From: Ignavibacteriales bacterium
Lineage (GTDB): Bacteria; Bacteroidota; Ignavibacteria; UBA10030
DNA: 64,000 nt
Assembly (NCBI GenBank): GCA_016193365.1
Contig: JACPSI010000123.1
Location: 20,543 to 84,542, forward strand
Direction: 5' to 3'
Positions 1-64,000 of the stretch are shown in pieces. A program made the translations under genes and the position numbers. A model generated the notes under the pieces. The model saw only the letters and a program-made list of their open reading frames with translations. It was not told where the DNA came from and did not search any database. Position 1 is the first letter of the stretch, and each line of letters begins with the position of its first letter.

Positions 1-1298
1 ACATCCGCCGCTATGACGAATGGTTTGTGACAAAGTTGCTCGTCGATGAAGGGCGATGTCTCGGCGTCGTGGCAATTGAGATCAGGAGCGGCAAGGTCGA
101 GGCAATACTCGCAAAGTCGGTCATTATTTGCACTGGAGGATGCGGTAGGGTTTTTCCCTTCACGACGAACGCCAATATCAAGAATGGGGACGGTATGGCG
201 CTTGCCTATCGCGCCGGTGTTCCTTTGAAGGACATGGAATTCGTTCAGTATCATCCCACGGGTCTTCCGTTTACCGGCATCCTCATCACCGAAGCAGCGC
301 GTTCAGAGGGCGGATGGATGCTCAACAAAGATAATTACCGCTACTTGCAAGATTACGACCTTGGCGTTCCGCAGCCAAAACCTGTCCTTCGGTCGATGGA
401 ACTTGGTCCGCGCGATAGGCTCTCACAGGCATTTGTCAAGGAGCAGGAGAAGGGCCGTACTCTCAAGGGACCCTACGGAGATTACGTCCACCTCGACCTC
501 CGGCATCTAGGGGAAGATGTGATGAACACGAAACTTCCGTTCGTTCGTGAGCTTTGTCTAAAATATGAAAACATCGATCCGGTGAAGAACATGATTCCTG
601 TGCGCCCGGTCGTCCATTACATGATGGGTGGCATTCACACGGACATTCAGGGAGCCACACCGTTGAAAGGCCTCTTTGCGGCGGGCGAGTGTGCATGCGT
701 TAGCATTAACGGAGCGAACCGTCTTGGCTCTAATTCTCTGACCGAGATCGTTGTGTTTGGCGCACGAGCGGGCAAAGCAGCGGCGCACTATGCCGCCGAA
801 CGGACATCGATGAGCCCATCAGTTGCGAAGCTCACCGCGGATGAACAAAAGCGGATTGAACGCCAGTTCTATGGAGGCGGAACACGCACAGAAAAAATCG
901 CTTCACTCCGAAAGGAAATGCATGAGGCGATGGAAAACGGGGCCGGGATCTATAGGACCGAATCATCGCTCAAACGCTCTCAAGAACGAATTCATGAACT
1001 GCAGGAACGATTCAAGAATATTTCTCTCTCAGATCAAAGCTATATCTTCAACACCGAGCTCATCGCCGCGATAGAGTTGTCGTACATGATCGACGTTGCC
1101 GAGACCATAATACAGTCTGCTCTCAGCAGAAAAGAATCCCGCGGTTCACATCAGCGGACAGACTATGCCAAGCGCGACGATCAAGATTATCTCAAACACT
1201 CGCTGGCATACCAGACAACAAAAGGTTCTCCACGAATTGAATATCTCCCAGTGACTATTACCCGGTGGCCTCCCGGAGAACGCGTCTACGGGAGGTAA
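1..1298 (+). CDS. frdA: Fumarate reductase/succinate dehydrogenase flavoprotein subunit, C-terminal ~430 aa (5' end outside the window)
   Basis: The frame is open from the window edge (IRRYDEWF precedes the GTG at 27). The product carries flavoprotein-subunit hallmarks [42 protein letters not shown] and ESRGSHQR. FrdB/C/D homologues lie downstream. Confidence 0.9.
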
Positions 1299-1362
1299 AC
1301 GTGAGTCGGGTTTTGTTCGGCGAGAGAAAGAATCCGGTCAATCGAGACACCCAGGCACAAAG

Positions 1363-2508
1363 ATGGTAATCGGTGTCGCACATGAAGCTCATTCTTCAGA
1401 ACAGCGCGTCGCGCTGGTTCCGGCAATCGTACCGTCCCTAACGAAAGCCGGCTTAGAAGTTGTCGTCGAGAAAGATGCGGGCGTCAAAGCGGGATTCCCG
1501 GATTCACTCTTCGAAGAGCAAGGCGCCGGGATAGTCGCCCAACGATCAGAGGTGTTTCAGTCTGCCGACCTTATTGCGCAGGTTCACGCCCTTGATGATT
1601 CCTCGGCGGAGAAAGACTTTGTACGGCCCGGCCAAATCCTGGTGGGGTTGCTAAATCCTTATGCGGTTCCGCTGACCGTCGGTCGTCTTGCCGAAAAGGG
1701 CGTGACATCGTTTGCCCTCGAGCTCCTGCCCCGCATCAGCCGTGCGCAACCCATGGATGCCCTTACCTCCATGGCAACGGTATCAGGCTACAAAGCCATT
1801 CTCCTGGCCGCCGGTTTGCACAACAGGATGTTTCCGATGATGATGACTGCCGCGGGAACGATCACGCCTGCGCGCGTACTCGTCATTGGAGTGGGAGTCG
1901 CCGGCCTCCAGGCAATTGCAACAGCGCGACGATTAGGTGCTTCTGTACAGGCTTACGACGTACGGCCGGTCGTGAAGGAGCAGGTAGAGAGCCTTGGAGC
2001 AAAATTTGTCGAATTGAAACTTGAGACGGGCGAGGCGGAGGCTGCAGGAGGCTACGCAAAAGCAATGGGGGAGGATTTCTACCGAAGACAGAGGGAATTA
2101 ATGGCAAAAGTTCTCGCGGAAAACGACATTGTCATCACCACCGCGTCGATTCCCGGCAAGAAGGCTCCAATCCTCATCACCGAATCCATGGTTCAGGCAA
2201 TGCGTTCAGGCTCGGTGGTCATAGACCTTGCCGCCGAAACGGGTGGAAACTGCGAGCTGACCAAACCGGGTGAAACGCTGAAAATCGGAGGAATAACGCT
2301 CGCCGGACCTCTTAACGTCTCCTCGACGGTTCCATACCACGCGAGCATGATGTACGCGAGAAACATCACATCGTTTGTTTTGAATCTCGTGAAAGATGGG
2401 CAGTTGATGGTGAATCTGGAGGACCAGATCATCAAGGATACGTTGTTGACCCATAAGGGCGAAATTGTAAATGCTCAAATGCGCGATTTGGTAAATCCGA
2501 AATCCTGA
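1363..2508 (+). CDS. pntAA: NAD(P) transhydrogenase alpha subunit part 1 (soluble NAD(H)-binding dI domain)
   Basis: 381-aa alanine-dehydrogenase/PNT-type product with Rossmann motif VLVIGVGVAGLQAIATARRLGA. The membrane dII and NADP(H) dIII parts are encoded about 0.6 kb downstream. Confidence 0.88.
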   Translation: MVIGVAHEAHSSEQRVALVPAIVPSLTKAGLEVVVEKDAGVKAGFPDSLFEEQGAGIVAQRSEVFQSADLIAQVHALDDSSAEKDFVRPGQILVGLLNPYAVPLTVGRLAEKGVTSFALELLPRISRAQPMDALTSMATVSGYKAILLAAGLHNRMFPMMMTAAGTITPARVLVIGVGVAGLQAIATARRLGASVQAYDVRPVVKEQVESLGAKFVELKLETGEAEAAGGYAKAMGEDFYRRQRELMAKVLAENDIVITTASIPGKKAPILITESMVQAMRSGSVVIDLAAETGGNCELTKPGETLKIGGITLAGPLNVSSTVPYHASMMYARNITSFVLNLVKDGQLMVNLEDQIIKDTLLTHKGEIVNAQMRDLVNPKS

Positions 2509-2566
2509 TAGCCAGATTTCGTGAAATTTAACCACAAAGGACGCAAAGAAGCGCAAAGGTCGCAAA

Positions 2567-2951
2567 GTGATTGAGAACGAGCTTTCAAAAGAAATAATTG
2601 GAGCGGCCATTGAGGTGCACAAGGTATTAGGCCCTGGACTTCTTGAGTCTGCTTATGAGGCTTCGCTCAAGGAGGGAGTTTGATTTAAGGGGTTTGGATG
2701 CAAAGGAGCAACTGGGGTTACCTCTGGTTTACAAAGATGTTCATTGCGATGTCGGTTATCGTTTAGACTTCCTTGTTCAAGACAAAGTTATCGTCGAAAT
2801 CAAATCGGTTGACGCGTTAAATGATGTGCATCTGGCCCAAGTTCTCACGTATCTCAAGCTCAGCAATTGCAAGTTAGGGCTTTTGATTAATTTCAACGTT
2901 GCGAAACTGAAAGAGGGAATTAGGAGGGTAGTGAATAGGCTTCCAGAATAA
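2567..2951 (+). pseudogene. GxxExxY-family small ORF (PD-(D/E)XK-like), interrupted by a 1-nt frameshift at a GGG run
   Basis: GTG 2567 opens [37 protein letters not shown], with a stop at 2681-2683. The family sequence continues in the next frame (track ORF 2643..2951: [45 protein letters not shown]...HLAQVLTYLKLSNCKLGLLINFN). Deleting one G of 2674-2676 restores a ~128-aa ORF. The ORF is bracketed by 3x CGCAAAG (2542-2567) and 3x CTTTGCG (2954-2991). Confidence 0.75.
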
Positions 2952-3126
2952 TGCTTTGCGTTCTTTGCGCCTTCTTATGTCTTTCTTTGCGGTTAAATTA
3001 AGAGCAAAGGACGCGAAACTAGGCTGGACCATCCGCTCCCGAGGCTAAGACCCGGAAATAGTTTATGCAAGACCTAACGGTAGAGTTTCGACATTTGATT
3101 TTGATGATGAGTAACTCTGAAAGAGC

Positions 3127-4929
3127 ATGACGTCCGACCTGGAAATCGGTCTTTACATTTTCATGCTGGCGGCGTTTCTCGGTTACCACATCATCACCCG
3201 CGTTCCACCGCTGCTGCACACGCCACTCATGTCTGCCACCAATGCCATCGCCGGTATCTCACTCGTCGGTTCGCTTGTTGTCGCCGGTGCGGATTATGGC
3301 CCTTTGAGTACAACGCTGGGCTTCATCGCCGTGACGTGTTCAACCACGAACGTCGTGGGGGGTTTTCTGATCACCGACCGCATGCTCAAAATGTTTAAAA
3401 CGTCAAAGCAACAGGCGGGACAACGACACGGGTTTCGGTTTGACCCGAAAATGCTTCTGGCTATACCGGTGTTTGTCGTTGGCGCCCTCGTGCTCGTTTC
3501 CTGGTCCGAGGAAATCAGGAATGACGCTGCCTATTTCTTCAGCGAAGTACTTCCAACTCAGGCACTGAGGTATTTCTATATTGTTTCCGCAGTATTGTTC
3601 ATTCTTGGCCTGAAAGGACTCAGTTCTCCAAAATGGGCGCGGAGCGGAATGATATTGGCTGCCCTCGGCATGGCGATGGCCGTTCTCGGCACGCTGTTTC
3701 ATCACGAGATAGTCACGTACAAGTGGATTATTATCGGTTTTCTGATCGGCTCGGTCATCGGGGGAACGATGGGCCTCAAGGTTCCCATGACGGCCGTTCC
3801 GCAGAGGACAGCCCTCTCGCACTCTCTTGGAGCGCTTGCCGCCTGTTTGGTGGGGATCTCAGAATACTTCCGCCATCAAGGAGAGCTTGGTGCCGCAGTC
3901 ATGACGCCGCTCGGTTTCGAAGTTGTGGTTGGCGGGCTCACATTTACGGGAAGTTTAATGGCGGCGGCGAAATTGCAGGGACTTTTGCCGGGCCATCCAA
4001 TCACTTACAAAGGGCAAAACATTTTTAACCTCAGTCTGCTGGCTGTTATCGTCGGAAGTCTGGGGTATCTCTTGTTCGTTCCCACCGAATCCATGGTTTT
4101 TCAGGTTATGGTGGGGCTTGCTTTTGTTTTTGGTTTTCTCCTGGTTATTCCCATCGGCGCAGCGGATATGCCTGTCGTGATAGCATTGCTCAATTCGTAC
4201 GGCGGACTCGCGGATGCTGCCATGGGTTTTGTGCTTATGAATAAAATCCAGATTATCACCGGTTCGCTCGACGGGACTTCGGGATTTCTCTTGTCTCTCC
4301 TCATGTGCAGGGCTATGAACCGTTCCGCATTGAATGTCCTGTTTGGCGCGTTCGGGAAGATCACGCACGAAGAGAGCACTGGAATAGTTGAAGCGAAGGG
4401 AAGCGTCAGGAGCATCGCACCCGAGGAAGTCGCCGTGTTGTTCGAGAGCATCAGGTCCGTGATCATTGTTCCCGGCTACGGAATGGCCGTTGCACAGGCA
4501 CAGCATGGCGTCGCGGAACTTGCAAAAGTCCTCATGAAAAATGAAGTTGACGTGAAATATGCGATTCATCCCGTCGCAGGACGTATGCCGGGACACATGA
4601 ACGTTTTGCTTGCGGAGGCAAATGTGCCGTATGACCAGCTCTACACGATGGAGCAGATCAACCCATATTTTCCGGAGGCCGATATTGCCCTCGTTGTCGG
4701 AGCCAATGATGTCACAAACCCGGCAGCGAGGAGTAACAAGAACAGCCCTCTCTACGGAATGCCGATATTGGAAGTGGACCGGGCCAAGTCGATTATTGTC
4801 CTGAAACGCAGCATGCGTCCGGGCTTCTCGGGCGTGGATAACGACTTGTACTACGACCAGAAATGCATGATGTTGTTCGGCGACGCCAAGGACAGCATCA
4901 ATAAACTTATCGGTGCGTTGAAGACGTAG
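3127..4929 (+). CDS. pntB: Fused NAD(P) transhydrogenase alpha part 2 (PntAB) + beta subunit (PntB)
   Basis: Single 600-codon ORF. The N-terminal ~95 aa form a PntAB-type membrane segment (LYIFMLAAFLGYHIITRVPPLLHTPLMSATNAIAGISLVGS). The rest is PntB: a multi-TM dII, then dIII with VIIVPGYGMAVAQAQH, HPVAGRMPGHMNVLLAEA and VVGANDVTNPAA. Confidence 0.88.
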   Translation: MTSDLEIGLYIFMLAAFLGYHIITRVPPLLHTPLMSATNAIAGISLVGSLVVAGADYGPLSTTLGFIAVTCSTTNVVGGFLITDRMLKMFKTSKQQAGQRHGFRFDPKMLLAIPVFVVGALVLVSWSEEIRNDAAYFFSEVLPTQALRYFYIVSAVLFILGLKGLSSPKWARSGMILAALGMAMAVLGTLFHHEIVTYKWIIIGFLIGSVIGGTMGLKVPMTAVPQRTALSHSLGALAACLVGISEYFRHQGELGAAVMTPLGFEVVVGGLTFTGSLMAAAKLQGLLPGHPITYKGQNIFNLSLLAVIVGSLGYLLFVPTESMVFQVMVGLAFVFGFLLVIPIGAADMPVVIALLNSYGGLADAAMGFVLMNKIQIITGSLDGTSGFLLSLLMCRAMNRSALNVLFGAFGKITHEESTGIVEAKGSVRSIAPEEVAVLFESIRSVIIVPGYGMAVAQAQHGVAELAKVLMKNEVDVKYAIHPVAGRMPGHMNVLLAEANVPYDQLYTMEQINPYFPEADIALVVGANDVTNPAARSNKNSPLYGMPILEVDRAKSIIVLKRSMRPGFSGVDNDLYYDQKCMMLFGDAKDSINKLIGALKT

Positions 4930-5039
4930 CAACGAACTTCAAAAAGTCTTATTATAGATTATTCTATTGATAATCATCGCGGCAGGATGACCTTAATAAC
5001 CTCGACCTTCAGGTCGGGGATACTGAAAGGAGGGACAGC

Positions 5040-5474
5040 ATGATAACCGTTCGACATATTCTTGAATCCAAAGGGGGACAGATTTGGTCGGTCTCGCCCG
5101 ACACGACAGTGTATGATGCGCTGAAGTTAATGGCGGAGAAAAACCTGGGGGCCGTACTCGTGCAGAAGGGAGACACACTGTTGGGGATTTTTTCGGAACG
5201 AGACTATGCGAGGAAAATTATTTTGAAGGGCAAATCCTCGAAAGAAACCACCGTGGACGAAATCATGACGCCGGATGTCGTGACGGTGCAATTGAAAAAT
5301 TCCATTGAAGAGTGTATGGGACTCATGACAAACAATCGCATACGCCATTTGCCCGTGGTGGAGAATGCGAAAATTGTCGGCGTTGTCTCCATAGGCGACA
5401 TTGTCAAAGCGATCATCTCGGAACAAGAGTACACGATCAAGCAATTAGAAAGCTACATCACGGGAACGAGGTAG
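5040..5474 (+). CDS. CBS domain pair protein
   Basis: 144-aa product with two CBS repeats ([11 protein letters not shown]..., [22 protein letters not shown]). A GGAGG Shine-Dalgarno sequence precedes the ATG. Confidence 0.85.
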
Positions 5475-5482
5475 TTCGGTTT

Positions 5483-6226
5483 TTGGCTGAATCCATCACA
5501 CTCGAAATTTTCCGCTACCTGTCGGAATCGGAAACAAAGCCCGCGTTTCAAACGTACGAAGTTCCGTTCCGCAGAGACTGGGTCATACTTGACGCCTTGA
5601 ACTATATCAAGGACAACCTGGACGGTACATTGTCGTTCCGCTGGTCGTGCAGGATGGGCGTTTGTGGAAGCTGCGGCATGATGGTCGATGGCACGCCGGT
5701 TCTCACGTGCGCAACCTTCATGGAAAAATTCCTTCCGGGACCGATTCGAGTGGAACCGCTCGTCAATTTCCCCGCCGTTCGCGACCTCGTTATTGAAATG
5801 GACGATTTCATGGGCAAGTTGAGCCGCGTCAAGCCCTGGATCATCCGCGACGAAGAAAAGCCCCTCTCACAGGGCGAATACATACAGACTCCCGCCCAGT
5901 TGCACGACTACAAACAATACAGCATGTGCATTAACTGCATGCTGTGCTATGCTGCCTGTCCGATCGTCGGGCTGGAGCCTGGGTTTGTGGGACCGGCCGC
6001 TATTGCTCTTGCGCAACGATATAATCTCGACAACAGGGACCAGGGGAAAAAGGAGAGGATGGAGGTCCTGTCTCAGGACGACGGCATCTACGAATGCACG
6101 TTAGTGGGAGAATGCTCTGTCGTCTGTCCGAAATCTGTCGACCCGGCAGGTGCGATTCAACGGTATAAGGCCACTACCGCAATGGAATGGTGGAAGTCGT
6201 TATTACTTCCGTGGGGCAAGAAATGA
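5483..6226 (+). CDS. frdB: Fumarate reductase/succinate dehydrogenase iron-sulfur subunit
   Basis: Cluster motifs [22 protein letters not shown] (2Fe-2S), [12 protein letters not shown] (4Fe-4S) and [13 protein letters not shown] (3Fe-4S). The start is placed at TTG 5483, just after the CBS stop. The track ATG at 5312 would overlap the CBS gene by ~160 nt. Confidence 0.85.
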
Positions 6227-6630
6227 GCGAGTACTCAAGAAGAAACGGAGGGCTGTACCAGCGGCGTACTCCTATTTTTTGGTGGACGAAGAAGTGGTCC
6301 AATGTCAAGTTCATCACGCGGGAACTGACAAGCGTCTTTGTCGCCGGATATGCTCTCGTGCTCCTTTTTCAAATTCGCGCGCTGTTTCAGGGGCCCGAAA
6401 CCTATGCGAATTTCCTTGAATGGCTGAAAACCCCGATATCCATCACCCTTCATGCAGTGGGATTCTTGTTCGTCCTGTTTCATAGCATCACGTGGTTCAA
6501 TCTTGCCCCAAAAGCAATGGTCATCCGACTCGGAAAGAAGACTGTGCCTGGTTCCCTGATAGCCGCCTCGAACTATGCGGCTTGGCTAGTCGTTTCTGGT
6601 CTCATTACGTGGATTCTTGCATTTTCTTAA
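6223..6630 (+). CDS. frdC: Fumarate reductase membrane anchor subunit C
   Basis: 135-aa three-TM product resembling E. coli FrdC as I remember it (WWTKKW..., [30 protein letters not shown] versus HTKTWFELAPKAANI). Its ATG overlaps the frdB stop (ATGA at 6223-6226). Confidence 0.8.
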
Positions 6631-6926
6631 TGGAGCACATTTTGGACTGAGGCTGGCTGAATGTTCGCGAATCGTCTTGAGCAGTAAAGTCTGAATCATG
6701 AAAATCTCAGCTTAAAACGTCCCCTCTCGTGTGTTGGGATTGAGCGGTGGGAGAGGGGAGGCTAAAGGAGTGTGAGGCGAAGCAAATTGGTGAAACTCAA
6801 AATGAAAAATCTCACACCACTTTCTCGGAACAAACAGAAATGGTATCCCCTCTCTCTCACACACAAGCCATCGGCTCAGAGGGGACTGGACCTCGGTGTT
6901 CTGGCTGAGGGCAAAGGCAAATCATT

Positions 6927-7295
6927 ATGACTATAGGGAATCAACCGATGAAGCGAACATTCGAACCTTTCTGGTGGTCACTGTTTGGCGCAGGCGGCGT
7001 CATCTCGGCTTTTTTTGTTCCCGTGCTTCTGTTTTTGAACGGCCTTGCCATTCCCCTCGGATGGATCGACCAGCCTTCATACGAAAACCTCGCCGCACTG
7101 GCAAAAACTCCTCTGGTTCGAATGTTCCTTGGAGTACTCATTTCTTTTTCGTTGCTTCACTGGGCTCATCGTTTTCGATTTACATTGTATGATGGCCTCC
7201 AGCTCAAGCATCTTAACGTGCTTATTGCAGTTCTTTGTTACGGAGGCGCGATTGTGGGGACATTAGCGGCCGTCTACACGCTCTGGATATCCTAA
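6927..7295 (+). CDS. frdD: Fumarate reductase membrane anchor subunit D
   Basis: 122-aa product. KRTFEPFWWSLFGAGGVISAFFVPVLLF matches the E. coli FrdD N-terminus ([28 protein letters not shown]) as I remember it. Three TM helices. Confidence 0.8.
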   Translation: MTIGNQPMKRTFEPFWWSLFGAGGVISAFFVPVLLFLNGLAIPLGWIDQPSYENLAALAKTPLVRMFLGVLISFSLLHWAHRFRFTLYDGLQLKHLNVLIAVLCYGGAIVGTLAAVYTLWIS

Positions 7296-7321
7296 GGTTG
7301 AACTATCGGGAGGAAAACGAC

Positions 7322-7819
7322 ATGATGAAACTCAAGCGTCTTTCCAAAAAAGGAGTCTCGGCAGCTCTGGACAAAGCCGAACGATATCGACTGCTGAACG
7401 AACCCCGGGAGGCAGAGAGTATTTGTCTGGACGTTCTGGAAGCAGACCCGAAAAACCAGAAAGCAATCGTGATGCTCTTTCTCGCCATGACCGATCAGTT
7501 CGGTGAGGATTCGGGTGCGGATGTTGAGAGCGCGAGGGACGTGCTTGCCCGGATCCGCGATAAATACAAACGACTGTACTACGAAGGGATCCTCTGCGAG
7601 CGGCAGGCCAAAGCGACATTGAAACGAGGGATGCCCGGGTCAAAGTTTGATGCCTACGAATGGTTCCGCGAGGCTATGGACCTTTTTGAAAAAGCGGAGG
7701 CCATTCGCCCGGTCGGCAATGACGAAGCCATCCTCCGATGGAACACCTGCGCACGGATTATCATGCAGGACAAGCTTGCACCCCGAGAAGAAGAAAAAGT
7801 TGTCCATATGCTTGAGTAA
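7322..7819 (+). CDS. Hypothetical protein (helical, TPR-like)
   Basis: Long ORF with coding-like composition. ATG 7322 is preceded by GGGAGGAAAA. The track start at 7235 overlaps frdD and was not used. No recognisable motif. Confidence 0.55.
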   Translation: MMKLKRLSKKGVSAALDKAERYRLLNEPREAESICLDVLEADPKNQKAIVMLFLAMTDQFGEDSGADVESARDVLARIRDKYKRLYYEGILCERQAKATLKRGMPGSKFDAYEWFREAMDLFEKAEAIRPVGNDEAILRWNTCARIIMQDKLAPREEEKVVHMLE

Positions 7820-7826
7820 CACACCG

Positions 7827-7870
7827 ACCTTGTCAAGGTTCTCTCGATTCTTCCAGAACCTTGACAAGGT
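7827..7870 (+). terminator. Strong hairpin (16-bp perfect stem, 12-nt loop) downstream of the 7322..7819 ORF
   Basis: ACCTTGTCAAGGTTCT (7827-7842) pairs perfectly with AGAACCTTGACAAGGT (7855-7870). Each arm is itself a near-palindrome. No T-run follows, so the terminator function is uncertain. Confidence 0.45.
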
Positions 7871-7949
7871 TCTCCTGCCCGCCTGAGCGACCCCGCCAGC
7901 ATCATGCCCCGTTCTTTTTTCCTCTCTTCTTTTTTCTTACCTTTTCCTC

Positions 7950-8333
7950 ATGGACGACCGCTTTTACCAGGGCATCGAGGAATTCAACGCCGGCCGCTAC
8001 TTCGAAGCACACGAAGTCCTTGAAGACCTCTGGCATGAATACCGCGAGACAGACCGCACGTTTATACAAGGACTCATTCAGATATCTGCGGGTTTTTATC
8101 ATTTCCAGTGCGCAAATTGGAAAGGGGCGAAGAGTCAGCTTTCAAAAGGCACAAAGAAACTTGCGGCTTTTAGACCTCAACATTTGGATCTTGATGTGGA
8201 AAAGCTTGTCAGCCAAACAACAATATGGTGCGAGAAGTTGGGCAAATACGAAGACGGAGGCACGCTGGATCGAAAATCATTGGCTTTTCCTCAGCTGAGA
8301 ATTGGTCGGGAGCGAGCACGGGCACATGCCTAG
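7950..8333 (+). CDS. DUF309 domain protein
   Basis: FNAGRYFEAHEVLEDLWHEY...GLIQISAGFYHF is the DUF309 signature. Confidence 0.8.
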   Translation: MDDRFYQGIEEFNAGRYFEAHEVLEDLWHEYRETDRTFIQGLIQISAGFYHFQCANWKGAKSQLSKGTKKLAAFRPQHLDLDVEKLVSQTTIWCEKLGKYEDGGTLDRKSLAFPQLRIGRERARAHA

Positions 8334-8475
8334 CTAATTGCGAGATAGACTTATCCAAACTTTACTGGAAAAATAATTGTCTATGTTCCCATGAAGGCTT
8401 GGATCTTACGCTTCATGGGTCGTGTAACTCTTGTTCCATTCGCAGGATCTTAATACACTCTTGCCTTTCAATCTC

Positions 8476-10086
8476 ATGTTGAAGGTACTCCTCTCGCATA
8501 GCCTTTTCGTCCTGCTGTTTATCACACACTTTAATCTATCGTGTGCCTCGATCCCACAATTGGTTGAGTTCCCAGAACGTGAATTGCAGAAGGAATTTTT
8601 GGCAAAAGAAGTTAAAAGATTAGGGGTATATGTACAACCTACAGGTCAAGACCATTACGAAAAAATCTTCGCAAATCTCCTTGGTTTCGATATCCTGTCG
8701 AGAGGATATCAGGTCGTTCAGTTTAATCGCCTGTTAAATGATTCTACTCAGAAAAACCTCTCGAACTCAAGGAATTTTGAGACATTAACTAAGTCCCTTA
8801 TCCAACTTCCCTTTGCTTCAAATGTGGATGCAATTGCGCTTGCATTGCTGAAAGTAGGCAGGTACCAGACTCGACTTACACCTCTCTATGAAGGTGGACG
8901 AACAAGAGGACCGGATGCACCTTACGTGGATGTTCGATTAGCAGTCATCGACGCAAGAAAAGGGAACTTGATATTCGGGGTTGGAGTCTCCGATTCGGTT
9001 CTTGTTATCCGAGAAGATGGATTCTTCGTTTATCTTGAGCATAAGAGGTTCATGCTTGAGCGAACGTTGGTCAAAGCACTCGCAAAATTCCCAATAAACG
9101 AAGAAGAACACAAAACGCTCGTCCAGGAGATTCCCATTATCTTTTATGTTGACGAGGGTTACAGGGATTTTTTTTCTCGCGATTGGCACGACCGACTACA
9201 ACGGAGACTTTTGTTTGTAAACGATATATTTTCTATGCAGGCTGGAATGGAGTTTGGTTTGAAGGAAATCCGGAAGTGGCAATCTTGGTTCACAGGGGAT
9301 CTCAGCAAATCTCTATCCAAATTGGAGCAAAGCGACACCTCGGGTAATTGGTTTAATGTCGGGGTCACGTTCGATAGAAAAGTCGCGAAGGACTGGTACA
9401 AACGAAACTATGTTGGAATCGCTTCACCGACAAGCAAATCAGCTGTGGTAACTGCTATTCCAGCATTTCCAGACTTGAGTACTTGGAATTCACTTGACGA
9501 ATCCTATACGCTCGCACATGAAATAGGCCATGTCATGGGACTTCCACATGTTCATGATCCACAATCACTAATGTTTCCAAGTACAGGAATGATGAGCTAT
9601 GAGTTGGACTCGGTAAGTCTGCGCATGTTGAAATCTTTTTCCAAAGATATCTTGAGCCTCCCGATGAAGGATGCAACCATGAGGCGCCTAAATGTGTTCA
9701 ACGCATGGTTCAACTCTAACATCGCACCAAACGTTGAATTTGTCCACGGTGTTTACACCGATATCGACCACGTATGGAAATTACAGAGAGGGTTTGAAGC
9801 CACAGATACCACGAACAGCATTGATTCCACAGATGCGAATCAATTGCTTAATCAACTCATCTCAAGCCAACCTCTGAGATTGGCTGTCCGGGGAATGGTT
9901 GAAATAAAGCACAAAAGGTGGGAGGAGGCTTTAAAGTTCTTCGAGATGGCTATAAAGGAGAAGCCAGACTTCACAGAAGCTTATCAGTATATTATGAGTA
10001 TCCATATTGAGCTCGGAAATCCATTTAGATCGGAACGTGCTTACAACAAGATTCTTGATTTAAATCCCAATTGGTTTGAAAAGTAA
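8476..10086 (+). CDS. Putative lipoprotein metzincin-type zinc metalloprotease with C-terminal TPR-like region
   Basis: HEIGHVMGLPH (HExxHxxGxxH) followed by a Met-turn-like SLMFP. The N-terminal signal has a lipobox-like FNLSC. C-terminal helical repeats (ALKFFEMAIKEKPDFTEAYQYI). ATG 8476 is preferred over TTG 8431. Confidence 0.7.
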   Translation: MLKVLLSHSLFVLLFITHFNLSCASIPQLVEFPERELQKEFLAKEVKRLGVYVQPTGQDHYEKIFANLLGFDILSRGYQVVQFNRLLNDSTQKNLSNSRNFETLTKSLIQLPFASNVDAIALALLKVGRYQTRLTPLYEGGRTRGPDAPYVDVRLAVIDARKGNLIFGVGVSDSVLVIREDGFFVYLEHKRFMLERTLVKALAKFPINEEEHKTLVQEIPIIFYVDEGYRDFFSRDWHDRLQRRLLFVNDIFSMQAGMEFGLKEIRKWQSWFTGDLSKSLSKLEQSDTSGNWFNVGVTFDRKVAKDWYKRNYVGIASPTSKSAVVTAIPAFPDLSTWNSLDESYTLAHEIGHVMGLPHVHDPQSLMFPSTGMMSYELDSVSLRMLKSFSKDILSLPMKDATMRRLNVFNAWFNSNIAPNVEFVHGVYTDIDHVWKLQRGFEATDTTNSIDSTDANQLLNQLISSQPLRLAVRGMVEIKHKRWEEALKFFEMAIKEKPDFTEAYQYIMSIHIELGNPFRSERAYNKILDLNPNWFEK

Positions 10087-10243
10087 CGATGTTAGGAGCA
10101 GGCTTCAGGAAATGCAGACTTAGAGCAAGGATGGACAAAACTAATGAAATAAGAGCTTGAATGAATTATCTAGTTTTCGTTAGATCGTCAATTTAAAAAC
10201 CTGATTACTTTAATCATCAATTGCTTGATTTTCAAAGAGCATA

Positions 10244-10591
10244 ATGCCAATCCAGCACAACCGCATCGACTACATCGAATTCCACGCAACCGACATCCCG
10301 GCCACAAAAAAGTTCTACGCAGATGTCTTTGGATGGAAATTCACGGACTACGGCCCCGATTACGTCGCCTTTGAAGATGGCCGTTTAACGGGCGGTTTTG
10401 AAAAATCTGAATCCGTTTCGAACGGCGGGCCTCTCGTTATCCTGTTCTCTTCGCAACTTGAGAAAACAAAAGCCGACGTGCTCACCCACGGCGGAAGAAT
10501 ATCGAAAGACATTTTTGCCTTTCCCGGCGGCCGCAGGTTTCACTTCCTCGACCCAAACGGGAATGAACTCGCCGTGTGGTCCGACAAATAG
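10244..10591 (+). CDS. VOC (glyoxalase/bleomycin-resistance fold) family protein
   Basis: 115 aa. IDYIEFHATDIPATKKFYADVFGW and FLDPNGNELAVW are typical VOC beta-alpha-beta-beta-beta modules. Confidence 0.8.
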   Translation: MPIQHNRIDYIEFHATDIPATKKFYADVFGWKFTDYGPDYVAFEDGRLTGGFEKSESVSNGGPLVILFSSQLEKTKADVLTHGGRISKDIFAFPGGRRFHFLDPNGNELAVWSDK

Positions 10592-10647
10592 ACTCAAGAT
10601 TGAATAATCTTGAGTGAACGAATTCAGAAAAAAACTTCGCTCAAACT

Positions 10648-10766
10648 GAGGTTGTCCAAAAAGTCGTCAAATCTTGGTAGCCGCAACCTTCAGGTTGCGA
10701 TTCCGCGCGAATTTCGCAGACATAAAGTCTGCGGCTACCGGTGAATCGTTCTTTTTGGACAACCTC
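10648..10766. repeat. 119-bp inverted-terminal-repeat element, variant of the GAGGCTGTCCAAAA MITE-like family
   Basis: Termini are GAGGTTGTCCAAAAAG ... CTTTTTGGACAACCTC. The interior holds a long-range stem GGTAGCCGC/GCGGCTACC plus hairpins GCAACCTTCAGGTTGC and GCAGACATAAAGTCTGC. Confidence 0.6.
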
Positions 10767-10834
10767 GGTGAGGTTGCCATTACAGCGCTTTTAGTGAAGA
10801 CTAAAGGCTCTGCAATCGGGTTTAGTGAATTGAC

Positions 10835-11410
10835 ATGACCAAAGGCCGACTCGAAGCCTTCAGCGACGGCGTACTCGCTATCATTATTACCATCATGGTC
10901 CTCGAATTGCGGGCGCCGCACTCCGCAGATGTGGCTGCGTTGATCCCTCTGTTACCGAAAGTGTTTAGCTACGTGCTGAGTTTTGTTTTTCTCGCAATTT
11001 ACTGGAACAACCACCATCACCTCTGTCAGGCAATCAAACATGTCAGCGGCGGCGTTCTGTGGGCAAACATCCATCTGCTCTTCTGGCTGTCGCTTACGCC
11101 GTTTGTAACAGCATGGATGGGTGAAAACAACTTTGCACCCTGGCCCGTCGCACTGTATGGAATTGTTCTCCTGTTCTCGGCGGTGGCATACTTCATCTTA
11201 ACTCGAGCTCTTCTTTCCATTCATAGCGAAGATTCTGCACTCGCAAAGGCTCTGGGCAATGATTTCAAAGGAAAGCTCTCTGTCGTGATCTATCTTTTTT
11301 CTATCCCGCTCGCGTTTGTGAACTCATGGTTTGCGGGGACTCTCTATGTCGTGGTCGCTCTCATGTGGCTCGTGCCAGACAAGAGGTTTGAGAAAACATT
11401 GACGCAGTAA
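10835..11410 (+). CDS. TMEM175-family (DUF1211) potassium channel-like membrane protein
   Basis: RLEAFSDGVLAIIITIMVLEL N-terminal signature and six predicted TM helices. Confidence 0.8.
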   Translation: MTKGRLEAFSDGVLAIIITIMVLELRAPHSADVAALIPLLPKVFSYVLSFVFLAIYWNNHHHLCQAIKHVSGGVLWANIHLLFWLSLTPFVTAWMGENNFAPWPVALYGIVLLFSAVAYFILTRALLSIHSEDSALAKALGNDFKGKLSVVIYLFSIPLAFVNSWFAGTLYVVVALMWLVPDKRFEKTLTQ

Positions 11411-11425
11411 TCTTAGAAGCCCACA

Positions 11426-11896
11426 ATGCAGTCGATCGGACATATCACATTCCTGGTTCGCGAGTATAACGAGGCTATACGCTTTTTTACCGAGGTTTTG
11501 GGATTCAAGCTTATTGAAGACATTGCCTTCAGCGAAGAAAAACGATGGGTGGTAGTCAGGCCAAACGGATCGGAGGGTTCGGGATTACTTCTTGCCAAAG
11601 CCGGGACGACTGAGCAACAGAAGCAGATAGGCAATCAAGCGGGTGGGCGGGTATTTCTTTTTCTCCAATCAAATGACTTCTGGCGTGATTACCAGAGCCT
11701 GAAATCGAAAGGAGTGAAGTTCAACGAGGAACCCCGCGAAGAATTGTACGGTACCGTTGCGGTTTTCGAGGACCTGTACGGCAACAAATGGGACCTTCTA
11801 CAGTTAAGGAGACAAAAAGAGCATGAGGTTATCTCAGGATATTCTCACGACCATCGGAAACACACCTTTGATTCAGCTCCGAAATGTTGTTCCTAA
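11426..11896 (+). CDS. VOC family protein
   Basis: IGHITFLVREYNEAIRFFTEVLGF ... FEDLYGNKWDLLQL. The ORF runs ~25 codons past the usual family end and overlaps the next gene by 74 nt. Confidence 0.7.
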   Translation: MQSIGHITFLVREYNEAIRFFTEVLGFKLIEDIAFSEEKRWVVVRPNGSEGSGLLLAKAGTTEQQKQIGNQAGGRVFLFLQSNDFWRDYQSLKSKGVKFNEEPREELYGTVAVFEDLYGNKWDLLQLRRQKEHEVISGYSHDHRKHTFDSAPKCCS

Positions 11897-12752
11897 GGGA
11901 AGCGCACGCGTTCTCGTGAAACTCGAAGGCGCAAACCCGACCGGAAGCATGAAAGACCGTATGGCAATGGCGATGATCGATGCGGCAGAGAGGGAAGGGA
12001 AGCTCAAACCGGGAGGCAATGTCGTGGAGTTTACTGGCGGAAGCACCGGCACCTCGCTTGCCATGGTGTGCGCAATAAAAGGATATCCGCTTTCCATCGT
12101 CACTTCCAACGCGACCAGCCTGGAAAAAAGGCTCCATATGAAAGCTCTCGGAGCGAAGCTGACTGTGCTGCACTCCGAAGGCGCGAAACTCAACCTAGAA
12201 CTCTATCAGGCACTGTTCGCCGAGACGCAAAAGATCATAAAAGAAACGGGAGCCTTCTGGGCGGATCAATTTCACAACAAGAATCAAGAAGATGGTTATC
12301 ATGCGCTCGGTGAAGAAGTGTGGGAACAATCCGGAGAGCATGTCGACGCGTTTGTCCATGTCGTTGGAACTTGCGGGTCTCTGCGCGGCGTTTCAACAAG
12401 TCTTCGCAAACACAATCCGAAGCTCCATGTTGTCGCTGTTGAACCGACGGAATCTCCCGTTCTCAGCGGAGGAAAGCCCGGCTCTCACAGGATAGAAGGC
12501 GTCGGCATTGGTGTTATCCCTGCTTTATGGGAACCGAGCCTGGCAAATGCGTTCGAGCAAGTTTCCACGGCAGAAGCCGAGGAAATGGCGCGGCGACTTG
12601 CACACGAAGAAGGCATGTTTGTCGGGACATCATCCGGAGCCAATGTCGTAGCCGCTCTTAGAATGGCCGTGAAGCTTGGAGCCGATGCAACAGTCGTGAC
12701 CATTATGGTTGATAATGGGTTGAAGTACTTAAGCACGAACCTTTTTCAATGA
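11823..12752 (+). CDS. PLP-dependent cysteine synthase family protein (CysK/CysM-like)
   Basis: IGNTPLIQL, PLP-lysine motif NPTGSMKDR, TGGSTGTSLA, GTCGSL and a TSSGAN-type loop (GTSSGANVVAA). Confidence 0.88.
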   Translation: MRLSQDILTTIGNTPLIQLRNVVPKGSARVLVKLEGANPTGSMKDRMAMAMIDAAEREGKLKPGGNVVEFTGGSTGTSLAMVCAIKGYPLSIVTSNATSLEKRLHMKALGAKLTVLHSEGAKLNLELYQALFAETQKIIKETGAFWADQFHNKNQEDGYHALGEEVWEQSGEHVDAFVHVVGTCGSLRGVSTSLRKHNPKLHVVAVEPTESPVLSGGKPGSHRIEGVGIGVIPALWEPSLANAFEQVSTAEAEEMARRLAHEEGMFVGTSSGANVVAALRMAVKLGADATVVTIMVDNGLKYLSTNLFQ

Positions 12753-12788
12753 CGGATGATCAGGGAATAAGCTATTTTTCAGCCGATT

Positions 12789-12830
12789 CCACCTCACCTC
12801 CCTCTGAAGGGAAGGAAGGTGGGGTCTGAG
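12789..12830. repeat. CCCTC/GAGGG-type hairpin repeat unit (family B)
   Basis: CCACCTCACCTCCCTCTGAAGGGAAGGAAGGTGGGGTCTGAG. It closely matches the reverse complement of 19081-19119. Confidence 0.6.
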
Positions 12831-12889
12831 AATTGGAAACGGCGATTCATTAAAGCAGTCATTCCATTTTTGTTAAGAATATCATAGAG

Positions 12890-13222
12890 ATGGCATTCGA
12901 CGTTAAACTTGCCGACCGCATTCGAAAGAAACTAGGCAAACAATCCGGCCTGAGCGAAAAGAAAATGTTCGGCGGAATCGCATTCATGCTAAAAGGAAAC
13001 ATGTGTGTCGGCGTCCACGGTAAGGAAATGATTGTGCGGATTGAACCCGAGAAAACGGAGGCGGCGTTAAAAGAAAAACACGCACGCATCTTCGACCTTT
13101 CGGGGGGCCGGCCGATGAAGGGTTGGATCCTAGTAGATATCAAAGGTCTCAAAACCGAGCCTGCGCTTGCAAAATGGATAAGGCGAGGGGTGAACTATGC
13201 CAGCTCTCTTCCGCCAAAATAA
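12890..13222 (+). CDS. TfoX/Sxy N-terminal domain family protein
   Basis: 110 aa. KKMFGGIAFMLKGNMCVGV ... MKGWILV is typical of the TfoX_N domain. Confidence 0.75.
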   Translation: MAFDVKLADRIRKKLGKQSGLSEKKMFGGIAFMLKGNMCVGVHGKEMIVRIEPEKTEAALKEKHARIFDLSGGRPMKGWILVDIKGLKTEPALAKWIRRGVNYASSLPPK

Positions 13223-13224
13223 GT

Positions 13225-13252
13225 TGTGCCACGACTTTGAAGTCGTGGCACA
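13225..13252. repeat. Perfect hairpin TGTGCCACGACTT-TG-AAGTCGTGGCACA (REP-like; nearly identical copy at 31167-31190)
   Basis: 13-bp arms read directly from the sequence, starting 3 nt after the tfoX-like stop. No T-run follows. Confidence 0.7.
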
Positions 13253-13270
13253 CATGATCATGCTAAACTG

Positions 13271-14113
13271 ATGAAAATCGGCCCCTACCAAATCCATTCC
13301 ATCGAAACAGGCCGCTTCGCCCTCGACGGCGGCGCCATGTTCGGCGTGGTGCCGTGGGTGTTCTGGAGCAAGACAAACCCTCCGGATGAACGACAGCGCA
13401 TTTCTCTTGCTGCACGCTGCTGGTTGATTCAGGGAAATGGAAAAAACATTCTCGTCGACGACGGCAACGGCTCCAAATGGAACGATAAGCTGAAGGACAT
13501 TTATCGACTCGACAATTCAAACTCCGATTTGATCTCCTCGTTGAAAAAACACGACATCACGCCAAACGACATTACCGATGTGATTTTGACTCATCTCCAT
13601 TTTGACCATGCAGGAGGTTCCACCACCCTGGAAAATGGTACTGCAGTTCCAACGTTCCCGAAGGCAAAGTATTACGTACAGAAGAAACATTGGGAACAAT
13701 CGCAGAACCCGACAGACAAGGATCGCGCCAGTTTCATGAGTCAGGATTATATGCCCCTCAAAGAGCACGGCGTGATGGAATTTGTCGACGGCGAGTTCGA
13801 AATTTTTCCGGGAATCGATCTCGTGGTCTGCAACGGCCACACCGCAGCGCAGCAGTTGCCAAAAATCTCCGACGGAAAGACAACTATGCTCTTTTGTTGC
13901 GATTTGATTCCAACAGCTTCACACGTTCCGTTTCCGTATGTGATGGCGTATGACCTTCGACCTCTTGTAACAATAGAAGAAAAGAAGAAATTATTCCCCA
14001 GGGCGTATGAGGAGAAATGGATTTTGTTCCTTGAACACGACCCGAATACAGAGGCCATTACACTGAAGTCGACGGATAAAGGGTTTGCGGTAGATCGGAC
14101 AATCAAGCTTTAG
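13271..14113 (+). CDS. MBL-fold metallo-hydrolase
   Basis: HLHFDHAGG (HxHxDH) motif plus downstream His/Asp ligands. 280 aa. Confidence 0.85.
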   Translation: MKIGPYQIHSIETGRFALDGGAMFGVVPWVFWSKTNPPDERQRISLAARCWLIQGNGKNILVDDGNGSKWNDKLKDIYRLDNSNSDLISSLKKHDITPNDITDVILTHLHFDHAGGSTTLENGTAVPTFPKAKYYVQKKHWEQSQNPTDKDRASFMSQDYMPLKEHGVMEFVDGEFEIFPGIDLVVCNGHTAAQQLPKISDGKTTMLFCCDLIPTASHVPFPYVMAYDLRPLVTIEEKKKLFPRAYEEKWILFLEHDPNTEAITLKSTDKGFAVDRTIKL

Positions 14114-14367
14114 TGACATGGTGAAATGTCATTCTGAGGGTTGATGCTTTCAAATCAACCCGAACCTGCCCGCCCCAATGAACTTGAAGGCAGGCGGGGA
14201 ATCTGAATAACCGAACAATGCCCTCGGTCAACTCGTTTAATCAGATCCTTCGGTCGCGCACTATAAATCCGGTATCTCCCTCAGGATGCCATTCATTTTT
14301 TTTACGGGCGGAAATAATGGCTTCCAAGCCTTGACAACCTTGCCGGAACTCGTTATTGTTGTATTAA

Positions 14368-14709
14368 ATGGATGAAAGCTTTCAAAAAGTTGCAAAATTA
14401 AGCGATTTTCGACTTTCAAAGTCGAAGGAAGCGAGACTCGATGACCTTCATTTGGCACTGTTTTCGGTTGACGGAATCGTCTTCGTAGTCGAAAACAACT
14501 GCCCCCACCAGCACTTTGAGGTCTTGCATCAGGGCCATTTGGAGGGATGTATCATTACCTGTCCCATGCACGGACGAACCTTCGACCTTGAAACGGGAAA
14601 CTGCCTCAACGGAGCCGGAAAGCTCAGAAAACTCGACGTCAAAACAATCGACGACGAGGTCTGGGTGAAGAAACCGGTACCAACGAGTTTTTCACTCTTC
14701 GATAAATGA
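14368..14709 (+). CDS. Rieske [2Fe-2S] domain protein (NirD-like small subunit)
   Basis: CPHQH ... CPMHG Rieske ligand boxes. 113 aa. Overlaps queG by 4 nt. Confidence 0.8.
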   Translation: MDESFQKVAKLSDFRLSKSKEARLDDLHLALFSVDGIVFVVENNCPHQHFEVLHQGHLEGCIITCPMHGRTFDLETGNCLNGAGKLRKLDVKTIDDEVWVKKPVPTSFSLFDK

Positions 14710-15647
14710 TATCGGCGACAGAAAAAATCAAGCTTCATGCGCTCGACCTGGGATTCTCCAAGGTCGGCATCGCGAAAGCAGAACTGCTGACCGCAGAAGG
14801 AAAACATCTGCAAGAATGGCTGAATCGGGGCTATCAAGGGACGATGGATTGGATGGCGAGAAACTTTGAAAAGAGAATCGATATTGAAAAAGTATTGCCG
14901 AACGCCAAATCTGTCGTCTGTGTGGCGATGAATTACTATACATCACTCCAACACTCCAATACTCCGGAGTCGGCGAAGATTTCGCGTTATGCGTGGGGGG
15001 ATGACTATCACATCGTCATGACGGACCGATTGGAAAAGCTCCAGGATGGAATTGAAGAACAAATACCCGGCGTCCACACGAAGCTCTACGTCGATACAGG
15101 CCCCGTCATGGACAAAGTGTGGGCAGCGAAGGCCGGACTCGGCTGGCAGGGGAAGCACACGAATCTCATTACCAAGGATTTTGGGTCCTGGGTTTTTCTC
15201 GGAGAAATCATTCTTGATACGCAGCTGGAATACGATGAACCTATTGCAGATTTTTGTGGCTCCTGCACTGCCTGCATTGAAGCATGCCCGACTCAGGCGA
15301 TAACCGAGCCGTATGTGCTCGATTCGAACAAATGCATCTCGTATTTGACCATTGAGCACAAAGGCGATATCCCGGACAGTCTTAAGCCGAAGTTTGAGAA
15401 CTGGGTTTACGGCTGCGATATTTGCCAGGACGTCTGCCCGTGGAATAGCTTCCAGCAGGAATCAGCTGAAAAAGTTTTTTCGCCTCGAGAGTTCAATGTG
15501 AATCCCAAACTCGCGGAACTTGAGAATTTGACAGATATTGAATTCAGAGAACAAACACGCCGGAGCCCTATGAAAAGGACGAAGTATTCTGGTTTCATGA
15601 GAAACGTCAAGGCTTTGCTGCAGGACGCGAAAAGCACTTTGCGGTAG
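14706..15647 (+). CDS. queG: tRNA epoxyqueuosine(34) reductase
   Basis: Two 4Fe-4S boxes, CGSCTACIEACP and CDICQDVCPWN, and a QueG-type N-terminal region (KISRYAWGDDYH). Confidence 0.88.
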   Translation: MISATEKIKLHALDLGFSKVGIAKAELLTAEGKHLQEWLNRGYQGTMDWMARNFEKRIDIEKVLPNAKSVVCVAMNYYTSLQHSNTPESAKISRYAWGDDYHIVMTDRLEKLQDGIEEQIPGVHTKLYVDTGPVMDKVWAAKAGLGWQGKHTNLITKDFGSWVFLGEIILDTQLEYDEPIADFCGSCTACIEACPTQAITEPYVLDSNKCISYLTIEHKGDIPDSLKPKFENWVYGCDICQDVCPWNSFQQESAEKVFSPREFNVNPKLAELENLTDIEFREQTRRSPMKRTKYSGFMRNVKALLQDAKSTLR

Positions 15648-15711
15648 CCGCAGACCCGCCCGATCGACTTGAACCTTTTGCAAAATTCGAGCATCTTATA
15701 GTTAGAGAACC

Positions 15712-16668
15712 ATGTCAGAATCTAATCACCATAAAGTCATTATCATCGGCTCCGGCCCTGCCGGACTTACCGCGGCGCTTTACGCGGGCAGAGCAAACCT
15801 CGCCCCGATCGTGTTCGAAGGCGCACAGCCCGGCGGCCAGTTGACCATTACCACCGAAGTGGAGAACTATCCTGGATTTCCCAGCGGCCTCATGGGTCCT
15901 GAAATGATGGAACTGTTCCGTAAACAAGCTCAGAGGTTCGGAGCGCAATGTTTCTTCAAGGTCGTTGAGGAGGTAGACCTCTCGAAACGTCCTTTCAAAG
16001 TTGTCGCAGACGGTGAAATTCATTTCGGCGACTCCATTATCGTAGCGACGGGAGCCTCGGCAAAGCTGCTCGGACTTCCTTCTGAGACGGATTATATGGG
16101 CTACGGCGTCTCCGCATGCGCAACATGCGACGGATTCTTTTTTAAGAACCAGCATGTGGCAGTGGTGGGCGGCGGCGATACTGCAATGGAAGAAGCGACC
16201 TATCTCACCAAACACGCCGCTCGCGTTACGGTAATTCACCGTCGGAACGAGCTGAGGGCTTCAAAAATCATGCAGGAACGTGCGAGAAAAAACCCAAAAA
16301 TCGATTTTATCTGGGATTCGGCCGTTGAAGAAGTCATCGGCGTGAGTGAAAACGGCCACAGGAAATTAACGAGCCTCCGTGTAAAGAACCTGAAAACACA
16401 TCAGACCTCCGAATTGAAATTCGACGGCTTGTTCCTTGCGATCGGACATCAACCGAATACGAAGATTTTTGAGGGTCAGCTCGAAATGGACAAGGTTGGC
16501 TACATCAAAACAAAGCCCGGGTCTACTGCCACGAACGTCTCCGGTGTTTTTGCCGCAGGCGACGTCGCCGACCCAACCTACCGACAAGCAGTTACAGCAG
16601 CAGGAACAGGCTGCATGGCCGCCATCGATGCTGAACGATTCCTTGCCCACCACGATGGGCACGATTGA
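15712..16668 (+). CDS. trxB: Thioredoxin-disulfide reductase
   Basis: GSGPAG FAD motif, redox-active CATCDG, NADPH motif GGGDTAMEEA, and C-terminal GDVAD. Confidence 0.92.
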   Translation: MSESNHHKVIIIGSGPAGLTAALYAGRANLAPIVFEGAQPGGQLTITTEVENYPGFPSGLMGPEMMELFRKQAQRFGAQCFFKVVEEVDLSKRPFKVVADGEIHFGDSIIVATGASAKLLGLPSETDYMGYGVSACATCDGFFFKNQHVAVVGGGDTAMEEATYLTKHAARVTVIHRRNELRASKIMQERARKNPKIDFIWDSAVEEVIGVSENGHRKLTSLRVKNLKTHQTSELKFDGLFLAIGHQPNTKIFEGQLEMDKVGYIKTKPGSTATNVSGVFAAGDVADPTYRQAVTAAGTGCMAAIDAERFLAHHDGHD

Positions 16669-16769
16669 GACGTAAAAGCCTGATATAATCACAGAGCTCT
16701 GATTTTCCCTTCGACGGTTTCTTCCCTGTGTAAGCACCTTCCTGTAGGAAAAGATAACACCTATTAAGG

Positions 16770-16798
16770 TTGACTTTCGGTAGGTCTTTTCTTATAAT
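16770..16798 (+). promoter_or_regulatory. Consensus sigma-70-type promoter (TTGACT-17 nt-TATAAT) upstream of sppA
   Basis: TTGACT at 16770-16775 and TATAAT at 16793-16798 with an exact 17-nt spacer, 45 nt before the sppA ATG. Whether this lineage uses this consensus is unknown. Confidence 0.45.
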
Positions 16799-16842
16799 TC
16801 ACGTCACCACAATGACTTATCAGCCTTCCGTTTTGAGCCCCA

Positions 16843-17742
16843 ATGACCAAACCCGCTAAGTGGATTATCGGTATCCTGCTGGCGTTTTTCTTTTTCGTTG
16901 GGTTATTTCTGCTCACCCTCTATGCCTGGTTGTTCACAGGGCCCGAAGACGAGTCGGCGTCAACCTACGGAGAGAAAATTGCGCTGGTGGAATTGAACGA
17001 GCCGATTTTTTCTTCTGAGAACGTCGTTCGTCAATTCAAGAAATATCGCGAAAACAAGTCGGTGAAGGCCATCGTATTTCGCGTTGAGTCTCCGGGAGGC
17101 GGCGTCTCGGCAAGCCAGGAGATTTTCGAAGAAGTGAAAAAGGCGCGCGAAGCCAAGCCCGTTGTCGTGTCGATGGGCTCGGTCGCCGCAAGCGGGGGGT
17201 ACTACGTTTCTCTCGGTGCGACAAGGATAGTGGCAAACCCCGGCACGGTCACCGGCAGCATCGGCGTGATCTTTCAATTCTTTCATGTCAATGAGCTTCT
17301 CAAGAAAATCGGCATCGATGCCTCTACGTTCAAGTCGGGAAAATTCAAGGATGCAGGCTCGCCGTTCCGCAAACCCACAGAGGATGAGAAGAAATATTTC
17401 GGAGAGCTTATCGGCGATGTCTACGACCAGTTTGTGGGCGCTGTGGCAACAGAACGCAAAATGACGCGTGCGAAAGTTCTCCGTTATGCCGACGGCAGGA
17501 TTTTCACAGGACGCATGGCTCTCGAATACGGTTTCGTCGATACTCTCGGTACGCTGGAAGACGCCATCAGCATTGCTGGGGAGCTCGGAAGCATCAAAGG
17601 AAAACCAAAAGTCGTCAGGGAACTCAAAGTCAGACCATTTCTCGATCGCTTGCTTGGCGAAGCCGCCACGGACCTCGCGAACCTTCGCGATGAGTTTCTT
17701 CGCCAGCCGGTCGTCCAGTACAAATTCATCGCACCTTATTAA
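16843..17742 (+). CDS. sppA: Signal peptide peptidase SppA, 36K type
   Basis: N-terminal TM helix, then a ClpP/crotonase-fold S49 peptidase with SPGGGV, AASGGYY and GSIGV motifs. Confidence 0.88.
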   Translation: MTKPAKWIIGILLAFFFFVGLFLLTLYAWLFTGPEDESASTYGEKIALVELNEPIFSSENVVRQFKKYRENKSVKAIVFRVESPGGGVSASQEIFEEVKKAREAKPVVVSMGSVAASGGYYVSLGATRIVANPGTVTGSIGVIFQFFHVNELLKKIGIDASTFKSGKFKDAGSPFRKPTEDEKKYFGELIGDVYDQFVGAVATERKMTRAKVLRYADGRIFTGRMALEYGFVDTLGTLEDAISIAGELGSIKGKPKVVRELKVRPFLDRLLGEAATDLANLRDEFLRQPVVQYKFIAPY

Positions 17743-17760
17743 CAGCTCAGAGGAGGATCT

Positions 17761-18054
17761 GTGACAAAAGCAGATATCGTCGACGTTATCGCTTCCGCTA
17801 CCGGTTTGACCAAGGTAGAAACGGAAGCGGTGGTGGATGGGTTTATTCAAACGGTGATCAATGCCATGAAGGAGGGCAAGAACATCGAAATCAGAGGCTT
17901 CGGAAGTTTCAAAGTGAAAAAAAGAAAAGGTCGCATGGCGCGTAACCCGAGGACGGGCGAACAGGTGAAAGTGGATGAGCATTTTGTTCCTGTTTTTAAA
18001 GTCTCGAAAGAACTCAAACAAGTCGTCGACGAGAACCTCAAGAAGCCGGCGTAG
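17761..18054 (+). CDS. HU/IHF family DNA-binding protein
   Basis: GTG start. IRGFGSFKVKKRKGRMARNPRTGEQV is the HU/IHF beta-arm signature. Confidence 0.88.
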   Translation: MTKADIVDVIASATGLTKVETEAVVDGFIQTVINAMKEGKNIEIRGFGSFKVKKRKGRMARNPRTGEQVKVDEHFVPVFKVSKELKQVVDENLKKPA

Positions 18055-18059
18055 CACGC

Positions 18060-18923
18060 ATGAAGCCAAAGTTTTTGTGCGGGGAATGTAGTTCAGCGTT
18101 GCAGTGGGGGGACAAGTTCTGTCCGGGCTGCGGCCGTCAGATCGAATGGCCTTCTGGCAAGGTTGCATCTGCTAGTGTGCTTCCTCAGACGGAAACTCAA
18201 TCTGTGCGATGTCAGAAGTGCGGGTCAACGAACCCATCAGTGAACGAATTCTGCCAAACGTGCGGTGCTTCCTTGTCTGGACGGAGGGACAAGCCGCAGC
18301 GACAGGAAGCAAAGCCGCAATCGCCGCGCGATGAGAAGAAATACAAGGTCGCTCCTGTCGTCAATTCCTGGAAGCTCGTGGCGGGTTTCTTTGCTTTCCT
18401 TATCGTGGGGATAACTCTCATGCAGTTTCTTTCGGGGACGAATACGATTCCTTCCATGCCTTCTCAGACCGCCCAACAACCTGCGGCGAACATGCAGGCG
18501 ATGCCTCAAATCGAGGAGATGGAAAAACAAGTCGCCGCAAACCCGAACAACCACGAGCTCATCCTGCGTCTCGCAAATCTCCTGCAAGACAACCGATTCT
18601 TTGATCGCGCGATCAAATACTACAAGGATTATCTCACCAAGCATCCAAACGATGCCAATGCCCGGGTGGATATGGGCATTTGCTATAACGACATGGGAAA
18701 CCTGGAGCAAGCGAAGAAAGAAATCGGGCTCGCCCTGACATACGAGCCGAAGCACCTCTTCGCACATTACAACCTCGGCATTGTGCACCTCAGGTCCGGC
18801 GAGATTGAAAAAGCGAACGAATGGTTTGAAAAAGTCGTGGCTTTAGACCCCCAGAGCGAAGTTGCTCAAAGGGCACAGCAGCTGCTTATCCAACACAATC
18901 CACAAAACCTTCAACCTAATTGA
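18060..18923 (+). CDS. Zinc-ribbon + TM + TPR repeat protein
   Basis: Two CxxC..CxxC ribbons (CGEC...CPGC and CQKC...CQTC), one TM helix, and C-terminal TPRs (ANARVDMGICYNDMGNLEQA). Confidence 0.7.
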   Translation: MKPKFLCGECSSALQWGDKFCPGCGRQIEWPSGKVASASVLPQTETQSVRCQKCGSTNPSVNEFCQTCGASLSGRRDKPQRQEAKPQSPRDEKKYKVAPVVNSWKLVAGFFAFLIVGITLMQFLSGTNTIPSMPSQTAQQPAANMQAMPQIEEMEKQVAANPNNHELILRLANLLQDNRFFDRAIKYYKDYLTKHPNDANARVDMGICYNDMGNLEQAKKEIGLALTYEPKHLFAHYNLGIVHLRSGEIEKANEWFEKVVALDPQSEVAQRAQQLLIQHNPQNLQPN

Positions 18924-18951
18924 CCCGTTCACGGGGTGAAAAGGAGGAACT

Positions 18952-19047
18952 ATGCCAAGTGGTAAAAAACGCAAACGCCACAAAATGGCAACTCACAAAA
19001 GAAAGAAACGCCTGCGAAAGATGCGTCATAAGAAGAAAATTCGATAG
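18952..19047 (+). CDS. 31-aa highly basic mini-protein, bS22/mS38 (AURKAIP1/COX24)-like
   Basis: Not in the ORF track (below its length cut-off). AAAGGAGGA Shine-Dalgarno sequence 6 nt upstream. Product is MPSGKKRKRHKMATHKRKKRLRKMRHKKKIR, which resembles the KKRRKRM.KKKHRKLL pattern of bS22. Confidence 0.6.
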   Translation: MPSGKKRKRHKMATHKRKKRLRKMRHKKKIR

Positions 19048-19080
19048 ACTCTCAATGTAGTTCGATCATTCACCTTCAGA

Positions 19081-19119
19081 CCCCACCTGCCCTCCCCTCA
19101 GAGGGGAGGAATGTTTTGT
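19081..19119. repeat. CCCTC/GAGGG-type hairpin repeat unit (family B), inverted relative to 12789-12830
   Basis: CACCTTCAGACCCCACCTGCCCTCCCCTCAGAGGGGAGG. Contains the near-perfect palindrome CCTCCCCTC-A-GAGGGGAGG. Confidence 0.6.
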
Positions 19120-19168
19120 GCGAGATTTTTTTGTGCGAAATCTGATAATAAATCTTAGCTTAAACTTT

Positions 19169-19289
19169 CGAGGCTGTCCAAAATGTAGGGCGGGAAGCTT
19201 TCCCGCCCCAATGGAGTTGCGAAAAAGAACTGAATTCATCAACTCCTGAGGTAATTCAAAAGGTTGAATGAATTTTTTGGACAGCCTCG
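19169..19289. mobile_element. 121-bp MITE-like element with 15-bp terminal inverted repeats CGAGGCTGTCCAAAA / TTTTGGACAGCCTCG
   Basis: The termini are perfect inverted repeats. The first ~38 nt (GAGGCTGTCCAAAATGTAGGGCGGGAAGCTTTCCCGCC) recur, inverted, at 61902-61939. No coding capacity. Confidence 0.6.
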
Positions 19290-19334
19290 CAGGTGAGGTC
19301 ATAAAATCAAGTTCGCTCGCGCAATCATACAAAA

Positions 19335-20213
19335 ATGAAAAGAATTCTCTCGACTCTCACTCTCGTAATTGCGTTACCTCTTTTTTCCTCAGTTACTCTC
19401 AGCTGGGGATTTTGGGCTCACAAAGAAATTCACCGCTATGCCATTCAGTCCCTCCCGTCAGAAATGCGCCCGTTTTTTGAGGACTATGGTGATTCAATCA
19501 TCGCACGCTCCGTCGACGCAGACCGGCGAAGGAACGTAGACAAAAATGAAGGCCCGTATCATTATATCGACATTGACCGCTACGGGAAATATCCTTTTGA
19601 AGAGCTGCCGAGAAACTACGATGATGCAGTCAAGAAATTTGGCAAAGAGATGGTCGATACAAACGGGACCGTCCCCTGGCGTATTGCGAGTTTTACGGAA
19701 CGACTTACCGACGCGATGAAGAGGAAAGACAGAAGGTCGATGTTATTCCATGTCGCCAACCTCGGACATTACATTGCCGACGCTCACGTGCCGCTCCACA
19801 GCACGGAGAACTATGACGGTAAAATGACAAACCAGGCGGGGCTTCATTCACGCTGGGAAAGCCAGCTCCCGGAGAGGTTTGGCGGCGACTACAAGCTGGC
19901 GCCCGCAACCGCGGAACATATCGAGGACCCGCTCGCGACAGCTTTTGATGTTGTACTCGAGAGTTTTGAGCGCGTGGATTCGGTGCTTCGACTCGACTTG
20001 AAAGCTAAGGAAGGAATTCCTGAGTCCGAGCTGGTCACGACAAAACGTGAACGCGGGAGGACGGTATATCTCTACAGCGATAAATACTATGAGCGGTATC
20101 ATGCACTCCTCAACGGCATGGTTGAGCGGAGATTGAATGACGCCGTGCGCCGGGTTGCCAGTTATTGGTACACTGCATGGGTGAACGCGGGAAAACCAGA
20201 CCTTGTGAACTAG
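19335..20213 (+). CDS. S1/P1 nuclease / zinc-dependent phospholipase C-fold family protein (secreted)
   Basis: Signal peptide, then WGFWAHKEI at the mature N-terminus, and HYIADAHVPLHST metal-ligand motifs. Confidence 0.55.
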   Translation: MKRILSTLTLVIALPLFSSVTLSWGFWAHKEIHRYAIQSLPSEMRPFFEDYGDSIIARSVDADRRRNVDKNEGPYHYIDIDRYGKYPFEELPRNYDDAVKKFGKEMVDTNGTVPWRIASFTERLTDAMKRKDRRSMLFHVANLGHYIADAHVPLHSTENYDGKMTNQAGLHSRWESQLPERFGGDYKLAPATAEHIEDPLATAFDVVLESFERVDSVLRLDLKAKEGIPESELVTTKRERGRTVYLYSDKYYERYHALLNGMVERRLNDAVRRVASYWYTAWVNAGKPDLVN

Positions 20214-20285
20214 AACGAAAGTTGTTTCTTTAGAATGAATTTTCTACTTTGAACTCAACATTTCATTTCTTTTTTGGAGGCGTTT

Positions 20286-20621
20286 ATGGCTAACGACAAC
20301 GACGGAATGGCAAAAGGTCTCATCATCGGCTTCATCGCCGGAGGCATTGTTGGAGCTGTGATGGCGCTTCTCTATGCCCCGACGGCCGGAAGGGAACTCA
20401 GAGCGAATATCAAAGACAAAGCACGCGACGCGATGGACACCACCGATGAGTACATAACGAAAGCGCGCACAACAGCGAAGGATATCATCAACGAGGGCAA
20501 AAGCAGGTCCGAAAGCCTGATCACGGACGCAAAACGTCGCGCCGAATCAATCATGGGAGATGCCGAGCGTATACTTTCCGACGCACGGTCAAAGAGCGGC
20601 AATGAAGGGTCGAAAAGCTGA
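20286..20621 (+). CDS. YtxH domain protein
   Basis: GLIIGFIAGGIVGAVMALLYAPTAGRELR followed by a long charged helix. ATG 20286 is preferred over TTG 20274. Confidence 0.75.
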   Translation: MANDNDGMAKGLIIGFIAGGIVGAVMALLYAPTAGRELRANIKDKARDAMDTTDEYITKARTTAKDIINEGKSRSESLITDAKRRAESIMGDAERILSDARSKSGNEGSKS

Positions 20622-20662
20622 AAAGTTCACACCCTCACTGTACCTAAAAAAGGAATCTCAAC

Positions 20663-21055
20663 GTGGAATCATTTCTGCAGGTTGTCCAGATGGTCGCGCT
20701 CATCAGCGCCTCGGCCCTCTGCGTGTATCTTATCATCACTCTCGTGAAACTGAATGACCTGTTTGGGATGCTCCAGAAGGACTTGGGAGAGATTTCCAGA
20801 AACGCAAAGCCGGTATTTGAGAACCTGAATGTCATCACCGAGAAATTGAAATCCATCAGCACAAAAGTGGATGAGCAGGCAAACATGTTCAGGGATTCCA
20901 TGGAATCTTTCAGGATGCTGGCGGAGAACGTTCTGGAGTTCGAGAGAAGGATTGAACAACGCGTGGAAGAGCCTATCATACGCGTGACATCGATCCTCGG
21001 CGGCCTGGTCGACCGATTCACTTCGTTGTTCCGGCGGCCGCAAACCCCGCAGTAA
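20663..21055 (+). CDS. DUF948-like membrane-anchored coiled-coil protein
   Basis: GTG start, one N-terminal TM helix, then a helical region (LNDLFGMLQKDLGEISRNAKPVFENLNVITEKL). Commonly paired with YtxH genes. Confidence 0.6.
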   Translation: MESFLQVVQMVALISASALCVYLIITLVKLNDLFGMLQKDLGEISRNAKPVFENLNVITEKLKSISTKVDEQANMFRDSMESFRMLAENVLEFERRIEQRVEEPIIRVTSILGGLVDRFTSLFRRPQTPQ

Positions 21056-21127
21056 GCATGAGTTCTTCATAATTGTTCCTCGTGATTGATGTTCCGCGTT
21101 GGAGTCCTCTAATCCGGGAGAAAAAGA

Positions 21128-23236
21128 GTGGCACAAGCTCACTTTAAAGAATATTCCGTCGATAAGATTCGCAACGTCAGCCTTATCGGTCACGGCGGGT
21201 CGGGAAAAACGACGTTGACCGAGGCTCTTCTCTTTACCACAGGGACGACAAACCGTCTCGGCAAGGTCGACGACGGCTCGACCGTTTCGGATTATCATCC
21301 GGACGAAATCGAAAGAAAAATCTCCATCAACGCGTCGCTCCTCCACGCAGAGTGGCAAGGAACCAAGGTCAACGTTCTGGACACGCCGGGATACTCCGAC
21401 TTCATCGGCGAAGTGCTGAGCTCGCTGAGGGTATCGGACACGGCCGTCGTTCTCGTCAAGGCTGTGGAAGGAGCGGAGGTTGGCACGGAGATCGTCTGGA
21501 ATTACGCAAGAGAATACAAAACGCCCACCCTGGTGCTCGTCAATAAGCTGGACAACGAAAACGCCGAATTCGACCATGCGCTTTCCACGATACGGGAACG
21601 GTTTGGCCATGATGTTACCGTCGTGCAGTTTCCCGTCAACCAGGGCTTGCCGTTTGATTCCGTCGTGGACGTCCTTCGGATGAAACTGCTGAAATTCAAC
21701 CGCGATGGGACCGGAAAGTTTACTGAAAGTGATATTCCCGCCGACCTGAAACAAAGAGCCGATGCCCTCCATGAAGAGCTCATTGAAAAAATCGCCGAAA
21801 CGGACGAAGAATTGATGAACAAGTTTTTCGAGGACGGCACGTTGAAAGAGCCCGAGCTTCAGCGTGGAATGCGGGTGGCGCTCCTTGCGCGCAAAATTTT
21901 CCCCGTGTTCTGCGCGGCTTCTTCCATGAACGTCGGCACTGTCCCCCTTATTGATTTTCTCATCAACTATGCGCCCTCGCCAAAAGACAGAGGCGAGGTG
22001 ACAGCAAAGGACCTTCAGGCAAAAAAGGAAATATCCGTCGCTCCCGACGCAGCCAGGCCGCCTGCGGTTTTTGTTTTTAAAACGGTTTCGGAACAGCATG
22101 TGGGGGAGCTCTCGTATTTCCGCGTCTACTCAGGTGCAATTTCTCCAGGCATGGACCTTCTCAACGAAACAAACGGGAAAACGGAGCGTTTGGGTCAGGT
22201 CTTTTTGATGAACGGCAAAGAACGACGTGAAGTCGGCAAACTCCTTGCCGGAGACATCGGCGCCGTTGTCAAGCTCAGAGACACGCACACGAACAATACG
22301 CTGAGCAGCAAAGCTTTTCCCGTTGAGTTTCCGCCCATTCAGTTCCCCGACCCGGTGATTCGAATGGCGATTGTGTCGAAATCGAAAGGAGACGAGGACC
22401 GCATCGCCACAGGTCTTCATTATCTCCACGAAGAAGACCCCACCTTTGTCGTCCAGGTGGATGCGCAGCTGAGCCAAACGGTCATCGCGGGGCAGGGAGA
22501 GTTGCACCTGCTTATTGTCACGAAACGGCTCAAAGAAAAATACGGTGTCGATGTTGACCTTGCCGAGCCGAGAATTCCGTATAAAGAAACCATCAAGGGC
22601 GTGGTTCCGAATGTCGATTACAAGCACAAGAAACAAACGGGCGGACGTGGCCAATTCGGCCATGTGTACCTGAAAATAGAGCCAAAGCCGAGAGGAACCG
22701 GTTTTGAGTTTGAGGATGCCATTGTTGGAGGAGTTGTGCCGGGAAGATTCGTCCCAGCAGTCGAAAAAGGCATTGTCGATATCATGCACAAAGGTGTCAT
22801 TGCGGGTTACGAAGTCGTCGATGTGAAGGTCACATTGCATGATGGGTCGTATCATACTGTGGACTCCGACGAACTGTCGTTTAAGATCGCTGGTTCCATG
22901 GCATTCAAGAAAGGTTTCATGGATGCACGGCCCGTGATATTGGAGCCGATTAACGAGGTGGAAGTTGTGGTCCCTGAAGAATACATGGGTGACGTCATGG
23001 GGGATCTTTCGGCGCGGCGCGGGAAAATTCAGGGAATGGAGACTGAAGGTCCATTCCAGAAAATCAAAGCCCTTATCCCCATGGCCGAGTTACACAAGTA
23101 CTCAACGATTCTTCGCTCCATGACTCAAGGCAGAGGAATTTACCGCACCAAGTTTTCCCACTACGACGAACTCCCGCGCGAACAAGCCGAAAAAGTCATC
23201 GCCGCGCACGATAGAGCAAAAGTGGAAGCTGCTTAA
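21128..23236 (+). CDS. fusA: Elongation factor G paralogue (EF-G2-like translational GTPase)
   Basis: 702 aa. G1 GHGGSGKTT, G3 DTPGYSDF and G4 NKLD, plus EF-G domains II-V (HLLIVTKRLKEKYGV, KKQTGGRGQFGHV). It is not in an str-operon context, and G1 deviates from the canonical AHIDAGKTT. Confidence 0.85.
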   Translation: MAQAHFKEYSVDKIRNVSLIGHGGSGKTTLTEALLFTTGTTNRLGKVDDGSTVSDYHPDEIERKISINASLLHAEWQGTKVNVLDTPGYSDFIGEVLSSLRVSDTAVVLVKAVEGAEVGTEIVWNYAREYKTPTLVLVNKLDNENAEFDHALSTIRERFGHDVTVVQFPVNQGLPFDSVVDVLRMKLLKFNRDGTGKFTESDIPADLKQRADALHEELIEKIAETDEELMNKFFEDGTLKEPELQRGMRVALLARKIFPVFCAASSMNVGTVPLIDFLINYAPSPKDRGEVTAKDLQAKKEISVAPDAARPPAVFVFKTVSEQHVGELSYFRVYSGAISPGMDLLNETNGKTERLGQVFLMNGKERREVGKLLAGDIGAVVKLRDTHTNNTLSSKAFPVEFPPIQFPDPVIRMAIVSKSKGDEDRIATGLHYLHEEDPTFVVQVDAQLSQTVIAGQGELHLLIVTKRLKEKYGVDVDLAEPRIPYKETIKGVVPNVDYKHKKQTGGRGQFGHVYLKIEPKPRGTGFEFEDAIVGGVVPGRFVPAVEKGIVDIMHKGVIAGYEVVDVKVTLHDGSYHTVDSDELSFKIAGSMAFKKGFMDARPVILEPINEVEVVVPEEYMGDVMGDLSARRGKIQGMETEGPFQKIKALIPMAELHKYSTILRSMTQGRGIYRTKFSHYDELPREQAEKVIAAHDRAKVEAA

Positions 23237-23463
23237 AACGGCTATTAATTTCAACCTCTCCTTCCAATGCTTCCAGTGCTTTTGTAAGGACAAAAGAATT
23301 ATCCATTGCGTTTGGCATAGCAATTTCCTAAACTAATGCCCAAACAAATGGAGCCGAAGGTAATGCCCCACATCCACAAGGCTTCCCCTGGCACCATAAC
23401 CGTCCGCGAAGTTCATACCCTCCACAAGACTGATAGCACATTGAACGAAGACCGACCTCTCTC

Positions 23464-24643
23464 ATGGCGAAAACAAGCCAAGAGATAAGTCTCTTATTCC
23501 GAAAAGCCAAAGTTGACAGATCGTGGTCTTTTGACGACAATCGATCAACTGACACATGGACACATGGCTTTCACAGGTACCCCGCAAAGTTCCTGCCAGA
23601 ATTGGTGAAAAAGCTCATTGAACGCTATGCTAAGAAGGACGATCTCGTGGCTGACCTGTTTGCAGGATGCGGCACAACCTTGGTTGAATCTAAGATTCAC
23701 GGCAAAAGATGTGTTGGAGTCGACATCAATCCAGTCTCCCGATTAATCACAGAAGCGAAAACAAATGCTATAGAACCTCGCAAGCTGGATCGATACTTTC
23801 AGAAAGTTCTTCGAGATATATCAAAATACAAGTATGATAAAAGCGCAATCGTTCAGAAGCATCAAAGACTAGTTTATTGGTTCGGCAAACGACGGCGAGC
23901 TAAGATTGATTACTTGTATAAGTCGATTGCTGGATTGAGAGACAAAAACGTCAAAATATTCTTTCAGTGCGCCCTTTCAAACATTCTAAAGAATTGTTCG
24001 AGATGGTTGCAGACTAGTACGAAACCTCAGATTGATCCTGACAAAAAATCAGCAGATCCTTTTTTGGCTTTCAAGTATCAAGCAAAGAGAATGATCTCAC
24101 AAAACAAAACATACTACAATCACTTAAAAGCCCAAAAAATACTAAGCACCAGTTGCAAGATCAAACTAGCTGATGCTAAGCACACTGGAATAAGGTCTAA
24201 TTCAGTTGGAATTATTATCACCTCACCCCCATATGTCACTTCGTATGAATATGCGGACATTCATCAACTTACCGGCTACTGGTTTAGTTATTTCAAAAAC
24301 ATACATACCTTTCGTAGAAAGTTCATTGGGACTTTCTACTCCGGCAACAACAGTTTGGTGGTTAATGGAGCGCTTGCTCAGCAGACTGTTCAGAAATTGT
24401 TTTCAAAAGACCCGAGAACCGCTAAAGAAGTGGCGAACTTTTTTAATGACATGGATCACTGGCTATCTGTTGGCTAACAATTTGAAGATAAAAAAAGTGG
24501 TCAGAAGAAGTATACCGTGGAAGCACAAGTTAATTCCAACCATAAGGGACAAGGTGACTGGAAGATTTTCGACGATACGAGCTATGAATAGTACGCTGGT
24601 TTATCCAAATGAATATATCATTATAGCTTCAAAGGCAGCATGA
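23464..24643 (+). pseudogene. Alpha-type amino-DNA methyltransferase (N4-C or N6-A; SPPY class) with a frame break near its 3' end
   Basis: HRYPAKFLPELV, AdoMet motif DLFAGCGTTLVES and VGVDINP, then catalytic IIITSPPY ~185 aa later (order I...TRD...IV = alpha class). Frame 1 stops at 24477 (FFNDMDHWLSVG*). A family-like C-terminus (IPWKHKLIPTIRDKVTGRFS...YPNEYIIIASK) continues in the +1 frame to 24643 (tail of track ORF 24206..24643). Confidence 0.7.
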
Positions 24644-26871
24644 AAAACAAGATTGGAAAACTCACGCCGCGACCTTACGCCCGTCTGCTGACAATGATTG
24701 GTGAGCAGCTTATTAAGAATGAGAAAGTGGCTTTAGTTGAGATTATAAAGAACTCATATGATGCGGACGCAGACTGGGTGCAAGTGAGATTTATTGACTT
24801 CGATGAGAGCGAAGGAGATCTAATGCCATCAAAGGAGTCCATGGTTGAAATAGAAGACAACGGGGATGGAATGACATTCGATGTGATATCAGACTCATGG
24901 ATGAATCCAGCATCACCGACGAAGTTTCTCGCAAAAGAGAAGGGGCGTAAGTTCACGAAGAGGAAGGAGCGAGTTATTCAAGGCGAAAAAGGGATTGGAA
25001 GATACGCTGTGTTTAAGCTGGGCAGGTCAATTGAAATAATTACGAAGTCCATTGAAAAAAATAGCCCGGAGATTGTCGTTCGAAATGATTTTTCCGAATT
25101 TGACGAAGAGATGATAAGCGATCGTGGTAAGAAAGGTTCACCTATTTTTCTTGATGAGATAAGGTACGACTACGAGGTTAGAAATGATCCTGTAGAATTC
25201 GTGGAAAAGGAACTTGATGTGAGAGGGAAGAGGGAAAAGCGGAATCATGGCACAATAATTAGAATACGGAGCGTCGCAGGCGATTGGTCGATCAGGAGGA
25301 TCGAGGAAATCGCCGAAGACACCTCGAAGATGGGATATCCATTCTCCGAAGATGAAATTAAGCAAGATTTCATCGTTGACTTTGTGATCAATAATGTAAG
25401 TGTGATGGCAGAAGATCCAAAGTCAGAATTGGAGAGACTCTTCGAGAAAGCTCCTCTCAGGGTTATTAATGGGAGATACTTGTCTGCTAGTCAGAAGTTT
25501 TCTTTTGAGCTAAACGGTAAGGAAACAGATTTCTCGATAGATCGACTAAAGGAGAACAAAGAGTTTAGGGACTATTTTTGTGAGAAAAAAACATTAAGAA
25601 TTAAGAGGAAGCCTGAATGTGGTTCATTCAGCTTCCAGTTCTACGTTTTCGATCTGACTTCAGAGGCCCCAAGCAAGTATATGCTTGATATCAATGAAAA
25701 GAAGTTTGTGAGAAAGCACAGGATATACTTGTACAGGGATGGCATCAGAGTGTATCCATACGGCGATCCATCAGATGACTGGTTAGGAATTGACGTCCTT
25801 CGGGGAACAGGCCGAGCAGGAGACTACCTCAGTAATGACCAAACGATTGGTTACATCGGGATTACGAGAGATGGCAACCCCTATTTAAAGGATAAAACTA
25901 ATCGAGAGGGTCTGCTTGAAATAGGATATTCATTGAGTGATTTCCGAGTTCTTATTCAAGGTTTGATTGGCCTCTTGCATGTGGAATACAAAAAGTACAA
26001 GTCTTCCACCAGGAGCAAGCAAATAATTCGTGCTTTTCAACTGCGCGATATCGAGACTCATTTCGAATCTCTGATTTCACATTTGGAGAGCAAAGGTGAC
26101 CCGAAGTCTGTAAGCTTGGTACGTGAATTGTTAAAGGAATACGAGAAGGAAAGAAAATATTTACTTGAAAGATCTGAAGTGACAGAAGACCTTGCTGCCG
26201 TTGGACTCACCGTCGAAGCAGCCTCTCATGATCTTATGATAATGCTTAATAAAGCCAAAAAGGTCATTGATCGTCTTATTTCGTTGTTGGACCAGCCGAC
26301 CATTGAAAAATCTAAGCTGAAAGAAAATCTCACGACATTAAAGGGCCAAATAGAGTTCATTGGTTACAATATAGAGGGGATTCAACCGCTGTTTAGGTCA
26401 TCGAAAAGGGGAGCCCAAAACCTAAATGTTCGTGCGGTTATTAATAATGTTAGAAGATACTATGAAGACTTATTGATGAGACACGACATAAAGTTTACGA
26501 TTTCTCAAAAAGGGGACGATTTGGTCGTGAGAACTAACGAGGCCGTTTTACTTCAGTCGTTCATGAATCTACTCGACAATTCAATCTATTGGCTGAATAC
26601 ATCCGATAAAGGTGCGAAAGAAATACAAGTAACCATCAATTCGAAAAGGCAACGTGTGCTATTTGCTGATAACGGACCTGGTGTCGCAAAAGAGAATATC
26701 CCGTACATCTTCGAACCCTTCTTTTCTACGAAAGGGATTAGTGGACGCGGCCTTGGTTTGTATATAGCTCGTCAGCTCATGGAGAGAAACGGATTCAGTA
26801 TTGATTATATCGATTCTAAAGGGGTGCTTAATGGGGCAAATTTCTTATTGAGCTTTGCACCGCCAGACTAA
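24640..26871 (+). CDS. Soluble dual-GHKL protein: N-terminal MORC/Hsp90/MutL-type ATPase + C-terminal histidine-kinase core (DHp H-box + HATPase_c)
   Basis: N-terminal Bergerat motifs EIIKNSYDADA, IEDNGDGM and GEKGIGRYAVFKLG. The middle region has IYLYRDGIRVYPYGDPSDDWLGID. C-terminal H-box VEAASHDLMIML, N-box FMNLLDNSIYW, G1 ADNGPGV, F-box FEPFFSTK and G2 GRGLGLYIARQLME. No TM or PAS/GAF-type sensor is evident. The ATG overlaps the upstream frame's stop (ATGA). Confidence 0.8.
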   Translation: MKNKIGKLTPRPYARLLTMIGEQLIKNEKVALVEIIKNSYDADADWVQVRFIDFDESEGDLMPSKESMVEIEDNGDGMTFDVISDSWMNPASPTKFLAKEKGRKFTKRKERVIQGEKGIGRYAVFKLGRSIEIITKSIEKNSPEIVVRNDFSEFDEEMISDRGKKGSPIFLDEIRYDYEVRNDPVEFVEKELDVRGKREKRNHGTIIRIRSVAGDWSIRRIEEIAEDTSKMGYPFSEDEIKQDFIVDFVINNVSVMAEDPKSELERLFEKAPLRVINGRYLSASQKFSFELNGKETDFSIDRLKENKEFRDYFCEKKTLRIKRKPECGSFSFQFYVFDLTSEAPSKYMLDINEKKFVRKHRIYLYRDGIRVYPYGDPSDDWLGIDVLRGTGRAGDYLSNDQTIGYIGITRDGNPYLKDKTNREGLLEIGYSLSDFRVLIQGLIGLLHVEYKKYKSSTRSKQIIRAFQLRDIETHFESLISHLESKGDPKSVSLVRELLKEYEKERKYLLERSEVTEDLAAVGLTVEAASHDLMIMLNKAKKVIDRLISLLDQPTIEKSKLKENLTTLKGQIEFIGYNIEGIQPLFRSSKRGAQNLNVRAVINNVRRYYEDLLMRHDIKFTISQKGDDLVVRTNEAVLLQSFMNLLDNSIYWLNTSDKGAKEIQVTINSKRQRVLFADNGPGVAKENIPYIFEPFFSTKGISGRGLGLYIARQLMERNGFSIDYIDSKGVLNGANFLLSFAPPD

Positions 26872-26880
26872 GGAGGCACG

Positions 26881-28044
26881 ATGGCTTCTGCTCTCACGAA
26901 AGGTTTCGCAGTCATTATCGATGACGATTTTGGTAAAGAGAATTCAGATGATCTTATTTTTGAAATCGTTAAGAAAATCGAGGAATACGGCATACCAGTT
27001 TATAAGTGTGATTCACTTGCCCGCGCAACCAAGTTTGCGCAGAATTTTACTGAAATCAACTTTATTGTGCTCGATTGGAGGCTTTATCAATTCAATGAGA
27101 ATGTTACGGTTACCGAAGAAATTAAACAGGATAATGCAAAACAAAATGTGAAATTCCTCAATCAGCTGAAGAAGATATGCTTTGCTCCAGTTTTCTTATT
27201 CAGCTCCGAAGATGAAAAGGATGTCATTGCTGAATTGAAGGCAGTCGCGCCTGAACTTTACAATGATGACATGCAAAGAAACTTCATTTTTGTTAGAAAA
27301 AAGGAAGCGCTTGTAAAAGGCAATAAACTTTTCGAAGAAATATCTGGTTGGATCGAGAAAAATCCGACTATATACACGCTGAAGAAATGGGAGGAGTCCT
27401 TCTTAAGATCAAAGAACGACAGCTTTTGGATGTTGTTTGAAAGAAGTCCGGTTTGGCCGAGTATTCTGTGGAATTCTTTTGAAAGGGACTCAGTAGACGA
27501 AAGTTACAATATTTATGAGCAACTATATCGCATAGTCGAAGGAAGAGCATTGCGGTCGCCCTTAGATAAGAGTCTAGTACTTGGTACAGCGATACCAAGC
27601 GGGAATAATGATATTATGGGTGTCATTCGAGCAACAATGTTTGTGGAGGTAGGCAATATTCAAACAGATGACATTCAACCAGGCGACATTTATAAGATGG
27701 AAGATGGTACATACCTAATTAATGTTAGGCCAGTTTGTGACACTGTTTATAATAGAAAAAACAAAGATGGCAAGAATGCATTCGACGGTGACCTTTACTT
27801 ACTTAAAGGAACTAGAATAGGAGCGGAGGAATTTGAAGATAAACACTTTGATAAGACTTACGGCATAAAACAACCTGTGAATGCGTACGTGGTCTACGGG
27901 GTTGAGGATGCAAGTTTCTACCGATTTCAGTTCAAGAAACTCATAACAAAGAAATTTGATGAGCTTAGAACAAAGAGGATTCAGAGATTATTGCCCCCCC
28001 CATATTATTTTCCTCCAACAGAATTATTCGGCATACGCCGGTAG
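26881..28044 (+). CDS. CheY-like receiver domain protein with uncharacterised ~250-aa C-terminal (output/effector) domain
   Basis: AAGGAGG Shine-Dalgarno sequence 5 nt upstream. Receiver landmarks appear in the right order and spacing: AVIIDDD (beta1 acidic pair), FIVLDWRL (phospho-acceptor Asp), PVFLFSS (beta4 Ser/Thr) and FIFVRKK (beta5 Lys). The C-terminal domain has no motif I recognise. A C8 tract at 27994-28001 lies 14 codons before the stop. Confidence 0.75.
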   Translation: MASALTKGFAVIIDDDFGKENSDDLIFEIVKKIEEYGIPVYKCDSLARATKFAQNFTEINFIVLDWRLYQFNENVTVTEEIKQDNAKQNVKFLNQLKKICFAPVFLFSSEDEKDVIAELKAVAPELYNDDMQRNFIFVRKKEALVKGNKLFEEISGWIEKNPTIYTLKKWEESFLRSKNDSFWMLFERSPVWPSILWNSFERDSVDESYNIYEQLYRIVEGRALRSPLDKSLVLGTAIPSGNNDIMGVIRATMFVEVGNIQTDDIQPGDIYKMEDGTYLINVRPVCDTVYNRKNKDGKNAFDGDLYLLKGTRIGAEEFEDKHFDKTYGIKQPVNAYVVYGVEDASFYRFQFKKLITKKFDELRTKRIQRLLPPPYYFPPTELFGIRR

Positions 28045-28135
28045 AGTTGGAGTCCCCAGATTCCCGGATGATGCGGTAACATCATTACTCGAAAACGCAA
28101 AGAAACAGAAAAAAAAGTAATATCGGATTTCTCGA

Positions 28136-28161
28136 AACCCCGCCTCGCGTGGGGTTTTTTG
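28136..28161 (+). terminator. Intrinsic terminator closing the island operon
   Basis: AACCCCGC-CTC-GCGTGGGG hairpin followed by TTTTTTGTTT. Confidence 0.65.
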
Positions 28162-28216
28162 TTTCTATTCTCGACTGCTTTCACAAAAGATTTTGCGTAC
28201 ATTACAATTTCCCGCG

Positions 28217-31087
28217 ATGCTGAAAGCGCAAAAACCCAGAGATTTGATGCCTTCCCCAAAAACAAAGCATCGAAATACGGAGGCTAAAATCCCAAAACCG
28301 GGCAACGGCTCCAGGATCACACACATTACCATTCGCGGAGCCAGAGTTCACAACCTCAAGAATATCAACCTCGAGATTCCGCGGGATAAACTCATCGTCA
28401 TCACAGGCGTCAGCGGTTCGGGAAAATCCAGCCTGGCTTTTGATACGATCTATGCAGAAGGACAACGCCGATATGTCGAAAGCCTCTCGTCGTATGCACG
28501 CCAATTTCTGGAGCGAATGGAAAAACCGGACGTCGACCTGATCCAGGGAATCAGCCCCGCCATCGCCATCGAACAAAAAACAACCACCCGCAACCCGCGC
28601 TCGACCGTTGCCACCACGACAGAAGTCTATGATTATCTTCGCCTTCTTTATGGAAGAATAGGGAAAACCTATTGCCGGCAATGTGGAAACCTTGTTCAGC
28701 GCAGCACCGTTTCCTCGGCTGTTGAAAGACTCTTGCAAGAGGCAGAGGGAACAAAGATATTCGTCATGTTTCCGCTACACGACCATCCGGGAAGGTCGAT
28801 GAAGGAAGAATTCCAGGCTCTCAAGAAGCGGGGGTTTTACCGCATCGTCGTCGACGGCAAGATGATAGATCTGAATGAAAACGACTATAAAGGCAAAGAG
28901 AAGAAGGCTGTGAGCGTGCTTGTGGACCGACTCATCGTCCGCAGGAACGACAAGGAAGCTCAAACACGCATTGTCGATTCCATCGAAACTGCATTTGTCG
29001 AAGGTGACGGCTATGCTTTGATCTATGACCTCGACAAAAAGACGACACTGAAATTCAGCCAGCATTATGAATGCTCCAACGACGGCATTCGCTACGATGA
29101 CCCTGAACCACGCTTTTTCTCGTTTAACAATCCTGTTGGAGCATGCCCCAAATGCCAGGGGTTTGGACGTTCCATTGGGATCGACATGAATCTCGTTGTT
29201 CCAAATCCGAACAAGACGATTCGCCAGGGAGCCATTCAACCGTGGACGTTTCCCCGATGGAGGGAGAATCTCGCCGACCTGCTTCGGGTTGCCAAGCAAG
29301 CGGGAATTTCAGTCGACGTCCCATTTGCAAAGCTCAATGAACTGCAGCTCGACGTCATTATGAACGGCTACGACGGTTTCGATGGAATCAACAGGTTCTT
29401 CAAGTTCATCGAGCGCAAGTCATACAAAATTCACTATCGGGTGTTTTTAAGCCGTTACCGCGGCTACACGACATGCGATGAGTGCGGCGGTTCACGTTTG
29501 CGCAAGGAAGCCCTGAACATCAAAGTCGGCGAGAAAACAATTCATGAAGTCGTTAAAATGACGATTGCAGAGGCGAATGAGTTTTTTCGAAGCCTCAAAT
29601 TATCTCTTTATGACGCCGAGGTGGGAAAGCGTATTCTTGAAGAAATCAGCAAGCGACTGCGATTTCTCAATGAAGTCGGCATCGGGTATGTTACGTTGGA
29701 TCGTTTGACCATGACATTATCAGGCGGAGAGTCACAGCGCATCAACCTCGCCACATCGCTTGGTTCATCCTTGCGGGATTCCGTCTATGTTCTCGACGAG
29801 CCCAGCATTGGCTTGCATCCACGAGACAACTCCAGGTTGATCAATATTTTAAAATCCCTTCGTGACCTCGGAAACACTGTCGTCGTCGTCGAGCATGATG
29901 AGGATATGATTCGTTCGGCTGATGTTGTGGTGGACATGGGCCCAAAAGCCGGGGAGCATGGGGGCGAGGTTGTTTTTTGCGGGGATCTGGAGGGGTTAAA
30001 AAAAGATTCCGCCTCACTCACGGCGCAATATCTCAATCAGAACCTCACTATTCCCGTTCCGAAATACCGGAGGAAAGATCCGGAGGAATCTGTGTATGTG
30101 CGAGGGGCTTCTGAGAATAATCTGAAGAATATCGATGTGCGCATTCCCCTCAAAATTTTTGCCTGCGTCACAGGAGTAAGCGGCTCGGGGAAAAGCACCT
30201 TGGTTCACGACATCCTTTTCGCCGGCCTCCAAAAAAGGAAAGGCATCTTCGACGGCAGTGTCGGCAAATGTGTTGCCATCGAAGGGGCGGATAATATCAG
30301 CCATGTGGAAATGGTGGACCAATCGCCCATCGGCAGAACGCCGCGGTCGAATCCCATCACGTACATCAAGGCGTTTGATCTCATTCGGGATCTCCTCTCC
30401 GAAACCCAGGCAGCAAAGATTCGCGGTTTCAAGCCGGGGCATTTTTCCTTCAACGTGCCGGGGGGACGCTGTGAAACGTGCGAAGGCGACGGCGTTCAGA
30501 AAATCGAAATGCAGTTCCTCGCTGACCTTTACCTCACATGTGAATCCTGCAAGGGCAAACGGTTCAAGAAAGAGGTTCTGGACATCCGGTTTCGGGGAAA
30601 AAATGTCGACGACATTCTCAAAATGACCGTCACCGAAGCGATTGCGTTTTTCGCACAGTCGGTGGAGGGAAAAAGAGTTGCGCGTCGATTGAAAGTCCTG
30701 GATGATGTCGGCCTGGGCTATTTGCGGCTCGGCCAACCGGCAACGACGCTTTCAGGAGGCGAGGCGCAACGGATCAAACTCGCTCATCATCTTTCAGCAA
30801 CAGAAACCGAGGGGAAAACGCTTTTCCTGTTCGACGAGCCCACAACAGGGTTGCACTTTGACGACATCGCAAAACTCTTGAAATGTTTCGATGCGCTCGT
30901 TGATGCTGGACATTCAATACTCGTTATCGAGCACAATATGAACGTGATCAAATGTGCGGATTTTATTATCGACCTGGGACCTGAGGCGGGAAACGAAGGG
31001 GGAGAGATTGTAGCGACAGGGACGCCGGAAGATATTGCGCGTTCGCCGAAATCGCATACGGGCAGATTCCTCAAACAGTATCTGTAA
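28217..31087 (+). CDS. uvrA: Excinuclease ABC subunit A
   Basis: [62 protein letters not shown] second ABC module (GVSGSGKST; LSGGEAQR twice) and Cys4 zinc modules. The start is uncertain: in-frame candidates at 28193 (TTG), 28217 (ATG) and 28247 (ATG). Confidence 0.95.
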
Positions 31088-31093
31088 ATCGCG

Positions 31094-31190
31094 GAAGTCC
31101 GACTTCTGGTGAGGTGAGCGTGAAGTCAGTCGGACTTCTGACTTTGGAATCGAGTCTTCAAGACTGTGCCACGACTTTCAAGTCGTGGCA
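31094..31190. terminator. Cluster of three hairpins between convergent uvrA and the DUF4097 gene
   Basis: GAAGTCCGACT (31094-31104) pairs with AGTCGGACTTC (31128-31138). There is also AGTCTT-CA-AGACT, and TGCCACGACTTTCAAGTCGTGGCA (31167-31190), which is a near copy of the 13225 hairpin. Confidence 0.55.
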
Positions 31191-31206
31191 ATTAAATAAA
31201 TAACCG

Positions 31207-32604
31207 CTATCGCTGCGTCACTTTGATATTCCCCGAAGTTGTTTCGATTCTCATCGAACCGTTCCCTGAGCCCATCTTCCCAATCGCAATGGCCCCGCTG
31301 CCCATATCTTCCACTTCAACCGGCAGGTCTGACCGTATTTTTCCATACGTCGCTTTCAATCGAACATCTCCGGAGAATCCGCTTGGCAGAGACACTGTAA
31401 CGTTGCCATACTCGTTGTTCACGTGGACCTTTGTCGGCTTGGAAACGAGTTCGATGTCGACGGGGTTGCTCTTGTTTGAAATGCTGACATTCTGAGCTGT
31501 CAAACCGTAAACTAAGATTGTGCTGTACATTGTCTTTGAATCCCAGTCTCCCGTGATCTTCTCTGCCGTGATCCGGGCGCTCTGACTGGAGATGTCAACA
31601 TTACCTTTGACATTTTTGAGATTCATCGTCGAATACGGATTGTCGATGACAAGATTTCCGACAGCATCGGTAACGTGGAGCCTTCCGGATTGTCCCCTCA
31701 CCTTCAGAGGCTTATTGGATTTTCCGCTTACGGACGCAATATCGATGTTGCTGTAGAGCCCGTCCACCTGAACTCCGTCCACAGTTTTGATTCTGATCTT
31801 GCCGCTTTTGTTGCTGACATCGACGAAGCCCGTCACGCGGTTCACCGTCAACGTCGAATAATCAGATTCCACTGAAAGATCTTTCTGGACATCTTCAATG
31901 GTCAGCGTTCCGCTTTGTGAACGTATCTTCGCCGACCCGCTCACGCGGTTGACGGTGATGTTCGAATATTTTGCGTCGATGTCCAGAGTTCCGTTGAAAT
32001 CATCAACCTTGACGGTGCCGCTTTGAGATTCTAGCCGGAGGCTTCCTCCGCAGTCGTCAAGAGTGGTTTTGCCGTAGTTGTTCCTGATGGTTTTTGTAGC
32101 GGAACAGTTCCTCAGCTGGAGCGTGTTGCTCTGTCCGTCCAGTTCGAGTTCGCCCTTCATGTCTTCCAGTGACAAAGAGCCATATTTCAAATCCGTGTAT
32201 AAGGCATTTGATTTCGGGACATAGATCTCGCCCCGCACATCCTTTCGGACGTATGAACTGAACTCGAGATTGAACAACTTCCTGATCGAGAATCCCTCGC
32301 GAAACTTCGTGTCAAGCTCGTCGAAGATAATTGTCACCGCAGAGGTCGAGGATTTGTCCGAGACACCGACTGTTTTGATGTACTCGTCCTCATATTCCTC
32401 GCTGGAAGAAGAAATGCTGACATTGAGCTTTATGTAGACCTCGTTTTTGTCCCACGACTTAAATTCAATCTTCGAACCGTTAAAACCATTAAGTTCAATC
32501 TTCTGAGATGGTTCTGTCACAATCCTTCGTTCGATTTCACGATTCTTCTCGCTGACAGGAAAAATTGTCGCAGCCGCAAAAAGGACTATCGATAATGCTT
32601 TCAT
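31207..32604 (-). CDS. DUF4097 family beta-strand repeat (adhesin-like) protein
   Basis: Signal peptide, then many repeats of the type G-x-[IL]-x-[VI]-x-x-x-x-G-x-[IV] (SGTVKVDDFNGTLDIDAKYSNITV...). The start overlaps the anti-sigma gene by 4 nt. Confidence 0.75.
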   Translation of the reverse strand: MKALSIVLFAAATIFPVSEKNREIERRIVTEPSQKIELNGFNGSKIEFKSWDKNEVYIKLNVSISSSSEEYEDEYIKTVGVSDKSSTSAVTIIFDELDTKFREGFSIRKLFNLEFSSYVRKDVRGEIYVPKSNALYTDLKYGSLSLEDMKGELELDGQSNTLQLRNCSATKTIRNNYGKTTLDDCGGSLRLESQSGTVKVDDFNGTLDIDAKYSNITVNRVSGSAKIRSQSGTLTIEDVQKDLSVESDYSTLTVNRVTGFVDVSNKSGKIRIKTVDGVQVDGLYSNIDIASVSGKSNKPLKVRGQSGRLHVTDAVGNLVIDNPYSTMNLKNVKGNVDISSQSARITAEKITGDWDSKTMYSTILVYGLTAQNVSISNKSNPVDIELVSKPTKVHVNNEYGNVTVSLPSGFSGDVRLKATYGKIRSDLPVEVEDMGSGAIAIGKMGSGNGSMRIETTSGNIKVTQR

Positions 32605-33104
32605 AACTCTATTTCTCCTTGTTCGATCATTTCCTGCAAAAGCTTTAACTTTAAGCTGTACAACTGCCGCAAACGAGAGCGCTTCAAGGTTGAGAGGTCG
32701 TTCGAGTTTGTCTCTTGCTTGAGCTCCTGGATGGCTCTGTCCAGCAAATGGAGATGTTCCTTTCTCGTGAGAGCCAGCTCGTTGGTAATCGAGTTTTGAT
32801 TTTCGCTCACCGTTTGCACGGCAAGTTCTTCAAACTCGCGGATTGCAGATTGGTATGCTTTATCCAGCTTTACCGCCTGGGGCTGAGAGTATTCAATCGC
32901 ACCTCTCAGAGTGGCATACACACCAACGGCAGCGAACATCAGCAGGAAGGAGGCCGCCATCCCGTAGAGGAAGCTCCTTCGGTCGGACAGGAAAAAGATT
33001 TTTGAGGGGCCTGCAATTTCGCCTTTAATGCGAGCCCACATCGAGCTCTTCTGTTGACGTTGCGGATAGTCGTTCCCTGAATAGAATGAGTCGGGATGAA
33101 TCAT
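32601..33104 (-). CDS. Putative anti-sigma factor (single-pass membrane protein)
   Basis: Position immediately after, and 4-nt overlapped with, the ECF sigma gene. One central TM helix (FLYGMAASFLLMFAAVGVYATL). The assignment rests on context only. Confidence 0.55.
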   Translation of the reverse strand: MIHPDSFYSGNDYPQRQQKSSMWARIKGEIAGPSKIFFLSDRRSFLYGMAASFLLMFAAVGVYATLRGAIEYSQPQAVKLDKAYQSAIREFEELAVQTVSENQNSITNELALTRKEHLHLLDRAIQELKQETNSNDLSTLKRSRLRQLYSLKLKLLQEMIEQGEIEL

Positions 33105-33652
33105 TTCAACCTCCGTTCAGAATCCCACTGATGTTTGAGTAATTGTTTGGTTCTGCTCAGAATTGTCCTCGATGTACTCTCGCCGACGCCGAGCATCGAA
33201 GCGATTTCGAAATGAGAATAGCCCTCGACCTCATACAGAATGAAAACCATACGTTTTGTTTCGTCGAGATTGTCGAGATACGTCTTCATCGTAGCATCCC
33301 ATTCGAAGGTTTCATGTTCGCTGAATGTATCTTTCGTCGTTTCATCGAACGAATCGACGGTCGATACAAGGTTCATCCTTCGTCTATCCGATTGCATTTC
33401 GTTCAAAGCGATGCGAAACAACCACGACGAGAACTTCGAGCTTCCGCGGAATTGCGGAAGTCCATGGAATGCTTTGATAAACGCACGTTGGATCCAATCT
33501 TCCACCTCCGCGTTGTTCTTCGAAAACTGCTTCATAAACCGGTATAAACGGTCGACGTTGGCGTCGTAGAGCATCCGGAATGCCCTCTGATCGCCGTTCT
33601 TGCTCTGCTCAATCCATGACAGCTCGTCGTTGGATTCTGCTGGGCTGGCCAT
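33101..33652 (-). CDS. ECF-type sigma-70 family RNA polymerase sigma factor
   Basis: Region 2 (FRMLYDANVDRLYRFM...EDWIQRAFIKAF) and region 4 HTH (YEVEGYSHFEIASMLGVGESTSRTILSRTKQ). Confidence 0.88.
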   Translation of the reverse strand: MASPAESNDELSWIEQSKNGDQRAFRMLYDANVDRLYRFMKQFSKNNAEVEDWIQRAFIKAFHGLPQFRGSSKFSSWLFRIALNEMQSDRRRMNLVSTVDSFDETTKDTFSEHETFEWDATMKTYLDNLDETKRMVFILYEVEGYSHFEIASMLGVGESTSRTILSRTKQLLKHQWDSERRLK

Positions 33653-33898
33653 TCGAATAATTAGATGTGGGAAAACGGGGAAATGCTACAAGCGTAAGGA
33701 CTAACGAACGCGAGATTTTTGCGGAGGACGTTTCTCAGGTGTTGTGACGAAAGTCACCGTACAGCCCAACTCCGGTTTTTATATTGCACATGCAGTTAAA
33801 AGGGCTTCGTTTAACTTGTAGGGCTGAGGGGAGGCCTTATGGGTGAGCGAAGTCCTTTCTGTGTTTTTAGAGGTCAATGCGGCTCGGCCATTTGGATT

Positions 33899-34636
33899 TC
33901 AATACAGCGACCCAAAATTGAGCGTGATATAGAACCCGCCGAAGTTTCTGATAATCCCTCCCCCGTACATAACCTCAATCCCGTTTGGAAACGGAGCTAT
34001 GTAGTATCGAATGTTAATTCCCGAGAGGCTACCTTTTTCCATTCCAAAGTACGCGCCAAAACCGATAAATCCTCCCAATGTGTATTTTGCCTGTCCAGAT
34101 TTCAGACTGGAAAAGAATTCAATTGGTTCATCTGAAGTGGCTGTTCCGCCTCCAGGTAAAGGGAAAGTTTCCCGTCGAGAATACGGTGCGACAAAAACCA
34201 TTGTTGGGCCGATCGCAGCAGTGACATAAGGCCTGAAGTTGTCAACGATGTCGTCGGTGAAAAGCCTGTATTGGATTCCTGCGGCGAGTGGAAAAAAGAG
34301 TAGTCGATTCTTTTTCCCATAAACAAAGGGATTTCCAAGGTAGTCGTACCGCTCAAATTCCGCCTCGTCTTTCACATCAGAAATTGCCAGATTGAGAAAA
34401 CCTGCAAATTCATCCGACAATTCTCGCCGATAGAAAATTCCCGCTCCAAATCCGTTGTTTGAGATAAGCAGGTCGAATCCCCATGCGTTGAGCAGAGGTT
34501 GATAGAGAGATTTTCGAAGGATTTCCGGGTTTGCCGGCTGGAATATGATCGTCGTGTCAGCTGGGAGAACTTGGCCGAACGCCTGCATTGTGAGGATTGG
34601 AATGAGGAACAGCGAGGATAATCTGGCCGGTTTCAT
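33899..34636 (-). CDS. Putative outer-membrane beta-barrel protein
   Basis: Signal peptide MKPARLSSLFLIPILTMQAFGQ, alternating amphipathic beta-strand pattern, and C-terminal aromatic residue (...ITLNFGSLY). Confidence 0.55.
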   Translation of the reverse strand: MKPARLSSLFLIPILTMQAFGQVLPADTTIIFQPANPEILRKSLYQPLLNAWGFDLLISNNGFGAGIFYRRELSDEFAGFLNLAISDVKDEAEFERYDYLGNPFVYGKKNRLLFFPLAAGIQYRLFTDDIVDNFRPYVTAAIGPTMVFVAPYSRRETFPLPGGGTATSDEPIEFFSSLKSGQAKYTLGGFIGFGAYFGMEKGSLSGINIRYYIAPFPNGIEVMYGGGIIRNFGGFYITLNFGSLY

Positions 34637-34703
34637 CAGTAGGTCCCCCGATGGTTGTTGATACCAATATAGGCTTCGTGCGAGTGAAAGGCAAATTGCA
34701 TGT

Positions 34704-35873
34704 TCAGTGGACTGCGAAGACCGCAAATTTGAGATAAGCCGTTTCCGGCATCATCGTCAGGACAGGATGGTCGAGGCTGGCACCAGAAAGCTCAAGGAGC
34801 TGAATCGTCCTTCCCGACTTTCGCGAGGCTTGCTCAATCGAGGTTAAAAAGGCTTCCTGCGTAACATGATGAGAACAGGACGCTGAAATAAGAAAACCTC
34901 CCGGGTTGATAAGTCGGAGAGCAAGTTGGTTGATTTCCTTATAACCCCGCAATGCTGTTGTAACATTTTTCCTGCTTTTTGTGAACGACGGCGGGTCGAG
35001 TATGACCACATCGTACCTCGCGTTTTCATCGTTCAGTTTCGTAAGGTGGTCGAAAACATCGGCGACTTCGAACAAGGCATGGTTCGTATCGTTAATGTGT
35101 GCGTTCACTCGCGCCCTCGAGATTGCGGATGAAGATTGGTCTAATCCTAAAACACTTTTGGCTTTTCCTGCCACAGCATTCAAAGAGAATCCTCCCTCAT
35201 AGCAAAAACAGTCAAGGACGGATGCGTTCCTCACATAACGACGTGTCGTTCTCCTATTTTCCCTTTGGTCAAGGAAAAAACCAGTTTTTTGGCCTTTCAG
35301 TAAGTCTATCTTGAACTTGACACCGTGCTCGACAATGATAGTTTCATCAAGTGTGCCACGGACAACACGCCTCTCCTGTGGTAGGTGCTCCAGTGTTCGT
35401 AATACCGAATCATTGCACGCAACAATAGCCCGGGGATGAAAAATCGAGTCGAGGACATCGCAAACGAGCTCCAGCCGCCTGTCCATTCCAAAGGACAGGG
35501 TTTGTATGGAAAGGTATTCATTGTACTTGTCCACGATAAGACCTGGGAGGAAGTCGCTCTCGCTGTGTAGAAGGCGAAATACTTCTGATTGAGGGAATAA
35601 TTTCCTGCGCAGCTCAAGGGCCTGAGTTACGCGCTTTTCAAAAAAATCGAATGCGATTTCTTCCTGTTGTCTCGTGAGGATGCGGGCGGCGATGAGTGAA
35701 TGAGGGTTGAAAAAACCCACCCCAAGGAATTTGTTCTGATAATTCAGCACTTCCACAATATCGCCCGTTTCGGGCTCACCCTTGGTCGATACGACCTCGT
35801 TGCTGAACACCCATTGGTGCCCTGCGAGGATGCGATGCTCTTCATTTTTTCTAAGAACAACCTGTTTTCTCAT
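34704..35873 (-). CDS. rlmI: Class I SAM-dependent rRNA (cytosine-C5) methyltransferase, RlmI-like (PUA + MTase)
   Basis: PUA-like N-terminus (HQWVFSNEV...GDIVEV), KTGFFLDQREN, SAM-binding VLDCFCYEGGFS and DVVILDPPSF. ATG 35873 is preferred over 35963. Confidence 0.8.
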   Translation of the reverse strand: MRKQVVLRKNEEHRILAGHQWVFSNEVVSTKGEPETGDIVEVLNYQNKFLGVGFFNPHSLIAARILTRQQEEIAFDFFEKRVTQALELRRKLFPQSEVFRLLHSESDFLPGLIVDKYNEYLSIQTLSFGMDRRLELVCDVLDSIFHPRAIVACNDSVLRTLEHLPQERRVVRGTLDETIIVEHGVKFKIDLLKGQKTGFFLDQRENRRTTRRYVRNASVLDCFCYEGGFSLNAVAGKAKSVLGLDQSSSAISRARVNAHINDTNHALFEVADVFDHLTKLNDENARYDVVILDPPSFTKSRKNVTTALRGYKEINQLALRLINPGGFLISASCSHHVTQEAFLTSIEQASRKSGRTIQLLELSGASLDHPVLTMMPETAYLKFAVFAVH

Positions 35874-36064
35874 GTTTTCAAAGTAGAAACAAATACTGCG
35901 AGATGCAACGCGATGCATGGTAGCCCCAGTTGCAACACATGCAAAGGATTGGTATCTTTTCAATCAGAAAGCTTTCTGGCAGAAAGGTTTCTGGGAACAC
36001 CGCCAGAGAGTCTTTCTCCTGACGTAAAAGTATCACGGTCATTCTATCCGGAAGGAATTAACCC

Positions 36065-37186
36065 ATGGCAACGATGGAACAGCTAACCGAAGTGGTAGGA
36101 AGGAAACAAGTCTCGACGAACGGGACTGATATTACTGCGCTTCTTGGTGACGAGGCGAAGTACTATCTTGAACATCAATGCAAGACGATATCAAGAGAGT
36201 CCATTCATCTTCCGGGGCCCGACTATGTCGATCGCGTCTATGCGCTGTCGGACAGGCCCGCACCTGTTTTGCGGAGTTTGCAGGCATTGTTCAATACCGG
36301 AAGGCTTGGTTCTACGGGTTACCTATCGATCTTGCCTGTCGACCAGGGTATTGAGCACTCTGCGGGTGCCTCGTTTGCAAAGAATCCAATGTATTTCGAC
36401 CCGGAGAATATCGTAAAGCTTGCAATCGAAGGTGGCTGCAATGCTGTTGCCTCCACGCTTGGCGTGTTGGGGGCAGTTGCGAGGAAATACGCTCACAGGA
36501 TTCCCTTTATCTTGAAAATCAATCACAACGAATTTTTGTCCTATCCCAACACGTACGACCAAACGCTCTTCGCCAACGTGAGGCAGGCGTATGAAATGGG
36601 AGCCACAGCAGTTGGGGCGACGATCTATTTTGGTTCTGCCGAATCACGAAAACAGTTGTGGGAGGTAAGCCAGGCATTTCATCAGGCGCATGAGCTGGGG
36701 ATGGCTACGATTCTCTGGTGCTATACGAGAAACCCTGCATTCAAGACAAAAGAGAAGGACTATCATGTCTCTGCGGACCTCACCGGGCAAGCGAATCATC
36801 TTGGCGTCACCATTGAGGCCGACATCATCAAGCAAAAGCTTCCGGAAAATAACGGCGGATACAACGCTTTGAACATGGGAGGATCGAGTTACGGGAAAAC
36901 AGATAAACGCGTGTACTCAGAGTTGACGAGCGACCATCCGATTGATTTAACGCGTTATCAGGTTGCCAATTGCTACATGGGGCGTGCAGGGTTGATCAAT
37001 TCGGGCGGGCCGTCCGGGCAAAATGATGTTGCCGAAGCCGTGAAAACCGCTGTTATCAACAAACGCGCGGGGGGCATGGGGCTCATCTCTGGACGCAAGG
37101 CGTTCCAACGTCCGATGAAGGAAGGAGTCCAGATCCTCAACGCAATTCAGGATGTATACCTTTCAAAGGAAGTCACCATCGCCTAA
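36065..37186 (+). CDS. fbaB: Class I fructose-bisphosphate aldolase (FbaB/DhnA type)
   Basis: Resembles E. coli FbaB as I remember it over the full length ([29 protein letters not shown]). Confidence 0.8.
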
Positions 37187-37273
37187 ACGTTGGCTTTCAC
37201 GCGGCGAATGCAATTCTCAAGGCGTCAGGTTGCTCTGACGCCTTTCTTGTTTTCAGAATCGTAACGGGATTGA

Positions 37274-37927
37274 ATGAACAAACTCAGATGTGTGATCTTT
37301 GATATGGACGGTACACTCACGCAAACGAATCAATTGATCTATGATTCGTTCAACCATATTGCACAGGTGTATCAAGGGAAGAAATTTTCAGAGTCGGAGA
37401 TTACAGCAATGTTTGGTCCGCCCGAGGAAGGGGCGTTGCTGAATGTTGTCGAACAGCCTCAACTTGATGAGGCAATGGTTCAGTACCTTCGATTCTACAA
37501 AGAAAACCATGGGCGCCTGGCAACGCTGTATCCAGGCATACAAGAGACTCTTCGCTTTATAAAGAACCGCGGAGTTTTGCTAGCCCTGTTCACTGGAAAA
37601 GGCACACACACCACATCGATTACGCTCGATGAGTTTGGCATCAGGCAGTACTTTGATTACATCGTTACGGGAAATGACGTTGTCAAGCACAAGCCGTCCG
37701 CCGAGGGTATCCAAAAAATCATTGTGCATTTTGGGCTAGAGCCGGGTGAAGTCTTGATGGTTGGAGATTCAATTTCGGATGTCAGGGCAGCCCGCGAGTC
37801 TGGCGTGAGGATAGCCGCAGTCGTGTGGGATTCCTATGCAAAAGAAAAAATACTTCAAATGCACACGGATGAGGTTTTTTACAACGTGGCTGAATTTCAT
37901 AACTGGCTAAGGAGTCAGGTTGAGTAA
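37274..37927 (+). CDS. HAD-superfamily hydrolase (phosphoglycolate phosphatase-like)
   Basis: Motif I VIFDMDGTL, motif II FTGK and motif III-IV VGDSISDVRAA. Confidence 0.82.
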   Translation: MNKLRCVIFDMDGTLTQTNQLIYDSFNHIAQVYQGKKFSESEITAMFGPPEEGALLNVVEQPQLDEAMVQYLRFYKENHGRLATLYPGIQETLRFIKNRGVLLALFTGKGTHTTSITLDEFGIRQYFDYIVTGNDVVKHKPSAEGIQKIIVHFGLEPGEVLMVGDSISDVRAARESGVRIAAVVWDSYAKEKILQMHTDEVFYNVAEFHNWLRSQVE

Positions 37928-39425
37928 CCCAGGAAGTGCAACACCTGAAGAGCAGCTGTCGGCTTTTTGGGCCGGAGTGGTAAAATACGGCCTGGCGGTC
38001 ACGGTGGTATTTTTCTATATCACCACAATTCTTCATTTTTCCTACACACCCGACGACACGTACATCTATCTGCAATACGCGAAAAGCATTGCACGAGGTG
38101 AAGGGTTCTCATTTAATTCAGGGACGCCGAGCCTTGGTGTCACAAGCCCGCTCTGGACGTTCCTGATCAGCGTTGGTTCGTTACTCAAGCTGGACCCGTG
38201 GGTTGTGGCGAAGACTTTTGACCTGGTCTTTGCAAGCCTCTCCATCATTCAGATATTCATTCTTGGTGTGGTGATCCTTCGTGATAAAGTATTTGCTGTT
38301 ATCGGCGCTATCCTGTTCGCATTCGATGCCTGGTTCCTCAGCTGGTCAGGAAGTGGAATGGAGACATCGCTTGGCGTCCTTCTGGCTATTCTTGCCGTTT
38401 CCTATGCGTACCGTAACGAATACCTTGTTGCAGCTTTCGTCACTGGCGTTTTGACGCTCGTACGGCCGGAGGGCTTCCTTCTTTTTCTGGTTATCCAGGT
38501 CGATAATTTTCTTAATTCTACTGAATCCAAACCTGTCTTCCGGACTTTTTTTGCATCAGTAGCCGTCTACGCTGGCGTCCTTACTCCGTGGATGATTTTT
38601 TCGTACCTTTCTTTTGGAACAATTGTTTCCAACACGGTCATGGCGAAGGCGGGTCTTGTGTTTTCGTTCGAGAACACATGGCAAACGGTACTGGAATGCT
38701 TTCAGATTGTTGCGGCTACGCAGCTTGCTCCTGCACTTTTGCTAGTGGTGGGTGTTGCCGAGGCATTTCGAAGCAATCACTGGCGGGCAAGGAAAATTGA
38801 GCTTTTTCCCCTGGTGTGGATCGCGGCGCTTTTTTTGGGTTACGCCCTTCAGGGAGTTCAGGTTGTTTCGCGTTATTTGTTGCTCATTATTCCTTTTGTT
38901 GTTCTGTACGGTCTGTGGGGACTGAAACAGATAATGGAATCGTGGAGGCTGCCGGCACACAGGGCATATCAACTGGCGGCGTTTATCGCTGTTCTGGCGA
39001 TGTTCCAAAACCAGATGGTATATCAACTGCAGATGGTCCCACACATGAAGAACTTCATCTCTGGGATGAACAGTGCCTTGAAGCCAATAGCATATTGGCT
39101 GAGATCAAATGCCCCGCCCGACGCCAGAGTTCTCACGGCAGACGTCGGGATATTGGGATATATTTCCGAGAAGAGGCTGTATGACGTAGGGGGGCTCATT
39201 ACGCCGGAGGTACGAAAGTCATTCAACGGGCTTTCCTATGATGAAGGCATGGTGCGAAAACTTTACGAATCAGCCGTTCGGCCCGATTACATTGTCGACC
39301 GCTCATCCGAGAAAGAGCGACTGAAATCAGAAACTCACCGGCCCGTGATGACGGTGGATTTTCCCGGGTTATCGTTGAGCAGGCCGGACACGGTTTTCTA
39401 TACTCTCTACAAGCTGACAAAATGA
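37920..39425 (+). CDS. Polytopic membrane protein, probable GT-C fold glycosyltransferase
   Basis: TTG start overlapping the HAD gene. About 10 or more TM helices. The first loop YTPDDTYIYLQYAKSIARGEGFSFNSG...TSPLW resembles arabinosyl/mannosyl GT-C enzymes. The function is inferred. Confidence 0.5.
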   Translation: MSNPGSATPEEQLSAFWAGVVKYGLAVTVVFFYITTILHFSYTPDDTYIYLQYAKSIARGEGFSFNSGTPSLGVTSPLWTFLISVGSLLKLDPWVVAKTFDLVFASLSIIQIFILGVVILRDKVFAVIGAILFAFDAWFLSWSGSGMETSLGVLLAILAVSYAYRNEYLVAAFVTGVLTLVRPEGFLLFLVIQVDNFLNSTESKPVFRTFFASVAVYAGVLTPWMIFSYLSFGTIVSNTVMAKAGLVFSFENTWQTVLECFQIVAATQLAPALLLVVGVAEAFRSNHWRARKIELFPLVWIAALFLGYALQGVQVVSRYLLLIIPFVVLYGLWGLKQIMESWRLPAHRAYQLAAFIAVLAMFQNQMVYQLQMVPHMKNFISGMNSALKPIAYWLRSNAPPDARVLTADVGILGYISEKRLYDVGGLITPEVRKSFNGLSYDEGMVRKLYESAVRPDYIVDRSSEKERLKSETHRPVMTVDFPGLSLSRPDTVFYTLYKLTK

Positions 39426-40663
39426 AGATTCTTTCAGTCCTTTTGATAGGTTTCTTGTCGTCGAAAGCATCCACCCAGGAGATCTTTTCTTCTGAGATCA
39501 AAGGTCTCCGTGTGTCCGGTGAGGGGCGAGGTCAACTGCCCATCGCCGGGTTGTCGGGGCGGCCCATAAAGATCGAATTTGATTTCCAGGGAAGTGAACC
39601 GAGAGATTTTCGGCTGAAGGTATACCATTGTGACAAGGACTGGCGGATAACCGAGAATTCTTTCGTAAACGATGAGCTAAAAAATACAACTAAATTCCCG
39701 GTGCCTTTTGTCCCGGCTCCACAGTTCGTGCAACAGTATACGTTTCATTACAGCGTCAAAATTCCAGGATTTTCAGGTATGGACAGATTTCCCCAGTCCG
39801 GCAATTACATTTTTCAGATCATGGATTCCAAAGAAACACAACTCTTTGGAACGGGAAGGTTCTTTGTTGTCGAGGATTTTCTGATTCCCGTGATGCAAAT
39901 AAGGAATAGGTATTTACCTTCCGTCGTATCGCCGTGGAACCAAGTAAATAAAATCGAAGTCAGTTTCGCGATTCCTGAATCGGCGGGGAATCAGCCCGAT
40001 GAATTCTATCCTATCCTGTTGAAAACGGTCGACATCTACCGTAATCGTCAATTGTATTCCTCCCTTCGCATCGGCGCGGATGACGACAACCCCAACACAT
40101 TTGTTGACGGCTTCGGCTTGCGAAAAGTCAAGTTTGTTATGGATAACATCATGCCGGGCAACGAGTATCGTCGACTTGATGTACGGAATGTTGACCATTA
40201 CCCGCCGGGCAAAGATGCACGCCCCCGTGAAGGAGCTGATGTCAGCCGCTTCTTGCACCAAGGCTCGAGCGATAACAACGGCATTTCAACGTGGACATCC
40301 GGTGACCGGTACGCGGATTATATCAAGTTTCAGTTCGAACTTCTCCGGGATGAAGAAGACCTGGATTCCATGTATGTTGTTGGGGACTTCAACGGATGGA
40401 ACCCCGGTGAAGCATGGCGAATGACATACGATGCCGAAACCAGAAGATACAAGCTCACTCAATGGCTGCGCCGCGGTGTGTATGATTACCAATACGTCGT
40501 CGGAACGAACGACTGGATTCTCCTGGAAGGGAACAACTGGAAAACCGTGAACCTGTATTCAGCATTCATTTACTACCACGACCCGCGTTTTGGAGGCTTC
40601 GACCGAATTCTGGGACACATCCAGGGTTTCGGCCCGGGCGGGGTTGAGGCCACGAGCAACTAG
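39422..40663 (+). CDS. DUF5103 (T9SS plug N-terminal-like) protein with C-terminal E-set/CBM48-like module
   Basis: Signal peptide, then KVYHCDKDWR, SGNYIFQI, PGNEYRRLDVRN and VVGDFNGWNP...YDYQYVV. ATGA overlap with the upstream gene. Confidence 0.6.
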   Translation: MKILSVLLIGFLSSKASTQEIFSSEIKGLRVSGEGRGQLPIAGLSGRPIKIEFDFQGSEPRDFRLKVYHCDKDWRITENSFVNDELKNTTKFPVPFVPAPQFVQQYTFHYSVKIPGFSGMDRFPQSGNYIFQIMDSKETQLFGTGRFFVVEDFLIPVMQIRNRYLPSVVSPWNQVNKIEVSFAIPESAGNQPDEFYPILLKTVDIYRNRQLYSSLRIGADDDNPNTFVDGFGLRKVKFVMDNIMPGNEYRRLDVRNVDHYPPGKDARPREGADVSRFLHQGSSDNNGISTWTSGDRYADYIKFQFELLRDEEDLDSMYVVGDFNGWNPGEAWRMTYDAETRRYKLTQWLRRGVYDYQYVVGTNDWILLEGNNWKTVNLYSAFIYYHDPRFGGFDRILGHIQGFGPGGVEATSN

Positions 40664-40677
40664 TCAAAGGTAACCGT

Positions 40678-41673
40678 ATGACGAAAATACCGATAGGCGT
40701 TGTTGGCGTAGGGCATCTTGGATCCTTACACGCGAAGATGCTGTCAGAAACTGCAACTGCAACTCTCGTTGGCGTGTACGATTCCGACCGTGCGAAAGCA
40801 CGACAAGTCGCTTCCGAGATCGGAACAAAAGCCTTCGACGCGCTCGATGAATTACTGAAGAATGTTCAGGCTGTGAACGTCGTGACGACGACAAAAGGCC
40901 ACTTCGATGTGGCGATGAAAGCGCTGGAAGCCGGGTTGCACGTTTTCGTGGAAAAGCCAATCACGGAAACCATTCAGCAGGCAAAGATACTGGCTGAAAA
41001 ATCAAACTCGGATGGATTGAAAATCCAGGTGGGACACATAGAACGATTTAACCCCGCAGTGTTGGCCATCGAGCCGTATCGTTTGCGCCCTTTGTTCATT
41101 GAGTCGCATCGTCTGGCGCAGTTCAACCCGCGTGGTTCTGACGTCGCCGTGGTTCTCGACCTGATGATCCACGATATCGACTTGATCCTGAGCCTTGTCC
41201 AATCTCCCGTTGAGAGGATCGACGCAAATGGTGTGGCTGTCGTGTCGGACAGCGTGGATATTGCAAACGCTCGACTACAATTCCAAAACGGATGCGTTGC
41301 AAACGTGACGGCGAGTCGTATTTCCCAGAACAAGATGCGAAAAATGAGAATGTTCCAGCAGGATGCGTATATCTCCCTGGATTTTGCTCAGGGACTAGCC
41401 GAAGTGTTCCGTTTGTTGGACGAAGGTGACCCAAATGCGAAACCTACGATGATGTTGGGCAAGATCGAACAAGGGACAAGAAAACGCGTTATCGTCTACG
41501 AACAGCCGGAAGTGAAAGAGGTAAATTCTCTCAAATATGAGCTCGAGTTGTTTCTTCAGTCGATTCAGAAAAACACCGAACCTCCCGTGACTGCGAAAGA
41601 TGGGCTGCAGGCCCTTCAGGTGGCGGATGAAATCCTTAGGAAAATCGAATCTCAGACGATGAAGATGAACTAG
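40678..41673 (+). CDS. Gfo/Idh/MocA family oxidoreductase
   Basis: N-terminal Rossmann IGVVGVGHLGSLHA and the EKP motif (HVFVEKPIT). Confidence 0.85.
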   Translation: MTKIPIGVVGVGHLGSLHAKMLSETATATLVGVYDSDRAKARQVASEIGTKAFDALDELLKNVQAVNVVTTTKGHFDVAMKALEAGLHVFVEKPITETIQQAKILAEKSNSDGLKIQVGHIERFNPAVLAIEPYRLRPLFIESHRLAQFNPRGSDVAVVLDLMIHDIDLILSLVQSPVERIDANGVAVVSDSVDIANARLQFQNGCVANVTASRISQNKMRKMRMFQQDAYISLDFAQGLAEVFRLLDEGDPNAKPTMMLGKIEQGTRKRVIVYEQPEVKEVNSLKYELELFLQSIQKNTEPPVTAKDGLQALQVADEILRKIESQTMKMN

Positions 41674-43104
41674 ATGGTACGGAAGAAACTCGACCTCAAG
41701 GATCGGCTTCTCGAAGAAATCGGCACTCTGGCTGACCGGGCGAACCTTCGCGCGTATGTCGTGGGTGGCTATGTGCGGGATTTTCTTCTGGGTAGACACG
41801 GCAAAGACTTCGACATCGTGGTGGTTGGCGATGGGGTTGAATTTGCAAACATTGTTGCGCGAGCTCTGGGTTCATCAAACCTTGTTGTGTACGAAAAATT
41901 CGGCACCGCGATGCTTCATGTGGATGACCATAAAATCGAATTCGTCGGTGCGAGAAAAGAGAGCTACACGAAAAAGTCCCGGAAGCCGCACGTCCAGCAG
42001 GCAAGTCTGGAAGAAGATCTCTCGCGGAGGGATTTTACCGTCAATGCAGTCGCTGTATCACTTAATAAAGAGGATTGTGGCGCTGTCGTCGACCCTTATG
42101 ACGGACAGAAAGATTTGCAAAAGGAAATCATGAGAACGCCTCTCGAACCTGAGAGGACCTTCGATGATGACCCATTGCGTATCATGCGGGCGTTTCGTTT
42201 TGCAAGTCAACTGGGGTTTAAGATTGAACCAGCCATTCTTAAAGCTGCCACAAAAATGGCGCGGCGGTTGGAAATTGTCTCGCAGGAACGAATCTCAGAT
42301 GAGTTTCTGAAGATCATGAGCAGCGCCAAGCCTTCCGTCGGTTTACAGCCCATGTTTGCGACGGGGGTTATGAAGATTGTTTTTCCCGAGGTGTTTGCGC
42401 TGGCGGGTGTTGACCAGAGGAAAGACTATCATCACAAGGACGTTTTCTTGCACACGCTGAAAGTTGTCGATAACGTTGCGGAGAAATCCGAAAATGTCTG
42501 GCTGAGGATGGCGGCATTGCTTCACGACATTGCAAAGCCGAAGACAAAGGCTTTTCAAGAAGACGTCGGCTGGACATTTCACGGTCACGAGGAAGCCGGA
42601 GGCAGGATGGTGAAGCCGATATTCCGCCGCATGAAATTTCCTTTTGAGCATGTGCCGTATGTTGAAAAGCTTGTCCGGCTTCATCTCCGCCCCATGGCGC
42701 TCGTCGATGACATTGTTACAGACTCCGCGGTGCGAAGGCTGATGTTCGAGGCTGGAGAGGCGATCGACCATTTAATGATACTCTGTCGGGCGGACATCAC
42801 GTCGAAAAACCCGAAACTCGTTGAGCAGGTAAGAAAAAACTACGAGCTGGTTGTAACGAAAATGGAAGAGGTGGAAGCGAAAGATCACATCCGGAATTGG
42901 CAGCCGCCGGTGCGTGGAGAGGAGATCATGAAGGTGTGTGGAATTGTGCCGGGGCGCCTGGTTGGACAGATCAAGCGGCGCATTACGGATGCCGTGCTCG
43001 ACGGGATTATTCCAAACGAGCATGAAGCAGCATTAAAATATTTAATGGAAATTAAGGATGAGATGATGAAGAATGCGGAAAAAGTGGCTCAAAGCAACGT
43101 GTAA
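41674..43104 (+). CDS. tRNA nucleotidyltransferase (CCA-adding)/poly(A) polymerase family protein with HD domain
   Basis: GGYVRDFLLG...DFDIVV (pol-beta NTase), RRDFTVNA, and HD domain LLHDIAKP...HGHEEAG. Confidence 0.85.
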   Translation: MVRKKLDLKDRLLEEIGTLADRANLRAYVVGGYVRDFLLGRHGKDFDIVVVGDGVEFANIVARALGSSNLVVYEKFGTAMLHVDDHKIEFVGARKESYTKKSRKPHVQQASLEEDLSRRDFTVNAVAVSLNKEDCGAVVDPYDGQKDLQKEIMRTPLEPERTFDDDPLRIMRAFRFASQLGFKIEPAILKAATKMARRLEIVSQERISDEFLKIMSSAKPSVGLQPMFATGVMKIVFPEVFALAGVDQRKDYHHKDVFLHTLKVVDNVAEKSENVWLRMAALLHDIAKPKTKAFQEDVGWTFHGHEEAGGRMVKPIFRRMKFPFEHVPYVEKLVRLHLRPMALVDDIVTDSAVRRLMFEAGEAIDHLMILCRADITSKNPKLVEQVRKNYELVVTKMEEVEAKDHIRNWQPPVRGEEIMKVCGIVPGRLVGQIKRRITDAVLDGIIPNEHEAALKYLMEIKDEMMKNAEKVAQSNV

Positions 43105-43257
43105 GCCGCATTCTTGAAACTCCATGCTCATTTTTTGGGTCTAACCAGGAAGCGATTTTCCGGAGATTTGATGCAACTTTGCTTCAATTTTCACGTCTAT
43201 ATCTAAGGAATTTGGGCATTTTGTGCTTCTGATCGTATTCACACCATTTCACTTTTC

Positions 43258-44709
43258 ATGGAGTTTGTATTTATGACGAGGACATTTCTTGTATTTATGT
43301 CGGCTGTGTTCTTTTCGGCCACAACTTTAGGACAGACAAGCGACCAAGGACAAACCACGCTTACGTTGAAGCGGGCTATCGAAATCGCGCTCGAGAAGAA
43401 TTTCACCGTAAAACAAGCGCAGAACAATGTTGAGAGCGCTCAAACCGGCGTCATGGCGGCTTACGGGAATTTTCTTCCGACAGTCGATTTCAGCACGTCG
43501 TGGAGTGGCGGCGCCCAATATTTTAACGGCGTGGCGTTGGGGAGCTCCAACGTTCGATCCTTCAGTCCGTCGCTGTCAGCTTCCATGACCGTATTTGATG
43601 GTTTCAACAATACCTCCTCTCTGAGCCGTGCGGTTTCGACTTCGGTAGCGACAGAGCACACGCTGGGTCGTGTCAGGCAGACATTGATTAACAGAATCTC
43701 GTCGGATTACTATGAAGTGTTGAGGACGGAAAAACTGCTAAAGATCGCAGAAGAAACAGTCAAATACAACGTTAAACAGTTGGAGCGCGTCAAGGAAACA
43801 ACGCGCCTCGGTTCAACATCCATTGTGAATGTTTATCAGCAACAGGCGCAGCTCGGAATTGAAGAGGCTTCTTTGGTGGAAAAAAGGAATAACTACGATA
43901 TCGCTAAAGCCAATCTTTTGGCAGATATCGCAGTTGATGTTTCGGAGGACTATCGAATTCAGGACAACTCTATCCCGGAAGAGATTGACAAAGTTGAATT
44001 CGAGAGTTTGAGTGGACTGGCAAAGAACTTCCGGGCTCTCACAGCAGAAGCACTCGATCATCGGCTTGACTACCTGAGTGCAAGGGAGCAATACAACGCG
44101 ACTGAGGCAGAAGTGACCGCAGCACGAAGCGGCTATCTTCCGAGGATCACTGCGAGGGGCGGATATGGGTGGAATGGTCGCACGACACTTGACTCACCGG
44201 AGAAAACCAACGTCATTCCTGTTTGGGATCCTAATACATCCACATTTGTCCCATATCAAGCAACAACACCAGCATCATCATATTCGAGCGAGCTATCCAA
44301 TTTCAACACTAACACCAGTTACAATTGGTCATTGACTTTTTCGTTGCCGATCTTTTCAGGATTCCAAACGAGCAATGTCGTCCAAAACAAGCTCGTAGCA
44401 AAGAAGAATGCTGAGGAGACTCTCCGAGATACCGAACGGAGGATTCAGGTTGAAGTCAAAAACAACCTCCTACTGATGCAAGCCGCGCAGAAAACTTACG
44501 AATCCGCCGTCAACAACCTCCAATTGCAGGAACAGAACCTTAAAATCAATCAGGAAAAATACAATGTAGGAGCCGGCACTCTGCTCGACCTCCTCCTCGC
44601 GCAGAACAATCATAGTACAGCGCTCTCGAACAAGATAAATTCGGTGTATCAATACTTGAAAGCCAAGAGTGCTCTCGAACTGTCACTAGGAAGAATCAAC
44701 GAACAATAA
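43258..44709 (+). CDS. TolC-family outer membrane efflux protein
   Basis: Signal peptide (an alternative ATG at 43273 gives MTRTFLVFMSAVFFSATTLGQ). Two OEP repeats with typical coiled helices (TLKRAIEIALEKNFTVKQAQ...). Confidence 0.85.
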   Translation: MEFVFMTRTFLVFMSAVFFSATTLGQTSDQGQTTLTLKRAIEIALEKNFTVKQAQNNVESAQTGVMAAYGNFLPTVDFSTSWSGGAQYFNGVALGSSNVRSFSPSLSASMTVFDGFNNTSSLSRAVSTSVATEHTLGRVRQTLINRISSDYYEVLRTEKLLKIAEETVKYNVKQLERVKETTRLGSTSIVNVYQQQAQLGIEEASLVEKRNNYDIAKANLLADIAVDVSEDYRIQDNSIPEEIDKVEFESLSGLAKNFRALTAEALDHRLDYLSAREQYNATEAEVTAARSGYLPRITARGGYGWNGRTTLDSPEKTNVIPVWDPNTSTFVPYQATTPASSYSSELSNFNTNTSYNWSLTFSLPIFSGFQTSNVVQNKLVAKKNAEETLRDTERRIQVEVKNNLLLMQAAQKTYESAVNNLQLQEQNLKINQEKYNVGAGTLLDLLLAQNNHSTALSNKINSVYQYLKAKSALELSLGRINEQ

Positions 44710-44753
44710 TTCCGCATTCTTTTTCTATCAATACTTATTGAAGGCTTTCATTC

Positions 44754-45966
44754 ATGGCAAACGGAAACGGTAAAAAATCGAAAAAGAAAAAAGGAAACAA
44801 TTGTTACGGTCCAAACCGAAAAAATCGAAAAAAGGACGATCACACAGATTGTCACCGCCACGGGGAAGATTCAGCCGGAAGTTCAAGTCAAAATTAACGC
44901 TGAAGTAAGCGGAGAAATCATTGAACTGCCGGTTCGGGAAGGTCAGAGAGTGCAAAAAGGACAACTCCTCGTTCGCATTAAGCCGGATGCGTATCAAGCC
45001 CAGTTTGAGCGGTGGCAGGCATCTATGAGTGTGGCTGAAGCAAACCTCGCCAAAGCTGATGCCGACTATAAACGCGCCTCGGAGCTATACGAAAAGAAGC
45101 TCGTATCCGACGCTGATATGGACGCGTCGAGAACGGCATATCAAGTTGCGAAGGCGACCTACGACCAATCGAAGGCGTCGCTGAAAGAAGCTCGCGAAAC
45201 ACTCGCCAAGACATCGATCTACTCTCCGATGGATGGAGTTGTGAGCCAACTGAAATCGGAACTTGCCGAACGCGTCAGTGGAAGCACGTTCACACAGGGG
45301 ACGGAAATCATGACGGTCGCCGACCTGTCGCGCATGGAAGCAAGGGTTGACGTTGGCGAAAACGACGTCGTGAGCGTTTCTATCGGAGATACAGCAAGGG
45401 TTGAAGTCGATGCTTATCCCGATAGAAGGTTTGTCGGTATTGTTTCCCGTATCGCCAACACAGCGAAAACGACTGGCTTACAGACACAGGATCAGGTAAC
45501 AAATTTTGAAGTACGAATTCTGTTGGAGGCGCCAAAAGGAATTCAATTCCGTCCCGGGATGTCCATGGCAGCTGATATCGAGACTGAAACCCGAACCAAT
45601 GTTTTTGCTGTGCCAATCCAATCGGTAACGGTGCGCGTGCCCAAGGTCGAAGGGCCAAAGCCCGAAGAACCGAAGGAGGGCGAGGCTCAACTTGCACTCA
45701 AGAAATCAAAAGTAAAAGAGGACGACAAGCTCGATGAGGTTATTTTTGTTGTCGAGGACGGGAAGGCAAAGACTGTGAAAGTGAAGCGGGGAATCAGCGA
45801 CGATGCATACGTCGAATTGACGCAGGGAGGGGCGGAAAACTTGGAAATTGTGTCAGGACCGTTCAAGGCCATAAATCGTGACCTTGAGAATGAATCAAAA
45901 GTGCGCGTTGAGAACAAGAAAACAGCGAAAACGGGAACTATCGCGGACAAAGGAGAAAGCAAATAG
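44754..45966 (+). CDS. Efflux transporter periplasmic adaptor (HlyD/MacA-like); the 5' end needs a frameshift in an A-run, or a non-canonical start
   Basis: Conserved adaptor sequence ([58 protein letters not shown]) lies upstream of the track start (GTG 44950), in the same frame. That frame has no ATG/GTG/TTG back to the tolC-like stop. The only ATG (44754, [13 protein letters not shown]) is in the -1 frame and ends at 44897. A6/A5/A6 runs lie at 44772-44792. Confidence 0.7.
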
Positions 45967-45967
45967 C

Positions 45968-46690
45968 ATGGCCATCATCAAATTCGTCAACATCACTAAG
46001 ATGTATCAAATGGGGGCCGAAGAAGTACACGCGCTCCAGGGCCTCAACGTCGAAATCAACAAGAACGAATATGTCGCTATCATGGGCCCATCGGGTTCCG
46101 GAAAATCGACGCTCATGAACATTATTGGCTGCCTCGACACACCGACGTCGGGTTTATACGAGCTGAACGGCACAAACGTCAGCGACATGAACGACAACCA
46201 GCTTGCAAAAATCCGTAACAAAGAAATTGGGTTTGTTTTCCAGACGTTTAATCTCTTGGCACGTTCGAATGTCCTGCACAATGTGGAGCTGCCGCTCATT
46301 TATGGTGGTGTTGGTTCCAGCGAGCGAAAGAAGCTTGCAAAAGAGGCGATTGATCGCGTTGGTCTTGGCGACCGCTCGTTGCACAAACCAAACGAGCTAT
46401 CGGGTGGGCAGCGTCAGCGTGTTGCCATTGCAAGGGCATTAGTCACCAGGCCATCCATACTCCTTGCGGACGAGCCAACTGGAAACCTCGACAGCAAAAC
46501 AGGGGATGAAATCATGGGTTTGTTCGACATACTTCACCAGGAAGGCAACACCATTATCCTCGTCACGCACGAAGCGGACATTGCGGCACACGCCCATCGA
46601 ATTGTCCATATCCGCGACGGTAAAGTGGAAACCGATGAAAAAGTAACCAATCGCCGGGTTATTCGGCAAACCTCGGCCATATCGGCATAA
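45968..46690 (+). CDS. ABC transporter ATP-binding protein (MacB/LolD-like)
   Basis: Walker [10 protein letters not shown], signature LSGGQRQR, Walker B ILLADEPT and the H-loop. ATG 45968 lies 2 nt after the adaptor stop. Confidence 0.9.
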
Positions 46691-46692
46691 CA

Positions 46693-47925
46693 ATGCGCTA
46701 CTTTTTCGACGAATTGAAAGAAGGGCTGTCGATTGCTTTTGCAGCCATCCGAGCGAACAAGATGCGCTCGGTACTCACAACGCTCGGAATCGTGATTGGT
46801 ATCGTGTCTGTCACGCTCATGGGCACAGCCATTGAAGGGTTGAATCGGGCGTTTAACAAAAGTATTGCAGCCATAGGAGCGGACGTTCTTTACATACAAA
46901 AATGGCCATGGGGAGGCGGAGGAAACTGGTGGGAAATTCGAAATCGCCGGGATCTGAGCATTCAGCATGCACGCTCCATCGAAAGAAATGCGGAAACGGT
47001 GAGGAGCGTTTCTCCCACCAACGGAACGGCGCGCAATGTACAATTCGGACGAAAACTGATCGAGAACGCCATTGTGGTGGGAACGGACGAAGATTTTCTG
47101 GAAACGAGCAATGTGAACGTCGTGCTTGGCCGGTTCATGACAGCTCTCGAAACAAACGGCGGCCGCCCTGTGTGTGTGATAGGCTCGGAGATATCCGAGA
47201 ATCTTTTTCCGAGCGAAAGCCCACTTGGAAAGGTAATTAAAGTCGGAGGCTATCCCTACAGAGTTCTTGGTGTCCTGGACCGTCAGGGGTCGTTCCTTGG
47301 AATGGCGTCACTTGATAATCGTGTCTATGTGCCAATCTCCAGATTCTATAAAGAATTCAAGTCAATGCATGGGGGCGGACTCTCGATTATGGTAAAGGCG
47401 GAAAATCTTGCAGACCTCGAGGAGACGAAAGAAGAAGTACGCGGCATCATGCGAAAAGCGCGGAAGCTCAGCCCAAAACAGGAAGACGACTTCGCTATTA
47501 ATCAACAGGAAATTTTTGTCAACTTTTTCAACCAGATTGGCAGCGTTATCGCCGCTGTTGGATTGTTTATCACGGGCCTCTCTCTGTTTGTCGGTGGGAT
47601 AGGAATCATGAATATCATGTTTGTTTCAGTGACAGAGCGTACGAAAGAAATTGGCATACGAAAAGCGATAGGCGCCCCGCGGCGCAGCATACTACTTCAG
47701 TTTCTTATGGAGGCGGCAACCCTTTGTCTTATGGGAGGAATGATCGGTATTATTATCGCGTTTCCTCTGAGTCTCATCATCGATCAGGTCCTTCCTACGG
47801 CAATGCCAGTAATCATTGTTGTCGTTGCGCTTCTCGTTTCGATTCTCGTCGGCGTGATTTCCGGTTTCCTGCCAGCTTATCGGGCTTCTCGCATGGATCC
47901 GGTTGATGCGTTGCGATATGAGTAA
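46693..47925 (+). CDS. ABC transporter permease (MacB_PCD + FtsX domains)
   Basis: N-terminal TM helix, large periplasmic domain, and a C-terminal FtsX 3-TM bundle with EIGIRKAIGA. Confidence 0.88.
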   Translation: MRYFFDELKEGLSIAFAAIRANKMRSVLTTLGIVIGIVSVTLMGTAIEGLNRAFNKSIAAIGADVLYIQKWPWGGGGNWWEIRNRRDLSIQHARSIERNAETVRSVSPTNGTARNVQFGRKLIENAIVVGTDEDFLETSNVNVVLGRFMTALETNGGRPVCVIGSEISENLFPSESPLGKVIKVGGYPYRVLGVLDRQGSFLGMASLDNRVYVPISRFYKEFKSMHGGGLSIMVKAENLADLEETKEEVRGIMRKARKLSPKQEDDFAINQQEIFVNFFNQIGSVIAAVGLFITGLSLFVGGIGIMNIMFVSVTERTKEIGIRKAIGAPRRSILLQFLMEAATLCLMGGMIGIIIAFPLSLIIDQVLPTAMPVIIVVVALLVSILVGVISGFLPAYRASRMDPVDALRYE

Positions 47926-47935
47926 ATGATATAAA

Positions 47936-49162
47936 ATGGATTTCACAGAAATCATCAAAATATCTCTCAACGCCATTCGAGCCAATAAACTGCGCTCGAT
48001 CCTCACCTTGTTGGGGATTGTTGTTGGCGTGTTTTCGATTATAGGTGTTATGACCGCGGTTGATGTGCTGCAGAACAGCATCGAGAGCGGGATGAGTAAT
48101 CTTGGCGCACACACATTCCAAATTCAGAAATTCCCCGTGATGGCGAGCCGTCAACAATGGTTAAAGGCCCGCAATCGAAAAGACATCACGTATGAACAGG
48201 CGTCAAAAGTAGAGGATCGAATCACGACGGCGATGTATGTGGGGATTGAGGCGTTTGACCAGGGGAATGTAGTTCAGGCGCTGACTGGTGAAAAAACGAA
48301 TCCGAATGTCCTGGTTTTTGGTGAGACGCCGAACGGCATACCTACGAATAACTGGGCAATCCGCGAAGGGAGGTCCATCTCGAACGATGATTTCAGAAAC
48401 GCGCGCAAGGTGGTGATTCTCGGACGCGATATTGTTTCAAAAGTGTTTCCACGTGGTGATGCTGTGGGTTCGGAGGTAAAAATCAACGGTGTTCGTTACT
48501 CAGTGATTGGGAACTTTGAGCCTAAGGGAGCTTCTCTGGGCGGACCCAATGAGAACTATGTCGCCATCCCACTCAGTGCATACCAGGAACAATTTGGAAC
48601 GCGCAGGTCTCTAAATATCATGATCAAAGCCAAGTCTCCCGAACTCTATGAGGATTGCCTGGAAGAGGCCCGCATGATTCTCCGAACCGTAAGAAAAGTG
48701 CCTCCTGGGGCCGAGGACGATTTTTCTGTGTTCTCGAACGACTCGATGATTGAGCAATTCAACAGTTTTACCCAGTATGTCAAGCTCGGCGTCGGGTTTA
48801 TCAGTTTTGTGTCGTTGCTCGCGGCGGGTGTGGGCATTATGAACATCATGCTCGTTTCTGTGTCGGAGCGCATCAAGGAAATCGGCATCCGAAAAGCGAT
48901 CGGGGCCAGGAAAAAGAACATCCTGAGTCAGTTCCTGACAGAAGCGATCGTGCTCTGCCAGATAGGGGGAATTCTCGGAATCCTGGTTGGAATTCTCATG
49001 GGAAACCTTGTCGCGCTGATGTTCGAGGTGCCGCCGGTTTTTCCGCTTGACTGGGCGATCTTAGGTTTTGTGATTTGTTCTCTCGTAGGCGTTATCTTCG
49101 GCGTGTACCCAGCATGGAAGGCGGCGAATCTCGATCCGATTGAGGCATTAAGGTACGAATAA
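47936..49162 (+). CDS. ABC transporter permease (MacB_PCD + FtsX domains), second copy
   Basis: Same architecture as the previous gene. EIGIRKAIGA motif and a C-terminal DPIEALRYE. Confidence 0.88.
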   Translation: MDFTEIIKISLNAIRANKLRSILTLLGIVVGVFSIIGVMTAVDVLQNSIESGMSNLGAHTFQIQKFPVMASRQQWLKARNRKDITYEQASKVEDRITTAMYVGIEAFDQGNVVQALTGEKTNPNVLVFGETPNGIPTNNWAIREGRSISNDDFRNARKVVILGRDIVSKVFPRGDAVGSEVKINGVRYSVIGNFEPKGASLGGPNENYVAIPLSAYQEQFGTRRSLNIMIKAKSPELYEDCLEEARMILRTVRKVPPGAEDDFSVFSNDSMIEQFNSFTQYVKLGVGFISFVSLLAAGVGIMNIMLVSVSERIKEIGIRKAIGARKKNILSQFLTEAIVLCQIGGILGILVGILMGNLVALMFEVPPVFPLDWAILGFVICSLVGVIFGVYPAWKAANLDPIEALRYE

Positions 49163-49163
49163 C

Positions 49164-49197
49164 GATTGCGGATTTCGAAATTGCGGATTGCGGATTG
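49164..49197. repeat. Tandem oligomer array 3x (A)TTGCGGATT flanking the four-helix-bundle ORF
   Basis: GATTGCGGATTTCGAAATTGCGGATTGCGGATTG. Inverted partner motifs AATCCGCA (49634-49641) and AATCCCAAATT (49620-49630) lie on the other side of the ORF. Confidence 0.6.
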
Positions 49198-49233
49198 ATG
49201 TTTTGCAAAAATAGGCCCGGCTTAAAGTCCACA

Positions 49234-49590
49234 CTAACGTTTGTTTTTCTTTGCGGTTACGATCGACGAAACGGTTATTGCAAGTAACTCATTTCCCTCG
49301 GACATGAGATTCTGAAGATTCTCTGCCTTAACAACCCTCGCTCCAATCAAGAGTTCCATCCAGTATAAAGATTCGTCCAGTTCTTCTTCAACAGTGCCCA
49401 TTTTTGATATGAAATCAGCTCGAGATTTAGCCCTGCATGCAGCACGATAATTCGCTCCGGGCGATGTGCAAGATCTTAATAATTGTCGCCCGATAACATC
49501 AGCAGTTTTCGTGTTTGGTAATGTCTCAATGAGGGCGATGACATTCAATGCAAAGGCTTTCATTCTTTCTTTAATTTCTTCCGGATTCAT
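49234..49590 (-). CDS. Four-helix-bundle protein (23S rRNA intervening-sequence protein family)
   Basis: 118 aa. QLLRSCTSPGANYRAACRAKSRADFISKMGTVEEELDESLYWMELL is the family signature. Confidence 0.82.
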   Translation of the reverse strand: MNPEEIKERMKAFALNVIALIETLPNTKTADVIGRQLLRSCTSPGANYRAACRAKSRADFISKMGTVEEELDESLYWMELLIGARVVKAENLQNLMSEGNELLAITVSSIVTAKKNKR

Positions 49591-49645
49591 AATGATCTAT
49601 TCCTTATGTTTACGTCCATAATCCCAAATTCACAATCCGCATTTG

Positions 49646-51346
49646 CTAGGCTTTCATCCTTCTTCCCTTCTCTTCCTCCGAAAACACCCAACCTGCGAGT
49701 TTCCCCGGATCGATATCCTCAAAGTTGTTCCAATAGGCTTTTGAGCGGAAATGCCGCGATGATGTCTCGCCTGTCGGGATGAGCTCGGTATCATTCATGA
49801 TTCTCAAGAATCGGTTTTTCCAGCGTTCCATATTCTTTGTTCGCAAATCCACCCAGCCGTCGTGCGCCCAAGCGTCCAGGGATTTGGATGTTATGGCTAG
49901 CTCGTTGTCGCCGCGATAGGGGGGAATTTTGATTTCCTCACCGCGGACAAGTGTCTTTCCGTCGGCCATGAGGATGGGAATGCCGATGGAAATAATCTGT
50001 GAACGCAATTCTGCATTCGCCCGAACTTGCCCCTCGAGTTTTGCTGAAATCTCTTTCGGGCTTGCTCCCGCCACTCGTTTCATTTTTTCGTACGTCAGTT
50101 GAAGAAGATATGCCTCGTACAGAAGTTTTGACAATCGCGGAGGTCCCAGTATTTCAAAAGCAATGCTTTTCGTGCTATGCTTTGCTTCAAGCGATTGCAG
50201 TTGTTTCAAAGCCTGGTCGAACATGAAACCGGCGCGGTATGTCGGGTTGAGTGTTGCGTTATCGAGGGCATTGATGATATCGTGGCCTGTGTTTCCGCCT
50301 TTGATTTCATACACAACTGAATCGGCAATTTCCTCCGGTGTGACATACTCCATCTGGCCTGGCGTAGAAATAGCTTCAAATTCCGCGCGGGAAAACGTGC
50401 CATTTTCTCCCGTATCGATGAACACAGATCGCAGAGGTTGATGTAATGCTTTCCATTTCTGCGTGTTGTCTTTGAGCTTGAGCGAGCCTTTCAACTGTAC
50501 CCCACTTTCTGGAGGACAATCAAACAATTCGATTGCTTTTCCGCGCTTCTTGATTTCTCCGTATCCTATCCGCTTCCAGGCAATGGCTGCCGTCGGTTTG
50601 ATTTCTTTCGTAATCGGCGCATCCGGCGTACGGCCCATGAGAAACAACAGCATAGTATGAGCGCCCGCAACAGAAGATTTTCCGAGCAGGACTGAAGAAG
50701 GACGTTCTTCGCTGTGTGTGTAGGGGATATTCAATCCCATGCCTCCCGTTCCGCTTGTTCCGATCTTGACATAAATCTTTGTTCCAACCTTCTGCATGGA
50801 ACGATAGAGAAGCTGGACATGACGAATAAGCTGCGGTGTATATTGAGTGGCGAGGAGCCGCTCTGTTGCTTCCAGAAGAGATGCGCTGCTTCCGTTCTTC
50901 AGTTCCTTCCGGACTTCGCGTGCGATGTGGAAAAGGTCCTGATACGCGATGGCAGTTGCAGAGTTAATACAATCGATGACGATGTGCGGTTTGTGCTGCC
51001 TGAGCAATTGATACACGGCTGAGCGATCCAACACCTCGGAGGAAAACTCATCCAAAAGGTCATCGATGAGCATCGAACGGGTGCTTGCATTGCGGAGGAT
51101 TTCCTCACGCGGAGTGTCTTTTAACGTGTGACGGACGAAGATGTTACCCCACCACGGCCGAAAAAAGCTTCGCCGGAGGCGTGGGAATTCCTTCTGGAGT
51201 GCCTGGACTGCTTCCTTTGCTTCGGATTGGAGAAGGGAAGTGACAATGATTCTCTTTGGCCGGTGCTCGATGAGTTTTCTGCAAATCGCCGACCCGACGA
51301 GTCCCCAGCCTCCCAAGACAAGTACAGTTTTGTTCTGGATATCCAT
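49646..51346 (-). CDS. Large uncharacterised protein with N-terminal NAD(P)-binding Rossmann domain
   Basis: 566 aa. KTVLVLGGWGLVGSAICRKL dinucleotide-binding motif, with the conserved-looking block KIGTSGTGGMGLNIPYTHSE. I cannot assign the remainder. Confidence 0.5.
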   Translation of the reverse strand: MDIQNKTVLVLGGWGLVGSAICRKLIEHRPKRIIVTSLLQSEAKEAVQALQKEFPRLRRSFFRPWWGNIFVRHTLKDTPREEILRNASTRSMLIDDLLDEFSSEVLDRSAVYQLLRQHKPHIVIDCINSATAIAYQDLFHIAREVRKELKNGSSASLLEATERLLATQYTPQLIRHVQLLYRSMQKVGTKIYVKIGTSGTGGMGLNIPYTHSEERPSSVLLGKSSVAGAHTMLLFLMGRTPDAPITKEIKPTAAIAWKRIGYGEIKKRGKAIELFDCPPESGVQLKGSLKLKDNTQKWKALHQPLRSVFIDTGENGTFSRAEFEAISTPGQMEYVTPEEIADSVVYEIKGGNTGHDIINALDNATLNPTYRAGFMFDQALKQLQSLEAKHSTKSIAFEILGPPRLSKLLYEAYLLQLTYEKMKRVAGASPKEISAKLEGQVRANAELRSQIISIGIPILMADGKTLVRGEEIKIPPYRGDNELAITSKSLDAWAHDGWVDLRTKNMERWKNRFLRIMNDTELIPTGETSSRHFRSKAYWNNFEDIDPGKLAGWVFSEEEKGRRMKA

Positions 51347-51384
51347 TGGAGATTCTCTGGTTGGTGGTGAGCGCTATGTCATGC

Positions 51385-52884
51385 CTACTTCGGAACAACC
51401 GTATCGTACCAAAATTTCTTCTCCCGGCTTCCGACTTCATCGATATGAACATGCTTTGTTTCAGTATATTCTTTCAATCCGTCGAGCCCGAACTCGCGGC
51501 CGATTCCACTCTGTTTGTATCCGCCGAAAGGAGCCTTTTCGCTGATCAAATGCCATTCATTGATCCAGACCGTTCCCGCGCGAAGCCGTTGGGCCACATT
51601 CATCGCACGTTCTTTGTCCTTTGACCAGACACCGCCGCCAAGGCCGTAGATTGAGTCGTTTGCCATCTCGATGGCTTGATCGTCAGTGTCGTAAGATATC
51701 ACAGAGAGGACCGGTCCGAAAATTTCCTCCTGCGCGATAGTCATCGAATTTTTCACGTTTGTGAAAACGGTGGGTTCAACAAAGAATCCCTTCGATAGGG
51801 TCGGGTCTGATGGCGTACCGCCGCCGACAACTGCGTTCGCTCCCTGTTCCTTTCCTTTTGCGATATAGCCAAGAATTCGTTCCTGCTGTCTCTTTGATAT
51901 GACGGGGCCAAGGTCTGTGCTCGTATCGCGCGGGTCACCAAGTTTTAGCTTTCTTGTTTTAGCGATGAGCCTCTCCATGAACTCGTCGTGAATCTTCTTG
52001 GGTAAGAACAGGCGCGTTCCCGCTTCGCAACACTGACCCTGATGGTAGAAGATTGCATACAGAGCGCCATCAACAGCAAGAGAAAGGTCGGCGTCGTCGA
52101 GCACAATGTTGGCAGATTTTCCTCCGCACTCGAGAGTAACTTTCTTCAAATGTTGGGAAGCAAAAACCATCACTTTCCGTCCGACGGCTGTAGATCCCGT
52201 AAAAGAAATCTTGTCCACCATCGGATTCTTGACAATCTCCTCGCCGACATCCTCGCCAAATCCTGGGATAATATTGACTGCGCCTTTGGGAATCCCAACC
52301 TCAGTCAGGATTTTTGCAAGCTCCATTGCCGTGCAAGGGGTCAACTCGGATGGTTTTAGCACCACCGTGTTTCCGGCAGCAAGTGCGGGGCCAAGTTTCC
52401 AAACGGCCATCTTCAACGGGAAATTCCAGGGAATAATCGCGCCAACGACGCCTACAGGTTCACGCACAAGGAGATTTTGACTGAACCCCGGCTTCGAAAG
52501 CCCTTCGATGTTTTCGGTGAGGTCCATTGCCGCCATCTTGGAAAAAGAATGCATATTGCGGGCAGAGAGGTAGATGTCTTCTTTTGCTTTTCGGACAGTT
52601 GAACCGGAATCGATGACCTCGAGGGCTACCAGGTCTTTCTGTTTTTCGTTAATCTTGTCCGAAATTGCCTTGAGCATGGAAGAACGTTCTTCCCGTGTCA
52701 TTCGGGGCCAGGCGCCTCCGTCGAACGCCTTGCGCGCGGCAGCGATGGCTAGCCTCGCATCTTCAGCATTTGCTCGAGAGACTTTAGCGACAACCTCCTG
52801 GTTAAAGGGGTTTATGGAATCGGAAGTTTGTCCTGAAACGGAGTCGACAAACTCGCCATTGATGAAAAGCTGATAGTGGAGCAT
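51385..52884 (-). CDS. Aldehyde dehydrogenase family protein
   Basis: ISFTGSTAVG, catalytic Cys box TLECGGKSA, EEIFGPV, and PFGGYKQSGIGRE at the C-terminus. Confidence 0.92.
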   Translation of the reverse strand: MLHYQLFINGEFVDSVSGQTSDSINPFNQEVVAKVSRANAEDARLAIAAARKAFDGGAWPRMTREERSSMLKAISDKINEKQKDLVALEVIDSGSTVRKAKEDIYLSARNMHSFSKMAAMDLTENIEGLSKPGFSQNLLVREPVGVVGAIIPWNFPLKMAVWKLGPALAAGNTVVLKPSELTPCTAMELAKILTEVGIPKGAVNIIPGFGEDVGEEIVKNPMVDKISFTGSTAVGRKVMVFASQHLKKVTLECGGKSANIVLDDADLSLAVDGALYAIFYHQGQCCEAGTRLFLPKKIHDEFMERLIAKTRKLKLGDPRDTSTDLGPVISKRQQERILGYIAKGKEQGANAVVGGGTPSDPTLSKGFFVEPTVFTNVKNSMTIAQEEIFGPVLSVISYDTDDQAIEMANDSIYGLGGGVWSKDKERAMNVAQRLRAGTVWINEWHLISEKAPFGGYKQSGIGREFGLDGLKEYTETKHVHIDEVGSREKKFWYDTVVPK

Positions 52885-52917
52885 AGAGGAATGATTAATA
52901 AATGATAGAGTCTGACA

Positions 52918-53850
52918 TCACTGTAGGAAATCTTTGATAGCCGCAACGAAATCCTCTTGACATTCAATGTACGGAAAATGGCCGCAATTTTTGAGTATCA
53001 CAAGTTTTGAGCCTCGAATCGATCCTTGGATTTTCTCAAGCATTTCTCGTGTCACCTGGTCGTAATCACCGCCAATAATAAAAGTTGGACATTGAATGGC
53101 AGTCAATTCCTTGTGCAAATCGTATGAACGCAACGTCTGGTCTTTAAAGAGGTGCTGAAGCATCGCGCTGCTTCTTGCATAATTGGGCTGGAAGGTCAAC
53201 GTGAGGCTGTCCGCGTAGCGAGGCTCATAGAAAGAGCCTTTGAACGCTATTCGAAAAAGTTTTGCCATTGCTTCGGGTTCCCGTTTTCGAAATTCCTCGC
53301 TGCGCAAGATCTTTACACGCACAACACAATCCTCTTTCGTAATCCGGGATCGCGCAATCGCCTCTGCTTGATCTCTGAATCCTGAGCTGGCGGGGGCTGT
53401 GTTGATCAGTAACAATGAATTCAGACGCTTGGTGTATTTCACGGCATAAGACATTGACAATAATCCCCCCCAGGAATGCCCCATGAGATTCATTTTTTCG
53501 ATTCCGAAAGATTGGCGGATTCCTTCGATGTCTTCGACGAAATTAGTCAGCGTCATTGAATTCGAGTCTACTTCAACGCTTGATCTTCCGCTGGCACGGA
53601 TGTCGAAGAAAATCAAACGGTAGTGGTTGGCGAGCACCTTCATTTGGGGCAGAAGGTATGAGTGATCAAGCCCCGGGCCACCATGCACGACTACGATTGG
53701 CTGTCCGTGTCCCACCATTTTTGTAAAGAGATGAGCGCCGTTGATAACCCTGAGCTCTTCTTTTTCAATCAAAGGTTGGGCTCGTAAACCCGAACACACA
53801 CCAACGAGAATGCACAGGAACTGGCGAGTGCGCTTTGTGAGGTTCAGCAT
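52918..53850 (-). CDS. Secreted alpha/beta hydrolase (proline iminopeptidase-like)
   Basis: Signal peptide, HGGPG oxyanion motif, nucleophile elbow GHSWGG, and a C-terminal His (NCGHFPY). Confidence 0.82.
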   Translation of the reverse strand: MLNLTKRTRQFLCILVGVCSGLRAQPLIEKEELRVINGAHLFTKMVGHGQPIVVVHGGPGLDHSYLLPQMKVLANHYRLIFFDIRASGRSSVEVDSNSMTLTNFVEDIEGIRQSFGIEKMNLMGHSWGGLLSMSYAVKYTKRLNSLLLINTAPASSGFRDQAEAIARSRITKEDCVVRVKILRSEEFRKREPEAMAKLFRIAFKGSFYEPRYADSLTLTFQPNYARSSAMLQHLFKDQTLRSYDLHKELTAIQCPTFIIGGDYDQVTREMLEKIQGSIRGSKLVILKNCGHFPYIECQEDFVAAIKDFLQ

Positions 53851-53862
53851 CTGAAGAGTTGA

Positions 53863-54717
53863 CTAATGGGTTGCGTAATTCTTTTCGCCGGCGAGCACCT
53901 CAATTGGGAGCTTGTTTTCGGGAGGAGGGAGAGGGCATGTTGCATGTTCTGTGAAAGCGCATGGAGGGTTGTAAGCCTTGTTGAAATCGAGGACAACCTT
54001 TCCGTCTTTTGCCCGTTTTGAATAGAGAAACCGTCCGGCACTGTATGTCTCTTTTCCGTTTGTCTTGTCACCGTAGATAAAAAAGTAGTCTCCGTCGGGT
54101 TCTTCCAGTACTGGCTCGAGACGATACTCTTTTCCTCCAATGCTAAAAATTGCAACGCCGGGTACGGGATAGTCTTCGACGTACCCTGGTATCACGGTCG
54201 GCACCTTGATTTGTTTTGGAGGGTTGTAGGCTTCCCAGCGAGCCTCTATCCTCCAGCCTAATGAAACAGTATACCGGGTAATTCCGTTAAAGTGTGCGCG
54301 AGCTTTTGATTCCTTATCCCAAGTGCGTATTGCGTAGCGGTCACCACGCTTTATCACAACGAACGTTTTCGAGCCGATTCTCACCGTGTCCGGCCGAATG
54401 TTTTGACCCTCGGGCACAATAACACCCTGAGAGAAAGGCTTATCGTTGACTGTTGCCTTGATGTTGACATTCGGAGTAAACGAAATCGTGCCGCTGTGCA
54501 GTGTCACTGTGCCAACATTGTAAATTTGATTTTCTCCTTCTTTTAACCAATCGAGTCCGACCAATGTCAACCATCCGTAGTCGCGTTGTAGGTTTCGAAT
54601 GCGTCGTTCATGCCAGGAGCGAACTTCCTCGTGATGTGCTAGGGACGTTGAATCAATCCAGCCCCCGGAGAAAGCTGTCGGGAGAAAGAGGAGAGTCTGA
54701 AAAAGAGTGCCAAGCAT
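53863..54717 (-). CDS. DUF1684 domain protein
   Basis: DYGWLTLVGLDWL ... FNKAYNPPCAF ... ATCPLPPPENKL are DUF1684 hallmarks. ATG 54717 gives a signal peptide. Confidence 0.75.
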   Translation of the reverse strand: MLGTLFQTLLFLPTAFSGGWIDSTSLAHHEEVRSWHERRIRNLQRDYGWLTLVGLDWLKEGENQIYNVGTVTLHSGTISFTPNVNIKATVNDKPFSQGVIVPEGQNIRPDTVRIGSKTFVVIKRGDRYAIRTWDKESKARAHFNGITRYTVSLGWRIEARWEAYNPPKQIKVPTVIPGYVEDYPVPGVAIFSIGGKEYRLEPVLEEPDGDYFFIYGDKTNGKETYSAGRFLYSKRAKDGKVVLDFNKAYNPPCAFTEHATCPLPPPENKLPIEVLAGEKNYATH

Positions 54718-54903
54718 CGCAAGGCAAGATAGAGAATGATTGGCAAAATGGAAACAAAAAAGCCGTCTCTCAGGAGACGGCCCGTTCAAAGGAAACCCGC
54801 CCGAACGACCGATTCGCGTTGCACTTTGTTCGGTCGGGCGGGAGCGACGCTTCTGCTTTAGTTTGTCTTTTAAGGAAGCGTCGCTTTTTTGTAGACGGGA
54901 TAA

Positions 54904-55797
54904 TTACTGTTTCTCCCGAACGAGATCTCCAACTTTGAAATCTTTTCCGTCCAGAACAGTTGCTTTACATGCCTTCCCCTGGAGCATGTCCTCTTTTACT
55001 TTGACCCTTCCAACCTTCTCCTCTTCGGCACCGAGAGAAAGGCCAGTATCGGGGTCTTTGATCTCTTCGCCCTTGCGCCAGATTTCAAACTCCATCCCCG
55101 GTTTCACATTTCCTTCGGACCCGGGTTTCAAAAGTATCGTTCCGTCGGTATTCACGCGGAGAATTTTTCCGGACCAGGGAATCTTCGACATGTTTTCCGT
55201 TATCAGTTCGACGCAGCCATTCACGGCCTCTCTGGTTGCCTGGCCGATGTCGGTGTCGTTCCAGTGGCTTGGATTACTGAAATCAATGCTTTCATACCGG
55301 ACACTAAGGCCGGTCGTCGATTCTTCGCCTTCCTCGGACTCTGCAGCAATGATTTCACCCGTGTTGACATTCACGAGTCGAATATCCACCACTGCTCGAG
55401 CTTTCTTCGTGGTCACGCCCCCGCCGAAGAGTGGCACATTTCCGCCAATACTGCTTTCTTTCGTGCCGAATTCCGTTACACTTCCGACAACGAACAACTC
55501 AACGCCAAGAATCTGTCCGACTTTTGGAGCTGACTCAGGAGTGACCATAAAGGATTGGCCGAATTGCTGTTCCTGAATGACTTTATCAATTTCCTGGCGC
55601 TCAAGAACCATGAATTTTCCACTCTTGACAAGAGCCGTTGCGAGCATATCAGCTACGCCCTGGCCGAGGGAATGGTAGCCGCTTCCGGTTTTGTCATGAA
55701 ATGTTGCGATGGCAACTCGTTTCTTCAGCTGAGCGTCGCTGGACGCGAAAAAGAATAACGACAACACAACAACCAGCATTGTCTGTCTTCTCATCAT
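54904..55797 (-). CDS. CsgG/HfaB-like periplasmic lipoprotein family protein with C-terminal beta-rich extension
   Basis: AAGGAGG Shine-Dalgarno sequence before ATG 55797. Signal peptide, then KKRVAIATFHDKTGSG...LGQGVADMLATALVKSGKFMVLERQEIDKVIQEQ. Confidence 0.7.
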   Translation of the reverse strand: MMRRQTMLVVVLSLFFFASSDAQLKKRVAIATFHDKTGSGYHSLGQGVADMLATALVKSGKFMVLERQEIDKVIQEQQFGQSFMVTPESAPKVGQILGVELFVVGSVTEFGTKESSIGGNVPLFGGGVTTKKARAVVDIRLVNVNTGEIIAAESEEGEESTTGLSVRYESIDFSNPSHWNDTDIGQATREAVNGCVELITENMSKIPWSGKILRVNTDGTILLKPGSEGNVKPGMEFEIWRKGEEIKDPDTGLSLGAEEEKVGRVKVKEDMLQGKACKATVLDGKDFKVGDLVREKQ

Positions 55798-55974
55798 TGT
55801 CAGTACCTCCTTGTTTGTTGATGAACTTTGAGGGTTGATTGAATAGTGAACCAAGGTACGGAATAAAACTCTTAAGAAACAACTTCGTGATTTCACAGCC
55901 CGAGGTTGTTCGTTTATAGCCATCCTCGAAAATGGTCTTGCAGCTTCACGACACGGGTTGTATATTTGTCGTCA

Positions 55975-58515
55975 ATGCGCGCGCAAAGAATGAACCAAGA
56001 GAACACACACATCGTCTATCCACGGAGGGTGGCCAGTTTGTTCTGTTTGATGGTTTCCTTCATCTCCCTCTTGACTTCCCAGGAACCGCGCGTCTTGAAC
56101 TCGGCTGAAATCAAACTGGCCTTAAAGAGGCTGACAGTGCTCGGGTCCTCGCTTTTTGTTGCTGCGCATCCCGATGATGAAAACACTGCGTTTTTAGCTA
56201 CCATGACGCAAGGAAGGCTCTATCGCGCTGCCTATCTGGCCATGACACGCGGGGAAGGCGGGCAAAATCTCATTGGGCCGGAGCAGGGTGACCTCATGGG
56301 GGTCATAAGGACTCAGGAGTTGCTGGCAGCGAGAAACATTGATGGAGCGGAACAGTATTTCACGCGTGCAATCGATTTTGGATTCTCGAAAACGATGGAA
56401 GAAACAGTAAAGTTTTGGGGGAAGGAAAAAACTCTTTCGGACGTCGTCTGGGTCATCAGGAGTTTTAGGCCTGATGTTATCGTTAATCGGTTTACTCCCC
56501 AGCAAGGGGGACACGGAAACCATTCGGCATCTGCGGCATTCGCAACCGAGGCGTTTGAGGCTGCGGCCGATCCCAACAGATTTCCAGAACAGCTTAGATA
56601 CGTTCAACCGTGGAAAGCCAAACGAATCGTGTGGAATGTGTTTCGATTTCAGCAAAGTGACAATCCCACGCCGCCCCCAAATTCGGTAAGCTTGGACCTG
56701 GGTGGGTACAACACCCTTTTAGGGAAATCGTACACAGAGATTTCAGGCGAAAGCCGCAGCATGCATAAGAGCCAGGGGTTTGGCGCGGGGCAGAATAGAG
56801 GCGAATTCATCAACTATTTCCAGCACGTTGCGGGAGAACCGGCGCAGAATGACTTGTTCGACGGCGTGAACACGGAATGGTCTCGCGTCGAGGGAGGTAA
56901 AGAAGTGGACGATCTTCTTGCGGAGGCGCAACGTTCATTCCATCCCGAAGACCCATCGAAGGTCATCCCTGTGCTCTTGAAGGCTTACGACGCAATGAAT
57001 CGTCTTTCTGATCCGTGGGCCGACATTAAAAAAAGTGAACTCGAATCCGTGATCAAGTCGTGCGCCGGAATCTGGATTGACGCAATCTCTGCCGAAAACT
57101 CAGCAGTATCCGGGGCAGAGCTTAAATTGACGACTGTGGTCATTAATCGTTCTCACTATCCATTTGTGCTCGAACGCGTTTCCGCACAGTATGGTGAACG
57201 GGACACAGTGTTGAACGCCCGTCTTGCCTACAATGTGCCGAACAGGTCGACATTCTCTGTCAAGCTTCCGGCGGTCTTGAGTTACTCACAACCGTACTGG
57301 CTTGTGCAGGAGGGCGAGGCAGGTTCGTATGTAGTCACTGATGAAAAACTCGTGGGGTATCCGGAAAACGTTCCCTCACTTTCAGCGAAAATTGTTCTGT
57401 CTTCCTCCGATGGGAAGCTGAGTGTAAGCATGCCAGTTCGTTTTCGGTCAGTTGACCCGGTCGAGGGCGAACTTTATCGACCGTTTGTGGTTGTTCCTCC
57501 TGTGGCTGTCAACCTGCCTGAGGCGGTGCATGTTTTTCCCGAGCTCCGTGAAAAGAAGGTCGAAGTGAATCTGAGAAGCGGAACGACGAACGTCAGGGGG
57601 TCAGTTCGACTCAAAGTGCCGAATGGTTGGCTGGTAAAACCTGAAACCATTCCTTTCGAGTTCAAGGGGAAGAATGAGGAGCAATACGTTTCATTCACCG
57701 TGAAACCGTCAAACGGCGCTGTCAGTGGAGGATTTTTGGCGGAGGCAGATGTTGCGGGGAAGAAGGTCACTCAGGGGACTCGGACTATTCAATACAAACA
57801 TATTCCCCCGCAGACGGTTTTTCCTGTTGCCGAAGGGAAGCTGCTACGTTTCGATGTGAAGCGTCGGGGCCAGAATATCGGATACATCATGGGGGCGGGA
57901 GATGAAATTCCAGTTGCGCTGCGTCAGGTCGGGTACAGTGTATCGCTTCTCTCAGATGAAGAAATTGCTGAGGGAGATTTTTCGAAATACGATGCGATCG
58001 TCGCTGGTGTGCGCGCATACAATACCCGGCCAAAGCTCCGGACTCACCAGAAGAGACTCATGGAGTATGTTGAGAAAGGCGGAACGTACGTTGTTCAATA
58101 CGTGACTTTGCAGCGCGGTGAATCGGAAAATATCGGACCGTATCCACTCACGATTTCCCGTGACCGCGTGACTGTCGAAGACTCCGAGGTGACACTCCTT
58201 AATCCGAAGAGTCCTTTTCTAAGTTTGCCACACAAGGTCAACGACGACGATTTCAAGGGCTGGATTCAAGAGCGGGGCCTATATTTTGCGAGCAAATGGG
58301 ATGCTAAGTATGATTCGCTTCTGTCCATGAACGATCCCGGCGAGAGTCCCAAGAGAGGCAGTTTACTCGTCTCGACCTACGGTAAAGGTATTTATGTTTA
58401 TACGGGACTCGCGTTCTTTCGCCAATTACCTGCGGGTGTCCCCGGCGCCTACAGGCTTTTTGTCAATCTTGTGTCCGCAAGGAATATTGCCAGGCGGGAC
58501 GGAGTATCAAAGTAA
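55975..58515 (+). CDS. PIG-L (LmbE-like) family deacetylase with large C-terminal domains
   Basis: VAAHPDDENTAF and HSASA metal-binding motifs in the N-terminal third. The remaining ~550 aa are uncharacterised, with a ThuA/class-I-amidotransferase-like tail (YDAIVAGVRAYN). Confidence 0.75.
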   Translation: MRAQRMNQENTHIVYPRRVASLFCLMVSFISLLTSQEPRVLNSAEIKLALKRLTVLGSSLFVAAHPDDENTAFLATMTQGRLYRAAYLAMTRGEGGQNLIGPEQGDLMGVIRTQELLAARNIDGAEQYFTRAIDFGFSKTMEETVKFWGKEKTLSDVVWVIRSFRPDVIVNRFTPQQGGHGNHSASAAFATEAFEAAADPNRFPEQLRYVQPWKAKRIVWNVFRFQQSDNPTPPPNSVSLDLGGYNTLLGKSYTEISGESRSMHKSQGFGAGQNRGEFINYFQHVAGEPAQNDLFDGVNTEWSRVEGGKEVDDLLAEAQRSFHPEDPSKVIPVLLKAYDAMNRLSDPWADIKKSELESVIKSCAGIWIDAISAENSAVSGAELKLTTVVINRSHYPFVLERVSAQYGERDTVLNARLAYNVPNRSTFSVKLPAVLSYSQPYWLVQEGEAGSYVVTDEKLVGYPENVPSLSAKIVLSSSDGKLSVSMPVRFRSVDPVEGELYRPFVVVPPVAVNLPEAVHVFPELREKKVEVNLRSGTTNVRGSVRLKVPNGWLVKPETIPFEFKGKNEEQYVSFTVKPSNGAVSGGFLAEADVAGKKVTQGTRTIQYKHIPPQTVFPVAEGKLLRFDVKRRGQNIGYIMGAGDEIPVALRQVGYSVSLLSDEEIAEGDFSKYDAIVAGVRAYNTRPKLRTHQKRLMEYVEKGGTYVVQYVTLQRGESENIGPYPLTISRDRVTVEDSEVTLLNPKSPFLSLPHKVNDDDFKGWIQERGLYFASKWDAKYDSLLSMNDPGESPKRGSLLVSTYGKGIYVYTGLAFFRQLPAGVPGAYRLFVNLVSARNIARRDGVSK

Positions 58516-58530
58516 TAATTAGCCTGCACG

Positions 58531-58659
58531 TTGAAACCAGATCAGGCACCAGACTCTCCGCCTTTCTTTAAGACATGGCACCGCGCGTACGCGGCGGTTC
58601 TGTGTGAATTAGTCCTCCTTATCCTTCTCTTCTATTTCTTTGGCCGATCGTTTCAATGA
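58531..58659 (+). CDS. Possible 42-aa single-TM mini-protein translationally coupled to the symporter
   Basis: TTG 58531 gives (M)KPDQAPDSPPFFKTWHRAYAAVLCELVLLILLFYFFGRSFQ*. Its stop TGA (58657-58659) overlaps the symporter ATG (58656) as ATGA. There is no ATG start, so this is speculative. Confidence 0.3.
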   Translation: MKPDQAPDSPPFFKTWHRAYAAVLCELVLLILLFYFFGRSFQ

Positions 58660-60365
58660 GAACCCTTGACTGGGTTGTCCTCGCCGTTACTCTTGTTTCC
58701 ATCGTCCTGTATGGAATTTACAAAGGAAGAGGCAGCCGGAACATCAAAGGCTATCTTCTTGCCGACCGTCAAATGCGATGGTACACGGTTGCATTTTCCA
58801 TCATGGCCACGCAAGCGAGCGCCATTACGTTCACGTCAACGCCTGGACAAGCTTTTGTCGACGGCATGAGGTTCGTTCAGTACTACCTCGGCCTGCCGAT
58901 TGCCATGGTGGTCCTGAGCATGACGGCAGTTCCCATTTTTCACAAGCTGGGTGTATTTACGGCCTATGAATATCTCGAACACCGTTTCGATTCAAAGACA
59001 AGAACGCTGACGAGCATCATTTTTCTTGTTTCAAGAGGCCTCGGGGCCGGGATGACGATTTATGCGCCGTCTGTGGTGCTGTCGGTCATGCTCGGGTGGG
59101 ACATCAGAATCACTTCGACTGTTATCGGAGGTGCCGTGATTATTTACACAACTTCCGGAGGGGTGAAGGCAGTCAACTGGACGGACTTCCAGCAATTGTC
59201 GATCATCATGTTTGGCATGTTCGTCGCTTTTTTCATGACGATCCATTTATTGCCCGGCGACGTGAGTTTCTCAGAAGCTCTTCACGTTGCAGGAGGAATG
59301 GGGAAGCTTAACCTTATAGATTTCTCGTTTGATCTGAGCAACCGCTACAATTTCTGGTCTGGGATCATCGGGGGAATGTTTGTCGCGTTGGCATATTTCG
59401 GGACGGATCAATCGCAGGTCCAACGTTACTTAACCGGTCAATCTGTGACGCAAAGCAGGCTCGGGCTCCTCTTCAACGGAATGGCGAAAGTGCCGATGCA
59501 ATTTTTTATCCTGCTGATAGGGGCGATGGTGTTTGTGTTCTATCAGTTTGAACGGCCTCCGCTGTTCTTCAACCCGGTCGAAACACAGAAGGTCGAGAAA
59601 AGCGCGGATGCACAAGCATTTGGACAACTCGAACGAGAGCACGAAGCAGTATTTCGAACCAAATCAGGGGAACTCAGAAATTATCTTGAGGCATTGCGGT
59701 CCGGTGATGAGCGGATTGCACAGGATGCGCTGGCGTCTGTGCGAGTGCAACAGCAACGAGAGGAGCAATTGAGAAGGCAGGCATCGCAAATCGTCGAGGC
59801 GACAAGCGGCCCTCTCGCAACCAATGACACAAACTACATTTTTCTTTCGTTTGTGACGAAGTATTTGCCCGTCGGACTTGTTGGACTGGTGTTTGCCTGC
59901 ATCTTTGCAGCGACTATGTCATCAAGCTCGGGTGAGCTCAGCGCATTGGCGACATGCTCCGTTGTTGATGTGTACAAGCGTCATGTTCGCCAAGATGGCG
60001 ACGAGAAACACTATCTTGTCGTCTCGAGAATCCTGATGGCTGTCTGGGGTGTGTACGGAATTGGCTTTGCCCAATTTGCAACCGGGCTTGGCTCACTTGT
60101 TGAAGCCGTGAACATCATTGGCTCGTTGTTCTACGGAACGATGCTGGGAGTATTTCTGACGGCGTTCTATTTGAAGAGCGTCAACGGGACTGCGGTGTTT
60201 TGGGGAGCTATGGTAAGTCAGGGAGTCGTGCTTGCCCTGTTTGCATCTGAATATTTCTTTGAAATCGTCAAACTCTCGTGGCTGTGGTACCCGGTGGTGG
60301 GTTGTCTGGTCGTTCTCGGAGTAGCCTCGATTCTCCCTAGCTTGATGGCCGATAAAAAAGCATAA
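58656..60365 (+). CDS. Sodium:solute symporter family (SSF) transporter
   Basis: 569 aa with about 13-14 TM helices. SSF-type N-terminus (GRGSRNIKGYLLADRQMRW...) with an internal soluble coiled loop. Confidence 0.85.
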   Translation: MRTLDWVVLAVTLVSIVLYGIYKGRGSRNIKGYLLADRQMRWYTVAFSIMATQASAITFTSTPGQAFVDGMRFVQYYLGLPIAMVVLSMTAVPIFHKLGVFTAYEYLEHRFDSKTRTLTSIIFLVSRGLGAGMTIYAPSVVLSVMLGWDIRITSTVIGGAVIIYTTSGGVKAVNWTDFQQLSIIMFGMFVAFFMTIHLLPGDVSFSEALHVAGGMGKLNLIDFSFDLSNRYNFWSGIIGGMFVALAYFGTDQSQVQRYLTGQSVTQSRLGLLFNGMAKVPMQFFILLIGAMVFVFYQFERPPLFFNPVETQKVEKSADAQAFGQLEREHEAVFRTKSGELRNYLEALRSGDERIAQDALASVRVQQQREEQLRRQASQIVEATSGPLATNDTNYIFLSFVTKYLPVGLVGLVFACIFAATMSSSSGELSALATCSVVDVYKRHVRQDGDEKHYLVVSRILMAVWGVYGIGFAQFATGLGSLVEAVNIIGSLFYGTMLGVFLTAFYLKSVNGTAVFWGAMVSQGVVLALFASEYFFEIVKLSWLWYPVVGCLVVLGVASILPSLMADKKA

Positions 60366-60645
60366 AAAACGTTCTGTGAAGTTGTTATGTGTGAAATTCT
60401 TTGGACAGCCTCAACTCCGGCGATGGTTTTAGTCCTTCACACAATACCGTGCTAACGTCTTCGTTTGGAAGAAATGCATTTCATCTCCAGTGATAGCGAC
60501 ACTGCCATGGTCCGATCTGGGAGCTGATGACTCCACCTAAAGAAAAGAACAGGAAATCGGCCTCAAAGTCAAAGAGCCGAGAGTGAGGTACGGGAAAAAG
60601 CTATCGGAGTAAACTAGGTTCTCCGTCGCTTGATGGCAAAGAAAA

Positions 60646-60669
60646 AGCCTCATCACTGCTGATGAGGCT
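60646..60669 (-). terminator. Intrinsic terminator for the minus-strand DUF2911 gene
   Basis: Perfect 10-bp stem AGCCTCATCA-CTGC-TGATGAGGCT. On the minus strand it is followed by TTTTTCTTTG. Confidence 0.6.
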
Positions 60670-60847
60670 TCAAAAAGTCGAAAACTAACGCGAGGACTGT
60701 CCCGTCGAGCGTTTAATTTACACTAAATTCCGATGAGGCTTGAGCAACCTTCCGAAGGTCATTCGTAGACTTCAGAAGTCTACCTGGAGAGTTGCGACTG
60801 AGACTTCGGAAGTCTCTCACCGAAACCTTCGGAAAGTCGCGTTAGAT

Positions 60848-61756
60848 CTAATTCGTCCCTGTTTTTCCTGTTTTCCAGTTCGCCACCGTTTTTTCGAACC
60901 CTTCGAACGCCGTCTTCGTGAAGGAGCTCACTGACTTCGGATCCGCTGCCTTGTAGAGCTTAAGGCATTCATCCGCTGCAGCGAGGGCTTCTTTTGTTTT
61001 TCCGGCCATAGCCAGGAGTTCGGCCTTTGTTCTTAGGTTGTTGTAGTTCTTGTTCATGGCGATTGAGCGGTCTGCCCAATCCATCGCTTCTGTTGTGTAC
61101 ATCGCGTGGTCGATAGCCGACCGTGCGGCTGAATTCAGAATTTGCCATGTGCCGACGGAGGTTTGAAGCTTCGCGACAGTGTTGAATTCTATTTTGAACG
61201 GAAGCCGGACTTTATCCCATGCCAGCACAACCGTTGCGGATGCCGGTGTCATGTCCGTAAAGCTAAAAGACAACCACTCCTCCTGCGATCCAGTTTGCGG
61301 GGTGACGGGAAACCTGAGTGTATCGTACTTTTCCTCGTAGACAGTTCCCCAATTTTTCACTTCCGAATTAAAAATTGCTGTCCATTCCTTTTCTCCGGGA
61401 ATTGTCACGAAACGGTAAGACCCGGCCCTCACTTTTTTCCCTGCAATGGTCACTTCATCGCTGAACGTAAAGATTGTGGGTTCGTTTGCGCCGGCGCGCC
61501 ATACCTCTCCATATGCCTCCAACGGGTTTGCGCTCTTCGGCCCGAAAATTGTTCTTCCTTTCACTCCGGGGCGGTGATAGTAAATCGTGACTTCGCTCAG
61601 GCCGATAACTTGCGTTATCTTCTGGCCCTGGCTGATTCTCGGAACGCGCAAAACGGGAAAATTAGGCGACTGGGCCGGCTGAGCGAAAGAATCGGTGTTG
61701 AAAAGTGCCACGGCGCCAATAAAATAAGCTGTGAGTCGGCAAATACTCCTTCTCAT
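60848..61756 (-). CDS. DUF2911 domain protein with C-terminal TPR-like region
   Basis: Signal peptide. YGEVWRAGANEPTIFTFSDEVTIAGKKVRAGSYRF is the DUF2911 signature. Confidence 0.78.
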   Translation of the reverse strand: MRRSICRLTAYFIGAVALFNTDSFAQPAQSPNFPVLRVPRISQGQKITQVIGLSEVTIYYHRPGVKGRTIFGPKSANPLEAYGEVWRAGANEPTIFTFSDEVTIAGKKVRAGSYRFVTIPGEKEWTAIFNSEVKNWGTVYEEKYDTLRFPVTPQTGSQEEWLSFSFTDMTPASATVVLAWDKVRLPFKIEFNTVAKLQTSVGTWQILNSAARSAIDHAMYTTEAMDWADRSIAMNKNYNNLRTKAELLAMAGKTKEALAAADECLKLYKAADPKSVSSFTKTAFEGFEKTVANWKTGKTGTN

Positions 61757-61818
61757 GGAATCCTCCTTTAAGGTGAATGATGTACGGAATTAGTACGAGG
61801 TTTGTATTTCGCGTTATA

Positions 61819-61939
61819 GAGGCTGTCCAAAAAGTAACTTTTGACCAGTTGTGCAATTTCGAAAGTTGTTGAATTCAAATCATTTTCACAACCCCAGCGG
61901 TGGCGGGAATACTTCCCGCCCTACATTTTGGACAGCCTC
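61819..61939. mobile_element. Second 121-bp MITE-like element (GAGGCTGTCCAAAA ... TTTTGGACAGCCTC), inverted relative to 19169-19289
   Basis: Same length and termini as the first copy. The GGCGGGAATACTTCCCGCCCTACATTTTGGACAGCCTC end is the reverse complement of the left end of the first copy, with 2-3 mismatches. Confidence 0.6.
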
Positions 61940-61961
61940 GGTTTACGGTAATATTTCGCAG

Positions 61962-63293
61962 TCAGCTTTTTGGCAATCCCTTTTTTGCGATATCCGTCAT
62001 CACTTCGCAAAACCGGTCCAGTTCATCCAGTGTGGTGTATACGCTTGGTGTAATCCGGATGCCTTTAAACTCTTCATGGACAATTGGAGTTGTGAAAATC
62101 TTATGAGAATTCATGAGGTACCCGCCGATAGCCACGGGGTCGATGTCGACAATTTCCACATTGGCGATTCCACAGGATTGATTTTTGTCGAACGAAGTGT
62201 GGAAGCGAACATTCGGCAACGCTTTCAGTTTGTCCGCCCAGTAGTTTCTGAGATATCTGAGCCGTTCCTCTTTTCTTTTTGCACCGAGTCCTTTGTGGTA
62301 CATGAGCGCCTCGCCGATGGCAAGATGATTCGCAGCTGGATGAGTGCCGATTTCTTCAAACTTGCGGATGTCGGTCGCTTGCTTCTTCTCCGCGGCCATC
62401 AAGGGCCAGAGTTTTTCAATCTTCTCGCGCTTGACGTACAACATCCCCGTTCCCTTAGGGGCGAACAGCCATTTGTGCAGGCTGGTTCCGAAATAATCAC
62501 ATCCCAAATCTCTTTGCTTGAAATCGAAATGTGCAAACGAATGAGCTCCGTCGACGATCACTTCTATTCCTTTGCGCCGTGCCATCTCGCAAATCTCCTT
62601 TACGGGGACAATCTGGCCCGTAATGTTGATCATATGAGAGATGAGGATAACACGAGTCTTGGGCGTAACTGCTTTTTCGAACGCGTCCGTGATCTCGCTG
62701 AGATTCTTTGGCGGGATGGGGATCTTAATTTGTTTAAGCACCAACCCTTCCCGTAGTTCACGTTGACGCAGTGTTGTGAGCATGCGCGGGTAATCCTGCG
62801 TTGTCGTCAGGATTTCGTCGCCGGATTTCAAGTCAAGGCCAAACAGGCAAATCTCGAGGGCTTCGGAAGCATTACGAGTAACGGCAATTTCTTCCCGGTC
62901 GCATCCGAAGGCATCAGCCAAACCCGTGCGGACGGTTTCGATTTGAGGCTCCAGAATCTGCCACATGGTGTAAGCTGTTACGTCCTCCTGCTGCCAGATG
63001 TAACGAACGAGCGCTTCGGTGACAATTCTGGGCGACGGCGACACGCCCCCGTTGTTGAGGTTCGTGATGCCACGGGTGATGCTAAACGACTGCTGTATAT
63101 CGAACCAAAAATCTTCGTCGATGGCTGCAGAGGAGGCGGAAAGGTGTTCAACTCGCCTTGTCGCCGCCTTCAATTCGTTGAACAGCGCTGCAACGGTTGG
63201 AGATGCAAGAGTTGCGAGGCCGAGTCCCTTTCCTGCTAAAGACAGAAACGAGCGGCGGTCAAATTCGGCTGTGGCGGCAGGATGGTCGTTCAT
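61962..63293 (-). CDS. Class V aminotransferase-fold PLP enzyme with twin-arginine signal
   Basis: DRRSFLSLAGKGLGLATLASP (Tat motif). Class V fold with DGAHSF and the PLP-lysine region SLHKWLFAPKGTG. ATG 63293 has an AAGGAG Shine-Dalgarno sequence, preferred over 63317. Confidence 0.8.
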   Translation of the reverse strand: MNDHPAATAEFDRRSFLSLAGKGLGLATLASPTVAALFNELKAATRRVEHLSASSAAIDEDFWFDIQQSFSITRGITNLNNGGVSPSPRIVTEALVRYIWQQEDVTAYTMWQILEPQIETVRTGLADAFGCDREEIAVTRNASEALEICLFGLDLKSGDEILTTTQDYPRMLTTLRQRELREGLVLKQIKIPIPPKNLSEITDAFEKAVTPKTRVILISHMINITGQIVPVKEICEMARRKGIEVIVDGAHSFAHFDFKQRDLGCDYFGTSLHKWLFAPKGTGMLYVKREKIEKLWPLMAAEKKQATDIRKFEEIGTHPAANHLAIGEALMYHKGLGAKRKEERLRYLRNYWADKLKALPNVRFHTSFDKNQSCGIANVEIVDIDPVAIGGYLMNSHKIFTTPIVHEEFKGIRITPSVYTTLDELDRFCEVMTDIAKKGLPKS

Positions 63294-63376
63294 GACATAC
63301 TCCTTCTTTTGATGCAAAGATGGTACGTAATTTCCGTCGGAAGGTCAAAAAGAAACGAGATCTTCGTTGAACACTG

Positions 63377-64000
63377 TCAGGAAAGGAGGTGGTGGGGCAT
63401 CGGGTTATCCGGTCTCTCTGACTCCCACGCCACGCTGAGGATCCACCAGCGCCCGTGGTCTCTGACGAGTTGAATGCTGTTGATACCGCGAGCAATCGGC
63501 GCAACATCGCTTTTAGAGAACCGGGATTCATAAGCGCTGAAAACGTGGGCGATGTTTCCGAAGAATTCCGTCTTGCGGCCGATCTCACGTTCGTAAAAGC
63601 CTTTCCCCTTGAATTCCGACTCCTCGACGAATCTGTCCGAACGTGCGATGAACTCCTCAGTGTGTAAAACCGCCACAGACCTTTCCTGCGGGGTTTTCGC
63701 GGGGATGAATTTTGCATTAAAGTGGCACAGGGAGCGGAGCCGTGCATAATCCGGCTTGCTCCGGGGGGCGAAAGTCATGCAACCGTACAGTGCCCCGACC
63801 ATTGAATCAATGCTCTCGACATCGGACGGATTGGCGCCTGCCAGAATGACCTCCGCGATCACGCCCCCGTTGATCAATTTCCATTCAGAGTCCGTCATTC
63901 CGTAAATAACAAGGTCGACGAAGTGTCCGTAGAGATACTCGGCACGCAGTGCGATTCCTTCTTTGCGAAACCCGAGCCGTTCGGGAATCCTGCAACTTTT
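63377..64000 (-). CDS. GNAT-type N-acetyltransferase C-terminus fused to an NTF2/SnoaL-like domain (5' end outside the window)
   Basis: The minus-strand frame stays open past the track ATG (63898) to the window edge: ...CRIPERLGFRKEGIALRAEYLYGHFVDLVIYGMTDSEW is a typical RimJ/RimL-type GNAT C-terminus. A ~165-aa extra domain follows. Confidence 0.6.
   Translation of the reverse strand, partial: KSCRIPERLGFRKEGIALRAEYLYGHFVDLVIYGMTDSEWKLINGGVIAEVILAGANPSDVESIDSMVGALYGCMTFAPRSKPDYARLRSLCHFNAKFIPAKTPQERSVAVLHTEEFIARSDRFVEESEFKGKGFYEREIGRKTEFFGNIAHVFSAYESRFSKSDVAPIARGINSIQLVRDHGRWWILSVAWESERPDNPMPHHLLS

Follow-up and report, generated by a model that had tools for sequence, protein, structure and literature searches.

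An island at positions ~23240–28125 of the window (the whole stretch of 64,000 nucleotides that was analysed) is inserted in an Ignavibacteriaceae chromosome, between the stop codon of an EF-G paralogue and the own terminator of that gene. It contains three co-directional open reading frames, for a DNA methylase, a soluble histidine kinase and a receiver-effector protein (Table 1). Their tight packing is as given in the initial annotation, with an ATGA overlap at 24640–24643 and, ahead of the ATG at 26881, a 9-nt gap and the motif TAAGGAGG. In the closest relatives uvrA directly follows EF-G, with no cassette in between, and the empty site is present in the relatives L170, L171, L172, L184 and L192. 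DNA homology to L170–L172 ends at 23229–23236 on the left side, and the homology breaks flanking the island are at 23236 and 28191. In the junction alignment, the original TAA of the receiver-effector gene (28119–28121) falls opposite the stop codon that ends EF-G in the relatives. The island has a G+C content of 0.409, versus 0.497 ± 0.023 outside it, and every outside 1-kb window exceeds the island mean. The island genes have a GC3 of 0.39–0.45 versus 0.55–0.63, and codon choice is shifted towards AGA, ATA and TTA. A+T-richness and different codon usage, previously judged by eye, are thus borne out by computation, and together with the five empty sites they uphold horizontal acquisition. The hairpin and T-run thought to close the block do exist, but they represent the EF-G paralogue's ancestral terminator and were ruled out as an island component, because L170, L171 and L172 have an orthologous hairpin 25–45 nt past the stop codon of EF-G. 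At the other end, no convincing promoter consensus is found in the leader, the best match (23513–23541) falling inside the methylase frame, and none of 79 homologous loci has a conserved small open reading frame upstream of the methylase.

Table 1. Features of the island and its right-hand flank (nucleotide positions are those of the window).
Feature	Position (nt)	Strand	Residues	Remarks
Non-coding leader, left island end	23237–23463	+		227 nt, from EF-G paralogue stop (23236) to methylase ATG
Methylase pseudogene, N-terminal part	23464–24477	+	337 codons	Alpha-order N6/N4 DNA methyltransferase; Pfam, PADLOC, tblastn
Methylase deletion junction	24454–24478	+		~25 nt in place of 44 codons of relatives (YQVAKEMKRILKRNGKVCLVIGD...); ~107 nt lost, frame shifted
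Methylase C-terminal remnant	24476–24643	+		Second frame (..KIKKVVRRSIPWKHKLIPTIRDKVTGRF..EYIIIASKAA, stop); TGA overlaps kinase ATG
Soluble kinase	24640–26871	+	743 aa	Apparently intact; Pfam domains, motif conservation
MORC/Hsp90-type GHKL ATPase (HATPase_c_3)	24724–25113	+	29–158	
Conserved middle domain of kinase		+	~160–500	
DHp helix with His530	26227–26229 (His530)	+		
HATPase_c catalytic domain	26542–26820	+	635–727	
Receiver-effector as now read	26881–28044	+	387 aa	AlphaFold, Foldseek, conservation
CheY-like receiver	27073–27075 (Asp65)	+	8–146	
Helical bundle		+	147–253	
Beta-barrel		+	254–372	Invariant G268-D269, N281, R283-P284, C286-D287
C8 homopolymer with +1 frameshift	27994–28001	+		Removal of one C restores family consensus
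Original C-terminal tail, right island end	28002–28121	+		Now out of frame; original stop 28119–28121
Intrinsic terminator (hairpin, T-run)	28134–28158	+		Ancestral terminator of EF-G paralogue, outside island

The first gene belongs to the N6_N4_Mtase family (PF01555, 3.6e-15 with Pfam; MTase_II, 5e-42 with PADLOC), its elements following the order FAGCGTT motif I, target-recognition region and SPPY. When the intact 423-aa L087 methylase is used as tblastn query, residues 3–328 are covered in frame 1. Homology to intact relatives stops at 24453, shortly before the frame 1 stop at 24477. A second segment, in frame 2, corresponds to residues ~373–420 of the intact relatives, the last ~55 codons lying in another frame than the first part. 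Around 44 conserved residues are missing, among them the strand LKxxGxxxLVIGD. Because of the ~107-nt deletion and the frameshift, this gene is a pseudogene: the assignment to alpha-type SPPY methyltransferases and the overlap with the kinase stand, but the reading as one gene does not.

The kinase gene, which is apparently undamaged, encodes the dual-GHKL soluble protein with complete histidine kinase core that had been proposed, with matches to both HATPase_c_3 and HATPase_c. The N-terminal GHKL motifs are intact (E34, N38, D73-G75-G77 and G115–G120, all invariant), His530 aligns with the phospho-histidine box of LvrB, a kinase of solved structure, and the residues of the N, G1, F and G2 boxes are invariant among 41 homologues. 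With the receiver aspartate pair, phospho-acceptor aspartate, serine/threonine and lysine, all the canonical two-component landmarks are present. The paraMORC ATPases (Iyer et al. 2008) combine a GHKL domain that has intact ATP-binding motifs with an S5-fold domain behind it, and occur near restriction-modification genes; in two of these respects, intact GHKL motifs and gene context, our kinase resembles this group.

The AlphaFold models of the receiver-effector (pLDDT 85.0 and 86.6) contain an amino-terminal domain matched by Foldseek to CheY, FixJ and similar receivers, with D14 nearly invariant and D65 and K141 invariant in 24 sequences. The predicted beta-barrel of the ~250-residue output module resembles the MazF and CcdB toxins, with their SH3-type barrel, by fold only. 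In a Foldseek search of the PDB with the model of pLDDT 86.6, MazF, CcdB or related mRNA-interferase toxins occupy the whole of ranks 1–27 (E 1e-2 to 2e-1; probability 0.89–1.0; target-normalised TM 0.48–0.59), and PemK-like proteins are at ranks 1, 6 and 26 in BFVD. In these two independent libraries, MazF, PemK and CcdB are the only matches of the barrel (probability 0.9–1.0 overall). The GD...RP spacing is reminiscent of MazF. However, hhalign against MazF, Kid, EndoA and CcdB (approximate sequences) gives probabilities below 1%, a profile search against all PDB sequences gives no match at E <= 10, and an arginine equivalent to MazF Arg29 is not conserved across the sister subfamilies. Unlike these toxins, the module shares its polypeptide with a receiver and a helical bundle, and no antitoxin gene accompanies it; its invariant Cys-Asp pair is, to our knowledge, lacking in MazF/PemK/Kid and CcdB proteins. 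An ordinary DNA-binding transcription fold, the outcome that would have spoken against the initial annotation, is absent among the Foldseek matches to the confident model. The receiver with its fused domain is thus as described, but its reading frame is broken at the C8 run. When one C is deleted from this run, the translation continues as RLLPPHIIFLQQNYSAYAGRVGVPRFP.., the family consensus carboxy-terminus, the stop moves to 28119–28121 and the protein becomes 412 residues long; the present reading is off-frame over its last ~15 codons. The run is unique in the window, where 12 further homopolymers of 7 nt or longer sit within intact open reading frames, and its frameshift could be an assembly error instead of a true lesion.

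Loci with a kinase homologue were analysed in 79 species genomes, which represent many phyla of both bacteria and archaea. In 77 of these, the open reading frame 3' of the kinase matches the receiver-effector profile (E 1e-41 to 1e-160), and in 73 of 75 the frame on the 5' side is a methylase of the same family, establishing the co-conservation that the two-component proposal called for. The related upstream methylases (these 73 and all re-checked loci) are single frames of ~411–490 residues where the contig allows, and every locus with sufficient sequence on that side carries an intact member of the family. No conserved fourth gene or small flanking frame is present in the 79 loci and, judged from them, the trio is a strictly conserved, self-contained three-gene cassette. 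Members of the kinase superfamily occur in 418 of ~185,000 species genomes, and 817 clusters at 50% identity make up the receiver-effector family; the cassette is patchily distributed and horizontally spread, with variants on conjugative plasmids and a few viral contigs. The expected defence surroundings are found in part: restriction-modification genes make up ~10–15% of the immediate neighbours, which would be above their usual genomic share, but most neighbours are ordinary housekeeping genes.

The trio had been presented as an undescribed two-component defence system. This does not hold, as the same architecture with methylases was described in silico in 2021 (PMC8011034) and the Ambrosia system, reported in 2025, has a homologous kinase. 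Ambrosia consists of five genes (AbrR-AbrA-AbrB-AbrC-AbrD) and protects P. aeruginosa against phages, defence being abolished by AbrB N40A as well as by AbrC D60A; its genes are induced on infection, AbrC is a receiver with a winged helix, the methylase gives phage DNA no protection, and the system is reported from Gammaproteobacteria only (bioRxiv 10.1101/2025.09.30.679545). AbrB N40 is the Mg-binding asparagine of the GHKL domain, the counterpart of N38 in our kinase. BLASTP of the window kinase against the first 399 residues of AbrB (Table S1 of the preprint) gives 28% identity over 450 residues (E 6e-33). Both are soluble proteins of ~745 residues (~747 for the AbrB type) that begin with a HATPase_c_3 GHKL domain, continue with a conserved middle domain and end in HATPase_c; they have the motifs ELxKNxYDADA, DDGxGM, RxYRDxxRVxPYGDP and D[KQ]TNREGL in common, and both genes are flanked by those of a DNA methylase and a receiver. 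The partners differ: AbrA is of the N6_Mtase/NPPF type (PF02384) whereas the window methylase is of the N6_N4 SPPY type, and AbrC, of 209 residues, lacks the effector module of the 387-residue window protein (receiver-effector family versus AbrC in hhalign, probability 0.8%). Ambrosia also needs the HNH nuclease AbrD and has the XRE regulator AbrR, neither of which is present in the window or conserved in the 79 loci, and its reported host range contrasts with the many bacterial and archaeal phyla of the window family.

The restriction-modification-linked HEF_HK/Response_reg_2 pairs were described in a purely computational study (Bellieny-Rabelo et al. 2021, PMC8011034). They likewise consist of a soluble kinase (HATPase_c_3, DHp and HATPase_c), interpreted as an offshoot of the paraMORC ATPases, and an adjoining receiver-like protein in which no further domain is known, and a methylase gene immediately precedes them, although the methylases in that study are mostly C5 enzymes and the C-terminal module is not described there. 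The window kinase gives no match to the Pfam family HEF_HK (PF19191) at E <= 0.1 and neither, in precomputed Pfam assignments, do its 120 best relatives; within the searched set, the model does match an A. baumannii kinase weakly. Response_reg_2 (PF19192) is matched by none of 24 receiver-effector proteins at E <= 1, by none of four sister receivers and, in precomputed assignments, by none of the 120 matches listed for the sister-receiver search. The window family is therefore different from both Ambrosia and these pairs. Further variants, with C5 methylases, exist on Campylobacter conjugative plasmids and on Acaryochloris pREB1. Their kinases are 29–31% identical over the full length and in their receiver proteins the C-terminal module recurs (hmmsearch 2e-10; motifs GD, PxCD and FSRYxxRxGxP), but the methylase is Dcm-type, sometimes on the opposite strand, the receiver is canonical Response_reg-like, and N281 and R283 are not conserved. 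These variants are annotated only as sensor histidine kinase and response regulator. Detocs (DtcA kinase, DtcB buffer receiver and DtcC receiver-PNP effector) has in common with our trio the phosphorelay logic and the fusion of receiver and effector. The trio has neither a buffer receiver nor a PNP domain, as had been noted, and in a PADLOC run the kinase and receiver protein match no model at E <= 0.1, those of Detocs included. Detocs is not known to include a methylase or a second GHKL module.

We consider it somewhat more probable than not (roughly 0.55) that the block is a horizontally acquired cassette of a restriction-modification-linked, MORC-like histidine kinase two-component family, with a toxin-type effector that stops phage growth. 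The link to defence is suggested by the homology of the kinase to AbrB of the phage-protective Ambrosia system. In intact copies, the N6/N4 methylase would mark the DNA of the host. The soluble kinase, by means of its GHKL ATPase and middle domain, would act as a sensor inside the cell, its signal most likely being unmodified or foreign DNA, and when triggered would autophosphorylate on the conserved His530. Transfer of the phosphoryl group to Asp65 of the receiver protein would then release the C-terminal effector (helical bundle and MazF/CcdB-like barrel with the invariant PxCD), which would halt phage growth by acting as a toxin on nucleic acid or on a target in the host. As no fourth gene is conserved, the scheme involves no separate nuclease. 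More tentatively, the trio may be a minimal "signal-transducing restriction-modification" system, in which a GHKL clamp-kinase reads DNA methylation and converts it into a phosphoryl signal for a receiver-gated toxin of MazF/CcdB fold. If so, methylation would still separate self from non-self, but with an abortive-infection effector at its output in place of DNA cutting.

Among other explanations, the same logic could serve a C-terminal module that is a new DNA endonuclease, giving true restriction-modification with a nuclease licensed by phosphorylation rather than an abortive-infection toxin. The strict methylase linkage with no other nuclease present, the conserved acidic residues D269 and D287 flanking a beta-hairpin, and the usual nuclease partners of paraMORC ATPases (PMC2292703) are consistent with this. 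We nevertheless regard it as unlikely: of the features of a type II system, the methylase family is present (broken in the window), but searches of the kinase and receiver-effector with Pfam, NCBIfam, PADLOC, PHROGs and Foldseek give no known nuclease family or fold, D269 is replaced by glycine in the Enterobacterales subfamily, and a diffusible phosphorylated receiver would presumably lose the positional information that a restriction enzyme needs. Slightly less likely still is an ordinary regulatory two-component system, with a DNA-binding C-terminal module that switches the methylase or unlinked restriction genes. Such control of restriction-modification was speculated on for the HEF_HK pairs (PMC8011034), and transcriptional control is favoured by the Ambrosia authors for their system (bioRxiv 10.1101/2025.09.30.679545), in agreement with the winged helix of AbrC and the induction on infection; in our protein, the helical bundle of residues 147–253 has no assigned function. 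Against it are the lack of DNA-binding folds among the structural matches, of similarity to AbrC, and of a conserved nuclease or other gene to control, while the invariant Cys-Asp and the conserved C-terminal RxGxP tail suggest an active site or an interaction surface rather than a helix-turn-helix.

If the cassette served chiefly as a selfish addiction module or epigenetic switch and played no part against phages, the window would simply hold a dead copy; this would account for the patchy horizontal spread, the methylase that is always kept, the coupled lesions in methylase and effector and the predominance of housekeeping neighbours. This reading seems improbable to us, given the measurable phage protection by a system with a homologous kinase and the apparent over-representation of restriction-modification genes among the neighbours. 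Addiction and defence are, besides, compatible for systems of restriction-modification type.

Turning back to the proposed phage-defence cassette, the copy in the window is, on its sequence, a decayed relic, with the methylase destroyed and the conserved C-terminal tail of the effector lost to the +1 frameshift. Such a pair of lesions is what one would predict for an effector that does harm when self-methylation is gone; should the methylation-reading scheme be true, the coupled loss would be a footprint of that autoimmunity. The 23.3–28.2 kb stretch that had been suggested for cloning is unsuitable: because its methylase is broken and its effector frameshifted, it would most likely give no phenotype, and this copy is a poor experimental object.

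Two-component phosphorelays are textbook environmental sensors, and their presence within immune systems is only now emerging, with Detocs and Ambrosia. The cassette family, widespread but barely studied, would be a compact three-gene version of such a system, with the effector fused to the receiver and no need for a separate nuclease. It would offer a clean model of how a MORC-like GHKL ATPase senses nucleic acid or its methylation and couples this to kinase output, and would add a receiver-gated effector of toxin fold to the immune effectors. Hundreds of genes annotated as sensor histidine kinase or response regulator and located beside a methylase are probably defence genes.

The initial annotation described an A+T-rich island of three tightly packed co-directional genes, and the ORF listing agrees (Table). 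Genes 1 and 2 meet at an ATGA overlap at 24640–24643, while TAAGGAGG and a 9-nt gap precede the ATG at 26881. The composition, earlier judged by eye, was confirmed once computed: the G+C content of the island is 0.409, compared with 0.497 ± 0.023 in the remainder of the window, and no 1-kb window outside the island is as low as the island mean. GC3 is 0.39–0.45 in the island and 0.55–0.63 in the flanking genes, and codon choice is shifted (AGA 0.37 versus 0.13, ATA 0.30 versus 0.08, CTC 0.14 versus 0.33). Another low-G+C stretch in the window (8001–11000, 0.44–0.46) has an ORF with a GC3 of 0.455, encoding a Reprolysin/M12-like metallopeptidase with TPR repeats, possibly a further acquired gene.

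Coordinates of the island genes, their surroundings and features of related loci (L-numbers)
Feature	Sequence	Coordinates	Strand	Remarks
Gene 1 ORF (methylase)	window	23464–24477	+	337 aa; ORF listing
Gene 2 ORF (kinase)	window	24640–26871	+	743 aa; ORF listing
Gene 3 ORF (receiver-effector)	window	26881–28044	+	387 aa; ORF listing
EF-G paralogue	window	21128–23236		one side of trio; ORF listing
uvrA	window	28193–31087		other side of trio; ORF listing
Hairpin	window	28134–28158		EF-G terminator
Metallopeptidase ORF	window	8431–10086		
S1/P1-nuclease-like and DUF948 genes	window	19335–20213 and 20663–21055		upstream of EF-G paralogue
Gene abutting trio	L124	11374–14334		~890–990 aa
Gene abutting trio	L139	11399–14350		~890–990 aa
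Gene abutting trio	L154	11508–14174		~890–990 aa
Gene abutting trio	L105	4081–6753		~890–990 aa
Split effector	L141	10250–11499		two ORFs
Split effector	L143	10211–11424		two ORFs
Campylobacter variant	L166	4992–9457		C. jejuni plasmid pAR-0413-1
Related kinase and partner	L169	3629–7883		A. baumannii DETAB-P16

The host is an Ignavibacteriaceae bacterium, as identified from the EF-G paralogue, which has proteins of 94% and 84% identity in MAGs. The site is empty in five relatives (L170, L171, L172, L184 and L192), where EF-G is followed directly by uvrA at a spacing of 90–250 nt. DNA homology with these relatives ends at 23229–23236 and restarts at 28191–28304. The hairpin and T-run thought to close the block are present, but belong to EF-G: the hairpin is orthologous to the relatives' terminator, located 25–45 nt past the EF-G stop codon (around 2075–2105 in L170; also in L171 and L172). 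In the junction alignment, correcting the frame of gene 3 puts its stop opposite that of EF-G. The homology breaks, the orthologous hairpin and the aligned stops indicate that the cassette landed between the EF-G stop codon and the EF-G terminator, with an extent of about 23240–28125; given this position, it is probably transcribed by read-through from EF-G. The empty site in relatives and the foreign G+C content and codon usage bear out the horizontal acquisition proposed previously. The genes for the S1/P1-nuclease-like secreted protein and the DUF948 protein, which precede the EF-G paralogue, show conserved synteny in related Ignavibacteria and lie outside the island.

Gene 1 matches N6_N4_Mtase (3.6e-15) and the PADLOC type II methylase model (5e-42), and its motif I (FAGCGTT) is N-terminal to SPPY. 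Its assignment as an alpha-type SPPY DNA methyltransferase holds for the family, but no single ORF encodes it and the copy is broken. Residues 3–328 of an intact 423-aa relative (55% identical) align to frame 1, ending at 24453, and residues ~373–420 align in a different frame, at about 24476–24640; the intervening 44 residues, including the conserved LKxxGxxxLVIGD strand, are reduced to only ~25 nt. The alignment identifies the lesion as a deletion of ~107 nt with a frameshift, which rules out a 1-nt assembly error. All 73 related upstream ORFs contain a single-frame methylase, and in a re-check by profile every locus has a one-frame gene across the full profile where the contig permits.

Gene 2 contains HATPase_c_3 (residues 29–158) and HATPase_c (residues 635–727) domains. 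With a profile of 41 homologues, the DHp region aligns to solved histidine kinases, placing His530 on the H-box histidine of LvrB. The N-terminal GHKL motifs, His530 and the N, G1, F and G2 residues are invariant in the homologues, in agreement with the suggested combination of a GHKL domain and a complete histidine-kinase core, and the kinase looks intact. Its relatives number in the thousands, and it matches the function-unknown PHROG families phrog_8137 and phrog_6203. Seven close relatives (39–51% identical; L250–L256) are found on IMG/VR contigs classed as viral.

Gene 3 has no family match in Pfam, NCBIfam, PADLOC or PHROG. In the AlphaFold model (pLDDT 85), the N-terminus adopts a CheY fold, matching FixJ, CheY, KdpE and others, with Asp65 and Lys141 invariant and Asp14 nearly so, confirming a CheY-like receiver. 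The output module (residues 147–387, pLDDT 86.6) is predicted to consist of a helical bundle (147–253) and a beta-rich domain (254–372). When the module was compared with the PDB using Foldseek, MazF, CcdB and related mRNA-interferase toxins filled ranks 1–27 (E 1e-2 to 2e-1, probability 0.89–1.0, target-normalised TM 0.48–0.59); among viral predicted structures, PemK/MazF-like proteins were the sole credible matches. No DNA-binding or nuclease fold appears among the matches in either set. An ordinary DNA-binding output domain, the outcome that the initial annotation had set against its own proposal, is rejected on these matches; the model shows a receiver fused to a non-DNA-binding module of predicted toxin fold. 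A sequence-level link to MazF, Kid, EndoA and CcdB was negative by hhalign, as was a profile search over all PDB sequences, so that homology by sequence is rejected and fold similarity alone remains. Conserved polar residues in the subfamily of the window are G268-D269, N281, R283-P284 and C286-D287, the Cys-Asp pair being invariant. The MazF-like 'GD...RP' reading is only suggestive, because just the G(D), PxCD and C-terminal RxGxP tail persist across all subfamilies.

Gene 3 leaves the family pattern at ..RLLPP and terminates early; moving the reading frame one base downstream restores the family consensus (CPPHIIFLQQNYSAYAGRVGVPRFP..). With the C8 run at 27994–28001 shortened by one C, the protein has 412 aa and its stop at 28121. 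The lost tail, [FY]SxYxxRxGxP, is among the few segments conserved in all subfamilies. Elsewhere in the window, 12 other homopolymers of at least 7 nt lie in intact ORFs, and the two pairs of overlapping ORFs that looked suspicious proved to be separate genes, so assembly-wide homopolymer errors are rejected as the cause of the lesions. On these grounds we regard the methylase with confidence as a pseudogene, and the effector frameshift is probably real. Programmed phase variation of this run is unsupported, since a stretch even as long as C6 occurs at that codon position in only one of 77 homologues. The cassette copy in the window is a relic.

The family itself is large and widespread. An exhaustive profile search for gene 3 gave 817 clusters at 50% identity, of which 387 score below 1e-30; the 24 relatives from a word-index search were a sensitivity artefact. 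A kinase scan of one genome per species, using an alignment as query (a single sequence gave mostly generic kinases), yielded 418 superfamily relatives. The best 80 of these come from Bacteroidota, Omnitrophota, Planctomycetota, Cloacimonadota, Patescibacteria, Proteobacteria, Desulfobacterota, Nitrospirota, Acidobacteriota, Firmicutes and several archaeal groups. A kinase ORF could be called in 79 loci; in 77 of them the ORF that begins where the kinase stops fits the receiver-effector profile (E 1e-41 to 1e-160), demonstrating the anticipated co-conservation. On the other side, the ORF that runs up to the kinase start is from the methylase family of the window. The same trio is seen in contexts recovered starting from gene 3.

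Pfam and PADLOC scans of 123 immediate neighbours revealed a heterogeneous set of mostly ordinary genes; restriction-modification types comprise 10 more N6_N4 methylases, ResIII, BsobI, AccI and a type I R subunit, and nine neighbours match the PADLOC MADS mad2-like methylase. Clustering of small ORFs up to 700 nt away gave no recurrent family adjoining the trio. With both surveys empty, we reject a fourth conserved gene, whether C-protein/XRE, HNH or another type of nuclease. A gene of ~890–990 aa abuts the trio in some genomes of Nitrospirales, Arenicellales and Thermodesulfobacteriota; in L124 and L139 its overlap with the receiver gene stop is 4 nt. These loci, and trios with mad2 neighbours, may be larger composite systems.

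Distant full-length kinase relatives (29–31% identical) are encoded on Acaryochloris pREB1 and in 41 plasmid records from Campylobacter, where their neighbours are a C5 methylase and a receiver with the same C-terminal module. The Campylobacter variant is annotated merely as sensor histidine kinase, response regulator and dcm; the plasmids are conjugative, with vapD and a HicB antitoxin gene adjoining. The related kinase of L169, alone here in having any PF19191 HEF_HK match (weak), is followed by a 646-aa protein with no Pfam match and no similarity to the receiver-effector family, by sequence a different partner.

PADLOC (2023 models) matches neither the kinase nor the receiver protein, which rejects Detocs or any other PADLOC system and makes the earlier inability to name the system understandable. 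The claim of an undescribed system stands only in part: the kind is covered by two reports, while this family is in neither and is absent from PADLOC. In a purely in silico study, Bellieny-Rabelo et al. (2021; PMC8011034) described soluble kinases with HATPase_c_3, a new DHp (HEF_HK, PF19191) and HATPase_c. Of these, 91.6% were linked to a receiver-like protein (Response_reg_2, PF19192); methylase genes, C5 in most cases, lay immediately upstream, and descent from paraMORC ATPases was proposed. The window proteins share this architecture but match neither PF19191 nor PF19192. No bridge to PF19192 was found via the plasmid-borne relatives, a profile search from three sister receivers or an E. 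coli genome search, and membership of these families is rejected. Ambrosia (10.1101/2025.09.30.679545) consists of an XRE protein, an N6 methylase, the HATPase kinase AbrB, the receiver AbrC and the HNH protein AbrD; it protects P. aeruginosa against phage, and protection is lost with AbrB N40A or AbrC D60A. The window kinase is 28% identical over 450 aa (E 6e-33) to AbrB (399 aa, preprint Table S1) and has its characteristic middle-domain motifs. However, the methylase families differ, AbrC is a 209-aa receiver without similarity to gene 3, and the trio contains nothing equivalent to the HNH and XRE genes. The window family is therefore outside Ambrosia, HEF_HK/Response_reg_2 and Detocs, and best filed as a minimal variant, so far separate, within methylase-linked MORC-like-kinase two-component systems.

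For the family, the reading as a horizontally acquired, methylation-linked kinase and receiver-effector module is well supported. The three genes keep strict synteny, their catalytic and phospho-acceptor residues are conserved, the origin is foreign, no other effector gene is present and a homologous kinase works in a defence system. In intact cassettes, the methylase would mark self DNA, and the kinase, through its GHKL and middle domains, would respond to DNA that is unmodified or foreign, or to some other cue of infection. Sensing would drive autophosphorylation of His530, and phosphotransfer to Asp65 would free the C-terminal effector, which may then arrest the cell or the phage. The pair could instead be an ordinary regulatory two-component system acting on transcription. 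We retain this reading because the Ambrosia methylase does not protect phage DNA and its authors favour transcriptional control (10.1101/2025.09.30.679545), but consider it unlikely, as the output module has no DNA-binding fold among its Foldseek matches.

The methylase is present in every intact cassette, and the one dead methylase, that of the window, occurs with a crippled effector. This pattern, which is circumstantial, fits an effector that does harm once self-methylation is absent, a situation known from restriction-modification systems. L141 and L143, where the effector is split and the methylase intact, show the reverse of the state in the window and are consistent with effector loss being tolerated. 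The significance of the family lies mainly in its compact architecture and in a putative receiver-gated effector with a predicted toxin fold.
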